Assembly: GCA_951406725.2 (NCBI GenBank)
Contig: OX597833.1
Location: 28,520,001 to 28,584,000, forward strand
Origin: Octopus vulgaris
Lineage: Eukaryota
DNA: 64,000 nucleotides
Direction: 5' to 3'
The position numbers and the translations under genes were made by a program. Under the pieces are notes generated by a model, which searched no databases, had not been told where the DNA came from, and was given only the letters and a program-made list of their open reading frames with translations. Shown piece by piece: positions 1 to 64,000 of the stretch. Positions within the stretch are counted from its first letter, which is position 1, and each line of letters opens with the position of its first letter.

Positions 1-92
1 TAGGTTCTCAGCAAGTAGGAAAAAGATGAGATGGTCACAACTAAAAGACTTAGATTTAAAAAATGGTTAAACTAAAGCATTTGACCCAAGCA

Positions 93-386
93 AAACGAAT
101 ATGAAAAATAAATGCACCCTCACGAAAGGGTGGGTGGGGGAGAGGACTCAGAAAATTCACATCATGAATGTTCTGAGTCGCCGCACCAGAGCCAAGAAAC
201 AAAAGAAAAATAGTGTAATAGGTGTAAAACAACTTGTTCTAAACGAATATGAGAAAAAAATGCCCACTTGCAAAATTAGGGGGAAGGCTCGGAAAATTCA
301 CATCGTCACACCATGGCCTTTAAACTATAGTGTTTGACCCTAGCCAAAAAAAAAAAGAAAAAATAGTGTAATTGGTGTAAAACAAT
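93..386. repeat. Two degenerate ~148-bp tandem units; related in opposite orientation to the repeats at 6550-7070
   Basis: aaacgaatatga...gaaaattcacatc...gaaaaatagtgtaat.ggtgtaaaacaa occurs at ~93-236 and ~241-386; the reverse complement resembles 6950-7030. Confidence 0.55.
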
Positions 387-1048
387 TTGAAGAGCAGATG
401 TTTGTAAGCCATTCAAGAACACACACACACACAAAGAGAAACGGTTGGTTCACTGCAACATTTAAATCTCATTTAAATCTCGATATTTTTGCTGCTTTGA
501 AACCGAGACTTGTTCGCTGACAAAACAGAGGCAACACAAGTTTTTGTCATGGTTTTGCCATGGTTTCAAAGAACAAAAATATTTAGACACAAACGAAATT
601 TAAATTTTGCAGTGAAAGTAACAGCTTTTGTTGTTCTGGAATTGCTTACAAACATCTTACAAACTGCAAATTCTCTTAAATATTCAACCTTACCCTGCCC
701 CTATTTACAAAACTTGCCACTCTTTTTAATTTTTTTTTCTCTTTAACATGCCTTTAAATTGTTATGTTATAGAAATAATTATAACCTGGAATATATATAT
801 ATATATGCATATATAAGAAATATATATATATATATTTATATATATACATGTATAGAACAGACTTCTTTCAAACTGAAAGTATTCCCTCACATTACAATAG
901 AGACGTAATACTGAAATAGTGTAAGAGATGAGATTGCTCTGGGCTCACATTAGGCAAGAAGTTGGAAATTTTGGGGGCCCATGACACTGCATGGACCTTG
1001 GCTTGAAGCCTGCTACTTTAAGTAATTTATTTCAAGTTTATGTATATA

Positions 1049-1429
1049 CTAGCAGTATCGCCCGGCGTTGCTCAGGTTTGTAAGGGAAATAACTATAAAG
1101 CATTTTTAGAGAGTTATAGCCAAAAAATAGCAAAAAAATGGGAAAAAATGATGGTAAATTTTTTTTGAGTTAAAAAAGGTGGAGTTGCGTCCCCTAGACG
1201 GTCTGTGGTTTGGGTTTCTGATTCTCGACCCCATGTCGAATTTATCGATTTCTTTCAGAACTGGGGGAACTTTTCAAAATTTTCGCTGCGTTAGTTTTGA
1301 ATTATGACATTGGGCTATGTGTGTGTCAAGTTTCATCAGAATCGGTTAAAAGCCGCGGTCAGAGTGAGGGTACGAGAAAACAGACACACAGAAAACGCAC
1401 AGACAAACTGCCGTTTATATAGAGAGAGA
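1049..1429 (-). mobile_element. Non-autonomous Helitron
   Basis: Minus strand starts TC (tctctctctatataaac) and ends with a GC-rich hairpin-like cctgagcaacgccggg followed by CTAG; inserted between A and T with no TSD. Confidence 0.75.
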
Positions 1430-1960
1430 TGTGTGTATAAGCCAATGAAGGAGACCTCCACATGGTAGGTAGACGTAGCTAGACCTGGTAGAAATAGTAG
1501 CCAAATCTCCCTCAAAACACCATACTGTCTTAATCTGACAATCCTGCCTATTGTGTAGTTTTAATGATAAACTGTAACTAAAGAATAAGATTATTAACCC
1601 CAACATTTTAAGCGTTTAAATAGCAATAAAATTTTTTTCTCTTTTTTTGTTTAATTAAAATGGTTGACCTTTAACTCGTTTTTCATAGAGAGCAAAGAAG
1701 AGAGACAGCATAGCGATGGTTTTGGCTGATTGTCATCCTGTACTCCCCTTGTTGCTAGCGAAATGGCATGTGCCGGCTGTCTGAGCAACTGGTTGCTTTT
1801 TAATGGCAGAACAAACAGGACAAAAAGATTACAAAAATAGCGATTTGAAGTTAACAATTCGAAAATCTCATGTATCCATGCTTAAAATTTCAGCATGATC
1901 GGATGAATAATGCTTGAGTTATAAGTGCACAGACAGACAGAACAGAATTTATATATATAT

Positions 1961-2263
1961 ATCATCATCATCATCATTTAGCATCCGTTTTCCATGCTAG
2001 CATGGGTTGGACGGTTCAACTGGGGTCTGTGAAGCTGGAAGGCTTCATCAGGCCCAGTCAGATCTGGTAGTGTTTCTACGGCTGGATGCCCTTCCTAACG
2101 CCAACCATTCCGTGAGTGTAGTGGGTGCTTTTTACGTGCCACCCGCACAGGTGCCAGACAGAGCTGGCAAACGGCCACGAACGAATGGTGCTTTTACGTG
2201 TCACCGACACGGGGGCCAGACAGACTGGCAAACGGCCACGAACGGATGGTGCTTTTACGTGTC
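1961..2263 (-). mobile_element. 3' UTR-only copy of the RTE LINE family (or derived SINE) with (ATG)n tail
   Basis: Matches the 3' end of the RTE copies at 38571 and 52163 (catccgttttccatgctagcatgggttggacgg); (atc)n tail abuts a (TA)n tract. Confidence 0.85.
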
Positions 2264-2798
2264 ATAATTATTATTATTAGAAAGGAGCAAAAATATCACA
2301 TCACTGGTACTCACAGTTCCACATTCCTGTTTGTTAGACAGTTTGGGTTAGAATGGCGCAAGATAAAGTTAAATGCTGAAATACAATTACTTTGATAGAT
2401 ACACATTTGAAAATGGCTTTGTTTCATTGGTCCTTTCAACTAATGGTCTTTTCAATAACCGATTGAGTGAAATAGGAAATTGTGGTTTAAAATAATATTA
2501 TTATAATAATCGACGAAGAATCTTAATTCAAAAATAGCTTATAAAGAAGGAAAAAACCCTGAATACCCAGGGTAAATAATTTGCTGTAAAAATACTAATA
2601 AATTCTATTGAACCTTTGGAGGGGTATTATGGCGGTAATAAAAGATATATCCATTTCAAATATTTTCACACTAGATTACGTATACATTTAGCAATATATA
2701 CACATACCAAACAATCTATAATATACACATATACACTAAACATACACAGGTGCATGGTTACATACATATATAGGCAAAGCATAAATATATAAAAATGC

Positions 2799-2854
<56 letters not shown>

Positions 2855-3616
2855 ATGTATATACGCAAGGTATGTATACCTGCGTGTACAGGGCAATAAT
2901 ACATACAGATACGCGTATATATGGATGTGCATGTGTACATATACATGTGAGTACGAGTTCTATATGTAGATATTGATATGTATACATCTTCACATATATA
3001 TTTTCTTCTACTACTAAGCACTGACCTGTCCAACCACTTAATCTATATTCCTAAATTTTTCATTCCATACTACTACTCCTCTCTCGGTCCCATCACTTAG
3101 ACTGTATTGCTACATAACTGACACTCCCTTACTTTTTACATTATTATACCTCTTTCTATCACTCCCCCCCATTCCTTCTATCTCTTTACACTCTAATACC
3201 TTTCTCTCTCGATCACCCTCATCTCCCCATTCTTACTTTTAAATTATCTTGACTGACCAATAACTGGTATACTCCTTGTTTTTCTTTTTCCTTTTTTTTC
3301 TCTTTTCTTTATTCCTCTCTTCTTGTTTTTGATTTGACCTTACAAATACATTCCCTACTTTTAGGTCACTTTAAATAAAACCTTTGATTCAATAGCACTG
3401 TGTACAAACTCTATACTTGGAATGACCAATTTTAAATACTATTGGATTTTACTCACAAGATATTGGAATCTTATATGTATACCATTCATTCTGCCTAAAT
3501 AATGGATCTACAAATGCAATATCCCTGCATATCTCACACCTATTTTCATTCCTCCACTTCATTCTCTATTTCATATCTTATCTAAATTAACTATTGCTTA
3601 ACCATTTTCTCACACC

Positions 3617-3664
3617 GTCTCCGATGAAGGGATATAATAAATATCCTGGAAACAGCTGTAAGGC
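3617..3664 (+). ncRNA. Type-I hammerhead ribozyme motif (variant core CCGAUGA) in a PLE-like remnant
   Basis: gtct-CCGATGA-agggatat/atatcctg stem II-GAAA-cagctg (palindromic stem III)-TA-aggc. Confidence 0.65.
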
Positions 3665-4064
3665 CTTCTATTTATAAATGTTCAAAAATCTTCACAGCCT
3701 TGGTTTTTTTTTATCTCATACTGAAAAAAAAATTATGTATGTATGCATGCACACGCATGCAAAGAAAATCTCTTGGCATATGCTTATGCAAGTTAGTTGT
3801 TACATGCGAAAGATAAAGAAGGAAAAAAATCAGATAATAAGTGGGGGGGGGGAGAAAACAGTGGAAAAAAAGAAAAAAGAAGAAACAGAAAGTTAGAGAA
3901 GGAAAGAGAAAAAATACTTAGGAAAAGATAGTTGTAAAATGATGTTTTGCACGACAAACACATATAAAAATGCACACAAAGCTACATGTATTTCTACATA
4001 AATTCAAATACACACACATAGATACACATACATATATACAAAAAAAAATATGTATGCATATATC

Positions 4065-6215
4065 ACAGCATTGGTTTCTCCAGGGGTTCTCTTTCCATTT
4101 ACAAGTTCCCCATATAGCATCAGTTTAGGGATCCTGCTATCCTTCATTCTAATAAGGTATCTGGTCCAATGTAACCAGTGCTTGTGCACCATCACCTCAA
4201 TACTCGAGATATCAGCTGTCCTCATGACCTGTATGCCTGGAGTTTTTAAGGTCCATCCAACATCCAGAATAAGTCTGAGACATCTCTGATGAAACCGTTC
4301 AAAGGCCCTTACATGACGTTTGTAAAGGGTCCATGTATCACATGAGTAAAAGAGCAATGTCAGTATATATGCACAGTACACAGCGATTTTTGTTTGACTT
4401 CTGATGCCGTGCTGGGACCAGACACGAGACTGAAGAGACCAGAAGGAATCAGTTGCTCTCTGCAGCCTGAAAGATATTTCCTCATCCAGGGAACAAGAAC
4501 AGTTAAGTGCACTGCCCAGGTAGACAAACTAATCTACCACATTCAGAATTGTTCCGTTAACCAAGATAGCTGGTTCCACATATGGATTTCCTGGTGCAGG
4601 CTGGAACATTACAACAGTTGTGTCCAAGCTAATGCTGAGTCCAAAAGCCTTGCAAGAATCAGAAATATGATTCATAAGTATTTGAATGTCATCCACAGTA
4701 TGAGTGACTAAGTCACAGTTATTTGCATAAAGGAGGTCATGAATAAGAGACTAAAAAAACTTTTGAATTGGCAGCAAATTGGCGCAGATTAAGGAGGTGG
4801 CCAGAAGATCAATAACTGACATATATTCCCAGAGAGCGAACTTTAGCAAAAGCATGAGTAAAAGCTGCAGCAAAGTACAAAGAAAGAGATTTGGTGTATG
4901 GATGTCAGCCTGCTTGACACCATTCTCTACAGGAATGGGTCCCACCATGCCTCCACCAAGATTGTCTCAAGCATCCATCCCATCATAAAATGATTTAATT
5001 ATAGATACAAACTGATCTGGACATCCAAGCTTGCCAAGCTTTTTCCATCAAAAAGCCCTACATACAGTATCAAAGGCCTTCGTTAAATCAATGGACAAGG
5101 ACGTCATTTAGTAGGCACCTATTCAAGCAGGTAAAAATATTTGCCAGAACCTTGCCAGCAGCTGATAGTAGAGCAATACCGCTGTAGTTACCACACAATG
5201 TTATTGCTCCTTTTCCTTTATAGTGAGGAAGAATAATTGCGTCCTTCCAGTCCTTAGGTATTGCACCAACCCTCCAAATTGCACATGAAGGGACTGTATG
5301 ATGTAATCACCACCAAATTGCAAGACCAGTACAAATGCCATCATTTCCAGATACCCTACCAAGAGTCAATTTACTTATTGATATCATTACTTCATCTATT
5401 GAGGGCATGGAATTTAAGGAGCCAATGATAAGTCTTTGTAGCATAGTATCCATCACTGTTTCATCCACAACTGACCCATGGGTTTCGAAGTTCAAAGACG
5501 TGTTCGATCCAACGACCTGCAATTTCTGTTGATTTAGTAAATAGAGTGGAAAATCCTTAGAAAGCAAAGGAGCTGATGTGGAGCTCTTAGGCCCATAAAC
5601 TTGCTTCATAAGATGGTAAAGCTTCTTGCTGTCATTTGCATCAGCAGCAGCCTGAACATCACAAGCAAGATCCTCCCACAAAGTGTTCTGCATCTTCCTG
5701 AGAGATCGCTACAGTAGTGATTTTACACTGCTATAGTGGGCAAGTACTAGATTTCCCTGCACAACAGAAAGTTTTCCCCATGCTGCAGTATGTGAGTCAG
5801 AAGCTCTTTCCTCAACACAGCATTATATATCTTGTAGACATTCAGACACTGGAGAATGCTGACTGGCCCTCTCCTCTCTTTTACTCTAATCATCATCTGG
5901 AAGTTTGCTCACACCAGACTATGGTCTGTCCAGCATTCCGATCCATGAAAAGACTTGACATTACAAATGTCATAGATGTCACACTTGTGGATGATGACAT
6001 AATCCAGCAAGTGCCAAACTTTAGACCTTGGATGCATCCACATTGTCATGTGATCACCTTTGTGCATAAAATGAGTGCTTGCGATGTAAAGTCCATGTTC
6101 ATCGTGAGCTCCAGCAGCATGAGACCATTACTGCTCATGTTCCATACTCCAAAACATTGTAGAGAGTTCCATGTTTGCCAGTCAGTTCCAACTCTGGCAC
6201 TGAAATCCCGCGTGA
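4065..6215 (-). mobile_element. Degenerate RTE-clade LINE (end of APE endonuclease, RT, C-terminus); many stops and frameshifts
   Basis: Translated fragments WMHPRSKVWHLLDYVI, FDTVC, GVKQAD, LFYSCDTWTLYKRHVRAFERFHQRCLRLIL, RMKDSRIPKLMLYGEL. Confidence 0.85.
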
Positions 6216-6549
6216 GCACTCACACACGTACACACATATTTTCCAAAAGAAACTGAATCTGTGAACTTTATTTTAGAACTGTAATCTCCTTCTGAAGAAT
6301 AAAGCTCAAACAGAAATGTTATGGTTGATTACATGACACAAAACAGAAGAGGGCAATAAAAACCGAAAACAAAGAAACTGAAATTTTCAAAATTGTTTAT
6401 GTTTATTTAATTATAATCTTCTTTGTTGAAAGCAGAAATACCAAGAAAGAAAACAAAATAATAATTGCGGAGAGATTATTCCAAAGCTTTGCCAAATAAT
6501 TACCAAGACGAAGGTATGTACATGTATGTTTGCACAAATTTTTTTTCAT

Positions 6550-7070
6550 ATTCATTTTCTACACGTTTTTTTTTTTTTTACACCTATTAGGCTGCTTCTT
6601 TCGTTTTGGTGACTGGGCGCTAAACTAGATCCTGAAAATTATGAGGGAAAAAACGGATCATATGAACTTTCCGACAGTCCTCTCCGCACATATTTCTTTA
6701 TAATCGTAATCTATGCTGTTTGAAAGGTGTTTCTATAAAATTTCATTGAAAGATATCCATTTTCCAGAAAGTTGAAGGAAAAACGGATTGTATGAATTTT
6801 CCGAAATCCTCTCTCCACCCCTTCCAAAAATATTTTCCCCAGAAATTTCGTTATAATTTTAATTTGTGCCATTTGAAGGGTATTTCTATAAAATTTCATA
6901 AAATATATCCATTTTCCTGAAAGTTATGAGGGAAATATCGGATCTTGTGAATTTTCCGAAAGTCCTCTTCCCACCCACCCCGTTCGTTTGCGTAAATTTT
7001 TGTTTTCTACACATTATTTTACACCTAGTAGGCTGTACATATTTTTTTCCCGTGACCGGGGCTTAAACAG
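6550..7070. repeat. Three degenerate ~140-150-bp tandem units, probably the interior of an old DNA element
   Basis: Recurring tttcctgaaagttatgagggaaa..cggat...gaattttccgaa.tcctctcc at ~6630, ~6760 and ~6912. Confidence 0.55.
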
Positions 7071-8003
7071 TATATTGACCTAATCTAGTTCTATGATAAT
7101 TTAGTTCTATGATAAACACGGGATGTTTACGGCCAGAACGCCTTTGATCATTGATCTTCTCAGTCATAACTAGCTACGAGCTAAATAACTAAAAATGTGT
7201 GGCTAAATATCCCTCAAATCACACCCCTACATCTTTAAAAAAAATAAATAAATAAACAGATACGCTCACGGCTGGAGCAACTTTTATCAATAAGAGTCGA
7301 CATGCAACTAAGAACTAAAAATTTATCGAAGTGCGGAATATGGCCTCAACGAAATATGGTATTGCAGGGTTCAGGCATAAGCTAAAAGCAAGCTTCAACT
7401 TTAAACCTCACAAATAAAAGCATTTAGGTTTTTGATTTTTATGAGACCATCTGGTGTAAGTTTAAAAATGTAGCATGCACGTCTAAATCCGACACAGGAT
7501 GTATGGATTATGAGATATTGGAAACAACGTAGCGTGTAAGACCAAAACTGAATATTTTAAGGAACTCAGTAAAATACTGGCGTCAAAAAATCGTTTAATT
7601 TGTTAATCGTATGTTTAACAGCGTCTTTCAACAAGGGCGTCCTGCGTCCACTGGACCTGCTAAAAATAGCAATCAAATCTCCTTAAAAATCACACACCTT
7701 GGATAACATAGTCATGAATATATAAAAACACGGAATGTTTACGGCTGGAACGTTTTTTCGTTGTTTTTTATTATCATAGAACTGTTCGATCAGCGTTGAC
7801 CTAGGGCTAAATAACACCTGACCCTTTAATTTGCTATAGTACGACTCAGCCTACAGAAACTAGCAAACTTAAAAATTAAAACTGAGTAGGAAAATGTGCA
7901 CTAAAGACAAGTATATTAACCACATTAAGTAACAATAATTTCTTACACAGACACAAGGCCACGATTTTGTTTTTATCACATCAACTCAGTACTTTACTAG
8001 GAT

Positions 8004-8254
8004 GGTAAATTTTGGGAAGTACACCCGCATGTACTAAGAAGAAAAAAAAGACCTCGGATTTTTTTGCATGAAATCAAATTTCCAGTGATTCCGGGATGGA
8101 GGGGGGGGTCTGGTTTCCCACCCCACCTCTTTTTTTCCGAATAAAAATAAGGGGCTTGCGGCATATTAGGGGGTCAGAGTGCTTGATTCCATGCAAAAAA
8201 TCGAGGTTTTTTTTCTTAGGGAAACGCGTGCAGGTGTACTTCCCAAAATTTACC
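8004..8254. mobile_element. MITE with ~75-bp GG-terminal inverted repeats
   Basis: ggtaaattttgggaagtacacc... at 8004 and ...ggtgtacttcccaaaatttacc ending 8254; no clear TSD. Confidence 0.7.
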
Positions 8255-8271
8255 AAATTAGAACTACATTT

Positions 8272-8680
8272 GGATCTTTTCAGTTTGAACGGCAGTTTTT
8301 TCTAGCGGTGTCATATGAAATTGTCACCCATAATTATGACCCTAGTATCGATCTATTGCATTTCAATCTATTTTAGGGTTAGGGTGGGGGGAAGGGTATC
8401 TTTTTTCTTCAGAAATGTAAAAAACAACAATCTGTTTCTTAAACGAGGGACATATTCATAGGACACAGAATGTTTTCACCTCAAATACACGTCATTGATT
8501 GGTTGAAATTGCCAAACTTGAAGAAAATATCTTACAAACATCTTACAAACTATAGAATTTTCTCAATAAAGCCAAGAGAAAAAGATGTTTTATAAACACA
8601 TTCTACCAGTATACGAAGTTTAAAATTTTTTAGTTACCTAGAAATTATGTTAAAAACTGCCGTTCAAACCGAAAAGATCC
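8272..8680. mobile_element. Merlin-like MITE (GGATC termini) with internal TTAGGG tract
   Basis: 29-bp TIR ggatcttttcagtttgaacggcagttttt / aaaaactgccgttcaaaccgaaaagatcc; ttagggttaggg at ~8373; same family as 13040-13919 and 18416-19525. Confidence 0.8.
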
Positions 8681-9078
8681 CTTATATTTTACTAATTCTG
8701 AAAGGATGAAAGTCAAAGTAGATCTTGGTTGGATTTGAACTCAGAACGTAACGAGATGTAAAAAATAAATACCTCAGGGCAGTTAAAATGGTGATAATCT
8801 ATGTCGGTCCTTTCTGTTTCAGACAAAGAAAGGAATACGTCTGATTGTTCTTCCGGTACATGAACTTCACTGTGCGAAGCAGCTTTAGCTGTCAATGGAA
8901 TGCTGAAAACATCAGCAAAAATCCTTCCAATCGTATCCCACCGTCTTCAAAAGAGGACACACAAAATGTGGTCCTAGATACACTACAACGGGGGAGGGGA
9001 CGGTATACTGAAACTTGTTCAATAGAGGCTGATCAGGAATTCAATAACACAACCTCCATAAAAAAAAGTATTAACATA

Positions 9079-9460
9079 GGCGCAGGCATCGCTGTGTGGT
9101 AAGAAGTTGCTTCCCAACCACATGGTTCCGAGTTAAGTGGCACTGCGTGGTACCTTGGGCAAGTGTCATCCACTATAGCGACGGGCTGACCAAAGCCTTG
9201 TGAGTGGATTTGGTAGATGGAAACTGAAAGAAGCCCGTCGGACGAAAGGACAGACAGATAGATAGGTGTGTGTGTCTTTGAGTCTGTGTTCCCGCCATCA
9301 CAGCTTGACAACTGGTGTTGTGTGTATACTAAGCGGTTTGGCAAAATAAACCGATAGAATGAGTACCAAGTTTTAACAAATAAGTACTGAAGTCGATCAT
9401 TCGACTAAAAATTCAAGGCGATGTTTCAGCATGGACGCAGTCTAATGACTGAAACAAGAA
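9079..9460 (+). mobile_element. tRNA-derived SINE family A (octopus OK/OR-like) with CORE-like ccttgggcaagt motif and internal microsatellite
   Basis: ggcgcagg...tgtgtggtaag head, B-box-like ggttccgagtt, tail gactgaaacaag; many copies in the window. Confidence 0.85.
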
Positions 9461-10316
9461 AACAGTAATTTTGGCTACCAAATCCTAAAGTTTTTAATAA
9501 TCTTACAAATAATAATAACCATCAAGTTAACACAATATAGCATTTCACTTCAAAACATTATCAATTTCCAACTTGTCTATTGAATCGTTCTGAGAGGTGG
9601 CGAATATTCGGAACTCTAAATTAGAGGCGTTTGAAACAAGATTGGACTGTGCTTGTGAGAATAAAGAGCAAAGATTCAAACCAAAAGTAAAAATACTTAT
9701 CCAACTTGACAATCGCAAAATAATACCAAAATGTGAAAGAACTTCAGCTAGGTGTAACCTAGATGAAACCTATTTCCAAGTCACCTATTACTAATACCTG
9801 TAATCGCTATGAAAAATCATTTATGTAGCATTCACAAATTGATTATTACTTCCGTCATATGCGGAGTCTGTTCCCTACCTCTCTCTCTCACTCTCTTGTG
9901 TAGCTTCATCTATAATGAATCACAAAAAGTCCATGACACTCTGCCACCAATTCTGACGTTACCTAATCTCGACCGTAAATATTTAAGTTATCCTCGCTTT
10001 TACGGTCCTAAACTGAAATTGGTCTTTTGAATAGAGGACCGTAAAAGCGAGGATATCCAATATTTTTGTTCGCTACTTTATGTTTATATATTGCAACATG
10101 CTGTAATTTCGTGGTTGAAATGAACGAAATGAAGTGAAAACAGTCAGTTTGCACCTCCAGTACTTTGATAAAGACAATTTCAATAATAATCAATAGGCTC
10201 AGAAGAACAAGTTAGGTGATTTTGGTTTCCGCTGCCAGTTAAATAACTACATGTGTGAAAACGAAGCTCCCTGATTATTTTTTCACACGTTAGTTTACAA
10301 TATATAATAATGACAA

Positions 10317-10670
10317 GGCGGCAAGCTGGCAGAATCGTTAGCACACCGAGCAAAAAATGCTTTGCGGCATTTCGTCTGTCTTTCGAAAGTCAGTCAATAA
10401 AATAAGTATCAGTTAAGTGCTGGGATCGATGTAATCGACTTACCCTCTCCCCCGAATTTGCTGGCCTTGTGCCAAAATCTGAAATTACTATATAACAATA
10501 ATCCTCTTTCTACTATAGGAACAAGGCATGAAATTTGGAGGATGGGGCTAGTTGATTACATTGATCCCGATGCTCAAATGGTAATTATTTTATCAAATCC
10601 CGAAAGATTAACAGGTAAAGTCGACTTCGGTGGTGTTTGAACTCAGAACGTGAAGAGCCAGAAGAAATGC
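10317..10670. mobile_element. Two tail-to-tail copies of tRNA-derived SINE family B (ggcggcaagctggcagaatcgttagc head)
   Basis: Plus copy ~10317-10485, minus copy ~10505-10670; other copies near 32810, 33015, 40905, 41290, 54080 and 63020. Confidence 0.75.
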
Positions 10671-10790
10671 ATCGATACGATAACGAGCCAACCAGATCGG
10701 CAATCATACAAATATAACAATAACTTAATGTCAACAAATAAATAAGTTATACAGAAAAAATAGTAGAAACATCATGAACAAAGGTCTTAC

Positions 10791-10892
10791 TTCCTTGGTG
10801 ACTAAATGTCCAGTAACACGCTTCATGTCAACGCATTTGCTACAGGAAACAACCAGAAGACAGAGCCACAAGCAGTAACATTTTTTGTTCAT
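10791..10892 (-). CDS. TMEM145: Probable first coding exon of transmembrane protein 145 (GPR180/TMEM145 family)
   Basis: aacATG context; MNKKCYCLWLCLLVVSCSKCVD is signal-peptide-like; KRVTGHLVTKE resembles the TMEM145 mature N-terminus as I recall it (human AKYVRGNLSSKE); ends at a phase-0 donor GAA|gtaaga. No downstream exon (expected DWxFLxRFCFL) found in the window. Confidence 0.65.
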
Positions 10893-13030
10893 GTTGGAGC
10901 TGAAACGAAAAGTCCATTCAACGGTTTCCTTCAAGGCAACACCAAGGTCCCTCATTTTAAATGTTTCGCCATTTTCTATGTCATTGCCTACTGTTATTCT
11001 TCTGTTATATAATGAAGTTTTGTTGTTAAGTAGAGTCTGATTAAAGCGAGTCTGAGCTTGTAGTAAGGCAATTAAAACATGGACAGTTCGGTCCACTCAT
11101 CTCTGTACTTTCCAGCTAACATCATCCAATATGATAGAGAAATACATCAAACGCAACAATGGCCGCTAAGAAAAATCCACGACACTCCTTACCGTCTTCC
11201 CTCTTTTTTTCTCTTTCACTTTCTTTCTCTTTCTATCATTTGTGTATGTGCGTTCTCCGCTCTTTCTTTTTTTCTCATGTCATTGCCCCCTTTCTCTTTT
11301 GTTTCTGTACGTCAGTTACTTTTCTGATGCTCTTTAACATTCTTCTCTCTATTGATCAATCTAAATATGAAGTAGTAATTCATCTGTCTGTCTATTTATC
11401 TATTGCCCCACCAATCAATCTCTCTGCTTACCTTACCTATAAACTTATCTACGAATCTTTTTTCTTATTTTGTTTTATTATTTATCTTTATAAGCAATAA
11501 CATATTTGTTTTGTGTTGTTAATATCTATTAGTCGCTGTATGTATTGATGTTATTGTTACTGTTGTCATTATTTTTTGTTTGTGTTTCTGTTGCTGTTAG
11601 TTTTAATTTGTTGCCTAGCAATCACTACCAATCCTCATTAACTTGAGCATTGAAGTAAAATATCCAACCATTACAGGGAAGAGTCCTCACCTCCCACTAC
11701 TACCTCTGTTTGTCCCCCCCCCCCGCTTTAAAACAAATTATCTCTTCCCACACAAATACATTATGTGTATATGTATGTATATACACACACACACACATTA
11801 ATGTGTATTTATGTATGAATCTATAGATATTTCATTTGTATGCATACGCACACATACACAGCCATACCACTTGATACTTTCCCGAAGATTTACCGCTAAA
11901 CGAAACAGCGCTTTATGGGGTCATTAAAACATAGACTCATTGTTTAATAGACTAATTTGACATGAACATAAAAGATGATAGACATCGCCAATCGACTGAA
12001 AAATTTATCGGGAGACTTGCTATCACACCCTTTAAGCAATTAACTTTAGATAACTTCATACAATGTGTCTTACGATAAAGTTAGAAAACAAATTTAAAAT
12101 TCAGTGTTATAAAATTAAACATACAACAGGTTGAGTTAATCAACTTTATTGACAATTTACACATACCTTCTCACCATAAATTATGTTCAAAATGCAAAAT
12201 GAGAGGAAAGAAATGATTATTTGATTATTTGAAATGTGAGTCCGAGCTGTGGTTTTTCTTTATGCAGCGATGGCTGTCTTTCGAAAATTCTCTTATCTGC
12301 GTTTTGGCTCTTGTAAATAGATCATGGTAGCAGGACATCAAGTCCAGAATCCTTTTTTATTTGATTTTATTATTATTTTTTTTCCTTGCTGCTACGCTCC
12401 CAATCAAAGTAACTCAGTAAACTGATCCATAACTTCCGCAATTTTAATGAGGCTATTACTGAGGAATTCAGCAGATAAAATTTTTTTCTCGTTATTACTA
12501 GTCAACAGCAGGATCTTCGACGCTTCAGTTGATGAACACTTACTATGAGACTCTATTAACCTCGAGAAATCTTCCACGTTTACATTTTGCAGGCTTCCTT
12601 TATTGATCAGCTTAACAATAACATACTGTTATTTCGTTGTCATACTGTTATTTCTTTTCTTCTATCTTTTAGTTCTTCGTTTCAGGTTAATTAGTGATTA
12701 TCTAGAGCCTTTATGATATCGAACATTTTCTTTGATAAATGTTTTGATTTAGTCATCTGTTCGTTCAACAATTTGCCTGAAAGTGCGACGAAGGTATGAT
12801 ACTGATCCATAGGTTGAACTAAGGAAATGGTGTTTGGTGGTAAGTAAACAACTTCGTCAGGATTTCAGGTTGAATATCGAGATTTTGGAGTTGGCCAGGT
12901 GCATGCCAATCACCAACAATGCTTTAGGTTATGTTCTTAGCAATATCTTTTCATTGCTAGACAAAAGTCAATTGTGTTTTATTTGACTTATCCACTTCTG
13001 TACTTTTTTTTGTTTTTGTTTTTGTCTAGA
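10893..13030. promoter_or_regulatory. TE-poor island upstream of the TMEM145-like exon; candidate 5' UTR/promoter, possibly bidirectional
   Basis: ~2 kb without recognisable TE in an otherwise TE-saturated window, immediately 5' of the exon. Confidence 0.35.
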
Positions 13031-13039
13031 ATCAAATTC

Positions 13040-13919
13040 GGATCTTTTCCTTTTGAACGGCCCTTTGTAACATAATTTCTAGGTAACTAAAAAGTTTTAA
13101 ACTTCGTATACTGGTAGAATGTGTTTATAAAACATCATTTGGATCTTTTCCTTTTGAACTGCACATGTCAACACAATTTCTAGTTAACTAAACACTTTTA
13201 AACTTCGTATACTGGTAGAATGTGTTTATAAAACATCATTTTTTTTTTTGGCTTTATTGAGAAAATTCTATAGTTTGTAAGATATTTCCACTTTAAAATC
13301 GAGCATTTCGGCAATTTTAACCAATCGCTGACCTCCATTTGGGGTGAAAACATTCCGTGCTGTATGAATATGTCCCTCCTTTAAAAAACAGATTGGGTTT
13401 ATTTACATTTGCGAAGAAAAAAAGATACCCTTCCCCCACTCCTAACCCTAACCCTAACACAGATTGAAATGCAATAGATCGATACTAGGGTTATAATTAT
13501 GGGTGATATTTTCATTTGACACCGCGAGAAAAAAATCCCATTTTCCGTAGCGGTGTCGTATGAAATTGTCACCCATAATTATAACCCTAGTATCGATCTA
13601 TTGCATTTCAATCTGGGTTAGGGTGGGGAAAGGGTATCTTTTTTTCTTCGCAAATGTAAATAAACTCAATCTGTTTCTTAAAGGAGGGACATATTCATAC
13701 AGCACGGAATGTTTTCACCCCAAATGGACTCCAGCGATTGGTTAAAATTGCCGAAATGCTCGATTTTAAAGTGGAAATATCTTACAAACTATAGAATTTT
13801 CTCAATAAAACCAAGAAAAAATGATGTTTTATAAACACATTCTACCAGTATACGAAGTTTAAAAGTGTTTAGTTAACTAGAAATTGTGTTGACATGTGCC
13901 GTTCAAAAGGAATAGATCC
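13040..13919. mobile_element. Composite Merlin-like foldback MITE with 8-bp TSD
   Basis: TSD tcaaattc at 13032-13039 and 13920-13927; GGATC...GATCC ends; ~780-bp palindrome 13141-13919 plus an extra 101-bp arm; (ccctaa)n at ~13440. Confidence 0.85.
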
Positions 13920-14095
13920 TCAAATTCTTATTTTCATATACAATATATAAACATGTACATTCTTTAGAACATTGTCATTTTATAAGATTTTGCTGGCAAA
14001 TTTTAAAATTAACATAAACATTTATTTATATGAAAACCAGAGAGAACTTTCATTTAATTCCTCCAAATCTTTCTGTTAAAAGTATTTGTGGGGAA

Positions 14096-16260
14096 TTTTT
14101 TTTTATCACAGCAACTGGTTTAACAGATCCTACTGAAGCAAGCCAGCACACCACATGGTTTAACGGAACCTACTGAAACAAGCCAGCACACTCGCAGCAT
14201 TACAGCGAGTGATGGCGAGGCTAAGGTGGGAAAACCAAGCGCCCTCACGGGCATCACCTGACACCGCGGTGAGGCAAGCCTCCAACGTTGACAAGAACTT
14301 CGCAGTTAGTGCTCCAGTCCCTCCGAACGTCTCAAATGCTACAGGTTGGAAGAGATAGTTCACTAACAGGTCACAATACTTCAAGGATTTCTTCCATTCG
14401 GCTATGGAAGCTGTATCCTTCCGTAGCATCCAGGATGGAGTGGGAGGCAAAAGAGTCGCAGACTGTGGCGTCCCAAATGCACCTACCTCTAACCTAGGAA
14501 CAGAGGGTAAGACCATCTGGTCTCTTTCCACCACTTCTGGATAACCCCGACGGCTCCAGAACTGAGGGGATATTGATCCGAGCTAGGGTCCGCTAATGAT
14601 TAGGTTTAGCTCGGTGTTACGAACGAAGCAACCAGCATTAAGGTGGCAAGACAGACCGTGAAGACCTGTGCGGTCGGCGGGATTTCTACAGCGGCATCTC
14701 AGTCCCCTACAGATGTTAGCTCCCACTCTGAGTGTGATGGAGATGCAGAGTTCATCTAGACTGTGTAGGCCTCCAATGTTGGCCACAGGCAGGGCATAAA
14801 TCCAGTCCCCCAAGAATTTTGCACTAGCTGAAAGTAGGCAACACCTTGAAAATTGATCAGATTGATCAAGGAGAGAGTTAAAAGTGGCACCAGAACGCAA
14901 ATTGTCCCATACTCCTTGTTTCCGTCTATCCTCCACTGTAACCAGAACTGACAAATTCAGCTCTCTCCGCTATAATAGCGCTTCATCCATCTCCCTGTTG
15001 GAATTAGTCCATGTTGGAGAGTGGAGGATGTTGCCTACCAAAGGGGTGCAAGCGTGGTTGGAGGAAAGAAAGCGGAAGACGTGCACTTGTGCAGACCTAG
15101 ACCCCCAAACCGTTTGGGCAAAGCAGCTTGATTGTGGGAGTCTGAGGAGAGTTTGACATTGACCAAGCATTCGAGTCTCCTGAAGATTAGGTTGTCAAAG
15201 TATTGGAGGGACAACAGGAATCTAAGAAGGACTAACTCTCAGAAAATATGATAGCTTAGGAATTGACAAGTAATTCTTAAGTATATAAAAAAAAATTGCA
15301 GGAGCTCAATTACTTCCAGTTTTTTAAAAGTTGTTCGAGGTTAGCCATTTTGGATCTAAAGATGGCTTGAAAGCTAGATCAGTAATTGGGGCTCCAATAA
15401 GGAATCGTGATTGAGGGGAGGGAGTCAACAAAAAGTTTAGTAGTCTGCTCATTCGAAGCTGGGTGGTTGAGGAGCCAGAGCTCACATTTGGAGCTGTTAA
15501 TGCTGAGACCTATACAACCAAGTTCTTTGATCATCGTCCTTGCAGTTGCAAGTACCTTGTCAGGAGGGCCTCCCAAACAAGCATCATAGAGATACAAGGC
15601 ATTTATGTCTAGGTTGACTCCCATCTTGGTAACATCAATACCAAATGCGAATAAGGCAGGACCAAGTGGATCACCCTGTTGGACTCCAGAGGCAGATTGG
15701 ATGAGGTGGTCACCAAACATGAGGTATCTACTCCGAGCTGAAAAGGGTAAAATTCTTCGGACAGGCAGTTAGAAACTGGGGACAGGCACACTTTTGCTGT
15801 GATCCGTCACAGAGTACAACCAACTGCTATGGGGTGGAAGTCACCATTGGCTTGGTGAGACCAAAGAGTTTGGCCCCAAAGAAGAGGGGATGAATGTAGG
15901 CAAGGACACTCTCGGACGAGAACAGATTTATGAACTGTGATAGATTCTCAAAGAGTTTGAGCCCAGCTTCACCAGTTGACAGGGAGATACTATCCTTGAG
16001 ATGCTGAGGTCGTAAGCCATCAATCCCAGCACCAGAACCCGCTGAAAAAGAGGTAGTTGCCCTCCTGACATTGTCAGGGTTGAAGATGGGCTGTAGAGAA
16101 CTTGGTAGGTCGACCCAGTGTAGGTGATCATTTGGAGGGATCGGAGGACAGAGAGGAAAGAAGGCGAACAGCCTCTTTAATGACAAAATTCGCTGAATTT
16201 GGCATTAATAATCTTAAGTTGGGTGGTCAACCATTGTTCGGGGTTGAGCTAATGACCGAT
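14096..16260 (-). mobile_element. Degenerate CRE-clade non-LTR retrotransposon (RT + restriction-like endonuclease)
   Basis: GAGIDGLRPQHLKD, GVQQGDPLGPALF, LYLYD (decayed YLDD), HGLSC, GKRPDGLTL, FQPVAFETFG, LSLAITRCNAASVL; short A tail at ~14096-14104. Confidence 0.8.
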
Positions 16261-16826
16261 CTGAGATGAACAGTGGTTGGAGTAGATGCGAAATGCCGTT
16301 TCAAGGAAGAAGTGAGGGACCCACTATTCCACGTGGAGGGAGACCAAAGGGAACAGGAATAGTTTCTGCCAATCCGAGGTGTCATTGGATAGGCAGACTG
16401 AAAATTTTATTGCCACCCATGACTTATTTGATTTCCAAATCAAAGGCAAATGCATTTCTGATAATCCTTTATTAATCACGGTGTTTCTGAATTATATATG
16501 AGCATTGACATCGGCTTAAGATCTGTCAAAACAATTCCCCCAATTGGTAGTGTGAACCGGTATTTTATCTCCTTAAATCCAATTTTTTCCCTCCTCTTAA
16601 GATAACATGTTTGGTAGCTTCTTTCCTAGAAAAAGATCTTGTTTCTATTTCATTTACATTGATTATAAGTTGTGGGGAGGGTAGTTGCTTAATAATCTAG
16701 GGAAATCTTATAGATTCCTTGATATCAGCACTTGCAGCTGTAAAGGTTTTGCTATCATTCAAATTGGCTGGATCTGTCTTGTAGCTGTAAATGTTTCTAA
16801 GTTGTTTCCTTCTTTCACTGTTATTT

Positions 16827-17464
16827 ATGAGAAAAAAGATACCCTGTAGCCATAAACTGAGGGGTCACTCGTAAACAGAGCTGGATAACAAAACCGTTCC
16901 CTCTTTAGTGTCCACCCATAAATATGACCCTAGTATCGATCTATTACATTTCAATCTGTGTTAGGGTTAGGGTTGGGTTAGGGGTTATGGGTGGGGGGAA
17001 AGGTATCTTTTTTTCTTCAGAAATGTAAATAAACCCAATCTGTTTCTTAAACAAATATATAATATGTAATGTGTGTATCTGTGCAACAGAGAGGGAAATT
17101 AAAACTGCATATGTTGTGAACTTAGAATATGTGTTTATTAATAAAAGTTTAATAACGATAATTTTTTATTCATACGAACGTAATTGATATGAAATATGTC
17201 ATAAATAACAGTGACAAACTGAGTAGACACCGCCAGAAAATGTTACGGCAGAAATTGTATTCACCTCAATAGACGTCACTGATTGGTTGAAATTGCCGAA
17301 ATGCAAGAAATTAAACAACAAATAGCTTACAAACTACAGAATTTTCTCAAGAAAGCCAAGAGAAAAAGATGTTTTATGTAACACACTACCAGTATACGAA
17401 GTTTAAAAGTGTTTAGTTACAAAGAAATTATTTTAAAAATCTGCCGGTCAAAGTGAAAAGATCC
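16827..17464. mobile_element. Left-truncated Merlin-like TTAGGG-bearing MITE
   Basis: Right TIR ...ccggtcaaagtgaaaagatcc ending 17464; ttagggttagggttgggttagggg at ~16961; interior matches 19150-19290 inverted. Confidence 0.75.
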
Positions 17465-18415
17465 GGCCATTCTAATAATAATCGACAATCCATTTTTTGG
17501 TAGACTTCACCGTGTGCTTAGGGTCGTTATCCTGTTGTAAAACCCACCCTTCACAAAGCTGGAGCTTTTCTACAGAGTCCCATAAATTATTGTTCAAAAT
17601 ATTTTGGTACATCTCTGCATTCATTCTACCATCTATCACATGTAAATTGCCGGTACCATTTGCAGAGAAACACCCCCACACCATGATGTTGCCACCTCCA
17701 AACTTTATGGTAGGAATTGTGTTTTTCGGCAAATAGGCAGTACCATCTTTCCTCCAAACATGGCTACGCGAATTTCTTCCAAACAATTCAATTTTCGACT
17801 CGTCTGTCCATAGAACATTTTCCCAGAATGTATCAGATTTATCTTTATGTTCATAAACAAATTTTAAACAGGCATCTCTATGCCTTTTAGTCAACAGCGG
17901 AGTTTTTCTAGGAGAGCGTGACTTCAGTTCATTACTGATTGTTCATAGTGTAACACTAGTCCCTGAAGCTAACAAATCTTCTTGCAACTCCTTTCTGGTG
18001 ATCATTGCGTTTTTTTCGATTCTTCGCTTCATTTTTCTTAAAAATCTAGGGGAAATCTTGCATGGTGCACTGGATCTTATTCTGTTTTCAACAGTTCCCG
18101 ATTTTTTTATATCTTTGAATAAATGAAAATATGGTAGAAAATGGAATACAAAGGGTCTCTGATATTTCCCTGTAACTTTTACCTGCTTTCCACTGTTCAA
18201 TAATTAAGTTTTTAACTGTATTTGTATTTTCGCCATTATTACGATACTACTTTATGTTGTCTCAGTGCTGAATGAAGAAGCTAACGTTTTGACACTTAAA
18301 AATGACAACTGATAAGATTATTGGAACAAACGAGAAAGTTCTAGTAAAAAAATTATTTTAACAGTATTTTGTGGCATAGAAAATCATAAATTTATTCTGT
18401 ACGAATACTTTTTTC

Positions 18416-19525
18416 AGATCTTTTTGGTTTGAACGGCGTAACTAAACACTTTTAAACTTCGTATACTGGTAGAAAGCTGACTAGAAGAGAATGCATCCGA
18501 GCTTTGGTGTTGGAGAAGACTTTTACGGATTCCATGGACAGCGAGGCTTACCAATGGAGAAGTTCTTAAGCAGATCAGGCCAAAAATGTCGCTAGAAGCT
18601 AGAATCACCAAGCTTAGATTGGCATATTTCGGTCATATTATGTGGAGAAAATCCCTGGAGAAGGACATCATGCTCGGAATGGTCAGTGGCAAGAGAGGAA
18701 GAGGCCGACCAAGAACCCGCTGGCTTGACACCATCAAGTGTGATACCGGAATGGACATAGCCAATCTGAAAGAAGCGGCCCAGGATAGAACTGACTGGAG
18801 GACACTGATCCAACGAGTAACCAAGAGTCGACTTCAACTGAGCGGATAAGAGAGATACTGGTAGAATGTGTTTATAAAACATCTTTTTCTCTTGGCTTTC
18901 TTGAGAAAATTCTGTAGTTTGTAAGATATTTTCTTCAATTTTGGCAAGTTCAACTAATCAATGACGTCTATTGAGGTGAAAACATTATCTGCCGTAAAAT
19001 TTTCCGGCGGTGAAATATGAAAATGTCCCCCATTTAAGAAACAGATTAGGTTTATTTACATTTCTGAAGAAAAAAGATACCCTTCCCCCCACCCCTAACC
19101 CTAACCTAAATCCTAACCTTAACCCTAACCCAACCCTTAACCCTAACACAGATTGAAATGCAATAGATCGATACTAGGGTCATAATTATGGGTGGACACT
19201 AAAGAGGGAACGGTTTTGTTATCCAGCTCTGTTTACGAGTGACCCCTCAGTTTATGGCCACAGGGTATCTTTTTTCTCATAAAAAACAGGAACATTTTCG
19301 TATGACGCCGCCATAAAATGTTACGGCAAAATCGTTTTCACCTCAATAGACATCATTGATTGGTTGAAATTGCCGAAATGCAAGAAATTAAAGACCATAT
19401 ATCTTACAAACTACAGAATTTTCTCAAGATGTTTTATAAACACATTCTACCAGTATACAAAGTTTAAAATTTTTTAGTCACATAGAAATTATTTTAAAAA
19501 GCTGCCGTTCAAACCGAAAAGATCC
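18416..19525. mobile_element. Merlin-like TTAGGG-bearing MITE nested in the Tc1
   Basis: 8-bp TSD cttttttc (18408-18415 and 19526-19533); TIR agatctttttggtttgaacggc / gccgttcaaaccgaaaagatcc; degenerate (ccctaa)n 19093-19146. Confidence 0.85.
18475..18854 (+). mobile_element. 5'-truncated RTE (BovB-like) 3' fragment nested in the MITE
   Basis: ELWCWRRLLRIPWTAR...LAYFGHIMWRKSLEKDIMLG...RGRPRTRWLD; 12-bp TSD atactggtagaa (18463-18474 and 18855-18866). Confidence 0.9.
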
Positions 19526-19614
19526 CTTTTTTCACTCCTAAATATTTATGATTGTATATAAATTCCTTAGTTACTATAATTTATTAGTTTCTTTTGCATA
19601 TCCTTAGTTTATGC

Positions 19615-20020
19615 ATCATCATCATCATCATCATCATCGTTTAACGTCCGCTTTCCATGCTAGCATGGGTTGGACGGTTCAACTGGGGTCTGGCAAGCCC
19701 GAAGGCTGCACCAGGCCAGTCAGATCTGGCAGTGTTTCTACAACTGGATGCCCTTCCTAACGCCAACCACTCCGAGAGTGTAGTGGGTGATTTTATGTGC
19801 CACCGACACAGGTGCCAGACGAGGCTGGCAGACGGCCACGCACGGATGGTGTTTTTTATGTGCCACCGACACAGGTGCCAGACGAGGCTGGCAGACGGCC
19901 ACGCTCGGATGGTGTTTTTTATGTGCCACCGACACAGGTGCCAGACGAGGCTGGCAGACGGCCACACTCGGATGGTGTTTTTTATGTGCCACCGACACAG
20001 GTGCCAGACAAGGCTGGCGA
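19615..20020 (-). mobile_element. RTE 3' UTR copy containing a 63-bp tandem repeat (~3.6 units)
   Basis: (cat)n tail; units start at 19795, 19858, 19921 and 19984; flanks share tatgca (possible TSD). Confidence 0.85.
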
Positions 20021-22044
20021 ACTGTATGCAAATATAGTATTGGTATATCCCATTTATGTTCATTAGAAATTAAATAAATAAAGAATTTTGACATGTATGA
20101 ATATTTATTTCCCCTACTGTATATATGATTTTTATATGTCTGTTTTAGATTTAACTGATTTTTGTTTTCTATTTGTCCTTTGTAAATGTTATATTTATAT
20201 TGTATTACTTTTTATTTAAGTAGAATTTGGGCGGAGGGGGGGGTATTATCATTTTTTAGATTGCTTTATTTTGGCACCCCTTGTAGCTTTGCCATAATAA
20301 TATAACAGATAGGTTGATTGAAACAATTATATACCAAGGGAGCAATTCATCTTTTTTTCAGTGAAATTGTTTTGCGACAAAATTTCCTATGCTGCGGACT
20401 TTCCTACTGTCAAAAATCCTTGGGCGAATTTTCCTGCAGCAAACTTTACAGATACGTTAGTGTATGAATGTGTGTGTATGTGGTAACTAAACACGAACTT
20501 ACAAGGCATGTCCTAATTCCTCTAATCAAGTTATTCACCGTGTGTACTTTTCAATCAATTAGGAATTAGTAGTGATTATGAACAATGTCTCTGTGAACTA
20601 AATTTACTGAAAGAATAAATCTCGAATTGTGTGTGTGTGTAAATGTATTACAAATATATCAAGGGTTACCGATGTTGACAAATTGCAGATGAAATTACAC
20701 GTTATTTATTTGTTGTGTACATAGAAAATTATTACAATAGTTAAGAAGAAAACAGCTTTAATAGTTTGTCTAACTACCGATTCAGTCGTGTATTGTGTTA
20801 GGCTGGTAACTTATGCAAAAATCTTGGTTACAGGCACATTAATAAGTTGTAAATATGTATGTGCAAGAACATGTTTGGCTGCATGTGTGTATGTGACAGG
20901 TAGCTAACTGGTTAGTCATAGTAATAATAATACTTGGCTATTATTGTCGCTGCCATACTGATGGTGACGAAGAGGTAGCAAAAGAAAAAGGAAGGTTTTC
21001 GTATCTGTAGAATTGAAATGAGGTCTTGTTTCTTTGTGTTGAAAAGGCAAATAGCACTAAGCTGATTTGGCCAAGAGAAACTAGTAAATTGCATCATAGC
21101 AAAATTTCCCGTTATATCCCCCCACACACACACACTCACACATGTACAGAGTTCTTTAATTACTTAGTGTGTCAAAGTCCTTTGTGACGAGAATATTATA
21201 TGTCATTTGATTTTTAGATTAGTCCATCATAATACTGCATATACTATATACAAACAGGCAGGAAAAAAATTGCCTGGTTTTCCTTCACAGTGAATTCGAC
21301 TTGACAAATGAGTTTGTCCTACTTTTAATAATTAGTAGAGCATCAAGCATGCTTGTTAGAATTAGTAGCACTTCGTAATAAATCTCCCGTTGTATTTAGC
21401 TTTGGTTCTTTACGTATGTTCTGCGTTCAAATCCTGCCGATATCTACTTTGCCTTTCAGTTATTCTGGGTCCACGGTGTAGTTCTGTGGTAAGAAGCTTG
21501 CTTCCCAACCACATGGTTCCGGGTTCAGTCCCACTGAGTGGCACCTTGATTTCAGTCCAACCAAAACCTTGTGAATGGATTTGGTAGACGGAAGCTGAAA
21601 GAAGTCCATCGTGTGTGTGTGTTTGCCCGCCGTTTGTTGGTGTGTTAACGTACTCGTGACCTAGCGGTTCAACAAAAATAACTGATAAAATAAGTAGAAG
21701 ATAAAAGATACAAGTTGAATATTAGGGTCGATTTAACTGAAAGAACCCCTCTATAAAAACAAAATCTTGCACAAAATAGGCTTGCTTCCCAACAACAGAG
21801 TTCGGTTCCACTGCATGGTACTTTGAGCATGTATATTCTACTATAGCCTCGGGTTGGCCAAAGCTTTGTGATTTGGTAGATGGAAACTGAAAGAAGCCCG
21901 TCGTATATATATATACATATATATATATGTGTGTGTGTGTGAGACCACCGGTTGACAACTAGTACTGCTGTTACAGTTCTATATTTAAGAGATGAGAAAT
22001 TATTTACATTTGATGGATATTTGTCCTCATCTTGTTTGTTGTTA

Positions 22045-22088
22045 ACACAACGTTTCGGCTGATATACCCTCCAGCCTTCTTCAGGTGT
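22045..22088 (-). ncRNA. Minimal type-I hammerhead ribozyme in PLE pLTR
   Basis: acac-CTGAAGA-a-ggctg/cagcc-GAAA-cg-TT-gtgt. Confidence 0.8.
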
Positions 22089-22156
22089 CTTGGGGAAATT
22101 TCGAACCTGGGTTCTCATTCCTCAGGTATTTTTGATGTTATTATTATTATTATTAC

Positions 22157-22212
<56 letters not shown>

Positions 22213-22662
22213 TCACTGCTTGGAATCAAACTCGGAATTTTGGGGTTAGTAGCCCGCACTCTTAACCACTATGCCATATGTCAATGAGCAATTATGGAGT
22301 GAATTTTAGGGCTTATAAATCTAATCTTTTTCTATCCTTCCTTAATACCAGTTCCCATATTCTGCTCATATCTGCACTCAGTCTGCTTAGGAGGTTGTTG
22401 TGTCCTAGCATATGTGCTGCTTCTTTTAGTTTTCGTATTTTCCAGTGGTATTCTCTGTCTATTATTTTAACTTCATCCCACAGGGGGAAGTGGCCTCCAT
22501 TTTCCCATACTTGATCAGCTATACCCGATTTATCAATATCTCTCTTTGATTTCGTTATTTAATTGATGTTTTTTCCAACGGTTGTAATGGATCCTCTCAC
22601 GGACGAGGGAATGTCCTACCCTTTCCGCTACTCTTTTAGCTTCAGATAATGAATCACTATCA

Positions 22663-23256
22663 GTGATACAAGAAAAACTAGTGGCAGACACCCATGTAAA
22701 AGAACGCACTATTATACCAATAAGAAACTTGATGGAAATGTTGACCTTCTGTGTAGAAACTACCTACTTCACTATGGACACTGATATATATCGACAGAAG
22801 AAGGGTTTAGCTATGGGTTCACTATTATCACTGGTAATAGCCAATATATACATGGAATACTTTGAGAATTTGGCTTTAGGATCAACACCACTAATACCAA
22901 CACTATGGCTACAATATGTTGATGACACCTTCATACTCTGGCCCCACCAGGAAGATGTCCAAGTGCTGTTAGATCATGTGAACTCAATAAAGCCATCCAT
23001 ACAGTTCACAATGGGAAAGGTAAAAGACAATCAACTGGCATTCCTGCACGTATTAATAACACGCACCAAGTATAGATTCAGGACACCTGTATACCGCAAG
23101 CCGACCTTCACTGGACAATACCTCAACTTCAATTCCCACCATCCATACAGTGTAAAGAGAGGGATTGCTCAGTGCCTAAAACATCGTGCAAAGAATATAA
23201 GTAGCGATCGTGATACACACCATGAAGAGATGATCAAGCTCAGTAACGATCTGTAA
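22663..23256 (+). pseudogene. PLE reverse transcriptase fragment
   Basis: 197-aa ORF with PLE RT motifs; truncated and followed by an internal deletion. Confidence 0.85.
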
Positions 23257-23504
23257 AGCAACAACTACCTCAAAAGTATACTATCCTCCTTAGCAGACTG
23301 AGTGCAGATATGAGCAGCATATGGGAATTGGTATTAAGGATGGATCGAAAAATATTAGATTTATAAGCACTAAAATTCACTCCATAATTGCTCACAGAGC
23401 AGAGTGGTTAAAAGCACAGGCTACTAACCCCAAGATTCCGAGTTCGATTCCAAGCAGTGACCTGAACAATAATAATAATAACCCAGGTTCGAAATTTCCC
23501 CAAG

Positions 23505-23548
23505 ACACCTGAAGAAGGCTGGAGGGTATATCAGCCGAAATGTTGTGT
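23505..23548 (+). ncRNA. Second copy of the minimal pLTR hammerhead
   Basis: acac-CTGAAGA-a-ggctg/cagcc-GAAA-tg-TT-gtgt (CG>TG change in stem III). Confidence 0.7.
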
Positions 23549-24659
23549 TAACAACAACAAGATGAGGACAAATATCCATTGAATGTAAATAATGTAGTGC
23601 TGGTGTGTTTGCGTCCCCGTAACTTGGCAGTTTGACAAAAGAGACTGATAAAGTACGTGCTGGGATCAATTCACTGAACTAAAAATTCAAGACGGTGCCC
23701 CAGCATGGTCACTATCTACTGACTGAAATGAGTAAAGTATTAGAAGTCAATGATTACCAGAGTATGAAAGCAGTTTGAATGATCAATAAAAAGGATTACT
23801 AGGCTATCAATACAGTAATGGTGATCAAAAAGATGTGTTGTCATATATGTTTAATAACCAATACAATTAATCATGTTGCGAAATTAATAGCGATGTATTT
23901 AATCTCTCATGGTTGTATTTTCATTAACTTACAATGATAAATTAACTGTATTTAATGACTCGGTTCTAACACACTTGATCTATGATCAAAGGCATTCCAG
24001 ATGAGATCATCCTGTCTTGTTCTTTCTTGCTTTCTTTTTTCCCTTTTTTTTACATGAACAATATAGTCTGATGTGTCCCTCTTTTTATAAGAGCGTAGAG
24101 TCTCATTTCTTGCAAGTCAAGTGGCCACAAAGATTCCATGGCTCACTTGTGTGGTTTAATCTACTGCTTTTGAACAAATAGTTCATTTCAGAAGACAGAT
24201 TTGTCATTTTCTCGATGTTATCTTTATAGCCATAAATATGTAGTTCATCACAAACTATAATGATGCTCCAACCATAGAAATACTTGACTTGGTTGGGTTA
24301 TGAAAAATCAAAAAAAAGTTTACAATTTCCTGTAAACGCTGTACATTTATATTATTTATATCGACATTATATTTTAATCAGTTTGATCTCCAGTGGTCAT
24401 CAGGTTCATGGACATGTACTCTCTGACTGGATTCAAATTAGGAACTCTAATATAGTTATGCTTTGAGCCACTAAACTACAACTTGTGTTCAAAGTCAATT
24501 ATTTTATTTATCATTTTTATAATTATTCCTAATTCTTAATCTGAAAATCGCCAAGAAAAGAAAGTAGAGTGCATCCTTAGTGATGTCTTAGCCTCCAAAC
24601 AATCGACTTTCCTGAATGAAAGAGCAGGTTCTCCCAGACAAGTGACTATGATATCAAAA

Positions 24660-25400
24660 GTATTTCATTTAAATTGTTGGAAGTTGACAACTGCAGATGA
24701 GACATGTACAAAGAAGGCATTCCTAAAAGCCAACCTTCTGTGAAGGACAGAATAGTAATAAGTGTAGGACTTCAGGTGTTGGACACAACAAAGATGATGA
24801 AATGAGTGACAAGAAGTCCAAGAATGCCTGAGAGGAAGTAGAATAAGTCTAGCCACCTCTAATCGGCAGAAGTCATTATAGTGGTGGTAAAAAAAAGGCA
24901 GAGATTGCATGCCTATAGATCAAACATAGGAATGTGTCCATGAGTGATTTTATGATGAATTGTCACGTGACTCTTTTCGGATGTGATCTAGTATCTCTGT
25001 GTGTGCAGCTGTTAGGGGGAGCTCAGTAAGTTTTTCAGTATTCAATTACTTCATGAGATCAAAGCGTGAAAGTTTTCAATAGAGTTGAGGAAAATATCCA
25101 GGTAAAGAGGCTTTTTCAGGACCACTCATTTCTCTCCTAAATAGAATTTGTACATTTTGCTGCTGTTGAAATACAGCCTGCATTTTTCAGTCAATATCCA
25201 GTTGATACTGTACTTTTATTAAAAGCCATATGTGCCTGGCTAGTATTATGAAGTTTTAGCTATTCTGGACCCTAAACAAAGACTTGTGGTTGTTCAGGAT
25301 CGATCTTGAAAGAGTTTTCAGTCTCTCCGACATTCTGTTGCACTTGTTCTATCACTCCCACATACCAATACACTTCCTGTGGGAGTGCTTGAATAAAACC
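24660..25400 (-). mobile_element. Highly degraded CR1/Jockey-group LINE 3' fragment
   Basis: SLPFFYHHYNDFCRLEVARLILLPLRHS...AVVNFQQFK resembles the C-terminus of these LINE ORF2 proteins. Confidence 0.45.
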
Positions 25401-27339
25401 CCTATTTCATATCAACAATCTCTGTATTACATAGTCATTATTTCTGCATGAGCAACTTGTCTCAGAACTAATTTTGCAACAATTAACTAAAATCTGTTTT
25501 ACGCACACATGTAAAATGACTCTCACTTCTGAGACAGTAAAATGTGATTTGAAGGAGTTTTGCTGCTCTTTCGAATTGGTTGATAACCACATAAAGGCTT
25601 CTTCATTGCTGTTGTCAAGGTGAACATCCAACTGTTCTGATAAACTAGTTGGATGTTGTGAATTCCTAAGCATTTCAGCTGCCAGGTAAACATGCTTAAC
25701 CCAAAACTGCTGCTTTATCAATAAGATCAGCTTCAGGAAGTCATGTTTTTGACAAAAGACAGTCATATATATATATATTGATAAAAATGGTAAGACAGCA
25801 AAAGAATGAAAGAGACCTCGATATTATGTAAATAGAGGAATTTATCTGTAAATGTAATATGTGACAATTATTCAGTAGCTGGAGTTTTATCATGGATACC
25901 AAATAATTGTCACATATTACATTTACAGATATATATATATATATATCTGTAAATGTAATATGTGACAATTATTCGGTATCCATGATCATTGAGAAATAGT
26001 CACTCATTCTAGTCTCAACACATACCTGCACAATAGATACAAGAACATTCAGAAACCTTTGTGGAGCAGATACTGACATCAGATGGACTAGATACACTAA
26101 TTTAGTCTCATTGTCTATGTTTTAAAACTATGATGTGAATGCTTCTCCATTTCTGGTAGAAGAAACACATGCTTAGTGACCATCATGGTCACTGCATCTT
26201 CTCAGCTTTTGTCTACATCATTATGATTAAGTTTAGCCAAATTATTTTCCTAGAGAAAAACCCTCTCATTCGTTCTAGCTAACTGTTACCTCTTCATATC
26301 ACCCAAGTTTTACAAGCCAATAGGATAATATTTATGTGGTTGCTTGACCAGGATGAAATAGCAACCAAATCTTTTAAATCATATCTTAGTGTTTGGAAAA
26401 GAGACTACTTCAGTGTACATATGGAAAGGCTTGAATGCCTTTGAACATAGGTTTTCTTTGTCAGTGCCACTCTGAGGTTAGACACAGTAACAACAGCAAC
26501 AGTAACACCATTTTAAATGTATTACATCAAATTTCGAAGTGGATGGCTCTATGAAAGAGACATGAATCTCGTAAGTAAACATAAGTAAACTTCCTGAGTT
26601 CTCTTTTATTCTGGAAACTTTTATAATGTATCCAACATCTTTTAGTAAAAGCTCGAACAACAACATCCATGCAACCACAACACAACTATATTTCCACTGA
26701 CTGAAAGCAAAAATCATGTAGTGCCAGATAATAAGTTCACCACAAACCACAACCATGTCCTTAAACATCTTCCCATCCAATCCACCATGACGCAAACCCA
26801 CAACTACAATCTTTCATGTGGTACCCACAGAACGATGGTGAAAGAGTTAGTAGGGTCTGCGATGTGAAGGCTCGTTTTTTGGCTCCTTTACGTAGGGATT
26901 CAGAGAGGGAGTGGGATGGTGGGAAACTCGAAACTAGTATTTGACAGATACTTGTATTAATCAACCCTGAAGTGATAATTGGCAAAGTTGACATTAGCGG
27001 GATTCAAATTCAGATCACAGGGTAGGAACATACACTGTAACTCTGCCTTTCACCACTACACTAAACCAATTCAGCACCCATTAAGTCAAAATATTACACT
27101 ACCATCACCTATTTCTACAACTACCATTAACCACCACTACTATTACTTCTACTATCTGAAATAAAGTAGAGACAGTCACAGCTATAATGCCTTTGATTAT
27201 AGGCCAGACTCAATGGGGTCTTAATAATTAATACTAAGATCAACAAAACTGTAACAGCAGTACTAAATATACACACACTATTACCACCACCAACACCACT
27301 GAAAACATGAACAAGGAACCAACAATGAAACTTCTACCT

Positions 27340-27900
27340 ATTCACTTGGCCTGTTAGACATAAATACCATTAGACCTTATTTTCTTAAAAGGGAAGGACA
27401 CATTAGGCAATGTAGTCATAGACATCAAAGTCAGGATGATTACAGTTGAAGTGCCTTTGATCATACATCTGCTAGATTATAGCTGGTCTGGGGCTAAACT
27501 ACAACCACAAGAAGCAGAGAGGGCTTCTTTGTAGATGCTTGACTAGAAACAGCCACCAAATCGCTTTCATATGAACTACCATCTTAAAAAAAGAGCAAGT
27601 TGAGATAATATAAACAGACCATAATTGTAATTTTTTTTTAATGGGCAGGATGGTCATGGCTGGTTTACTTTTTTGATCATAAGCTTGCTCAATCAGGGTG
27701 CACTTGTGCTAAACAAGGAGCCTTTACGTGGTCACTCAAATTGCTTGAAACAGCAGTCAAATATCCTTAAATTCACACCTTAATGTTAAAAGTGTTTTCA
27801 GTTCTATTTACATTGGCTGAAAAAAAGCGAAATGGTCATGAATGAAATGTCTTTCAATCACAGACCTGCTTGACCGGGACTGACTTGGAACTAAACAACA
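27340..27900 (+). repeat. Three tandem degraded copies of a short interspersed repeat (gaaatagcagccaaat...ggatggtcac.gctgg...tttgatcat...ggggctaaac)
   Basis: Same unit also at ~1475, 7110-7820, 8905, 23965 (minus), 26340 and 27170. Confidence 0.6.
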
Positions 27901-28497
27901 ATAAACTCATTAAGGTGATAACTGATTACAATTAGTATTTCCTACCTTTATATGAAGATAGATAGCCAGTTAGCAACAACACCTGAACAGGTTTCTACCA
28001 GTCGCACCTTTGTTCTTTAAAAAAACCACTAACAGTGTAATAATATATGACTGCTATGGGATGTTTTACTAAACAAAACGATGAAAGATCACCATATTGA
28101 TTACTCTTGACATAACAGGAACCAACACATTAACTACCTTTCCACAATAGTTTGTCTTCAAGCTTGGGAAATATGGAAATATCTGAGGTTGCTGTCCATT
28201 GTACTTGCTTTCTTTCATGGGATGCATGTTATTGTATTACAGCTGAGAAATTATAGCAGTAAGTTAGGAACCAAGAGTCACTGATGTAACTTTGCAGTTG
28301 TAGTCATTCATTCATATCTACGGTTATCTGTCTGTTTCCATGATATAAAGATTACCTTTATATATATATATATATATATATATACAAAAGAAAAATTATA
28401 AGGCCAAATATGCCGAAAAAAAGACAAAAATTGTCAATAACCATTATAATTTATGCGTCTCGAAACAAACCGATAGAAATTTCTAAAAAATCCGTTA

Positions 28498-28558
28498 TTA
28501 CCGTATTGGTCCCAATTTTGGGGTTAATTCATAAGAATTTTCCCCTCTTCAGCGATAA
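28498..28558 (-). ncRNA. Type-I hammerhead motif with GAAA decayed to AAAA
   Basis: ttatcg-CTGAAGA-gggg...aattc/gaatt...cccc-aAAA-ttgg.ga.ccaa-TA-cggtaa; all three stems pair. Confidence 0.7.
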
Positions 28559-28789
28559 ATACGGGGGATATTAGTGAAATACTTACTCATACCCATGGAA
28601 AAATTCAAGCACTAAGTACCCCAAATATATCCAAAATAGAAAAACTTTGGCACATCTCGAGACACGTGTGATTCGAACTAGAAACTTTCACAGAGTGAGA
28701 GAATCCGGAAGTGAACACTATTCAATTTATAACTAATGTAGGATAAAAAATTTTTCGGGAAAATATATATATATATATATATATATATA

Positions 28790-28947
28790 CTTTATTTAAA
28801 GCAGCAGAAAATTCAACAAAATCTGTTACTCTGAGTTTCTCGTTGCCGTTCATCAGACAGTTTTTGCTAGCAAAAACTGTCTGATGAACGACAACGAGAA
28901 ACTCAGAGTAATAGATTTTGCTGAATTTTCTGCTGCTTTAAATAAAG
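28790..28947. ncRNA. 158-bp palindrome with one hammerhead motif per arm on opposite strands
   Basis: Centre gctagc 28866-28871; ctgt-CTGATGA-acg(g/a)caacga-GAAA-ctc.a.gag-TA-a(c/t)ag in each arm. Confidence 0.75.
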
Positions 28948-29077
28948 CATATTACTCTACCACTGGTATTTGAGTACTCTTTTTCCACCTTGTTTCACAT
29001 TTATGTGTTTACTCCGGTATATATATATATATATATATATATAAATGAATAAGTAACAACAGATAGATGACGTGTCA

Positions 29078-29163
29078 ATTCACTACAGCTGTTTCCAACA
29101 AAATTTTAATTTATGAATGGAGACATTACTTCATTAGAAAAAAAACGTTTTTATCAGGTGAAT
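29078..29163 (-). ncRNA. Type-I hammerhead motif (core CUGAUAA) within inverted repeat 29047-29302
   Basis: attcac-CTGATAA-long stem/loop II-GAAA-cagctg-TA-gtgaat; perfect 6-bp stem I. Confidence 0.65.
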
Positions 29164-29639
29164 ACATGAACCATAACATTTAAAAACATTCAAAATCCAA
29201 CTAGTTTTTTTTTCTAATGATGTAATGTCTTTATTAATCAATTAAAAATTTGTTGGAAACAGTTGTAGTGAATTGACACATCATCCATCTGTTGTTAGTT
29301 ATTATATTATTATATATGTTTTGTAGTTTTAATTTTGGTTAAGAAATGAAACAATTGTAGATGAAGATGTTAATTAATTACTTAATTTGACCCATTAGAT
29401 CTCTCCATTTTCAAACTTAATAATATTTGATATTTTATATAATATATTCATTGAAGAAATATCTCTTCAAAATACAATATATTGAACCAGTGTATCTCTT
29501 ATTAGAATCTTGAATAAAAATATCCCTATAAGAGGTCTAAATATCTTCATAGTGATCATACACACACACACACATATATATATATCAGTCTTCCTACCAT
29601 CAGTTCAGTAATCAGAGAAAGAACATATTCTTTTCTTTT

Positions 29640-29860
29640 ATTTGTTTACTCATTTCAGTCATTTGACTGCGGCCATGCTGGAGCACCGCCTTTAGTCAAG
29701 CAAATTGACTCCAGGGCTTATTCTTTGTAAGCCTAGTACTTATTGTGTTGGTCTCTTTTGCCGAACCCCTAAGTTATGGGGACATAAACACACCAGCATC
29801 AGTTGTCAAACGATGTTGGGGGGACAAATACAGACACACAAACACACACACACACATATA
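29640..29860 (-). mobile_element. SINE A, 3' half
   Basis: tttcagtcatttgactgcggccatgctggagcaccgcc... Confidence 0.8.
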
Positions 29861-29969
29861 TATATGAGGACATTTCTAGAAAAACAAGGATGAAATAGCC
29901 AATAATCTCATTCTCTTGAAATCCACACATGAACATACAAATATTGGCTGACTAAAAAGAGCTTATGAA

Positions 29970-30215
29970 GCAAGGCACCACATAAAAAGTATTGGTGTGG
30001 GTGCTGGCACCATGGGAAAAGCACTGGTGATGGTGCCACATAAAAAGCACCAGTACACTCTGTAAAGTGGTTAGCATTAGGAAGGTATCCAGCAATAGAA
30101 ATCAAGCCAAAACTCTGTGTGACCTGATGTGGGGCCCTGGCCTTGCCAGTTACTGTCAAGTCATCCAGCCCATGCCAGCATGGAAAACGGACATTAAACA
30201 TTGATGATCATGATA
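29970..30215 (+). mobile_element. Old RTE 3' UTR/SINE copy
   Basis: gtgccacataaaaagcacc repeats, cattaggaaggtatccagc, ccatgccagcatggaaaacggacattaaa + (tga)n. Confidence 0.75.
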
Positions 30216-30589
30216 TTGATCAACTTGTAAAATACCCAGTGTCTTCTATGAGGATGTGAAGACTATTAAAGATCAGAACATCTGATATGGAAGAATTGCA
30301 TTGGTTCAGGAAAGTTACCAAAGTGAGAGAGAGAGTAGTAACCTTGTTTGAAACAGTCATTTTAAAACGTCCTTGACATCTGGTATAAAATGAAAGTGAC
30401 GTAGCAGACAACCATATCCTATAGATTGAATGGAAAACAAAACAGTTTTCACTATATGCAATACTTTCAGTCAAGTTTGTTCTACTTTTGAACAAAATCT
30501 GCCAAAATTATCTGCATCTTTACTACTGCAAGCCAACCAGCCATGCTTCATAGGCATGTTACCAGAACAGTTATGAATTGAAATTAAAT

Positions 30590-30870
30590 CAATATGACCA
30601 ACACCTCTAAGTCTAACTATATATGCAATGAAATACTGAATCATTATATCACATATGTTAATTTTCCCAATTAATCATGGCTTTCTAATGTTACTCTACA
30701 TTCCAGTTTTAAGTTTTTTGTTAATACAAATTCAAATGCAGTCATATACAATATACTGACTATTTTTTTGAATTTCAATTTACTGTCATCAAAGAATATA
30801 TTCTTACTTACTGATGTTTCCTTACAATTTTTAACATCACCAATATCTACCATCTACATGAGTCTGCCTT
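30590..30870 (-). pseudogene. Fossil N-terminal half of a Merlin (IS1595/ISXO2-like) transposase
   Basis: With frameshifts: DGRYWxC..NCKETSVSKNIFFDDSKLKFKKIVSILY..FE...LECRV...AMINWEN..CDIMIQYF....LRGVGHI, matching the pattern DGxxWRC/SIRxGSFFxxSKL/DWxNFxRDxC/IGGxGxxVEIDE. Confidence 0.6.
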
Positions 30871-31489
30871 GGTCCATTAATTTCATCAGTACATGTATCA
30901 TATACTCACTGTGAAAACAAACAAACTGAATGTCTTCAAAACATATTATGTATGGTATTAATGCATACAAAAATCCAATAAAATAGTTATGAACTCAGCT
31001 TAATTAATCTTAGTAGTTATTTTTGTAAAATGCTTATATTTGTATACTGTATGCATGGATACATACATGCATACATACATACATATATATAGACAAATGC
31101 ATATAGAAATGCTGATCACTTAAGGTGGATGGAACATGTGGAAGAAGAAGACAAGGGACAAAGTATTGAAGGCCATTCTCAAGACACTAAGCCTTACAAA
31201 GGACCAAGATATCTGGTGCCTTGTTGTACTCAAGAAGACTTGTCCACTACAGCAGAATTGATACTGGTGCTGATGCCATGTATAAAGCATTGGTGATAGT
31301 AAAAAGAAGGAATGTAGGTAGTATGATAGTAGTAGGGTGTTAAATGGTCAAGTGACCTAAAAGTGGTTTGTTATGGATTATAGCAGTGATTGGGACTGTT
31401 TTTTAATGAATTCTTTGGAATCTCTTGAGTGCATCATTTTTAATATTTACATGTGTTTGTGTTATTCTAAGGCCGTGGTGGATATGTTG

Positions 31490-31616
31490 TTCGTAGACAC
31501 GTTCAAAAGGGGTCTGTATTTTGTAATAAAGAGAGTCTCTTTATAAATTCGTTGGCTACAGGTTGTATTGTCCTTGAATTGGTAGAGGGGGAAAATTCTG
31601 AAGCTTGGATTTTTGT

Positions 31617-31620
<4 letters not shown>
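31490..31620 (-). mobile_element. PLE GIY-YIG C-terminal fragment abutting (TA)n
   Basis: NPSFRIFPLYQF.....QRIYKETLFITKYRPLLN. Confidence 0.6.
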
Positions 31621-31664
<44 letters not shown>

Positions 31665-33159
31665 CATATATACACACACATGTGCATATATGGCTACAGG
31701 ACATCACCAACAGTAAACAACATGAAATATGAAAACAAATGAGTTCAATACACAAACAATGAGAGAAACAAATGGAAAACAGGACAAGTAACATAAAGAA
31801 TGATCTTTCATCAGTTGCCAGCTGTCTATCTACTCCTCATTTCTATCATTGAACGACAATATGAGTCTTCAAAGACAGTTACTCCCATAAGTACCAAAAT
31901 AAATTTGAGATTTATGGAGGGTCAAAGTTGGGAACAAAAACAGGACAATGGAGACATACAAGGAAACCAAACAAAAACAAACATAGAGAGTCGTTAGACC
32001 AGAACGAGGATAAAATAGCAAACGCTGGAGAAATATTTTCTTTGACAAGAGAAAAGATAGAAGAGAGAGATAGGATACATCCAGTCCTTAGGACAGTCCT
32101 GAAGAAAAAGAAAGATGATTACATGAGGAAAAGAAAGATGGATGATGGTCACGTGTTAATAGCAAATATTCTGCTGAATACCACAGATTCACTTGTCAAT
32201 TGCTTGACCTTAAGCACTTGAGCATGTCCCCTTGTGGCTGACAATATGTGCATCTCTGATCATGAGCAGGAGTAGTGGGGGAGCATCATAGCCATGTGTT
32301 GGGAGAGATTCTTTAGGATTTGAATAAATGTAACAAAAGCAAAGTTTGAAAGAAATATTAGCCATTTTTCATAGTTTCTAGGGGTGAGCAAATAGAAATA
32401 ATAGTTGCTACCCAAGGACAAAAATTATGGAATACTGTTTACACACGGATCTGTACTAGGTTTTTTAAGCTTCCATTTACCAATTCCTCTCACAAGGCAT
32501 TGCTCAGCCTGAGACTATACCAAAACACAATTGCCCTAATGCTATGCTGTGGGATTGAACCAGGAACCACATGGTTTTAAAATAAATTTCATAACCACAC
32601 ACCTGTGTCTGAGCTTCACAAACACATAAACACGCAAACATATAATTGTATAATTATATAGAAACAACATTCCTGTTAGACTTATACATTTATTTGTATG
32701 ACTGGGTTCTAGTTTTCATTTGTTTATCATGTTTTTTTCAATATACTTTCTAGAGTCCCTAAATGCATTGTCAATGTTTCCAGATCTTCATAGTGTTATC
32801 AATATTTATTAGGTGTAGGGAATAAGTTGATTACATCAACCCTAGTGTTCAAGTGGTACTTACTTTATCAAGTCTGAAAAGATAAAACACAAAGTCGACC
32901 TTAGTGGAATTTGAACTCAGAACATAAAGACAGACGAAATGCCACAAAGTATTTTGCCCTATGTGCTAATGATTCTGCCAGCTCTTTACCTTGCAATGAA
33001 GTAATACTGATTTCAAATTTTGGCACAGGACCAGCAAGTTTGGGGAAGGAGTTAAGTCAATTACATCAATCCCAGTTTTCAACAGGTACTTATTTTATTG
33101 ACCCCAAAAGGATGAAAGGCAAAGTTGACGAAATACCACTAAGCATTTTGCACAGTATA

Positions 33160-33548
33160 GGCGCAGGAGTGGCTGTGTGGTAAGTAACTTGCTTACCAAC
33201 CACATGGTTCTGGGTTCATTTCCACTGATTGGCACCTTGGGCAAGTGTCTTCTACTATAGCCTCAGGCCGACCAAAGCCTTGTGAGTGGATTTGGTAGTC
33301 GGAAACTGAAAGAAGCCCATCGTATATATGTATGTGTGTGTATATGTTTGTGTGTCTGTGTTTGTCCTCCCAATATCACTTGACAACCGATGGCGGTGTG
33401 TTTACATCCCCGTAACTTAGCGGTTCGGCAAAAGAGACCAATAGAATAAGTACTAGGCTTCCAAAGAATAAGTCCTGGGGTTGATTTGCTTAACAAAAGG
33501 TGGTGCTCCAGCATGGCTGCAGTCAAATGACTGAAACAAGTAAAAGAG
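33160..33548 (+). mobile_element. Full-length SINE A
   Basis: ggcgcaggagtggctgtgtggtaag head through gactgaaacaagtaaaagag tail. Confidence 0.9.
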
Positions 33549-33921
33549 TATGCTAATGATTCTACCAGCTCGTTGCCTATCAATGAAACAATATTAGTGT
33601 GTGTTGCTGTTTCTTTATAGCAGGCAGAGTAATTGTGATTGGCCTTGACTACAATAAAGACTATAAAAATATATAAGATTTACTGCCTGAATTTGAATTT
33701 TGACCACCAGATTTATATGTCTTCAGCCAGGTGTTTGTTTCTATTTGTGGTTGTGTGTGTTGTTTGTGTGTTTATTTTAGCATTGTGTTGTACTATGAGC
33801 ATTGTTCCTACTATTAATCATTCAGTTTTGCAAGGAATTCTATACAGGATAATAGTGTTCATCAATAATGTTGGCTTTTCTAGTTTTGTTTTAGGTCATG
33901 CTGTAAATGCATGGTGGACCA

Positions 33922-34255
33922 GGGGGAGTGTATCACATGGCTTAGTGGTTTGGGCATTCGGCTCACATTCATAAGGTCTTCAGTTCAATTCCAGGCAGTA
34001 CATTGTCTCTTTGAGAAAGGCACTTTATTTCATATTGCTCCAGTCCATTTAGCTGGCAAAAATGAGTAATATCTGTATTCCAAAGGGCCAGCTTTGTCAC
34101 CCTCTGTGCCATGCTGGATCTCCCTGAGAACTGCTATATTAAGGGTATGTATGTCTGTGGAGTGCTCAGCCACATGCACACAAATTTCACAAGCAGGCTG
34201 TTCCGTTGATCGGATCAACAAAAATCCTTATCATTCTAACCAATGGAGTGTCAGT
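33922..34255 (+). mobile_element. tRNA-derived CORE-type SINE family C
   Basis: A box tggcttagtgg, B box agttcaattcc, CORE-like tgtctctttgagaaaggcacttt; relative on the minus strand at ~52760-52930. Confidence 0.7.
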
Positions 34256-34389
34256 ATCATATGTGTCTAGCCAATATAAAAGTTGGAGTTTAACTGGCTT
34301 TCTTTCATGCTCATGATCTAATTCAATCTAATTTAAAAATCACATCAGTCATTAGTAGTTTGTTCTTGAATTTACACACATATGGTTTG

Positions 34390-34780
34390 TTACTCTTTAC
34401 TCTTTTACTTGTTTCAGTCATTTAACTGTGGCCATGCTGGAGCACCACCTTTAGTCAAGCAAATCGACCCCTGGACATATTCCTTCTAAGCCTAGTACTT
34501 ATTCTACTGATCTTTTTTGCTGAACCACTAAGTTACGGAGACGTAAACACACCAACATCGGTTGTCAAGTGATGTTCGGGGGGACAAACACAGACACACA
34601 AACACACACATACATATATACGACGGGCTTCTTTCAGTTTCCATCTGCCAAATCCACTCACAAGGCTTTGGTCTGCCCGAGGCTATAGTAGAAGACATTT
34701 GCCCAAGGTGCCACGCAGTGGGACTGAACCCGGAACCATGAATTTGGTAAGCAAGCTACTTACCACACAGCCACTCCTGT
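34390..34780 (-). mobile_element. Full-length SINE A
   Basis: Reverse complement of the 33160-33548 family. Confidence 0.9.
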
Positions 34781-35176
34781 TATTGATAAAAAATATTTTA
34801 AATTTTAGTGTTTTCGCCATATTTATCTATATTTGCCATATTTATGCTTTGTGCAAGGCTTTTCTGTTCTGTTTAATGAAGTTTTAATAACGTGTTCATC
34901 TAGCTTATGATTGATCTTCCTTTTTAATTTGTTATCTATTACTTGTTTCAGTCTGAAGACTGAAACATGCTGGGACTCTGACTCAAAAAATTTTAGTCAA
35001 ATGGATTAACCCTAGTACTTACTTTTGTTTTAAGCCTGGTACTTATTCAATTGGTCTCTTTTTGATGAACTGCTAAGTTATAAGAATGTAAACACACCAA
35101 CACTGGTTATCAAGCAGTGGTGACAGGTCAAACACACATATGCACATATATATACATGTATATATATACACACACA

Positions 35177-36417
35177 CACATGTTAGAAGTAAATAGACAC
35201 CCCATAAAACATCGTTTTCTGTTTATTTTATCTTGTAAAGGTTTATATTTCTTATTAATTGACATTTTTATGTTTCAGATTCAATATGTGACTGTTTAAT
35301 CATGCCACATACAAAAGAAGCCTTGGAACTGTCTGAATTTCAAAGAGGCCGTATTGTGAGTCATTCTGAAGGTGGATATAGTCAGCATAAAATCGCAGAA
35401 AACCTTGGGATCCCACTTTCTACAGTTAATAGAGTGATTGTGCAATTCACCAGAGAAGGGAAGGAGTCCACATCACCTTGTCCAGATCAACCAGGGCCCT
35501 CTGACAGAACCCTTCTCTTTGCTAAGAGAAGTGTGGAGGATAATCCTTGTTGCAAGACCTCTGACATAACAGAGCAAGTTGATGTCAGTCCCAGAACAGC
35601 TGTCAGGTATCTCCACAAACTTGGTTATTATGGCATAGCAGGAAGAAGGAAGCCACATCTTTGACCAGCCAATATAAAGCGGAGAAAAGATTTAGCCAGT
35701 GAGATGGTGGAAAGGCCATTAGCATTTTGGGACACTGTTATATTCTCTGATGAATCCAGATTTGCTGTATTTCCTAACAGTGGTTGAGTGTGGGTCTGAA
35801 GACACTGTGATCAAGAATTTGATGTGAAAAGATTGCAGCCAGCAATGAAACACAGCAGCTATTCTATGATGGTCTGGGGAACAATTTGGAGCAATGGTTG
35901 ATCAGAGCTGGTGGGGTGTGAGGGAAAGATAAACTCAAATAAATATGCGTCCATATTGCAGGAAGTCCAAACTTCTCCAGTGGTGAAATGATTAAAGAAG
36001 ACTCTCTATTTATGGAAGATGGCATTCCTTGTCACACGATTAAAATGACCCAAGATTTGTTGGAAAAGAATAGCATTAGAAAGCTTCCATGGCCCAGCCA
36101 GCCACCAGATATGAACCCTATAGAACACCTCTGGGGCATAATGGTCAGGACATTACATAAACAGAACAAGGAAGCATCTTCAAAGCCAGATCTTTTGAGA
36201 TTATTGTATGAAACTTAGCAAGAAATTCCACAAGAGAATATTCACCATCTGATCAGTGACATGCCTAATAGGACCCTTGCATTGAAAAATGCAAAGAGCA
36301 TGTCTACTAAATATCAAATGTTCACATTATAGCACCTAACAAATAATATAAATGTATAATTTCAGATTTAAATAAATTTTAATGATTATAAGGGTGTCTA
36401 TTTACTTCTTTAATGTG
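35177..36417 (+). mobile_element. Near full-length Tc1-family transposon with pseudogenised transposase (35302-~36320), inserted in a SINE A microsatellite
   Basis: TIR agaagtaaatagacaccc / gggtgtctatttacttct; [40 protein letters not shown]. Confidence 0.9.
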
Positions 36418-37117
36418 TATGTGTGTATGTATATGTATATATATATAACTGTAAGATCCAGGGATTGAGGTGTAGGAAGAAAGTAAATCTGTAGTAAATA
36501 TAAAAAACAACTTTCAGGGACAATAGTGGTTTATTGAGACTGAAGGTTGTGGATTATTTTCGTATTGAAGTACGATAAACTGAAAAAAGTTCTTTTTATA
36601 TTTCACAGGAGGTGATCAGGGTTACATATATATAAGAAAACAAGGTGACAAAGGAATAAATGTATTCCTTTGTTGTTGTCTTATTTTCTTCTTACTACTA
36701 TGTACTCGACTAATGCTTCATTCTGAAACATATGTATGTTGAGTTCTACACTAGGATATTAGGCTTGAAATGCTTCAGTGAAATATATATACAATTAGCT
36801 TCTTTCAGTTTCCATCTACCAAATCCACTCACAAGGCTTTGGTTGGTCCAAGGCTATAGTAGAAAACATATGCCCAAGGTACCATGCAGTGAGACTGAAT
36901 CTAGAACCATATAGTTGGGAAGCAAACTTCATACCACACACACCCACACCCTTGTCTAGTCATTTTACTCAACTTATACAATCTATGTGTAATTTGTGTA
37001 TTTCTGTAGGTGTGATGGTTACTGCATTGTTGCTATATATTAGTGGATATAGTGTTTTATGGCTCAATTTATTATTTTGTCAGAACACTCATTGTTATTT
37101 AGTGTTTACTTAAGTAT

Positions 37118-37303
37118 TTGTTGTATTTAGGGATGGTCATGTTGATGGTTTAGCCAATAAAACACACACACTCTATATTTGGTGTTAATTTGCTTCAGCT
37201 TTATTTTATTTTTTAGATTTAATGTAAAAAAAATAACACCAAATGTATAGTGCATGTGTTTTATTGGCTAAACTGGCAACATGACCATCCCTAAATACAA
37301 CAA
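37118..37303. mobile_element. MITE with ~70-bp TIRs
   Basis: ttgttgtatttagggatggtcatgttg... / ...caacatgaccatccctaaatacaacaa. Confidence 0.75.
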
Positions 37304-37788
37304 TATCTGTTTTCAACACATGATTTCACATCAAGAATCTTGCAAAACAAATATATAAACGTAACAAAGTTTACTTAAGTGTTTCTTTTTTTTTTTTTTT
37401 GCAACAGATTTCTTTGCATCTGTTGCTTTGGTTGTGGTGGGAAAAAAATCTAAATACTCTTCAGAGTTGTGTCTTTACTAATGACATGTGTATATATTTG
37501 CTATCTGTATGTATATGTAATCATATTTATTTGTGAGAATAAACCTAGGTACACACATTTAGAACATCAAGTGACACATATATACACATACATGTGACAT
37601 ATATACACATCTAACAAACCAAATGTAGTACACATGTACACGTTTAACATACCAAGTGGTATACATATACACACACACACATATATATACAAACATATAT
37701 ATATATAATTATATATACATATCTATATATATATGTTTATATATATATATATATATATACACGCACACACACATATGTATATACATAC

Positions 37789-37847
<59 letters not shown>

Positions 37848-38151
37848 TAGCTGTATATATTATATTGTACTATATTATATTATACTATATTTTATGTGGT
37901 ATTTTCCATCTACTATGTATTGTGAATAGCAGAATGCACATAATCTAATATTGGTATTATTAATAATAGTAATAATATTAATAGTTTTGTTAATGTAATG
38001 AACTTTGTATATGTACCCCTTGATGTGGATGTATATGTATACTCCAGTATATATATTTGATTATCTGTAACCTTATGTGTATGTTACCTTATGTATCTGT
38101 AACCTTATGTGTATATTATTATACATATATTTATATATATGTATATACACT

Positions 38152-38202
<51 letters not shown>

Positions 38203-38260
38203 TTGTGTATGTGTATTTTGTTTCATATTTATATTTGCATTTTTATAATTGTACTTTATA

Positions 38261-38388
38261 ATCTCTGACGAGGCCTTCAGATATATATATATAAGTAACT
38301 CATTTTTAACTGCATATTACCTCAATACATTTTACTAATATAGGCAGAATGAGATACCTTTATTTACAGGCTGAAACAGCTGTAAGAT
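38261..38388 (+). ncRNA. Type-I hammerhead with very long loop II
   Basis: atct-CTGACGA-ggcct...~90 nt...aggct-GAAA-cagctg-TA-agat. Confidence 0.7.
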
Positions 38389-38570
38389 CCATTTTATGTA
38401 TATTATTCTTATGGTATTATTATCTTACATATTGATGTATATTGTTTTGTTTTGTTTGATTTGGATGTTCCTATTTATGTAGTTAATAAATAATATGAAT
38501 TGGTAATATCTGTAAGTCGATGATTGGAATGAATCTGTTCCTCCATTTTCTTATTTGTATATATGTTTAT

Positions 38571-39896
38571 ATCATCATCATCATCATCATCATCGTTTAA
38601 CGTCCGTTCTCCATGCTAGCATGGGTTGGACGGTTCGACCGGGGATCTGGGAAGCCAGAAGGCTGCACCAGGTTCCAGTCTTATCTGGCAATGTTTCTAC
38701 AGCTGGATGCCCTTCCTAACGCCAACCACTCCGTGAGTGTAGTGGGTGCTTTTTACGTGCCACCCGCTCAGGTGCCAGGCGAGGCTGGCAACGGCCACGG
38801 TCGGATTGGTGCAATTTACGTGCCACCGGCACTGAAGCCAGTCGAGGCGGCGCTGGCATCGGCCACGATTCGGATAGTGCTTTTTACGTACCACCAGTCC
38901 AGGGGTCCTGGCATCTGCCGGGTGCCAGTCATAGGATTGGTTCAATTTCGATTTCGATTTCACTTGCCCCAACATGTCTTCGCAAGCAAAGGGGGTTGGC
39001 ATGGGTGCCTGTCGTCGGATGAGGTTCGATATCGACTTCGCTTGCCTCAACAGGTCTTTGTGTCCAAGGGAAGAAAGGCATGCATAAGTGGGCTGGGCTC
39101 ACTTGTCCTGCCTGGTCTTCTCACGTACAGCATATTTCCATAGGTCTCGGTCGCTGGTCATTTCCTCAGTGAGGCCTAAAGTTCGAAGGTCGTGCTTCAC
39201 CACCTCGTCCCAGGTTTTCCTGGGTCTACCTCTTCCACGGGTTCCCTCAACTGCTAGGGATTGGCACTTTCTCACACACCTATCTTCATCCATTCTCACC
39301 ACATGACCATACCAGCGCAATCGTCTTTCTTGCACACCACAACTGATGCTTCTTAGGTACAACATTTCTCTCATGGTACTAAAGCTCTGTCGAGTATGTA
39401 CACTGACATTACACATCCATCGGAGCATACTGGCTTCATTCCTCGCGAGCTTACGCATGTCCTCAGCAGTCACGGCCCATGTTTCACTGCCTTGTAGCAT
39501 GGTTGTTCGTACACATGCATCATACAGTCTGCCTTTTACTCTGAGCGAGAAGCCTTTAGTCACCAGCAGAGGTAAGAGCTCCCTAAACTTTGCCTAGGCT
39601 ATTCTTATTCTAGCAGTTACACTTTCAACGCACCCACCCCCACTACTGACTTGGTCACCTAGATAACGGAAGCTATCAACTACTTCTAGTTTTTTCCCCT
39701 GGAAAGTGATGGAAGTTGTTTTCTGCAGATTTTCGGAGGTTAATGCTCCCGAGCATCTGCCACATACAAAAACTATCTTCCCAGTTAGCCTGCCTTTGAC
39801 ATTGCTGCACCTCTTATGTGTCCATAGCTTACACTGGGTACATCTTATAGAGTTTCTACTTACACCTTTTCTACAGATCGAGCAGGGCCATCTTCC
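38571..39896 (-). mobile_element. 5'-truncated RTE LINE (PHD-containing family) with full 3' UTR and (ATG)n tail
   Basis: WPCSICRKG...HKRC...CGRC, FRYLG, GSETW, RRLRWYGHV, RGRPRKTW; highly similar to 50900-52163. Confidence 0.92.
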
Positions 39897-39975
39897 ATAT
39901 ATATATATATGTATATATATATATATGTATATATATATATGTATATATACATATGTGTATATATATATATCTATG

Positions 39976-40054
<79 letters not shown>

Positions 40055-40269
40055 GCATGCACACACACACACAACACACATATCCACACAGATATACACA
40101 CACACATTTAACACACCATATGATATATGATAAGCAGTAAGTTACATATATTAACACACTCACATCTAACACACCACATGATACAAATACACATATGCAC
40201 ACACTGTACCTATCTATACAGTCAACATCTACATACTGTGTCCATATCTACACATAGTGTTTGTTTGTG

Positions 40270-41880
40270 TCAGAGGTGAGGAACCTTTTTAAATGTAATG
40301 GCCACATTAAAATCTGTGGCCACTCAATGAAGTTAATCAGTTAATGAGTGCGGCTATTCTCACAGAAATTTAAAATCTTGTTAATGTTATTTAAATTAAT
40401 AGCTGGCCGGTAAACAACTAAAACACAAGACATTTTAAGATGAATAATTTATTTACTTATTTCATTTGAGGAATTCTTTCTGAGATTGCTTCTGGTCTGA
40501 CAGCACTGTGAAATTGGCTTCTAAGAGGAAATGGGGTTCAGTTTTAATTGGTTTTCTTTGAGATTCATTGGGCATCTGTGTTCTCGTGTCAAATATGAGT
40601 ATGTTGATTCACACTGGTTTGTTGTACAAAGAACATAAACAGTATACAAGCACATTCACAAAGGTGAGGTTATTCTATCACCTTTATCCAATTTTCAATG
40701 GAATCTTCCTCACAAAAGATTTCTGAATATTATCATCAGAAAACACAATAAACTTAAACTGTAACTCTTCATGTGCCTTTGATACATCATCTAAGTTTGA
40801 ATAGCTAGTTTCAAGGTGATATCACATTTTAAAAATCATGGAGCCTGTCATTGAATTCTTTGATTAAGGCGTTTAAAAGTGATTTGCATTATTCACAGGT
40901 ATAAAGGCAGCAAGCTGGGCAAAATGTCTAGTGGCATTTCCTCCATTTTAATGTTCTGAGTTCAAATCCTGCCAAAGTTAACTATACTTTTCCTCCTTTT
41001 GGCATTGATAAAATAAGTACCAGTCATACTGGGTTTGATGAAATCAACTTACCCCCTCCCTCAAAATGTCAGGCCTTATGCCTAAAGTAGAAATGATTAT
41101 TCAGAGGTATAATCTTAATTTTCATTAATTATTTTTATGAACTAGAGAAAGTGTTCTGAAATTTCCTTCTTGCTCAAAAGGGATTAGGAAAACAACAACT
41201 TCTTTCTAAATATCAAGATTTTTTTGCCACATATCAAATATTTAACAGTGGATTAGTATAATTATTAGAGTATTGGACAAAGTACCATGCAGTATATCTT
41301 CTGACTCTTTATGTTTTGAGTTCAAATTCCACTGAAATCAAATTTGCCTTTCATTCTCTTGGAGTTGATAAAAAAAAAAAGCTATAAAACACCAGTTAAA
41401 TATTGGGGTTGATGGAATCCCCTTAAAGTTACTGTCATTGAACCTAAATCAATAACCATTATTACCTAGCAATGAAATACTTAATTTATTCTGTTTTAAC
41501 TTTATATCACTTACAAATGCAACATCTTGGTGAAAATTTGTACCTGATAATTAACAATGCTAATTCTTGAAAAGTCAATCATTTTCTCTTGCAATAATTT
41601 TCTCTTGCCTAATGCTTACCTTGCAATAAAGCATTGCACTTTTTGGATGATAAGGTAAAATACACATTAATTATCTTATCACCATCATGAGCATATGTTG
41701 AACTGGAAGTGCCTCATATAATTTTCTTAAATATAGTTCACAATACCTACTTTTTACAAAGTGTCATTTAAAATGACAGGTTTGGCACAGAAATTGTTTT
41801 GATGCAGAATACAATGAAAAAAATCAATATATTTGGATCTTAGAGTTTTCTTTTTAATAAAGCAATTAATCCTTTATTTT
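40270..41880 (-). mobile_element. Degraded hAT (Charlie/SPIN-like) transposon, interrupted by SINE B copies
   Basis: FHCILHQNNFCAK (41780-41820), LPYH.K..LQGK-like segment (~41615-41660), TTNQCESTYSYL (~40590-40630); terminus cagaggtgaggaacc at 40270. Confidence 0.65.
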
Positions 41881-41953
41881 TTTTCTGGTTATAGATCAAG
41901 CATCCAGTCTACTCACAACTGCTTGTTGAAAAGTCAGTCCCCATATTCTTCAC

Positions 41954-42162
41954 TTAGCTTTTAGCATCAAAACCAACCATACCTGTTTTATGTTCAAACT
42001 GGCCAGACCCAATATCTCACATCTACCCTACAATGTCATTCTAAAAATAAACAATCACATCATTGAAATCTTAAAGCAATGCAATAATGCATGATTAATT
42101 CAAAAGAATGTAGTTAAATAAGCATTATATTTGACAGAGTAATCTGAATGTTAAAAGGCTAA
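41954..42162. mobile_element. Degenerate piggyBac-like MITE
   Basis: Ends ttagcttttagcat / aatgttaaaaggctaa resemble decayed TTAA-CCCTTTAGCATT termini. Confidence 0.45.
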
Positions 42163-43060
42163 GAGTAAGTAAAATGAGTAATTCTTCAAATACATGTAAA
42201 ATCTTTGGATTATTTTTTGAAGTTGTTAATCTATTACTTTGAGGATTAATTCATACAAATACTCATGTCCATATAGTAGTGCTATTGGAATAAAATCACT
42301 GACAGATATTTGCCAATTTATTGCTCTCTAATATATATGGCAAATCGTATACTTTGTAATTTGTGATCCAAATGAAAAATGTCAGCTTATCTGTAGGCTC
42401 AGAGTTGATAAATCCATCAAATTGGGGAGTCTAGATTTAGGCTCATGGTGAAATTAGGCATGATAATTCTCCTTTCTTCATTACTGTATTTCAGGATCGG
42501 ACATCTTGGTAGATTCTTGCTAAATATTGTACATCCGGCAATGTTTATTGATATCACCAATAGTCTTTTCCACACTTATTTCCCTTACTTTTACATTAAT
42601 ATATGTTTCATATTTACAGGTATAAATGATTTATAAAGATGGATATATTCCATTCATGTTACACTTGGCACAATATTTTAACATCAGCCGGTATCTGTTC
42701 CATAAGAGTTCAGTCATTATATTCTTTTATTGTTGTACCTGCTCGGTATTCGTAGCTCTTATATCTTTTATCTTTTTCTTGTTTCAGTTATTAGACTGTG
42801 GCCATGCTGGAGCATCGTCTTAAAGAATTTTTAGACAAATGAATCAACCCCAGTACTTCTTTTTTTTTTCCTTTTTCTTTTCGTTAAACTTGGTATTTAT
42901 TCTATCGGTGTCTTTTTGCTGAACCACTAAGTTACAGGGACATAAACACATTACCACTAGTTGTCAAGTAATGTTGAGGACAAACACAGACACAAAGATA
43001 CACACAGACACATATATATATGTATATGTAGTGAGTTTTTGAAGTGATGTACAGATATTG

Positions 43061-43256
43061 TATATTGAGAATAACAAGGTAGTCAGAACGTTGGATGATT
43101 ATATACATTTTTATTTACATTTTTAGCGCTTTTTTCCATTATCAGATTTGGTAAACCACATTTTTGATAAATTTGATAACAGAAGAAAGTGTTAAAATGT
43201 AAATAAAAATATATATAATCATCCAACATTCTGACTACCTTGTTATTCTCAATATA
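43061..43256. repeat. ~196-bp imperfect palindrome inserted in a SINE A microsatellite
   Basis: tatattgagaataacaaggtagtcagaa... / ...ttctgactaccttgttattctcaatata. Confidence 0.8.
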
Positions 43257-44073
43257 TATGTATATATGATGGGGTTCTTTCAGTTTCCATCTACCAAATC
43301 CACTCACAAGGCCTGAGGCTATAGTAGAAGACACTGAACCACATAACCATGCCTGCACCTATATAGGAAAAAAAAAAAAAAGATTCACCTCCAAACATTG
43401 CAGAAGGCCACACTAGGTGACTAAGAAGGCTGCATACAGTCTCAAATTTACATGTTTCCCCACCTCTGGTCTCTTTGTCAACATTTACGCACTGTATGTA
43501 TTTTGTATTCTGTTAACATATACACAGTGTTTATCCATACAGTTAAACAGCTACATAGCATTACAAACTATGCCAATATTTCTTAGCCTTTTTTTTTCTG
43601 TAATTCTGTCTCCTTTCTTTACTAGTTTACCATCCTCATTTCCCACCTCATATAGTAAAAAAAAAATTTAAATAGTTTTGTATGCAACACAGTATATTCT
43701 TTAGTATTAACAGCCTTAAATTAATTTATCATTGACTTCTTTGAAATCAACATTAATGAAAATAAATCTAACAAAAACAATATGATTAATGTTAAAGAAG
43801 TTTTTAACTGAAAAGCAGTTTTGCCACTGGAGTCCTAAAATTTTCACTAGGAATTATGGAGCTATATCTTTAACTTTTCTCTTTTACTTATCATTAGACT
43901 GTGGCCATGCTGGGACACTACCTTGAGGAATTTTTAGTTGGATGAATCAACCCCAGTACTTATTTTTTGTTAAACCTGGTACTTATTTTATCAGTCACTT
44001 TTGCCAAAGTGATAAGTTATGAGGACATAAGCACACCAAAACTGGTTGTAAAACAGTAGGGAAGGACAAACTG

Positions 44074-44104
<31 letters not shown>

Positions 44105-44972
44105 CGAGGTGGCATCAAAAAGTTTTCAGACTAGTTCTGTAGCATGCTAACAGATGGTAGCCTATGGTTGCACATGCAGTGAGAACTAGCAGTGACCTTC
44201 ATGAGGCAGTGCATCAAGTGACATTGCTATGTTTACTTCGTAAGTTGTGAAGTTTGTGTTTTTGTGATCACATCTATGCTGTAGTCTGTGATTTTTGTGT
44301 TGGACAGGAAGTTGGAACAAAGAGCCAACACAAAATTTTACATGAAACTTGGGAAGTCTATTACAGAAACATTGAGCATGCATTGGTAAGATTACAGTGA
44401 TGAGGAAATAGGTCGTACACAACATTTCAAGTGGCACAGGTGCTTCAAAAATGGAAGAACATTTTTTTTGAAATCCACAGTATTGTGCATTGAGAATTCA
44501 TCCCCCCAGGGCCAGATCATCAATTGAGAGTTCTATTATGATGTTTTGAAGCATCTGAGGGAGGACATTCAGCAAAAGTTACTGGATCAGTGGAGCATGA
44601 AGACAATGCACCATCACAGAGCTCTCCTCATTTGTGAGTTTCTCGTCAAAAACAACATGGTATCACTTCCACACCCACTCTATTTGCCAGATTTAGCAGC
44701 TGCAGACTTCCGTCTCTTCCCCAAGATGAAAATGCTGCTCAAAGGTCACTATTTTAACACCGTTGTCAAGGTCAAGAGGGAATTGCAGAAGGTCCTCAAC
44801 TCACTTAGGAAAAATTACTTCCAGGCTGGATTCCAAAAGTGGCAGGAATACCACTGGGACCAGTGTATTGCTGCACAAAGTCACTATTTTGAAGGTGATT
44901 ATGTTAAAACTTAGATAAATAAGTTTTTTTTATTAAACATAACTGGTCTGGGAACTTTTTGATATCACTTCA
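44105..44972 (+). mobile_element. Internally deleted mariner element
   Basis: TA-flanked TIR cgaggtggcatcaaaaagtt / aactttttgatatcacttca; LPHPLYLPDLAAADFRLFPKMK (YSPDL-type motif), YFEG. Confidence 0.85.
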
Positions 44973-44974
44973 TA

Positions 44975-45295
44975 TATATGGACTGGTACCAAACTTTGGC
45001 ATCAAGTACTATACAAATGCCCATACAGGTTGCCACTGCATAGTACCAAGGATACCATCCACTGCATCTCACATAGAAACAAGGTATTGCAACAGCCTCG
45101 GTTTCAGAGGACCTCAGCTCTTTAATGTCCTGCCAAAACAATTGAGAGACCTGCAAGACATAGATGTAAAGGTCTTCAAAACAAAACTTGATACTTTCCA
45201 ATCCACGATACCAGACGAACCAATGGCTCGAAATGAGACAGAGTTGAGGGCAGCAATGTCAAATTCTCTTATACAGCAGATGTGCCATTGAAAGT
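44975..45295 (+). mobile_element. CR1/Jockey-group LINE 3' fragment
   Basis: NSLGFRGPQLFNVLP..LR......FKTKLDTF...IPDEP.......AMSNSL. Confidence 0.75.
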
Positions 45296-45594
45296 TTTGA
45301 TTGAACTACATCAGCTGGTGGAGAAGAGTCATGCAAGGAACGTACAAAGAGCACAGCATAAGGAGGGAAAGTCATAGTGGTACTCCAGCACAACTGCAGC
45401 CACTTGGTTGAAACAAATAGAGAGAGAGAAAAAAATATATATACATGACAGGCTTCTTCCAGTTTCCATCAACCAAATCCAGTCACAAGGCTTTGATTGG
45501 CCCAAGGCTGTAGTAGAAGATACTTGCCGAAGGTGACATGCAGTGGGAATGAACCTGGAACTATGTGGTTGTAAAGCAAGCTTCTTATGACACA

Positions 45595-45962
45595 CCGATA
45601 TAGTCAACATTTATATACTGTGTCTATTTAACAGTCAATATCAACATAGTGTGTTTGTCTATACAGTCAATATCTACACAGTTTGTCTAATTTATACAAT
45701 CAATATGTACACAGTGTTTGTCTAACTAGTTGACATCTACACATAATATTTGTCTATACAGTCAACAAGTACACACTATGTGTATGCAGTCAACATTTAC
45801 TGCATATCGTGTACATCTATAAGTAAGCATCTATACACTGTCTATACAGTTAGTATCTTCATGCTGTGTTTGTGTATGTAGTCAATTTGCAGTTGCTATG
45901 TCTGTCTATTCAGTCAACATTTACACACTGTCTCTAGCTTGTCAGTCAACATCTACACACTG
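45595..45962. repeat. Degenerate minisatellite (tatacagtcaacatctacacagtgtttgtc-like, ~30-40-bp units)
   Basis: About 10 recurrences of agtcaa(c/t)at(c/t)tac; related units also at ~40205-40268. Confidence 0.6.
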
Positions 45963-46134
45963 TGATGTAAGATAATATATATCACTTGATTAACACTGCT
46001 CATTATTCAAATAAAATGTTATAATTTGAAAAAAAAATATTGATTTTTCTTCTTTTGAAGGAAATTTGATCTTTTGAATTCGGAAAAATCTTTTGTTGTT
46101 CAGTTTCTTTAGAGACATTGCTCTCATTATTAAC

Positions 46135-46725
46135 TTACTTCCACCACCACCACCACCACCACAATTCTACCGCCATCACCAAACTATACCCACAGCCACT
46201 ACCAACTCAAACTTACAATTACCATTATTTCTGCAACCACCACCATCTCCACCACCACTACTATAACCAACATAGAACAGCCACCACCACCACCGTAGCA
46301 CTCCACCTTCAACCTTGCAACCACAATGTCTGCTGCCTTTGCAGAATCACCACCACATTGATCACCACTATCACTACTGCTTTATAACCACCATAAACAA
46401 CTGCTGCTGCCACCACCACCACATCACTACTATCATGACACCACTACCATGCCTCCATCATCACTACCTGAACAAGTATCAAACACCACATCCAGAACCA
46501 CTTCAACCACAAGTATCACCATCATCAACATCATAGCTGCAGTCAACCTATTAGATTGATGACAGCTGGTAAAGCTTCAAATCTAAGTTCACCATCAAAT
46601 ATCACTCTACTCCTTCCTTCTTAGCATGACCAAAGAATAGATTTTTTTCCAGCTCTTCTGCTATCTCCTCAACTATAAAACTATCACCACCACTACTAAC
46701 AACACCACATCATCACTTCACAACT
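46135..46725. repeat. Low-complexity (CAC/CAT/ACT)n region
   Basis: Direct inspection. Confidence 0.75.
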
Positions 46726-46932
46726 AGAGTTAGTTTATTTATGTCCATGTAACTTTGTGGTTCAGCAAAAGACACTGATAGAATATAGTACTAAACTTAA
46801 AGATAAACACTGGGGCTGGTTTGATCAACAAAACCTTTCAAGACGAGCCCAAGCACAGTAACTAAAACAAGTAAAAGAGAGTATGTCATCACCACCACCA
46901 TCATCATACACATATATATTAATCAGCGAGTA

Positions 46933-47744
46933 CAGGTCTGATCAATAAGTATCCGGACTGTTTTGCACAAAGTTTTAATGTTTTAGCTCACTTCGGCTAT
47001 TTCCAGTAGTGCTTGGAAGTAATGTGTGATTGTTGCATTGACCATGAAAGAGAAAGTTAAGCAGAGAATCAGCATCAAATTTTGCCAAAAGCTTGCCAAT
47101 ACCTGCTCAGAGGCCTACGCAAGGTTTTCAAAAAATTTTCATCATCTTCAACACAATCAAAGAGATCTTGTGGAACTGAAACCCAAGTGTCTTTTTGGTC
47201 AGCTGAAAGCAGATTTGACACAAATTTGGCAGACATGTATCTCATACCCAAATCTTCAGTGATAATGGAATGAACTGAACCATAACTAATCTGCACATCC
47301 TCTGATATCTCACAGATGGTGATTCAATTATTTCCCCTCACAACTGCATGCACATCTGCTATATTTTTCTTAGTTCAGCTGGTTGTGGGTCACCCAGAAT
47401 GTTCATCATTATCGGCATTTTTTCAGCCATCTTGGAAATGTCTGAACCACTCATACACTTATGTGCGGCTCATATACTCCTCTCTATACACTTTCTGCAA
47501 CTTTGTGTAACTCTCTGAGCAGATATTGCCATGACAACTTTTTCTGTCATAGTCAATGTGAGGATCTCACATTACACACATTACTTCCAAGCATTGCTGT
47601 AAACAGGGTAAGTGAACTAGAGCGTTTAAACTTAATGTGCATGCCCAGCAGAGGTCAAGGTCAATCTGTGCCAAGCAGCTTCACTTTGCATGCTTTAGCT
47701 TCGTTACTATAGCAACAGTCTGAATACTTATTGACCAGACCTCA
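46933..47744. mobile_element. Rearranged mariner derivative made of two converging 5' halves
   Basis: TIR aggtctgatcaataagtat / atacttattgaccagacct; plus-strand MKEKVKQRISIKFCQKL and minus-strand VYEWFRHFQDG...LGMRYMSAKFV. Confidence 0.75.
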
Positions 47745-47973
47745 TATATCCATTATGGCCTATCTTACCGATTGCTTTCACACTAGTTGTTCAATGGAGT
47801 GTTAGATAACAGCTGAGTTATGTAACCATGTGCTTTTCAGAAATGGTCACCATATTTTATTCCATAACTGCCATTTCTGAAGAGCGCAGGGTTACATAAC
47901 TGGGCTGTTATCTAACACCCCATTGAACACCTGGCATGAAACCGATTGGTAAGATAGGCCATAATGGATATAT
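47744..47973. ncRNA. 230-bp palindrome with one hammerhead motif per arm (plus copy 47871-47958)
   Basis: attt-CTGAAGA-gcgcagg...cctggcat-GAAA-ccgattgg-TA-agat; the minus-arm copy has core CTGAAAA. Confidence 0.7.
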
Positions 47974-48461
47974 AATACTGTACACTTTGATTGATATACC
48001 ACTCTATGAATTTTTAAACAGCTTAAGCGAAATATCAAATCAATGTATATATATATATTCATACATTTATATATATTTATATATATTCATATGTTTATAT
48101 GTATATATATATATATATATATATTCATACGTTTATATGTATATATATACATATATATATATATATTCATACATTTATATGTATATATATATACATATAT
48201 ATATTCATACATTTATATGTATATATATATACATATACATATATATATATACATATATATATACACACACATATATATATATACACATATACATGTATAT
48301 ACACATGTAAACTCTATTATTCTTTTATCTACTTTATCACTGATTCCTTTGACCACTCCCCTAAGAATGATAGTTTGCGCCATGCCTACCCCAAAAAGTC
48401 CCCCACCACCACCCCTTAAACCTGCCTAAGTGTATAAATGCCAAAACTATTCTTGTTACCC

Positions 48462-48512
48462 AGCTTCCTGATGATTTCTTTTGAATGAAACAGTTCTAGT
48501 CCTGTAGAAGCT
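48462..48512 (+). ncRNA. Intact canonical type-I hammerhead ribozyme
   Basis: agcttc-CTGATGA-t.ttc.tttt.gaa.t-GAAA-cag.ttctagtc.ctg-TA-gaagct; unit lies between two (TA)n tracts. Confidence 0.8.
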
Positions 48513-48525
48513 CCTTCTATAAAAT

Positions 48526-48573
<48 letters not shown>

Positions 48574-48720
48574 TATATCTATAAGTCAGTAAATGGTGAG
48601 GTTGTGTTAACTTCACAAGGAGAAATGATAGGAGAGGAAAAATTATAATAAGGCAGAATGCTAAATTGAAAGTAAATTTTAATAAAAATGGGTGTATGGA
48701 AAATTTTTTTTTTAAATAAT

Positions 48721-48762
48721 AAATCAATCCGGCTTTCATTGCAAGGCAAATTTTCAAGATTT
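48721..48762 (-). ncRNA. Degenerate hammerhead motif
   Basis: aaatc-TTGAAAA-t.ttgc.ctt.gcaa.t-GAAA-gccgga-TT-gattt; stems pair but the core has two substitutions. Confidence 0.45.
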
Positions 48763-49250
48763 GGAAGGGGGGAATAAATTTTTTTTAAATTGAGGAAGGG
48801 GAAAAAGAAATTTACGATGTTTTTTTCAAAAAAATAATAATATATATATACAAAAATTAATAAATAAGTATACCAATACATTGTAGAGTCTTTATGCTTT
48901 TAAAGTGCAATAATAGTCCTTGGCAAAACTTCTTTGGAGGATTAGGATGCATGTGTTTACATGTAGTGTATATTTTGAAAGAGTGGGGTGATTGTGTGTC
49001 AAAACAGGAAATGGGATAGGAGTTATCCAGTTCCTGTGAGTAAGGGGAGACAATTCTGTGGATTTTATACTCTTTAATTGGAATGATGGATTTTTTGTCA
49101 AACAGGATGCTTATATGAATTTTTTGTCAGAGAGGATATTAGAAAAAGGAGTATGGTCACCGTGGAGTTTGCATATTAAGACGCATTTGGAATTTTTCAA
49201 TAAAAAGATTCTCCTTGTTGATTCTTTCTTGTGTAGAGATTCTGTCTTTA

Positions 49251-49281
<31 letters not shown>

Positions 49282-49292
49282 ACATACATATA

Positions 49293-52163
49293 TGAGTACA
49301 TCCTTGCCAGGAAAAGGGAAAGATGGCTGCTTATAAATGCCAAAACCTTCCCAGGCGAAGAATGTACCCCACAACATAGACTGGTAGTTAGTGACTTTAG
49401 GATCAGGACTAAGAGGATGACCAGAAGACGACCAACATGGAGAAGAAGGATCTGGAAGCTTAAAGATCCTGCAAATAGACAGAGATTTAGGGACATATTT
49501 TTTTAAGCCTTTGATGAAGTAGAAGGAGATATAGCTTCACATGGGGTAGAAGACAACTGGAGGATTCTAAGGGACAACCTGCTGAGAGCCACTGACCAGA
49601 TCTGTGGCTGGTGCAAAGTCCCCTCTTGACCCAAAATAACGTGGTGGTGGAACAATGTTGTAGACAGGGCTATTAGAGAAAAGAGACAGGCTTGGAAGGA
49701 ATGGAAGAATGGTGGTAGCAGGGAATTGTATCAGACTGCCAAAAGAGAAGCTAGGAGACAGGTTTCTTTAGCCAGAGGGGAAGCAGATAAGAAAAAATTT
49801 GCCAATGTTCTGCACCGTGAGGACCAAAGACTTGAGGTATTTTGCGTTGCAAGACAGTGTGTGAGAGAGAATCGTGATGTGGTAGGAGAAAAATGTGTTC
49901 GCATGGATGATGGTTCACTTGCGCTAAATGAGGATGCAAAGAGAGAGGTTTGGAGACGCCACTATGAAAGGTTGCTGAATAAAGAAAATGAATGGGATAA
50001 AGCGAGTCTGCTGAATGTCGACCCAACAGAGGGACCAGCTATCCAAGTTGACAGTTCCTTAGTAGTTAAGGCAATTAGAAGCATGGAGACAGGGAAAGCC
50101 CCAGGCCCATCAGGAATTACTGCAGAGACGCTCAAAATATCTAGTAGTGTCGGCTATAGCCTAGTCATCCGTATAGTTAACCAGGTGATACACGAAGGAG
50201 TCATTCCCAATGACTGGTGTAGCAGCATAATAGTCAACTGCTACAAAGGTAAAGGTGACACCCTAGATACAAATAATTACAGAGGTATCAAGCTGTTGGA
50301 TCAGGTAATGAAGGTTACGGAGAGGGTCATAGCCCAACTAATTAGAGAAAGAGTTAGTTTAGATGAGATGCAGTTTGGGTTCGTGCCAGGGAAAAGCACC
50401 ACTGATGCCATATTCCTGGTAAGACAGCTGCAGGAGAAATATCTAGCCAAAGATAAGCCCCTGTACCTGGCTTTCGTTGACATGGAGAAAGCCTTCAACA
50501 GGGCCCCCCCCCCGATCTGGTGGTCAATGAGGAAACTAGGGATAGATGAATGGTTAGTGAGAGCTGTGCAAGCCATGTACAGGGACGCTGCTAGTAAGGT
50601 GAGGGTTGGCAATGAGTACAGTGAAGAATTTCGGGTAGAGGTTGGGGTCCACCAAGGTTCAGTCCTCAGCCCCCTCCTATTTATCATAGTCCTCCAGGCA
50701 ATAACGGAGGAATTCAAGACAGGATGCCCCTGGGAGCTCCTCTATGCTGATGACCTTGCTCTAATTGCTGAGTCACTATCAGAACTGGAGGAGAAGTTTC
50801 AGGTGTGGAAGCAAGGATTAGAATCGAAGGGCCTTAGAGTCAACCTAGCTAAAACCAAAGTCCTAATAAGTAGGAAGGTAGACAAGTCACAAACGCCTTC
50901 TGGTAGATAGCCTTGCTTGATCTGTAGAAAAGGCGTAGGTAGAAACTCTATAAGATGCACCAAGTGTAAGCTATGGACACATAAGAGGTGCAGCCATGTC
51001 AAGGGAAGGCTAACTAGGAAGATAGTTTTTGTATGTGGCAGATGCTCAGGAGCAATAAACAACTGAAAATGCGCAGAGAGCAACTTCCGCCACATTCCAG
51101 GGAGAAAAACTAGAAGTTGTTGATAGCTTCCGTTACCTAGGTGACCAAGTCAGTATTGGGGGCGGGTGTGTTGAAAGTGTAACTGCTAGAGTAAGAATAG
51201 CCTGGGCAAAGTTCAGAGAGCTCTTACCTCTGCTAGGGAAAAAAGGCCTCTCGCTCAGAGTAAAAGGCAGACTGTATGACGCATGTGTACGAACAGCTAT
51301 GCTACATGGCAGTGAAACATGGGTCATGACAGCTGAGGATATGTGTAAGCTTGCAAGAAATGAAGCCAGTATGCTCCGATGGATGTGTAATGTCAGTGTT
51401 CATACTCGACAGAGTGTAAGTACCTTGAGAGAGAAGTTGGACCTAAGAAGCATCAGTTGTGGTGTGCAAGAGAGACGTTTGCGCTGGTATGGTCATGTGG
51501 CTAGAATGGATGAAGATAGTTGTGTGCAAAAGTGCCACACCCTAGTGGTTGAGGGAACCTGTGGAAGAGGTAGACCCAGGAAAACCAAGGATGAGGTGGT
51601 GAAGCACAACCTTCGAACTTTAGGTCTCACTGAGGAAATGACTAGAGACCGAGCTCTTTGGAAGTATGCTGTGTGTGAGAAGACCCGGCAGGACAAGTGA
51701 GACCCATAACCCATGGCCTCTACCTGGGATGTAGCCAGTCAACTTATGCATACCTTTCCTTCTTGGGACACAAAACTCTACTTGTGAAGACCTGTTGAGG
51801 CAAGTGAGAATCAGAATCAAAATCGAAATCGATCAACATCAATGGAAATTGTAGCTGTGATACCAGTGCCGGTGGCACGTAAGTGAACCATCTGAACATA
51901 GCCGTTGCCAGCCCCCCATGCCAGTGGCAATAAAAAGCACCAGCCGATCGTGGCCGTATGCCAGCCCCGTCTGGCACCTGTGCTGGTGGCACGTAAAAAG
52001 CATCCACTACACTTTTGGCGTGGTTGGCATTAGGAAGGGCATCCAGCCGTAGAAACATTGCCAGATCAGACTGGGCCTGGTGCAGCCTTCTGGCCTCCCA
52101 GACCCCAGTTGAACCGTCTAACCCATGCTAGCATGGAAAGCGGATGCTAAATGATGATGATGA
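49293..52163 (+). mobile_element. 5'-truncated RTE LINE: end of APE, RT with embedded PHD finger, 3' UTR and (TGA)n tail; a few stops and frameshifts
   Basis: YILARKR...QHRLVVSD; GKAPGPSG, NYRGIKLL, QFGFVPGKSTTDAIF, FVDMEKAF, GVHQGSVLSPLLF, LYADDL, FRYLG, RRLRWYGHV. Confidence 0.95.
49726..50910 (+). pseudogene. RTE ORF segment (RT domain, 394 aa) ending at a premature TAG
   Basis: Longest ORF in the window; TAG replaces the TGG of GRWPC seen in the sister copy. Confidence 0.9.
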
Positions 52164-52284
52164 TATCACCATGATCACCGTGACCGACCAGGCTATCAGA
52201 TGTTGCTACACATCGCTGGTCACAATGTGCTTTCCATTGTTTTAGCCTTCAAATGACGCCACATCGCTGGCTAAGCAAGCAGGC

Positions 52285-52670
<386 letters not shown>

Positions 52671-53755
52671 ACATCAAAAGGATCAAACGTCCATTCCAAG
52701 CCATAAGCTTATGAGATCAGTTTCCTGGATTCTGTGATGTATATATTCTTCCCCCACCCAACTGGATAGGACAGCAGTCCATTGCAGAATTCTTCCTCTT
52801 TAATAGCTGAGTGGACTGGAACAATGTGGAATGAAGTGTTTTGCTCAAGAACACAATGTATTACCCAATCTAGGAATTGAAACCATAATCTTATGATCAT
52901 GAGTGCAACAGCCTAATCACTAAGCTATGCATCGCCATATAACTATATATATGTGCATGTATTGCATATGCATGTTGTGTGTATGTTCGTATATATGTAT
53001 ATATAATATATATGTGTGTGTGTGTGTACTTATGTGTATGTATATATATATGTATACACACACGTATGCATGTGTGTGTGTGTGTATAAATGTATTTAAT
53101 ACATACATTTTACGAGTTTATGTAAGAAACTGCTATGCAAATACCATTATCTTCAGTTTTTAAAAGCAAAATACATTGGGTAGACCCAAATTACCCCTGT
53201 ATATAGTCAATTGGAAAAAAAAAGTAACAGAAACCCATAGAAAAGAGAAATAGAAATAGATAAAACAGAAAGACAAGAGAGACTATAATTTTATCAATAT
53301 CCAAGGAAGAAGAGAAGCAATGAAAGATAATATAATGATGATAAATAAATTAATACATAAATACATTAGCTGCAACCATAGACAGTAAGTAAAGAACAAA
53401 CTAAATTATACTACCAAATTGAAGCAAACTAAGATATACTGATAAAATCTCAAGGAGTGTTGCTTTTAAGCATCACTCTTTTTCTCACTGAGTCATAAAG
53501 CTATAAATTTTAAAAAGTACTTACTTATTAGGCCAATGCTCTATTATTAGATTGAATTCGAAAGAAACATTTGTGTCTTTTGGATATAATGTAGAATAAT
53601 AAAAGGCAATAATACTGCTATGTCAATTAAAAGAATAAGTAATAACCATAGCTTTTAATTAATTCTAACAATAATGATATAAATATCAATGATAATATTG
53701 ATTATACAACACCACTGCCGCTGTCACCACCAGCACCAGCAGCAACAACAACATC

Positions 53756-53822
<67 letters not shown>

Positions 53823-54364
53823 ACAACAACAACAACAACAACAACAATATTTTATAAAGATTGATGCAACTCTTCACGAAGGTGAATAAACAATAAGAAG
53901 AGTGTGATTGTAATAGATTGTTTATTGGTTTGAACGATACTAACCCAAATTCAAAATGTAAAATGAAAAACATAAATTCAAAAATATGAACAAGGAAATC
54001 TCGCATTCCCACTTTGATAGAATGACATCATTAGTCTTCAATTTTGCAACTGACAAAAAGAAAAAGAAGGGTAAAAGAAAAACATTGACCTCAGTGCTCA
54101 ATTGGTACTTATTTTATCAACTCTGAAAGGATGAAAGGCATAAATGGCCCTTCATCTTGACTGTAGCTTCACTCAGTTGAAGGGAGTCCTTAGTTTGGCA
54201 ACCTAACTAGTGCTGGTGCTAAAAAAAAAAAAAATTTGAATTCAGAACTTAAAGACAGATGAAATTCTGCTAAACATTTTGCTCAGCATGCTAATGATCC
54301 TGTCAGCTTGTACCTTCTATAATAACAACAACAACAACAACAATAATAATAATAATAATAATAA

Positions 54365-54865
54365 ATGATCTTAACTGATTGGAAGTGTTATCATGTACAT
54401 TGTTTTGTCTTGGTATAAAAGTTGGGCTACAGCAAATATTCTGCTCAATACCACAGATTTGCTTGTCAGTTGTTTGACCGTAACCAGTTGAGCATGTCCC
54501 TTAGCGGCTGACGATATGTGCATCTCTGATCACGAGCAGAAGTAGTGGGGGAGCATCATAGCCGTGTGTTGAGAGGGATTCTTTGGGGTTTGAATAATTC
54601 ACCTCTGGAAACATCCTTAAACAACCCTTATTCAGGGACCTTTTGAGCGGGATGGGCTACTCAACCTGAAGAAAATTCTAACTGGGCCCCACCTGCAAGG
54701 TCATGTGCTGTTTATCTTGATATGAGATCACCATGTCGTGCACATATGGTTGTGATGCATGTGCCTGGTGTACCCTTATCAGACGGGTAGTCATGATGGG
54801 TATATTGGGCTTCGTATATTTTACCCCAGTATCACTTTGATGGCATGAACTGCTCTCTCACTCAA
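54365..54865 (+). mobile_element. Non-coding interspersed element embedded in an (AAT)n tract; probable retroelement 3' region
   Basis: (aat)n on both sides; partial second copy at ~32160-32325. Confidence 0.6.
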
Positions 54866-54903
54866 TAATAATAATAATAATAACAATAATAATAATGATG
54901 ATG

Positions 54904-54934
<31 letters not shown>

Positions 54935-54935
<1 letters not shown>

Positions 54936-55600
54936 CTCTTTTATTTGCCACCAGGGTAAAAGCTGAGGAGTACAATGCAAGCATGGACATAAAATGCAGG
55001 GATTTATCAAGTATGCATGATATACAATATTAACCAAAGAAAAGTATACATGGAATACATCAGTAAAATAAAAAGAAAAAAAGATGGGAGTGATGTTATT
55101 TTCTTGATACTGGAGGATCTCTAGGGCTAATTAAGGGACCTCACCATCCAAGATTCCCTAAACATCAAGAGCAAGTACTTTCTTCAATTTTTGTTCTCCA
55201 ACTCAAAAGTTTGTACACCAATGACAAACACCAACCCTTTCACTAACATTTTGGCCAAAATCTTAACCTTTGGGTTTAACAGTTATGGGCCCAAATTTCC
55301 TATTACATTCCATTTAACATTGTCCTTTTTCAGCAGCATTACTACTCCCAAGTTTACAGCACATGGAGTTATACCATTCTGCTGCCAGTTACAGTAGATC
55401 ATCAAACAAACCTGGCATGAACTCGTAGAATTCAAAGAGCAGACAATCCAAGCCATGCAATTTGTGTTTTGTGCAACCACTCATCACCTTCATATTTCAG
55501 CATGTGTTGTCAGCTTTTCACAGAACCTTATGTCTATTACCAAGAGCTGCAACAGGGCATCTGGGTATGAACTAAAGTCCACTACCATTGCTGACCTATT
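54935..55600 (-). mobile_element. Degraded L1/Tx1-clade LINE fragment
   Basis: GLDCLLFEFY...GVVMLLKKD....IGNLGP...KVKILAKMLVKGL; AATAAA near the 3' end. Confidence 0.6.
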
Positions 55601-56663
55601 GATTTCTCCAAATAGTCATAGGAAGTGCTACTGAAAAGCTGCACTCATCTGCCCAGAACCTGGAATGATGTGATTAGGAAGCAAAGTTCTTACCATATAG
55701 CCACGCCTAGCATTTAGTAAACCCTCAGATGTCTTGGGAGTGTTTTTATTTTAGGACAAAATAAGTCTCAGAATCAGTCTATATAAGCAGTCTGTCAGAA
55801 AGTGTTTTCAGGAGGAGTACAACACATCTCTCCCTACTTGAAGTTGATAAAGAAAATATGAGCTTAGCATGTGACAGTCATGTTGTTGTTCCAGTGTTTG
55901 TTTTTGTGATTTCTTGTGAATTTGTGGTTGTGAATGTGCTTGTAAGAATTGGTTTTGTTGTTGTTTTGATGTTGCTGATATTTTTGGTGTATGATTTTGT
56001 GATGGTGCTGTTGTTCCAGAAATCCATGAACCATGAAATTTGAGCAACCTTTCTGGACTTTACACCATCACAAAATCACACACACAAACAAATGCCCACA
56101 TGCACGCATACACACACACACACACATACCATGCACACACACACACACACACACACACACAAGTTCATTTTCAAGGCTTCGGTTGACCTGGTGTAGACAA
56201 CACTTACCCAAGGTGCTGCGAGACTAAACCTGATACCACATCGTTGGGAAACATATCATCATCATCATCATCATCATCTTCAGCAGCAGCAGCATTATCA
56301 TCTTCATCACCATTTAATATCCATGTCCCATGCTGGCATGAGATGGATGGGCAGATAGCATCCAAAGATTTCAAAGACTGCATTGTATTCCAATACCTGC
56401 TTCGGCATGGTTTCTATGGCTGGAAGTCCTTCCTAACATTTTACAGCATGTATTGGGTGCTTTTTTTTTTTTTTAGCAACAGCACTAGTTAGGTTGCCAA
56501 ACTAAGGACTCCCTTCAACTGAGTGAAGCTACAGTCAAGAGGAAGGGCCATTTACGCTACAAGAAGGATTAAAGTGTGAGAGAAAGGACTTAACAGTACA
56601 AACTTCTTGCTGTTGAGGAGCTACATGGCGTGGTCAGGATGGAGCAGAAAAAAGATAAAACTT

Positions 56664-56790
56664 GTGATGATGAGGTGGGCCTTCAAGATATGAGGTTAGG
56701 ATAAGTGATGATGAGGTGGACCTTCAAGATATGAGGTTAGGATAAGTGATGATGAGGTGGACCTTCAAGATATGAGGTTAGGATAAGTGA
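56664..56790. repeat. 41-bp tandem repeat x3
   Basis: gtgatgatgaggtggaccttcaagatatgaggttaggataa at 56664, 56705 and 56746. Confidence 0.9.
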
Positions 56791-57218
56791 GAAGGGACAG
56801 AAGAACAGGAAGTGTTGGTGGGTGAAGGTTACAAGAATGTGTGGGAGATGGTTAGAGATGGAGAATGAGTAAGAGGGTGAAATATAAGGAAGAACAAGTG
56901 CTGAGAGACGGTAAGTAGGAAAGAGTAGGTGACAACTGTAGAAATTGGTTAAGGTTGAGGAGTGGAAGTAGTGAATAGGGAATAATGGGTGAGGGTGACC
57001 AAGAATACATATGAGTTGGAGAAAGGTTGGTTGGAGAGAGGAGAAGAGATGACTGACAGTGCAGACAGTGGGAGTGAAGAACAACAGAATAGTAATAATG
57101 ATATAGTAAACAAGGGAAGGATGAGTGAGAATGAGAGGAAGGTGTCAAGTGGTTAGGTAGGTTGTAAGAGAGCAAGGGGGAAAGATAGCATAATAAATAG
57201 GGAAGAGGGAGAGGTGTA

Positions 57219-58400
57219 TTTAATTTAATTTTAATTTAATTTTTAATTTAATTTAATTTTTTGGCTCAAAAAGCAAAAGCAAGGCCATGTAGGGGGACAT
57301 GGAGTTATGTACAGGGAGGGTGTTCATACAAAGAGTTCAGGCCATTTCTGGTCAAGAGAGACTTTGAACCAAGCGGTCGTCGGCATCTTATTCCATGGAT
57401 CCACAACCCGGACAGAGAAAGCCCCTCTCCTTCAATTGAGATGAAATCGTCGTTGATAGAGCTTTTTGGAGTGACCCTGCAGCCCACGCTCTGGAGCAGG
57501 AGTGAAGAACAGCTCTTTCAAGAGGTTACACTTTCTGCTTATGATGTTGTGAGCAAGAATGAGATCACCACAGCGGCGGCGTTTTTCTAGAGAATAAAGG
57601 TCGAGTGTCTTCAGCCTTTCTTCATAAGACAAATGCTTGAGACCAAGAACCATGTGGGTAGCCAGCTTCTGGACTCTTTCGAGATGATGTATGTCTTTGA
57701 GGAGATAAGGACAAGAGGCTTGAATCCCGTACTCCAATATGGGTCTCACCAGCATGACATAGAGCGGTAGGAATATGGCTGCTGTGAGCATTCCGAATGA
57801 CCGTCGAATCTAAAACAGAACTCCGCGTGCTTTGTTGGCAGCATGGACGCATTGGGCCGAAGGTGAAAAGGAAGAATCCACCAAGAAACCCAGGTCCTTT
57901 ACTTGGTCGGTCTTCTCCAGCAGCAGACGAACCTGAGTTGCAGGAGAGGAGCCAACAGGCAGATGACAACACTTTGACACGTTCAGACACAGGTCCCATT
58001 CGTTTGACCATCTCCAAACTTGGTGGAGGCATCGACGAAGATCATCTATATCACTGCGAGGAGCAACCAGTTTGACATCGTCGGCAAATAGAAGGATGTG
58101 TTGCATGAGGTCGTCGGGCAAGTCATTGATGAAGACTAAAAACAATAACAGCCCAAGCACTGAACCTTGAGGCATGCCACTGCTCGCACTGGAGACGTCG
58201 GACAGCATACCATTAACTTGGACTTGGAAGGAGCGATCTGAGAGGAAGGCACCAATCCATTGTACAATATCTGGATGGAAACTATATGCTTGAAGCTTGA
58301 CAAGTAATAGGCGGTGGTTAACCGAGTCAAAAGCTTTGGCAAAGTCCAATAAAATGATGTCAACAGCATCACCATCATCCAGTGTATGGTGATGGGGAGA
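57219..58400 (-). mobile_element. 5'-truncated CR1-group LINE with (ATTAA)n-like tail
   Basis: VDIILLDFAKAFDSVNH, GMPQGSVLG, FADDVK, VKDLG, LVRPILEYG, LERVQKLAT, LYSLEKRR. Confidence 0.9.
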
Positions 58401-59219
58401 GATAATTCGCTGGTTGAGGAAGGTGATCAATGTTAAGTATTGGTAGAGAAGACAGTACTAAAAATGATTGCAAGATATGAAGGGAAATATTTCTGGCTGA
58501 TTAAAAAGATAGGTGGTGGTATCAGGAAAAGCTAGTGAAGTATGCAGTCCTGCTCACATTTAATTACAGCAGCAGGTTATTTCAGTTAGAGATGATGGGT
58601 GTTGGAGATGAAAACCAGATTTAGGCCCTGAGAGATCCAGGGCACTTCATGTTTGGTGGGTTACTCATATATTGGTTTCAAATTTTGGTAGAAGGTCAGC
58701 AATTTTGGGGGAAGGGATAAGTTTCACCCCACATCTTTACTACTATATTCTACTACAATGCCTACAAAATGTCTTTTGTTCTACACTTGACATCTAAAAA
58801 CATTTTTAATGATTTCCTCAAACTGTATCATCTTTAGAACTCTGTCCTCTTAATCCAAAAGGCACAGAGTACTTAATCTTTCAAACATCATTGTGACTTT
58901 CAGAAAATCCATCAGTCTCAATTTACTGAATGACCTCTCTCCTAAACAACTGGTGACCATCTAGCTCAAATACATCCTAAGAGCTTCAAGACTTGGAAAG
59001 GTATCAACAAGCCCTTCATGATGGATTAAAAGTGCCTATTGACATGGAGTGAGACATGACCTTAACTTACAAAAGGCTGAAAACTATACAATTTCTTTAA
59101 TGAACACATAGCTAATATCACAGGGAAAGCAGTGATGAGTTTTCACAGCTTCAGATTTTATCTCAAGTAGACTGCTATACTCAAGAAGACCCACCCACCA
59201 CAATAGAATTGAGATCCTA

Positions 59220-59480
59220 AAACCAAAGTGCCACATAAAATGCATTTGTGTCACATAAAAAGCACTGGTGTCACATAAAAAGCACTGGTGATGGCCCCAC
59301 ATAAAAAGCACCCAATACACATTGCAAAGTGGTTGGCATTAAGAAGGGTATTCAGCTGTGGAAACCAAGCAAAAGCTGACAATGGAACCTAGTGTAGCCC
59401 CTGGCCTTGTCAGTTCCTGTCAAGCTATCCAACCCATGCAAGTATGGAAACTGGACATTAAATTATGATGATGAGATGAT
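59220..59480 (+). mobile_element. Old RTE 3' UTR/SINE copy with 20-bp tandem units; further copies at 56280-56470 (minus), 62840-62990 and 63320-63570
   Basis: gtcacataaaaagcactggt repeats, ggcattaagaagggtattcagctgt, (gat)n tail. Confidence 0.7.
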
Positions 59481-59517
59481 GGTGGTGGTAGTGGTGGTGG
59501 TGGTGATGATGATGATG

Positions 59518-59616
59518 TAAACTACATAAGTTGACTGTGACTTTGAACTTTTGCACTGATTGGTAGGCTACCAATCAGTGCAAAAGTTCAAAGTCATAGT
59601 CAACTTGTGTAGTTTA
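59518..59616. repeat. 99-bp near-perfect palindrome
   Basis: 49-bp arms, 1-nt centre at 59567, two mismatches. Confidence 0.9.
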
Positions 59617-59797
59617 TAAGCCTCATGCAAAGCACTGCACAGGGTTCCCTACAGACATAACCATCTCACAAACAGAAATAATGGTGGCGCCCCAGCATAG
59701 CTGCAAGCCATGCTGGGGCACCACTCCTGGGCTGAAACTAGAATCAGATTATAACTAAAAAATTTAAATTCTAAAATGACCAAAAACATAGAATATA

Positions 59798-60632
59798 AAA
59801 TCTGTTCAGTTTTGCTCACAGATTTTTTAATTATATTTTTTTTAACTAAACAGTTTGAAACTTCGTATACTGGTGTATTTTCTCATGCTGAACACCGTTC
59901 ACTTTCTACATTTTTGAAGAACTTCTGGGTCATCTCTCCTAAATGTCGCCACTCTGTTCTATTCATATGTCAAGTGAAGGGCAAAAAGAAACTGTTGCTC
60001 CTTTGTCATAGCTGACACAAAAGAGAAGCTTTCAGCTGCATGAAAGACAATGCCACCTTTATCCTTTATTCCTTTCAAGTCAGCACTATGCATTCCTTAC
60101 TCTTTCCCTCTCTACTGGCAGACAGCCACTTTTATACTATCAACTACCAACCAGTGAGCGAACTTGTTACTGCCACTACAATTACTGCTGTATCTCTAAC
60201 TACATGTCAGACAAACTGATAAATATATGTAAATAATATTTCTTCTTTCTTGGTGTTGATTCTTTGATGTTTACTGGTTACTCTGATGCAAGAACCAAAA
60301 AAAAGTGTGTAATATGCAACACAAGCAGTAAACAAAAATAAGACAGAACAGAATGGTGACATTTAGTAGAGATGACCCAGAAGTTGTTCCTCTTCAATTA
60401 CTATCACAAACAGCAGTAGTTTTCTTCAACTGAATACATATCGTTGATTGGTTAAAATCACCCAAATATGACAACTTTAACATGAAATAACTTCTAAAAT
60501 ATAAAATTTTGTCAAAGATGTTGAAAGTAAAACGTGTTCAGCATGAGAAATTACACCAGTATATGAAGTTTCAAACTGTTTAGCTACATAAAAATAATTT
60601 TTAAAAATCTGTGAATGAAATTGAACAGATCC
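59798..60632. mobile_element. Older relative of the GGATC-terminal (Merlin-like) MITEs
   Basis: ~95-bp TIRs sharing aaacttcgtatactggt and the GATCC end; additional inner inverted pair ~59920-59965 / ~60345-60385. Confidence 0.65.
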
Positions 60633-60978
60633 AAATTTTCAAATCTTATTCAACTTCATTTAAGATTTCCCCTCTCTAGGATAGTTGCCAAAATGTTACA
60701 ACTATTGGCCTATGAATGACATAAACAAACCATAGGATGCATGTTTCTGCATTGTTGCACATGGTCAGTTATAAAAAGTAAGCTGTCATTCAGAGCCACT
60801 AAAAATAGGTTGTTCTTATAGAAGAGCAAATAGGTTGTTCTTATAGAAGAGCAAATAGTATATTTGCTGATGAGCACAAAGCTTTGTCTAGCTGGAATTT
60901 ATTTATTGGAGGTGCACTAAGCAGTATTGAATGAAATATATCATTTGTTATTCTGAGAGGGATAGGAGAATTTCATAC

Positions 60979-61020
<42 letters not shown>

Positions 61021-62729
61021 TTATTATGAATGTCGCACATGGTTACAGCAGATAATTTTATTGTGGTCAAAATGACAGAAAGTAAACATTTTTTATAGGA
61101 ACTGGCAGGAATGAGTTACTACTTTCAGTATTCATTCAGCTAAACATCTGCTTTTTATGAAATCAGTAGGATATACAGTTTTGATTCAGGTTTGCTTAAT
61201 CTGTGTAGGAAAAAAATATGTGTAAGCTGTGTCAGTTTGAATCAATCTGTCATATCAATGTCAAAAATGAACTGTATAGCTCAAAACAAGCTGTGCTCAA
61301 GTTCTCACATTAGCTTTGAACGTGAGTTGCATAATATGAAACAAGATATGGTCAGTTTGTTGTATCTTGGTCAGTTGTGAATTATACAGCTTAAAACCAG
61401 CTGTGTTTAAATTGTTGCATTAGAATCTAATGTGAGCTATGTAATTCATGAATGTTATTGTATCATGGGATAACTACAGAAATAAAGCTGGAGAAATTTG
61501 TCATATTGAGTGTGATAAATAAGCTGAAAACTGGAAATAATCTGTGTGCCTTCTCTACTCAATACGTGACTGGAGAGAAGCAAATCTGTAGTAGTAGTGC
61601 ACAGCAAAGTTGTATAGTCCTGTAAAGTTGTAGGTTTCTGCTATAGTCAGATAAGGAAAACATTGGTGAAAGTTACTGAAGCAAGAGCAATGAAGGTGGG
61701 GCTCTATGTGATATAACCTGAAATACAATATTATCCAATTGTTCTATCAAGATGGAAGCCATGATTTTCTGTTGGGGTAAGGAGCATGTGGAAACAAAGT
61801 TTGCTGTTTTTTTCATAGTATTGTAGGCTTAGAACAGTCCATTGTCTGATCTAGTTCATTTCTTGTATAACTTTGACTACTATAGTATTAATATTAAGGG
61901 ATATTCGATTCACTGGTGCTTCAAAGCTTGTGTTTTGGGACTATCAACAAATTATTTTAATTGAGAAGAATGCAGTTTTGGCTGCAGTAATCATGTGGAT
62001 CTGAAGTTAACTTTTTAACCAAACAGCCATGCCTACACACACATAAATATGCAACAAAAATATTTTATGTTGGTGTTGATAGATAGAGGAACAAAAATCT
62101 ATATGAAGTTCCAAATACAAAATATTTATTATCATTAACAAAACAATGTGTCATTGCGACAAACAACAGAAAAAAGATGTTTACACCAAGTGACGCAGTT
62201 CAGCAATTTGTGCAGGATATGTATCAGTACTGACAGTTTACAGTAACAGTGGTTGAATAGTGTAACTGAAGTTAAGTGACATAAGTTCATGCAGCCATAG
62301 GTCTTGGCTAGGCTGCAACCTCTGATGTTGTTGTCATATTCTGTAGCTGAGGTTGAGTGGTATAAGTTTGTGCAGCCATTGGTTTTGGTAGGGCTACAAC
62401 CGCAGGCTAGTTGGCAGATAAACAAATCTATATATAGTCAAGGTCTGTCAAAGAAAAGGTACTAAAGACAAAATTGTTAATGACATACTGTTTCTGCCAG
62501 AGGTTTGAGTGATCAGTTGTTTGCTGATGTCATAAATCTTTGGCAGAATCTTATCTGTGTTGTTTAGTTATCATACATCTGAATAAAAATGATAGTTTGA
62601 TTTCTTGGTAATGAGTTGGTGCTTGGGGTTCTCATGGTAAATATCACAGTATTCTGTGTTCTAACACAACATCCACTATCAAGCGGGGGTAAATATTACC
62701 TTTTCATGCATAAACACATATATGTATAC

Positions 62730-62761
<32 letters not shown>

Positions 62762-62790
62762 TTGTGTGTAAATGTATATATGTGTGTATG

Positions 62791-62828
<38 letters not shown>

Positions 62829-64000
62829 TTTGTAAAAGACACCTGTACCAGTGACACCTAAAAGACTCCAAGTACACTCTATAAAGAGGCTGGCATTAAG
62901 AAGAGCATCCTGCTGTAGAAAACTAGCCAAAACAGATGACCATTTAAGTCATAGCAGCATGGTAAACGGACCTTAAAAGAGGATGATACAGACACACACA
63001 CACAACTTTTAATTATTCTTTCTGCTATAGGCATAAGGCCTGAAATATTGGGAGAGGGGGCAAGTCAATGACATCAACCCCAGTGCCCAACTGGTACTTA
63101 ATTTATAGAGCCCAAAAGAATGAAAGGCAGAGTCAACCTCAGCAGAATTTGAACTCAGAATGTAAAGACAGACAAAATACTGCTAAGCATTTTGCCTGGC
63201 ATGCTAACATTTCTGCCAGCTTTCTACCTTAAACAAATGAAATATCATAGGTACAATGGGGTGCTTATATATGAACAAATCTTGAAATGAAGAAATTGAA
63301 TAAAGAAGGGTTTGTCTGAAGAAAATTGGTGCCACATGAAAGTAGTCATTCAAGTGCCAGGTAAAAGTGCCCATGCCAGTGGCACATAAAAGCACCTATC
63401 CCAGTGTCACTTAGAAGTGCCCATGCAGGTTATGTGGGTGTCAAATAAAAGTGCCTGTGCTAGTGTCATGTAAAAGTGCCTGAACAGGTGCCATGTAAAA
63501 GCATCCAGTACACCATAAAGTTTGGCATTAGGAAGGTCATCCAGATGTAGAAACCATGCCAAAGCAGACAAATTTCATTGCCTTTCATTTGTGTGTATGT
63601 GTATCTATGTGCATGCACAAGTGTGTATTAGTGTGCATGTGTGTGTGTGTGTCACTATTGAAGTCGTTCATGCAACTTGTTTGTGTGTATTGACTTAGTG
63701 GTATAGAATTTTTGGAAACTGTATATAAGGTGCAAGTTTTGAGTACTTGTCAGTAACTTTTTCACATCGTTTTCTAATAGTAATTACCCAACTTTCTAGG
63801 CTTTTCTCACAGCTATCCTGCATTCAAAAATTATACAGGTATTTAAAAAAATTCTCATTCAATAAATAATGTTTTTACATTATGTATACATTGATAAAAT
63901 AAACTGTCGGTTTTCCAAATAGTGAATTAAAACTTAAAAGACAAAGTGAGAGACTTTGCAAATGGAAATGGAATACTCTGCAGTGAATGCAATGAATATT

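Follow-up and report, generated by a model that had tools for sequence, protein, structure and literature searches.

The window insertion and its parts

The window, that is the whole stretch of 64,000 nucleotides analysed, carries at 21974-23596 one rearranged inverted copy of an abundant Penelope/Poseidon-type element. This copy is dead, and its span is slightly wider than the 22045..23548 given in the first-pass annotation. Its two inverted arms are 89-95% alike, and in each of them an ORF stop, a tRNA-like head, an AAT tract and a minimal type I hammerhead are found. The minus-strand part is laid out as tail, hammerhead, ATG, (AAT)n, head, ORF end and jumped N-terminal piece, while in the plus-strand part a reverse transcriptase (RT) fragment is followed by a jump to the ORF end, a second head and a second hammerhead. 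The features are the following (here and below, statements drawn from the literature refer to the available parts of the cited texts).

21960..21971, plus strand: candidate target-site duplication, left copy (12 bp, 10 of 12 alike with 23595-23606), read from the sequence
21974..22043, minus strand: left arm, N-terminal ORF codons past the hammerhead, including the optional PLE tail
22044..22089, minus strand: left-arm minimal type I hammerhead, inside the ORF, with an intact core, an unbroken stem III palindrome and a predicted cleavage site between 22049 and 22048; its architecture matches that in PMC4209133
22098..22107, minus strand: ORF codons 4-7, formerly taken for a second B box, without C61
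22116..22118, minus strand: ATG of the PLE ORF (start of the next tandem unit); its frame enters the ORF in copy L270 and agrees with relative P0003
22141..22208, minus strand: (AAT)n tract between head and 5' UTR, of a length that differs from copy to copy
22209..22283, minus strand: left-arm head of tRNA origin, with +1 at 22283, an undamaged A box (22276-22266) and a C56>T change in the B box (22232-22222)
22284..22298, minus strand: leader that pairs with the first 9 nt of the head as a quasi-palindrome in the family, degraded in the window copy; copy 5' ends pile up in this zone
22313..22542, minus strand: ORF 3' end (putative endonuclease C-terminus), stop at 22315-22313
22540..22642, minus strand: N-terminal ORF fragment joined via a template jump, reaching the inversion junction
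22650..23286, plus strand: reverse-transcriptase fragment (PF00078, E=1.6e-6, slightly below the curated cut-off)
23285..23395, plus strand: right arm, ORF end and short spacer, stop at 23364-23366
23396..23464, plus strand: right-arm head of tRNA origin, with a 6-nt deletion disrupting the A box and an undamaged B box (23441-23451)
23465..23479, plus strand: short AAT tract of the right arm, behind which a 51-nt deletion takes the 5' UTR and ATG
23504..23549, plus strand: right-arm hammerhead, stem III palindrome broken by C>T at 23541
23550..23596, plus strand: right-arm 3' end, without tail
23595..23606, plus strand: candidate target-site duplication, right copy, read from the sequence

The first-pass annotation had described the same order of parts for both pLTR copies, and stop, tRNA-like head, AAT tract and hammerhead were indeed recovered in each arm; the second B-box-like motif placed before the hammerhead was not. 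This motif, ggttcgaaat, is without the invariant C61 and belongs to the coding sequence. The ATG located 23 nt past the AAT tract opens a frame through hammerhead and tail, the tail continues into the ORF in copies L270, L293 and L306, and the N-terminus of the full-length relative P0003 matches the family ORF (identity 55%); the matching frame and the P0003 N-terminus thus identify the motif as codons 4-7 and place the hammerhead inside the ORF. The A and B boxes quoted earlier are canonical in the family majority, but those two had been read from different arms, A on the left and B on the right, and neither window copy has both intact. The spacer does vary in length among copies as claimed, although the short right-hand one reflects the 51-nt deletion by which the ATG was lost as well. 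The left-arm linker seemed to offer a second hammerhead core, which was rejected as a private change of the window copy, absent from the family.

Elsewhere in the window, SINE-like repeats lie around the insertion (21470-21960 and 23598-23750), one of them apparently split by it. At 16818-19289, long inverted repeats flank a Tc1/mariner-like frame (17472-17942); their arms hold TTAGGG-like arrays, and an RTE-like fragment is inserted there. Near-perfect DNA palindromes with arms of about 49-105 nt are located at 25889-25986, 28785-28952, 29041-29310 and 59513-59622, and the Rfam miRNA matches at these four fall under the gathering scores.

The Penelope family and its tRNA-derived head

A 31-nt hammerhead pattern has 5003 exact matches in the genome and its reversed control none, and 40 evenly spaced 10-kb stretches of the 2.8-Gb genome held 6 clusters; as a rough estimate, the family comprises tens of thousands of loci. 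Near-identical sequence was present in sequencing runs under four organism codes, with no RNA run among those listed. The unit is composed of head, (AAT)n, a 23-nt UTR, the ATG, an ORF of about 850 codons that includes the hammerhead, the stop and 29 nt leading to the next head. The pLTR thus has the head at its 5' end, ahead of the ATG of the following unit. None of the loci retrieved proved to be a complete pLTR-ORF-pLTR copy. The family hammerhead has a conserved core, stems I and II and, in the left arm, a palindromic stem III, and its self-cleavage is a prediction.

The single ORF is related to PLE proteins and has an RT domain (PF00078 match). Its protein homologues, the best at 68% identity, carry PF00078, PF28514 and PF26215, with PF01541 present in a few of them; a Pfam search of the ORF itself gave no GIY-YIG match, and a PDB search with the protein returned weak RT matches. 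Near the C-terminus a motif is visible which we take to be GIY-YIG-like. Further traits of EN+ Penelope-like elements are present, namely a pLTR overlapping the ORF start, inverted arms and an optional tail. The family appears to be a Penelope/Poseidon-type EN+ PLE, the protein tree built for it holding no named PLE references.

The tRNA-derived A/B-box head at the start of this pLTR is a real and family-wide feature. In the family majority, a complete A box and B box stand at tRNA spacing (G53 at position 53), that is at the spacing of a type 2 Pol III promoter, which neither window copy shows alone. When compared with 30 tRNA loci of the genome, the majority head reached a best score of 62, to be set against 27.7 +/- 4.9 (maximum 46) for 300 shuffles; the best match was a tRNA-Arg, in a sample with only 7 amino-acid types. 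Three SINE-like head clusters of the genome score 56-61 against the majority head, which is a tRNA-like level. On the other hand, the head does not fold as a tRNA: it has neither the cloverleaf nor the acceptor stem by which a tRNA gene is recognised, its folding z-scores are +0.5 and -0.6, ARAGORN found 0 tRNA genes in the window, and Rfam gave no tRNA match and no hammerhead match.

The distribution of the head was followed in 30 loci picked on the 95 nt upstream of it, the window's own copy among them. An A- or B-box match (at most 2 mismatches) is kept in all 30, both boxes in 22 and both strictly in 7. In another set of loci, selected by the head itself, the 29 other than the window's all contain the PLE 3' part as well. 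The head is fixed across the family and older than the window insertion; both the proposal that the module predates this insertion and the suggestion to look for it in the family consensus are borne out by the 30 loci. The expectation that the boxes would be more conserved than their flanks, on the contrary, found no support, since identity among copies is 96.0 and 96.8% in the boxes and 95.3% elsewhere, which is no difference. This test is weak and says little because dead copies decay neutrally.

At one locus (L012:364-1574), a pLTR with head precedes a retrozyme-like array in which five headless units (AAT, linker, hammerhead, tail), each about 190 nt long, stand in tandem; arrays of at least 4 units occur in 1 of the 30 head-selected loci. 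The genome also holds two other, much younger PLE-like families (L469-L471, L477 and L479; L472-L474 and L478), with frames of about 1000-1200 and 775 codons respectively, copies of the first being 95-99% alike in protein. These two families have T-rich 3' repeats and no A/B head. Similarly, no A/B pattern was detected near 79 metagenome PLE loci (29-48% identity, many of them truncated), and the 52 of them that were checked have no tRNA gene.

Copy ends, terminators and RNA reads

In order to locate the 5' ends of copies, the first 100 of the 5003 hammerhead matches were used, all on one contig (C1); re-anchoring left 96 matches in 84 clusters, with 1 overlapping locus dropped and 8 loci without anchor match. 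The head is reached by 60 of the 84 clusters. Among these, 33 end at -10..+9 of the tRNA +1 and 45 at -20..+19, while 4 end at +20..+75, none at -21..-258, and 11 pass the head, 5 of the latter coming from three loci that are apparent duplicates of one insertion (99% alike where compared). The end density at the head is 0.041 per nt, about 19x the background truncation rate of 0.0022 per nt measured over the ORF (27 ends, 12,422 nt). Near the head, more copies end at +1 (8) than at any other single position, many ends fall at -7..-3, and some copies in other samples end at -30..-55. In a separate set of 30 loci picked by their tail-ORF junction, 8 reach the head, with ends at -8, -7, -6, -2, +3, +16, +31 and -53, hence 5 of 8 at -8..+3.

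The form met most often is a solo pLTR whose 5' end lies at the head (45/84), and an inverted arm is present in 53/84 clusters. Head-starting copies that run 200-930 nt into the ORF also exist: in L430-L432, unique flank is followed by head, ATG, hammerhead and ORF in one piece, and in L433 an ORF is joined straight to head position -6 with no fold-back. These copies favour one branch of the original proposal, namely that the module drives the next tandem unit, since they all begin with the head and part of them continue past ATG and hammerhead into the ORF. At the other side, the 3' ends peak at about 47-59 and 79-84 nt past the predicted hammerhead cut, matching the two internal RT start sites and optional tail of PMC11167929, and not one of the 96 copies has its end within 5 nt of the cut, 91 of them reaching at least 40 nt beyond it. 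Self-cleavage was consequently rejected as the 3' end of the mobile RNA, and with it the 150-230-nt self-cleaved RNA put forward in the first-pass annotation; a non-LTR retrozyme or SM-alpha type of element was discarded on the same count and on the rarity of arrays. Solo copies of head and hammerhead, which it had suggested searching for, do exist. They are, however, solo pLTRs of the same family, given that 63 short and 55 long copies have the same polymorphisms with no diagnostic column at p<0.01, so neither a separate tRNA-SINE subfamily nor a distinct SINE/retrozyme hybrid can be recognised.

Three smaller patterns were noted among the ends. A minor 5' pile-up (5/84; L133, L154, L159, L191 and L194) lies at codons 4-6, beside a small linker hairpin. 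In L251, L252, L266, L316 and the window at 22540-22642, an end or strand switch is found near the strongest ORF hairpin, about 2200 nt upstream of the head. Finally, L430, L431, L432, L434, L436 and L437 begin within the pLTR and extend 200-1250 nt into the ORF, which implies that RT can also start well past its two usual sites.

The sense strand of the unit has no family-level TTTT, the Pol III terminator. In 29 copies with at least 1400 aligned nt, 22 runs of four or more T were counted against 110 expected, and 0 runs of five or more against 25; no T4 column exceeds 12% of copies, and A4+ runs are at their expected number. From head to tail, the short unit contains no T4 at all. For the majority-state ORF (790 codons), 0 TTTT were found for 2.7 expected by permutation of its own codons (P=0.034), with a coverage of 3-13 copies only over the first 400 nt. 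By comparison, the 79 metagenome-contig PLE loci hold 491 T4+ runs for 343 expected, all 17 intact control PLE ORFs from other animals (at least 650 codons, 4 near-duplicate loci dropped) have 4-21 each, and the two other PLE-like families of the genome are close to expectation (7 vs 8.2 and 4 vs 5.3). Among control segments, 3 of 51 are also T4-free over about 1.65 kb, yet have T4 elsewhere in the unit. The depletion is known from one family, at the P value given.

Three raw RNA-seq runs of one coded organism were consulted, about 6% of each run being read from libraries poorly suited to the question. Family reads are plentiful and about equal in both directions; no discrete transcript start was seen in the three runs, and 75-80% of family reads continue into dissimilar sequence. 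The head start is where the loose ends and fold-back joints of these reads cluster. The pattern looks like that of copies embedded in host transcripts, and it neither shows nor excludes a Pol III RNA.

The head as a candidate promoter, compared with known elements

Considering its sequence, the copies that begin at it and the lack of TTTT in the sense strand, the tRNA-derived head at the 5' end of the pLTR probably serves as the element's internal Pol III promoter. TFIIIC would bind its A and B boxes, RNA would start about 6 nt before, or at, the tRNA +1, and Pol III, meeting no terminator within the unit, would proceed into flanking DNA before stopping. The element's RT would then initiate internally at two sites immediately past the hammerhead, which has been demonstrated for anole Poseidon, and extend the cDNA up to the 5' end of the RNA; starts in the 5' pLTR would yield the many SINE-looking solo pLTRs and starts in the 3' pLTR the ORF-bearing copies, while a cDNA end that snaps back or switches template would give inverted arms such as those in the window. 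The head itself probably originated as a tRNA or SINE retrocopy with an AAT tail, inserted just behind the stop codon. Several observations speak against a Pol III role of the head, among them the following: no RNA start was found in the RNA-seq runs, the pile-up coincides with a hairpin, and the boxes are not extra-conserved among copies.

The last two of these fit an inert tRNA or SINE fossil, with a quasi-palindrome at -16..+9 that stalls RT or self-primes the cDNA and Pol II transcribing from elsewhere. The quasi-palindrome (-9.7 kcal/mol) lies at the pile-up and is the second strongest 30-nt window of the unit, several of the numerous clusters with an inverted arm fold back at it, and PMC3846280 describes palindromes at pLTR 5' ends and reads those at inverted junctions as self-priming. 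Hairpins do stop RT somewhat, as the strongest one of the ORF (-14.7, near -2200) collects 5 of 11 ends in 75 nt in a biased sample. This stronger hairpin, however, stops copies at about 0.008 per nt, roughly 5x less than the head; the ends at the head lie at the apex and 5' side of the palindrome instead of its 3' base; and this spot is also where non-inverted copies and direct template jumps terminate. The missing TTTT is also left unexplained, and such a fossil is in our judgment unlikely. A Pol III transcript confined to solo or 3' pLTRs, giving a short SINE-like RNA mobilised in trans by the PLE protein, with the protein made from Pol II read-through RNA and the lack of TTTT due to chance, is more improbable still. 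It would agree with head-starting solo pLTRs being the commonest form, with the absence of T4 from the short unit and with the established fact that Pol III RNAs are uncapped and usually short (PMC10886601), but it is at odds with the copies extending from the head 200-930 nt into the ORF, with the polymorphisms common to short and long copies and with a whole ORF devoid of T4.

An RNA 5' end could also be made at the head by other means, either Pol II initiation at a SINE-derived head or an RNase P cut at the tRNA +1. The sole tested Penelope promoter is indeed of Pol II type, internal and with an intron (PMC8557442), and the most frequent single end falls precisely at +1. Nevertheless, acceptor stem and cloverleaf are absent, the many ends at -7..-3 precede an RNase P site and the lack of TTTT remains unaccounted for, making this origin very improbable.

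A bolder form of the Pol III reading can be put forward as a tentative and rather doubtful extension: a coding PLE wholly transcribed by Pol III, which exchanged its promoter for a captured tRNA head, had every TTTT purged from its 2.7-kb unit, made its protein from uncapped RNA, perhaps aided by the hammerhead near the beginning of the ORF, and shed tens of thousands of SINE-like solo pLTRs as run-off cDNAs. Self-cleavage drives cap-independent translation in viral RNAs (PMC13725137), and by analogy this is a possible route to the PLE protein, although the ATG lies upstream of the cut. If true, a 2.5-kb ORF could stay free of Pol III terminators and be translated from Pol III RNA, and a direct path would lead from an autonomous PLE to SINE-like repeats. 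The 5' ends of solo pLTRs would furthermore map the RNA start, offering a genomic read-out of the PLE cycle. Neither a tRNA-headed pLTR nor a Pol III-transcribed PLE was found in the literature covered; Repbase, Dfam, most subscription journals and supplements were outside this coverage and may list the family's consensus.

In its general organization, the octopus family is like anole PAc (PMC11167929) and Adineta Pen2/Pen3 (PMC3846280), with a single RT ORF (C-terminal GIY-YIG in those elements, a candidate motif of this kind in the octopus one), a pLTR overlapping the ORF start, a minimal hammerhead in the first codons, two 3' ends with an optional tail, inverted arms and a palindrome at the pLTR 5' end. 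For anole Poseidon, RT starts internally at two sites, the hammerhead is in the ORF and cleavage is unnecessary for insertion in vitro (PMC11167929). A downstream PLE's start site sits in the upstream pLTR, which holds its promoter (PMC6765202). The promoters described for known Penelope/Poseidon PLEs consist of Pol II-type motifs or are linked to an intron, with no tRNA head reported in the available parts of these texts, and the control PLEs examined here differ from the octopus family in having T4 runs and no A/B head.

Hammerhead-bearing repeats offer a second comparison. Schistosome SINE-like repeats combine a Pol III promoter with a hammerhead (PMC6765202), and SM-alpha resembles the octopus unit in the succession of Pol III promoter and type I hammerhead and in the upstream unit transcribing the next (PMC6765202, PMC8490949); it differs in being non-coding and released from multimers by cleavage, whereas none of the 96 octopus copies ends at the cut and the octopus unit continues into an ORF. 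Animal non-LTR retrozymes (PMC7229834; bioRxiv 10.64898/2026.07.22.740005) likewise have pLTR-related units and type I hammerheads, recalling the few tandem octopus pLTR arrays such as that of L012, but most octopus copies are dispersed single or inverted pLTRs, and the word 'tRNA' is absent from the main text of the bioRxiv report.

Among mobile elements, the known users of Pol III promoters are short non-coding passengers, namely SINEs, TRIMp3 and SM-alpha. The TRIMp3 elements (Cassandra, Helenus and Ajax; PMC10886601) have, like the octopus pLTR, a small-RNA-derived Pol III promoter in a terminal repeat with no functional tRNA fold, a promoter thought to come from a SINE insertion; they are however short, non-coding and moved by LTR retrotransposons, while the octopus repeat is a pLTR whose element encodes its own protein. 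The octopus copies resemble tRNA-derived SINEs in the tRNA spacing of their A and B boxes, in having their 5' ends at the head, in lacking internal T4 and in a 3' part common with an autonomous partner, but their short and long forms are without diagnostic sequence, and the head belongs to the autonomous element itself.
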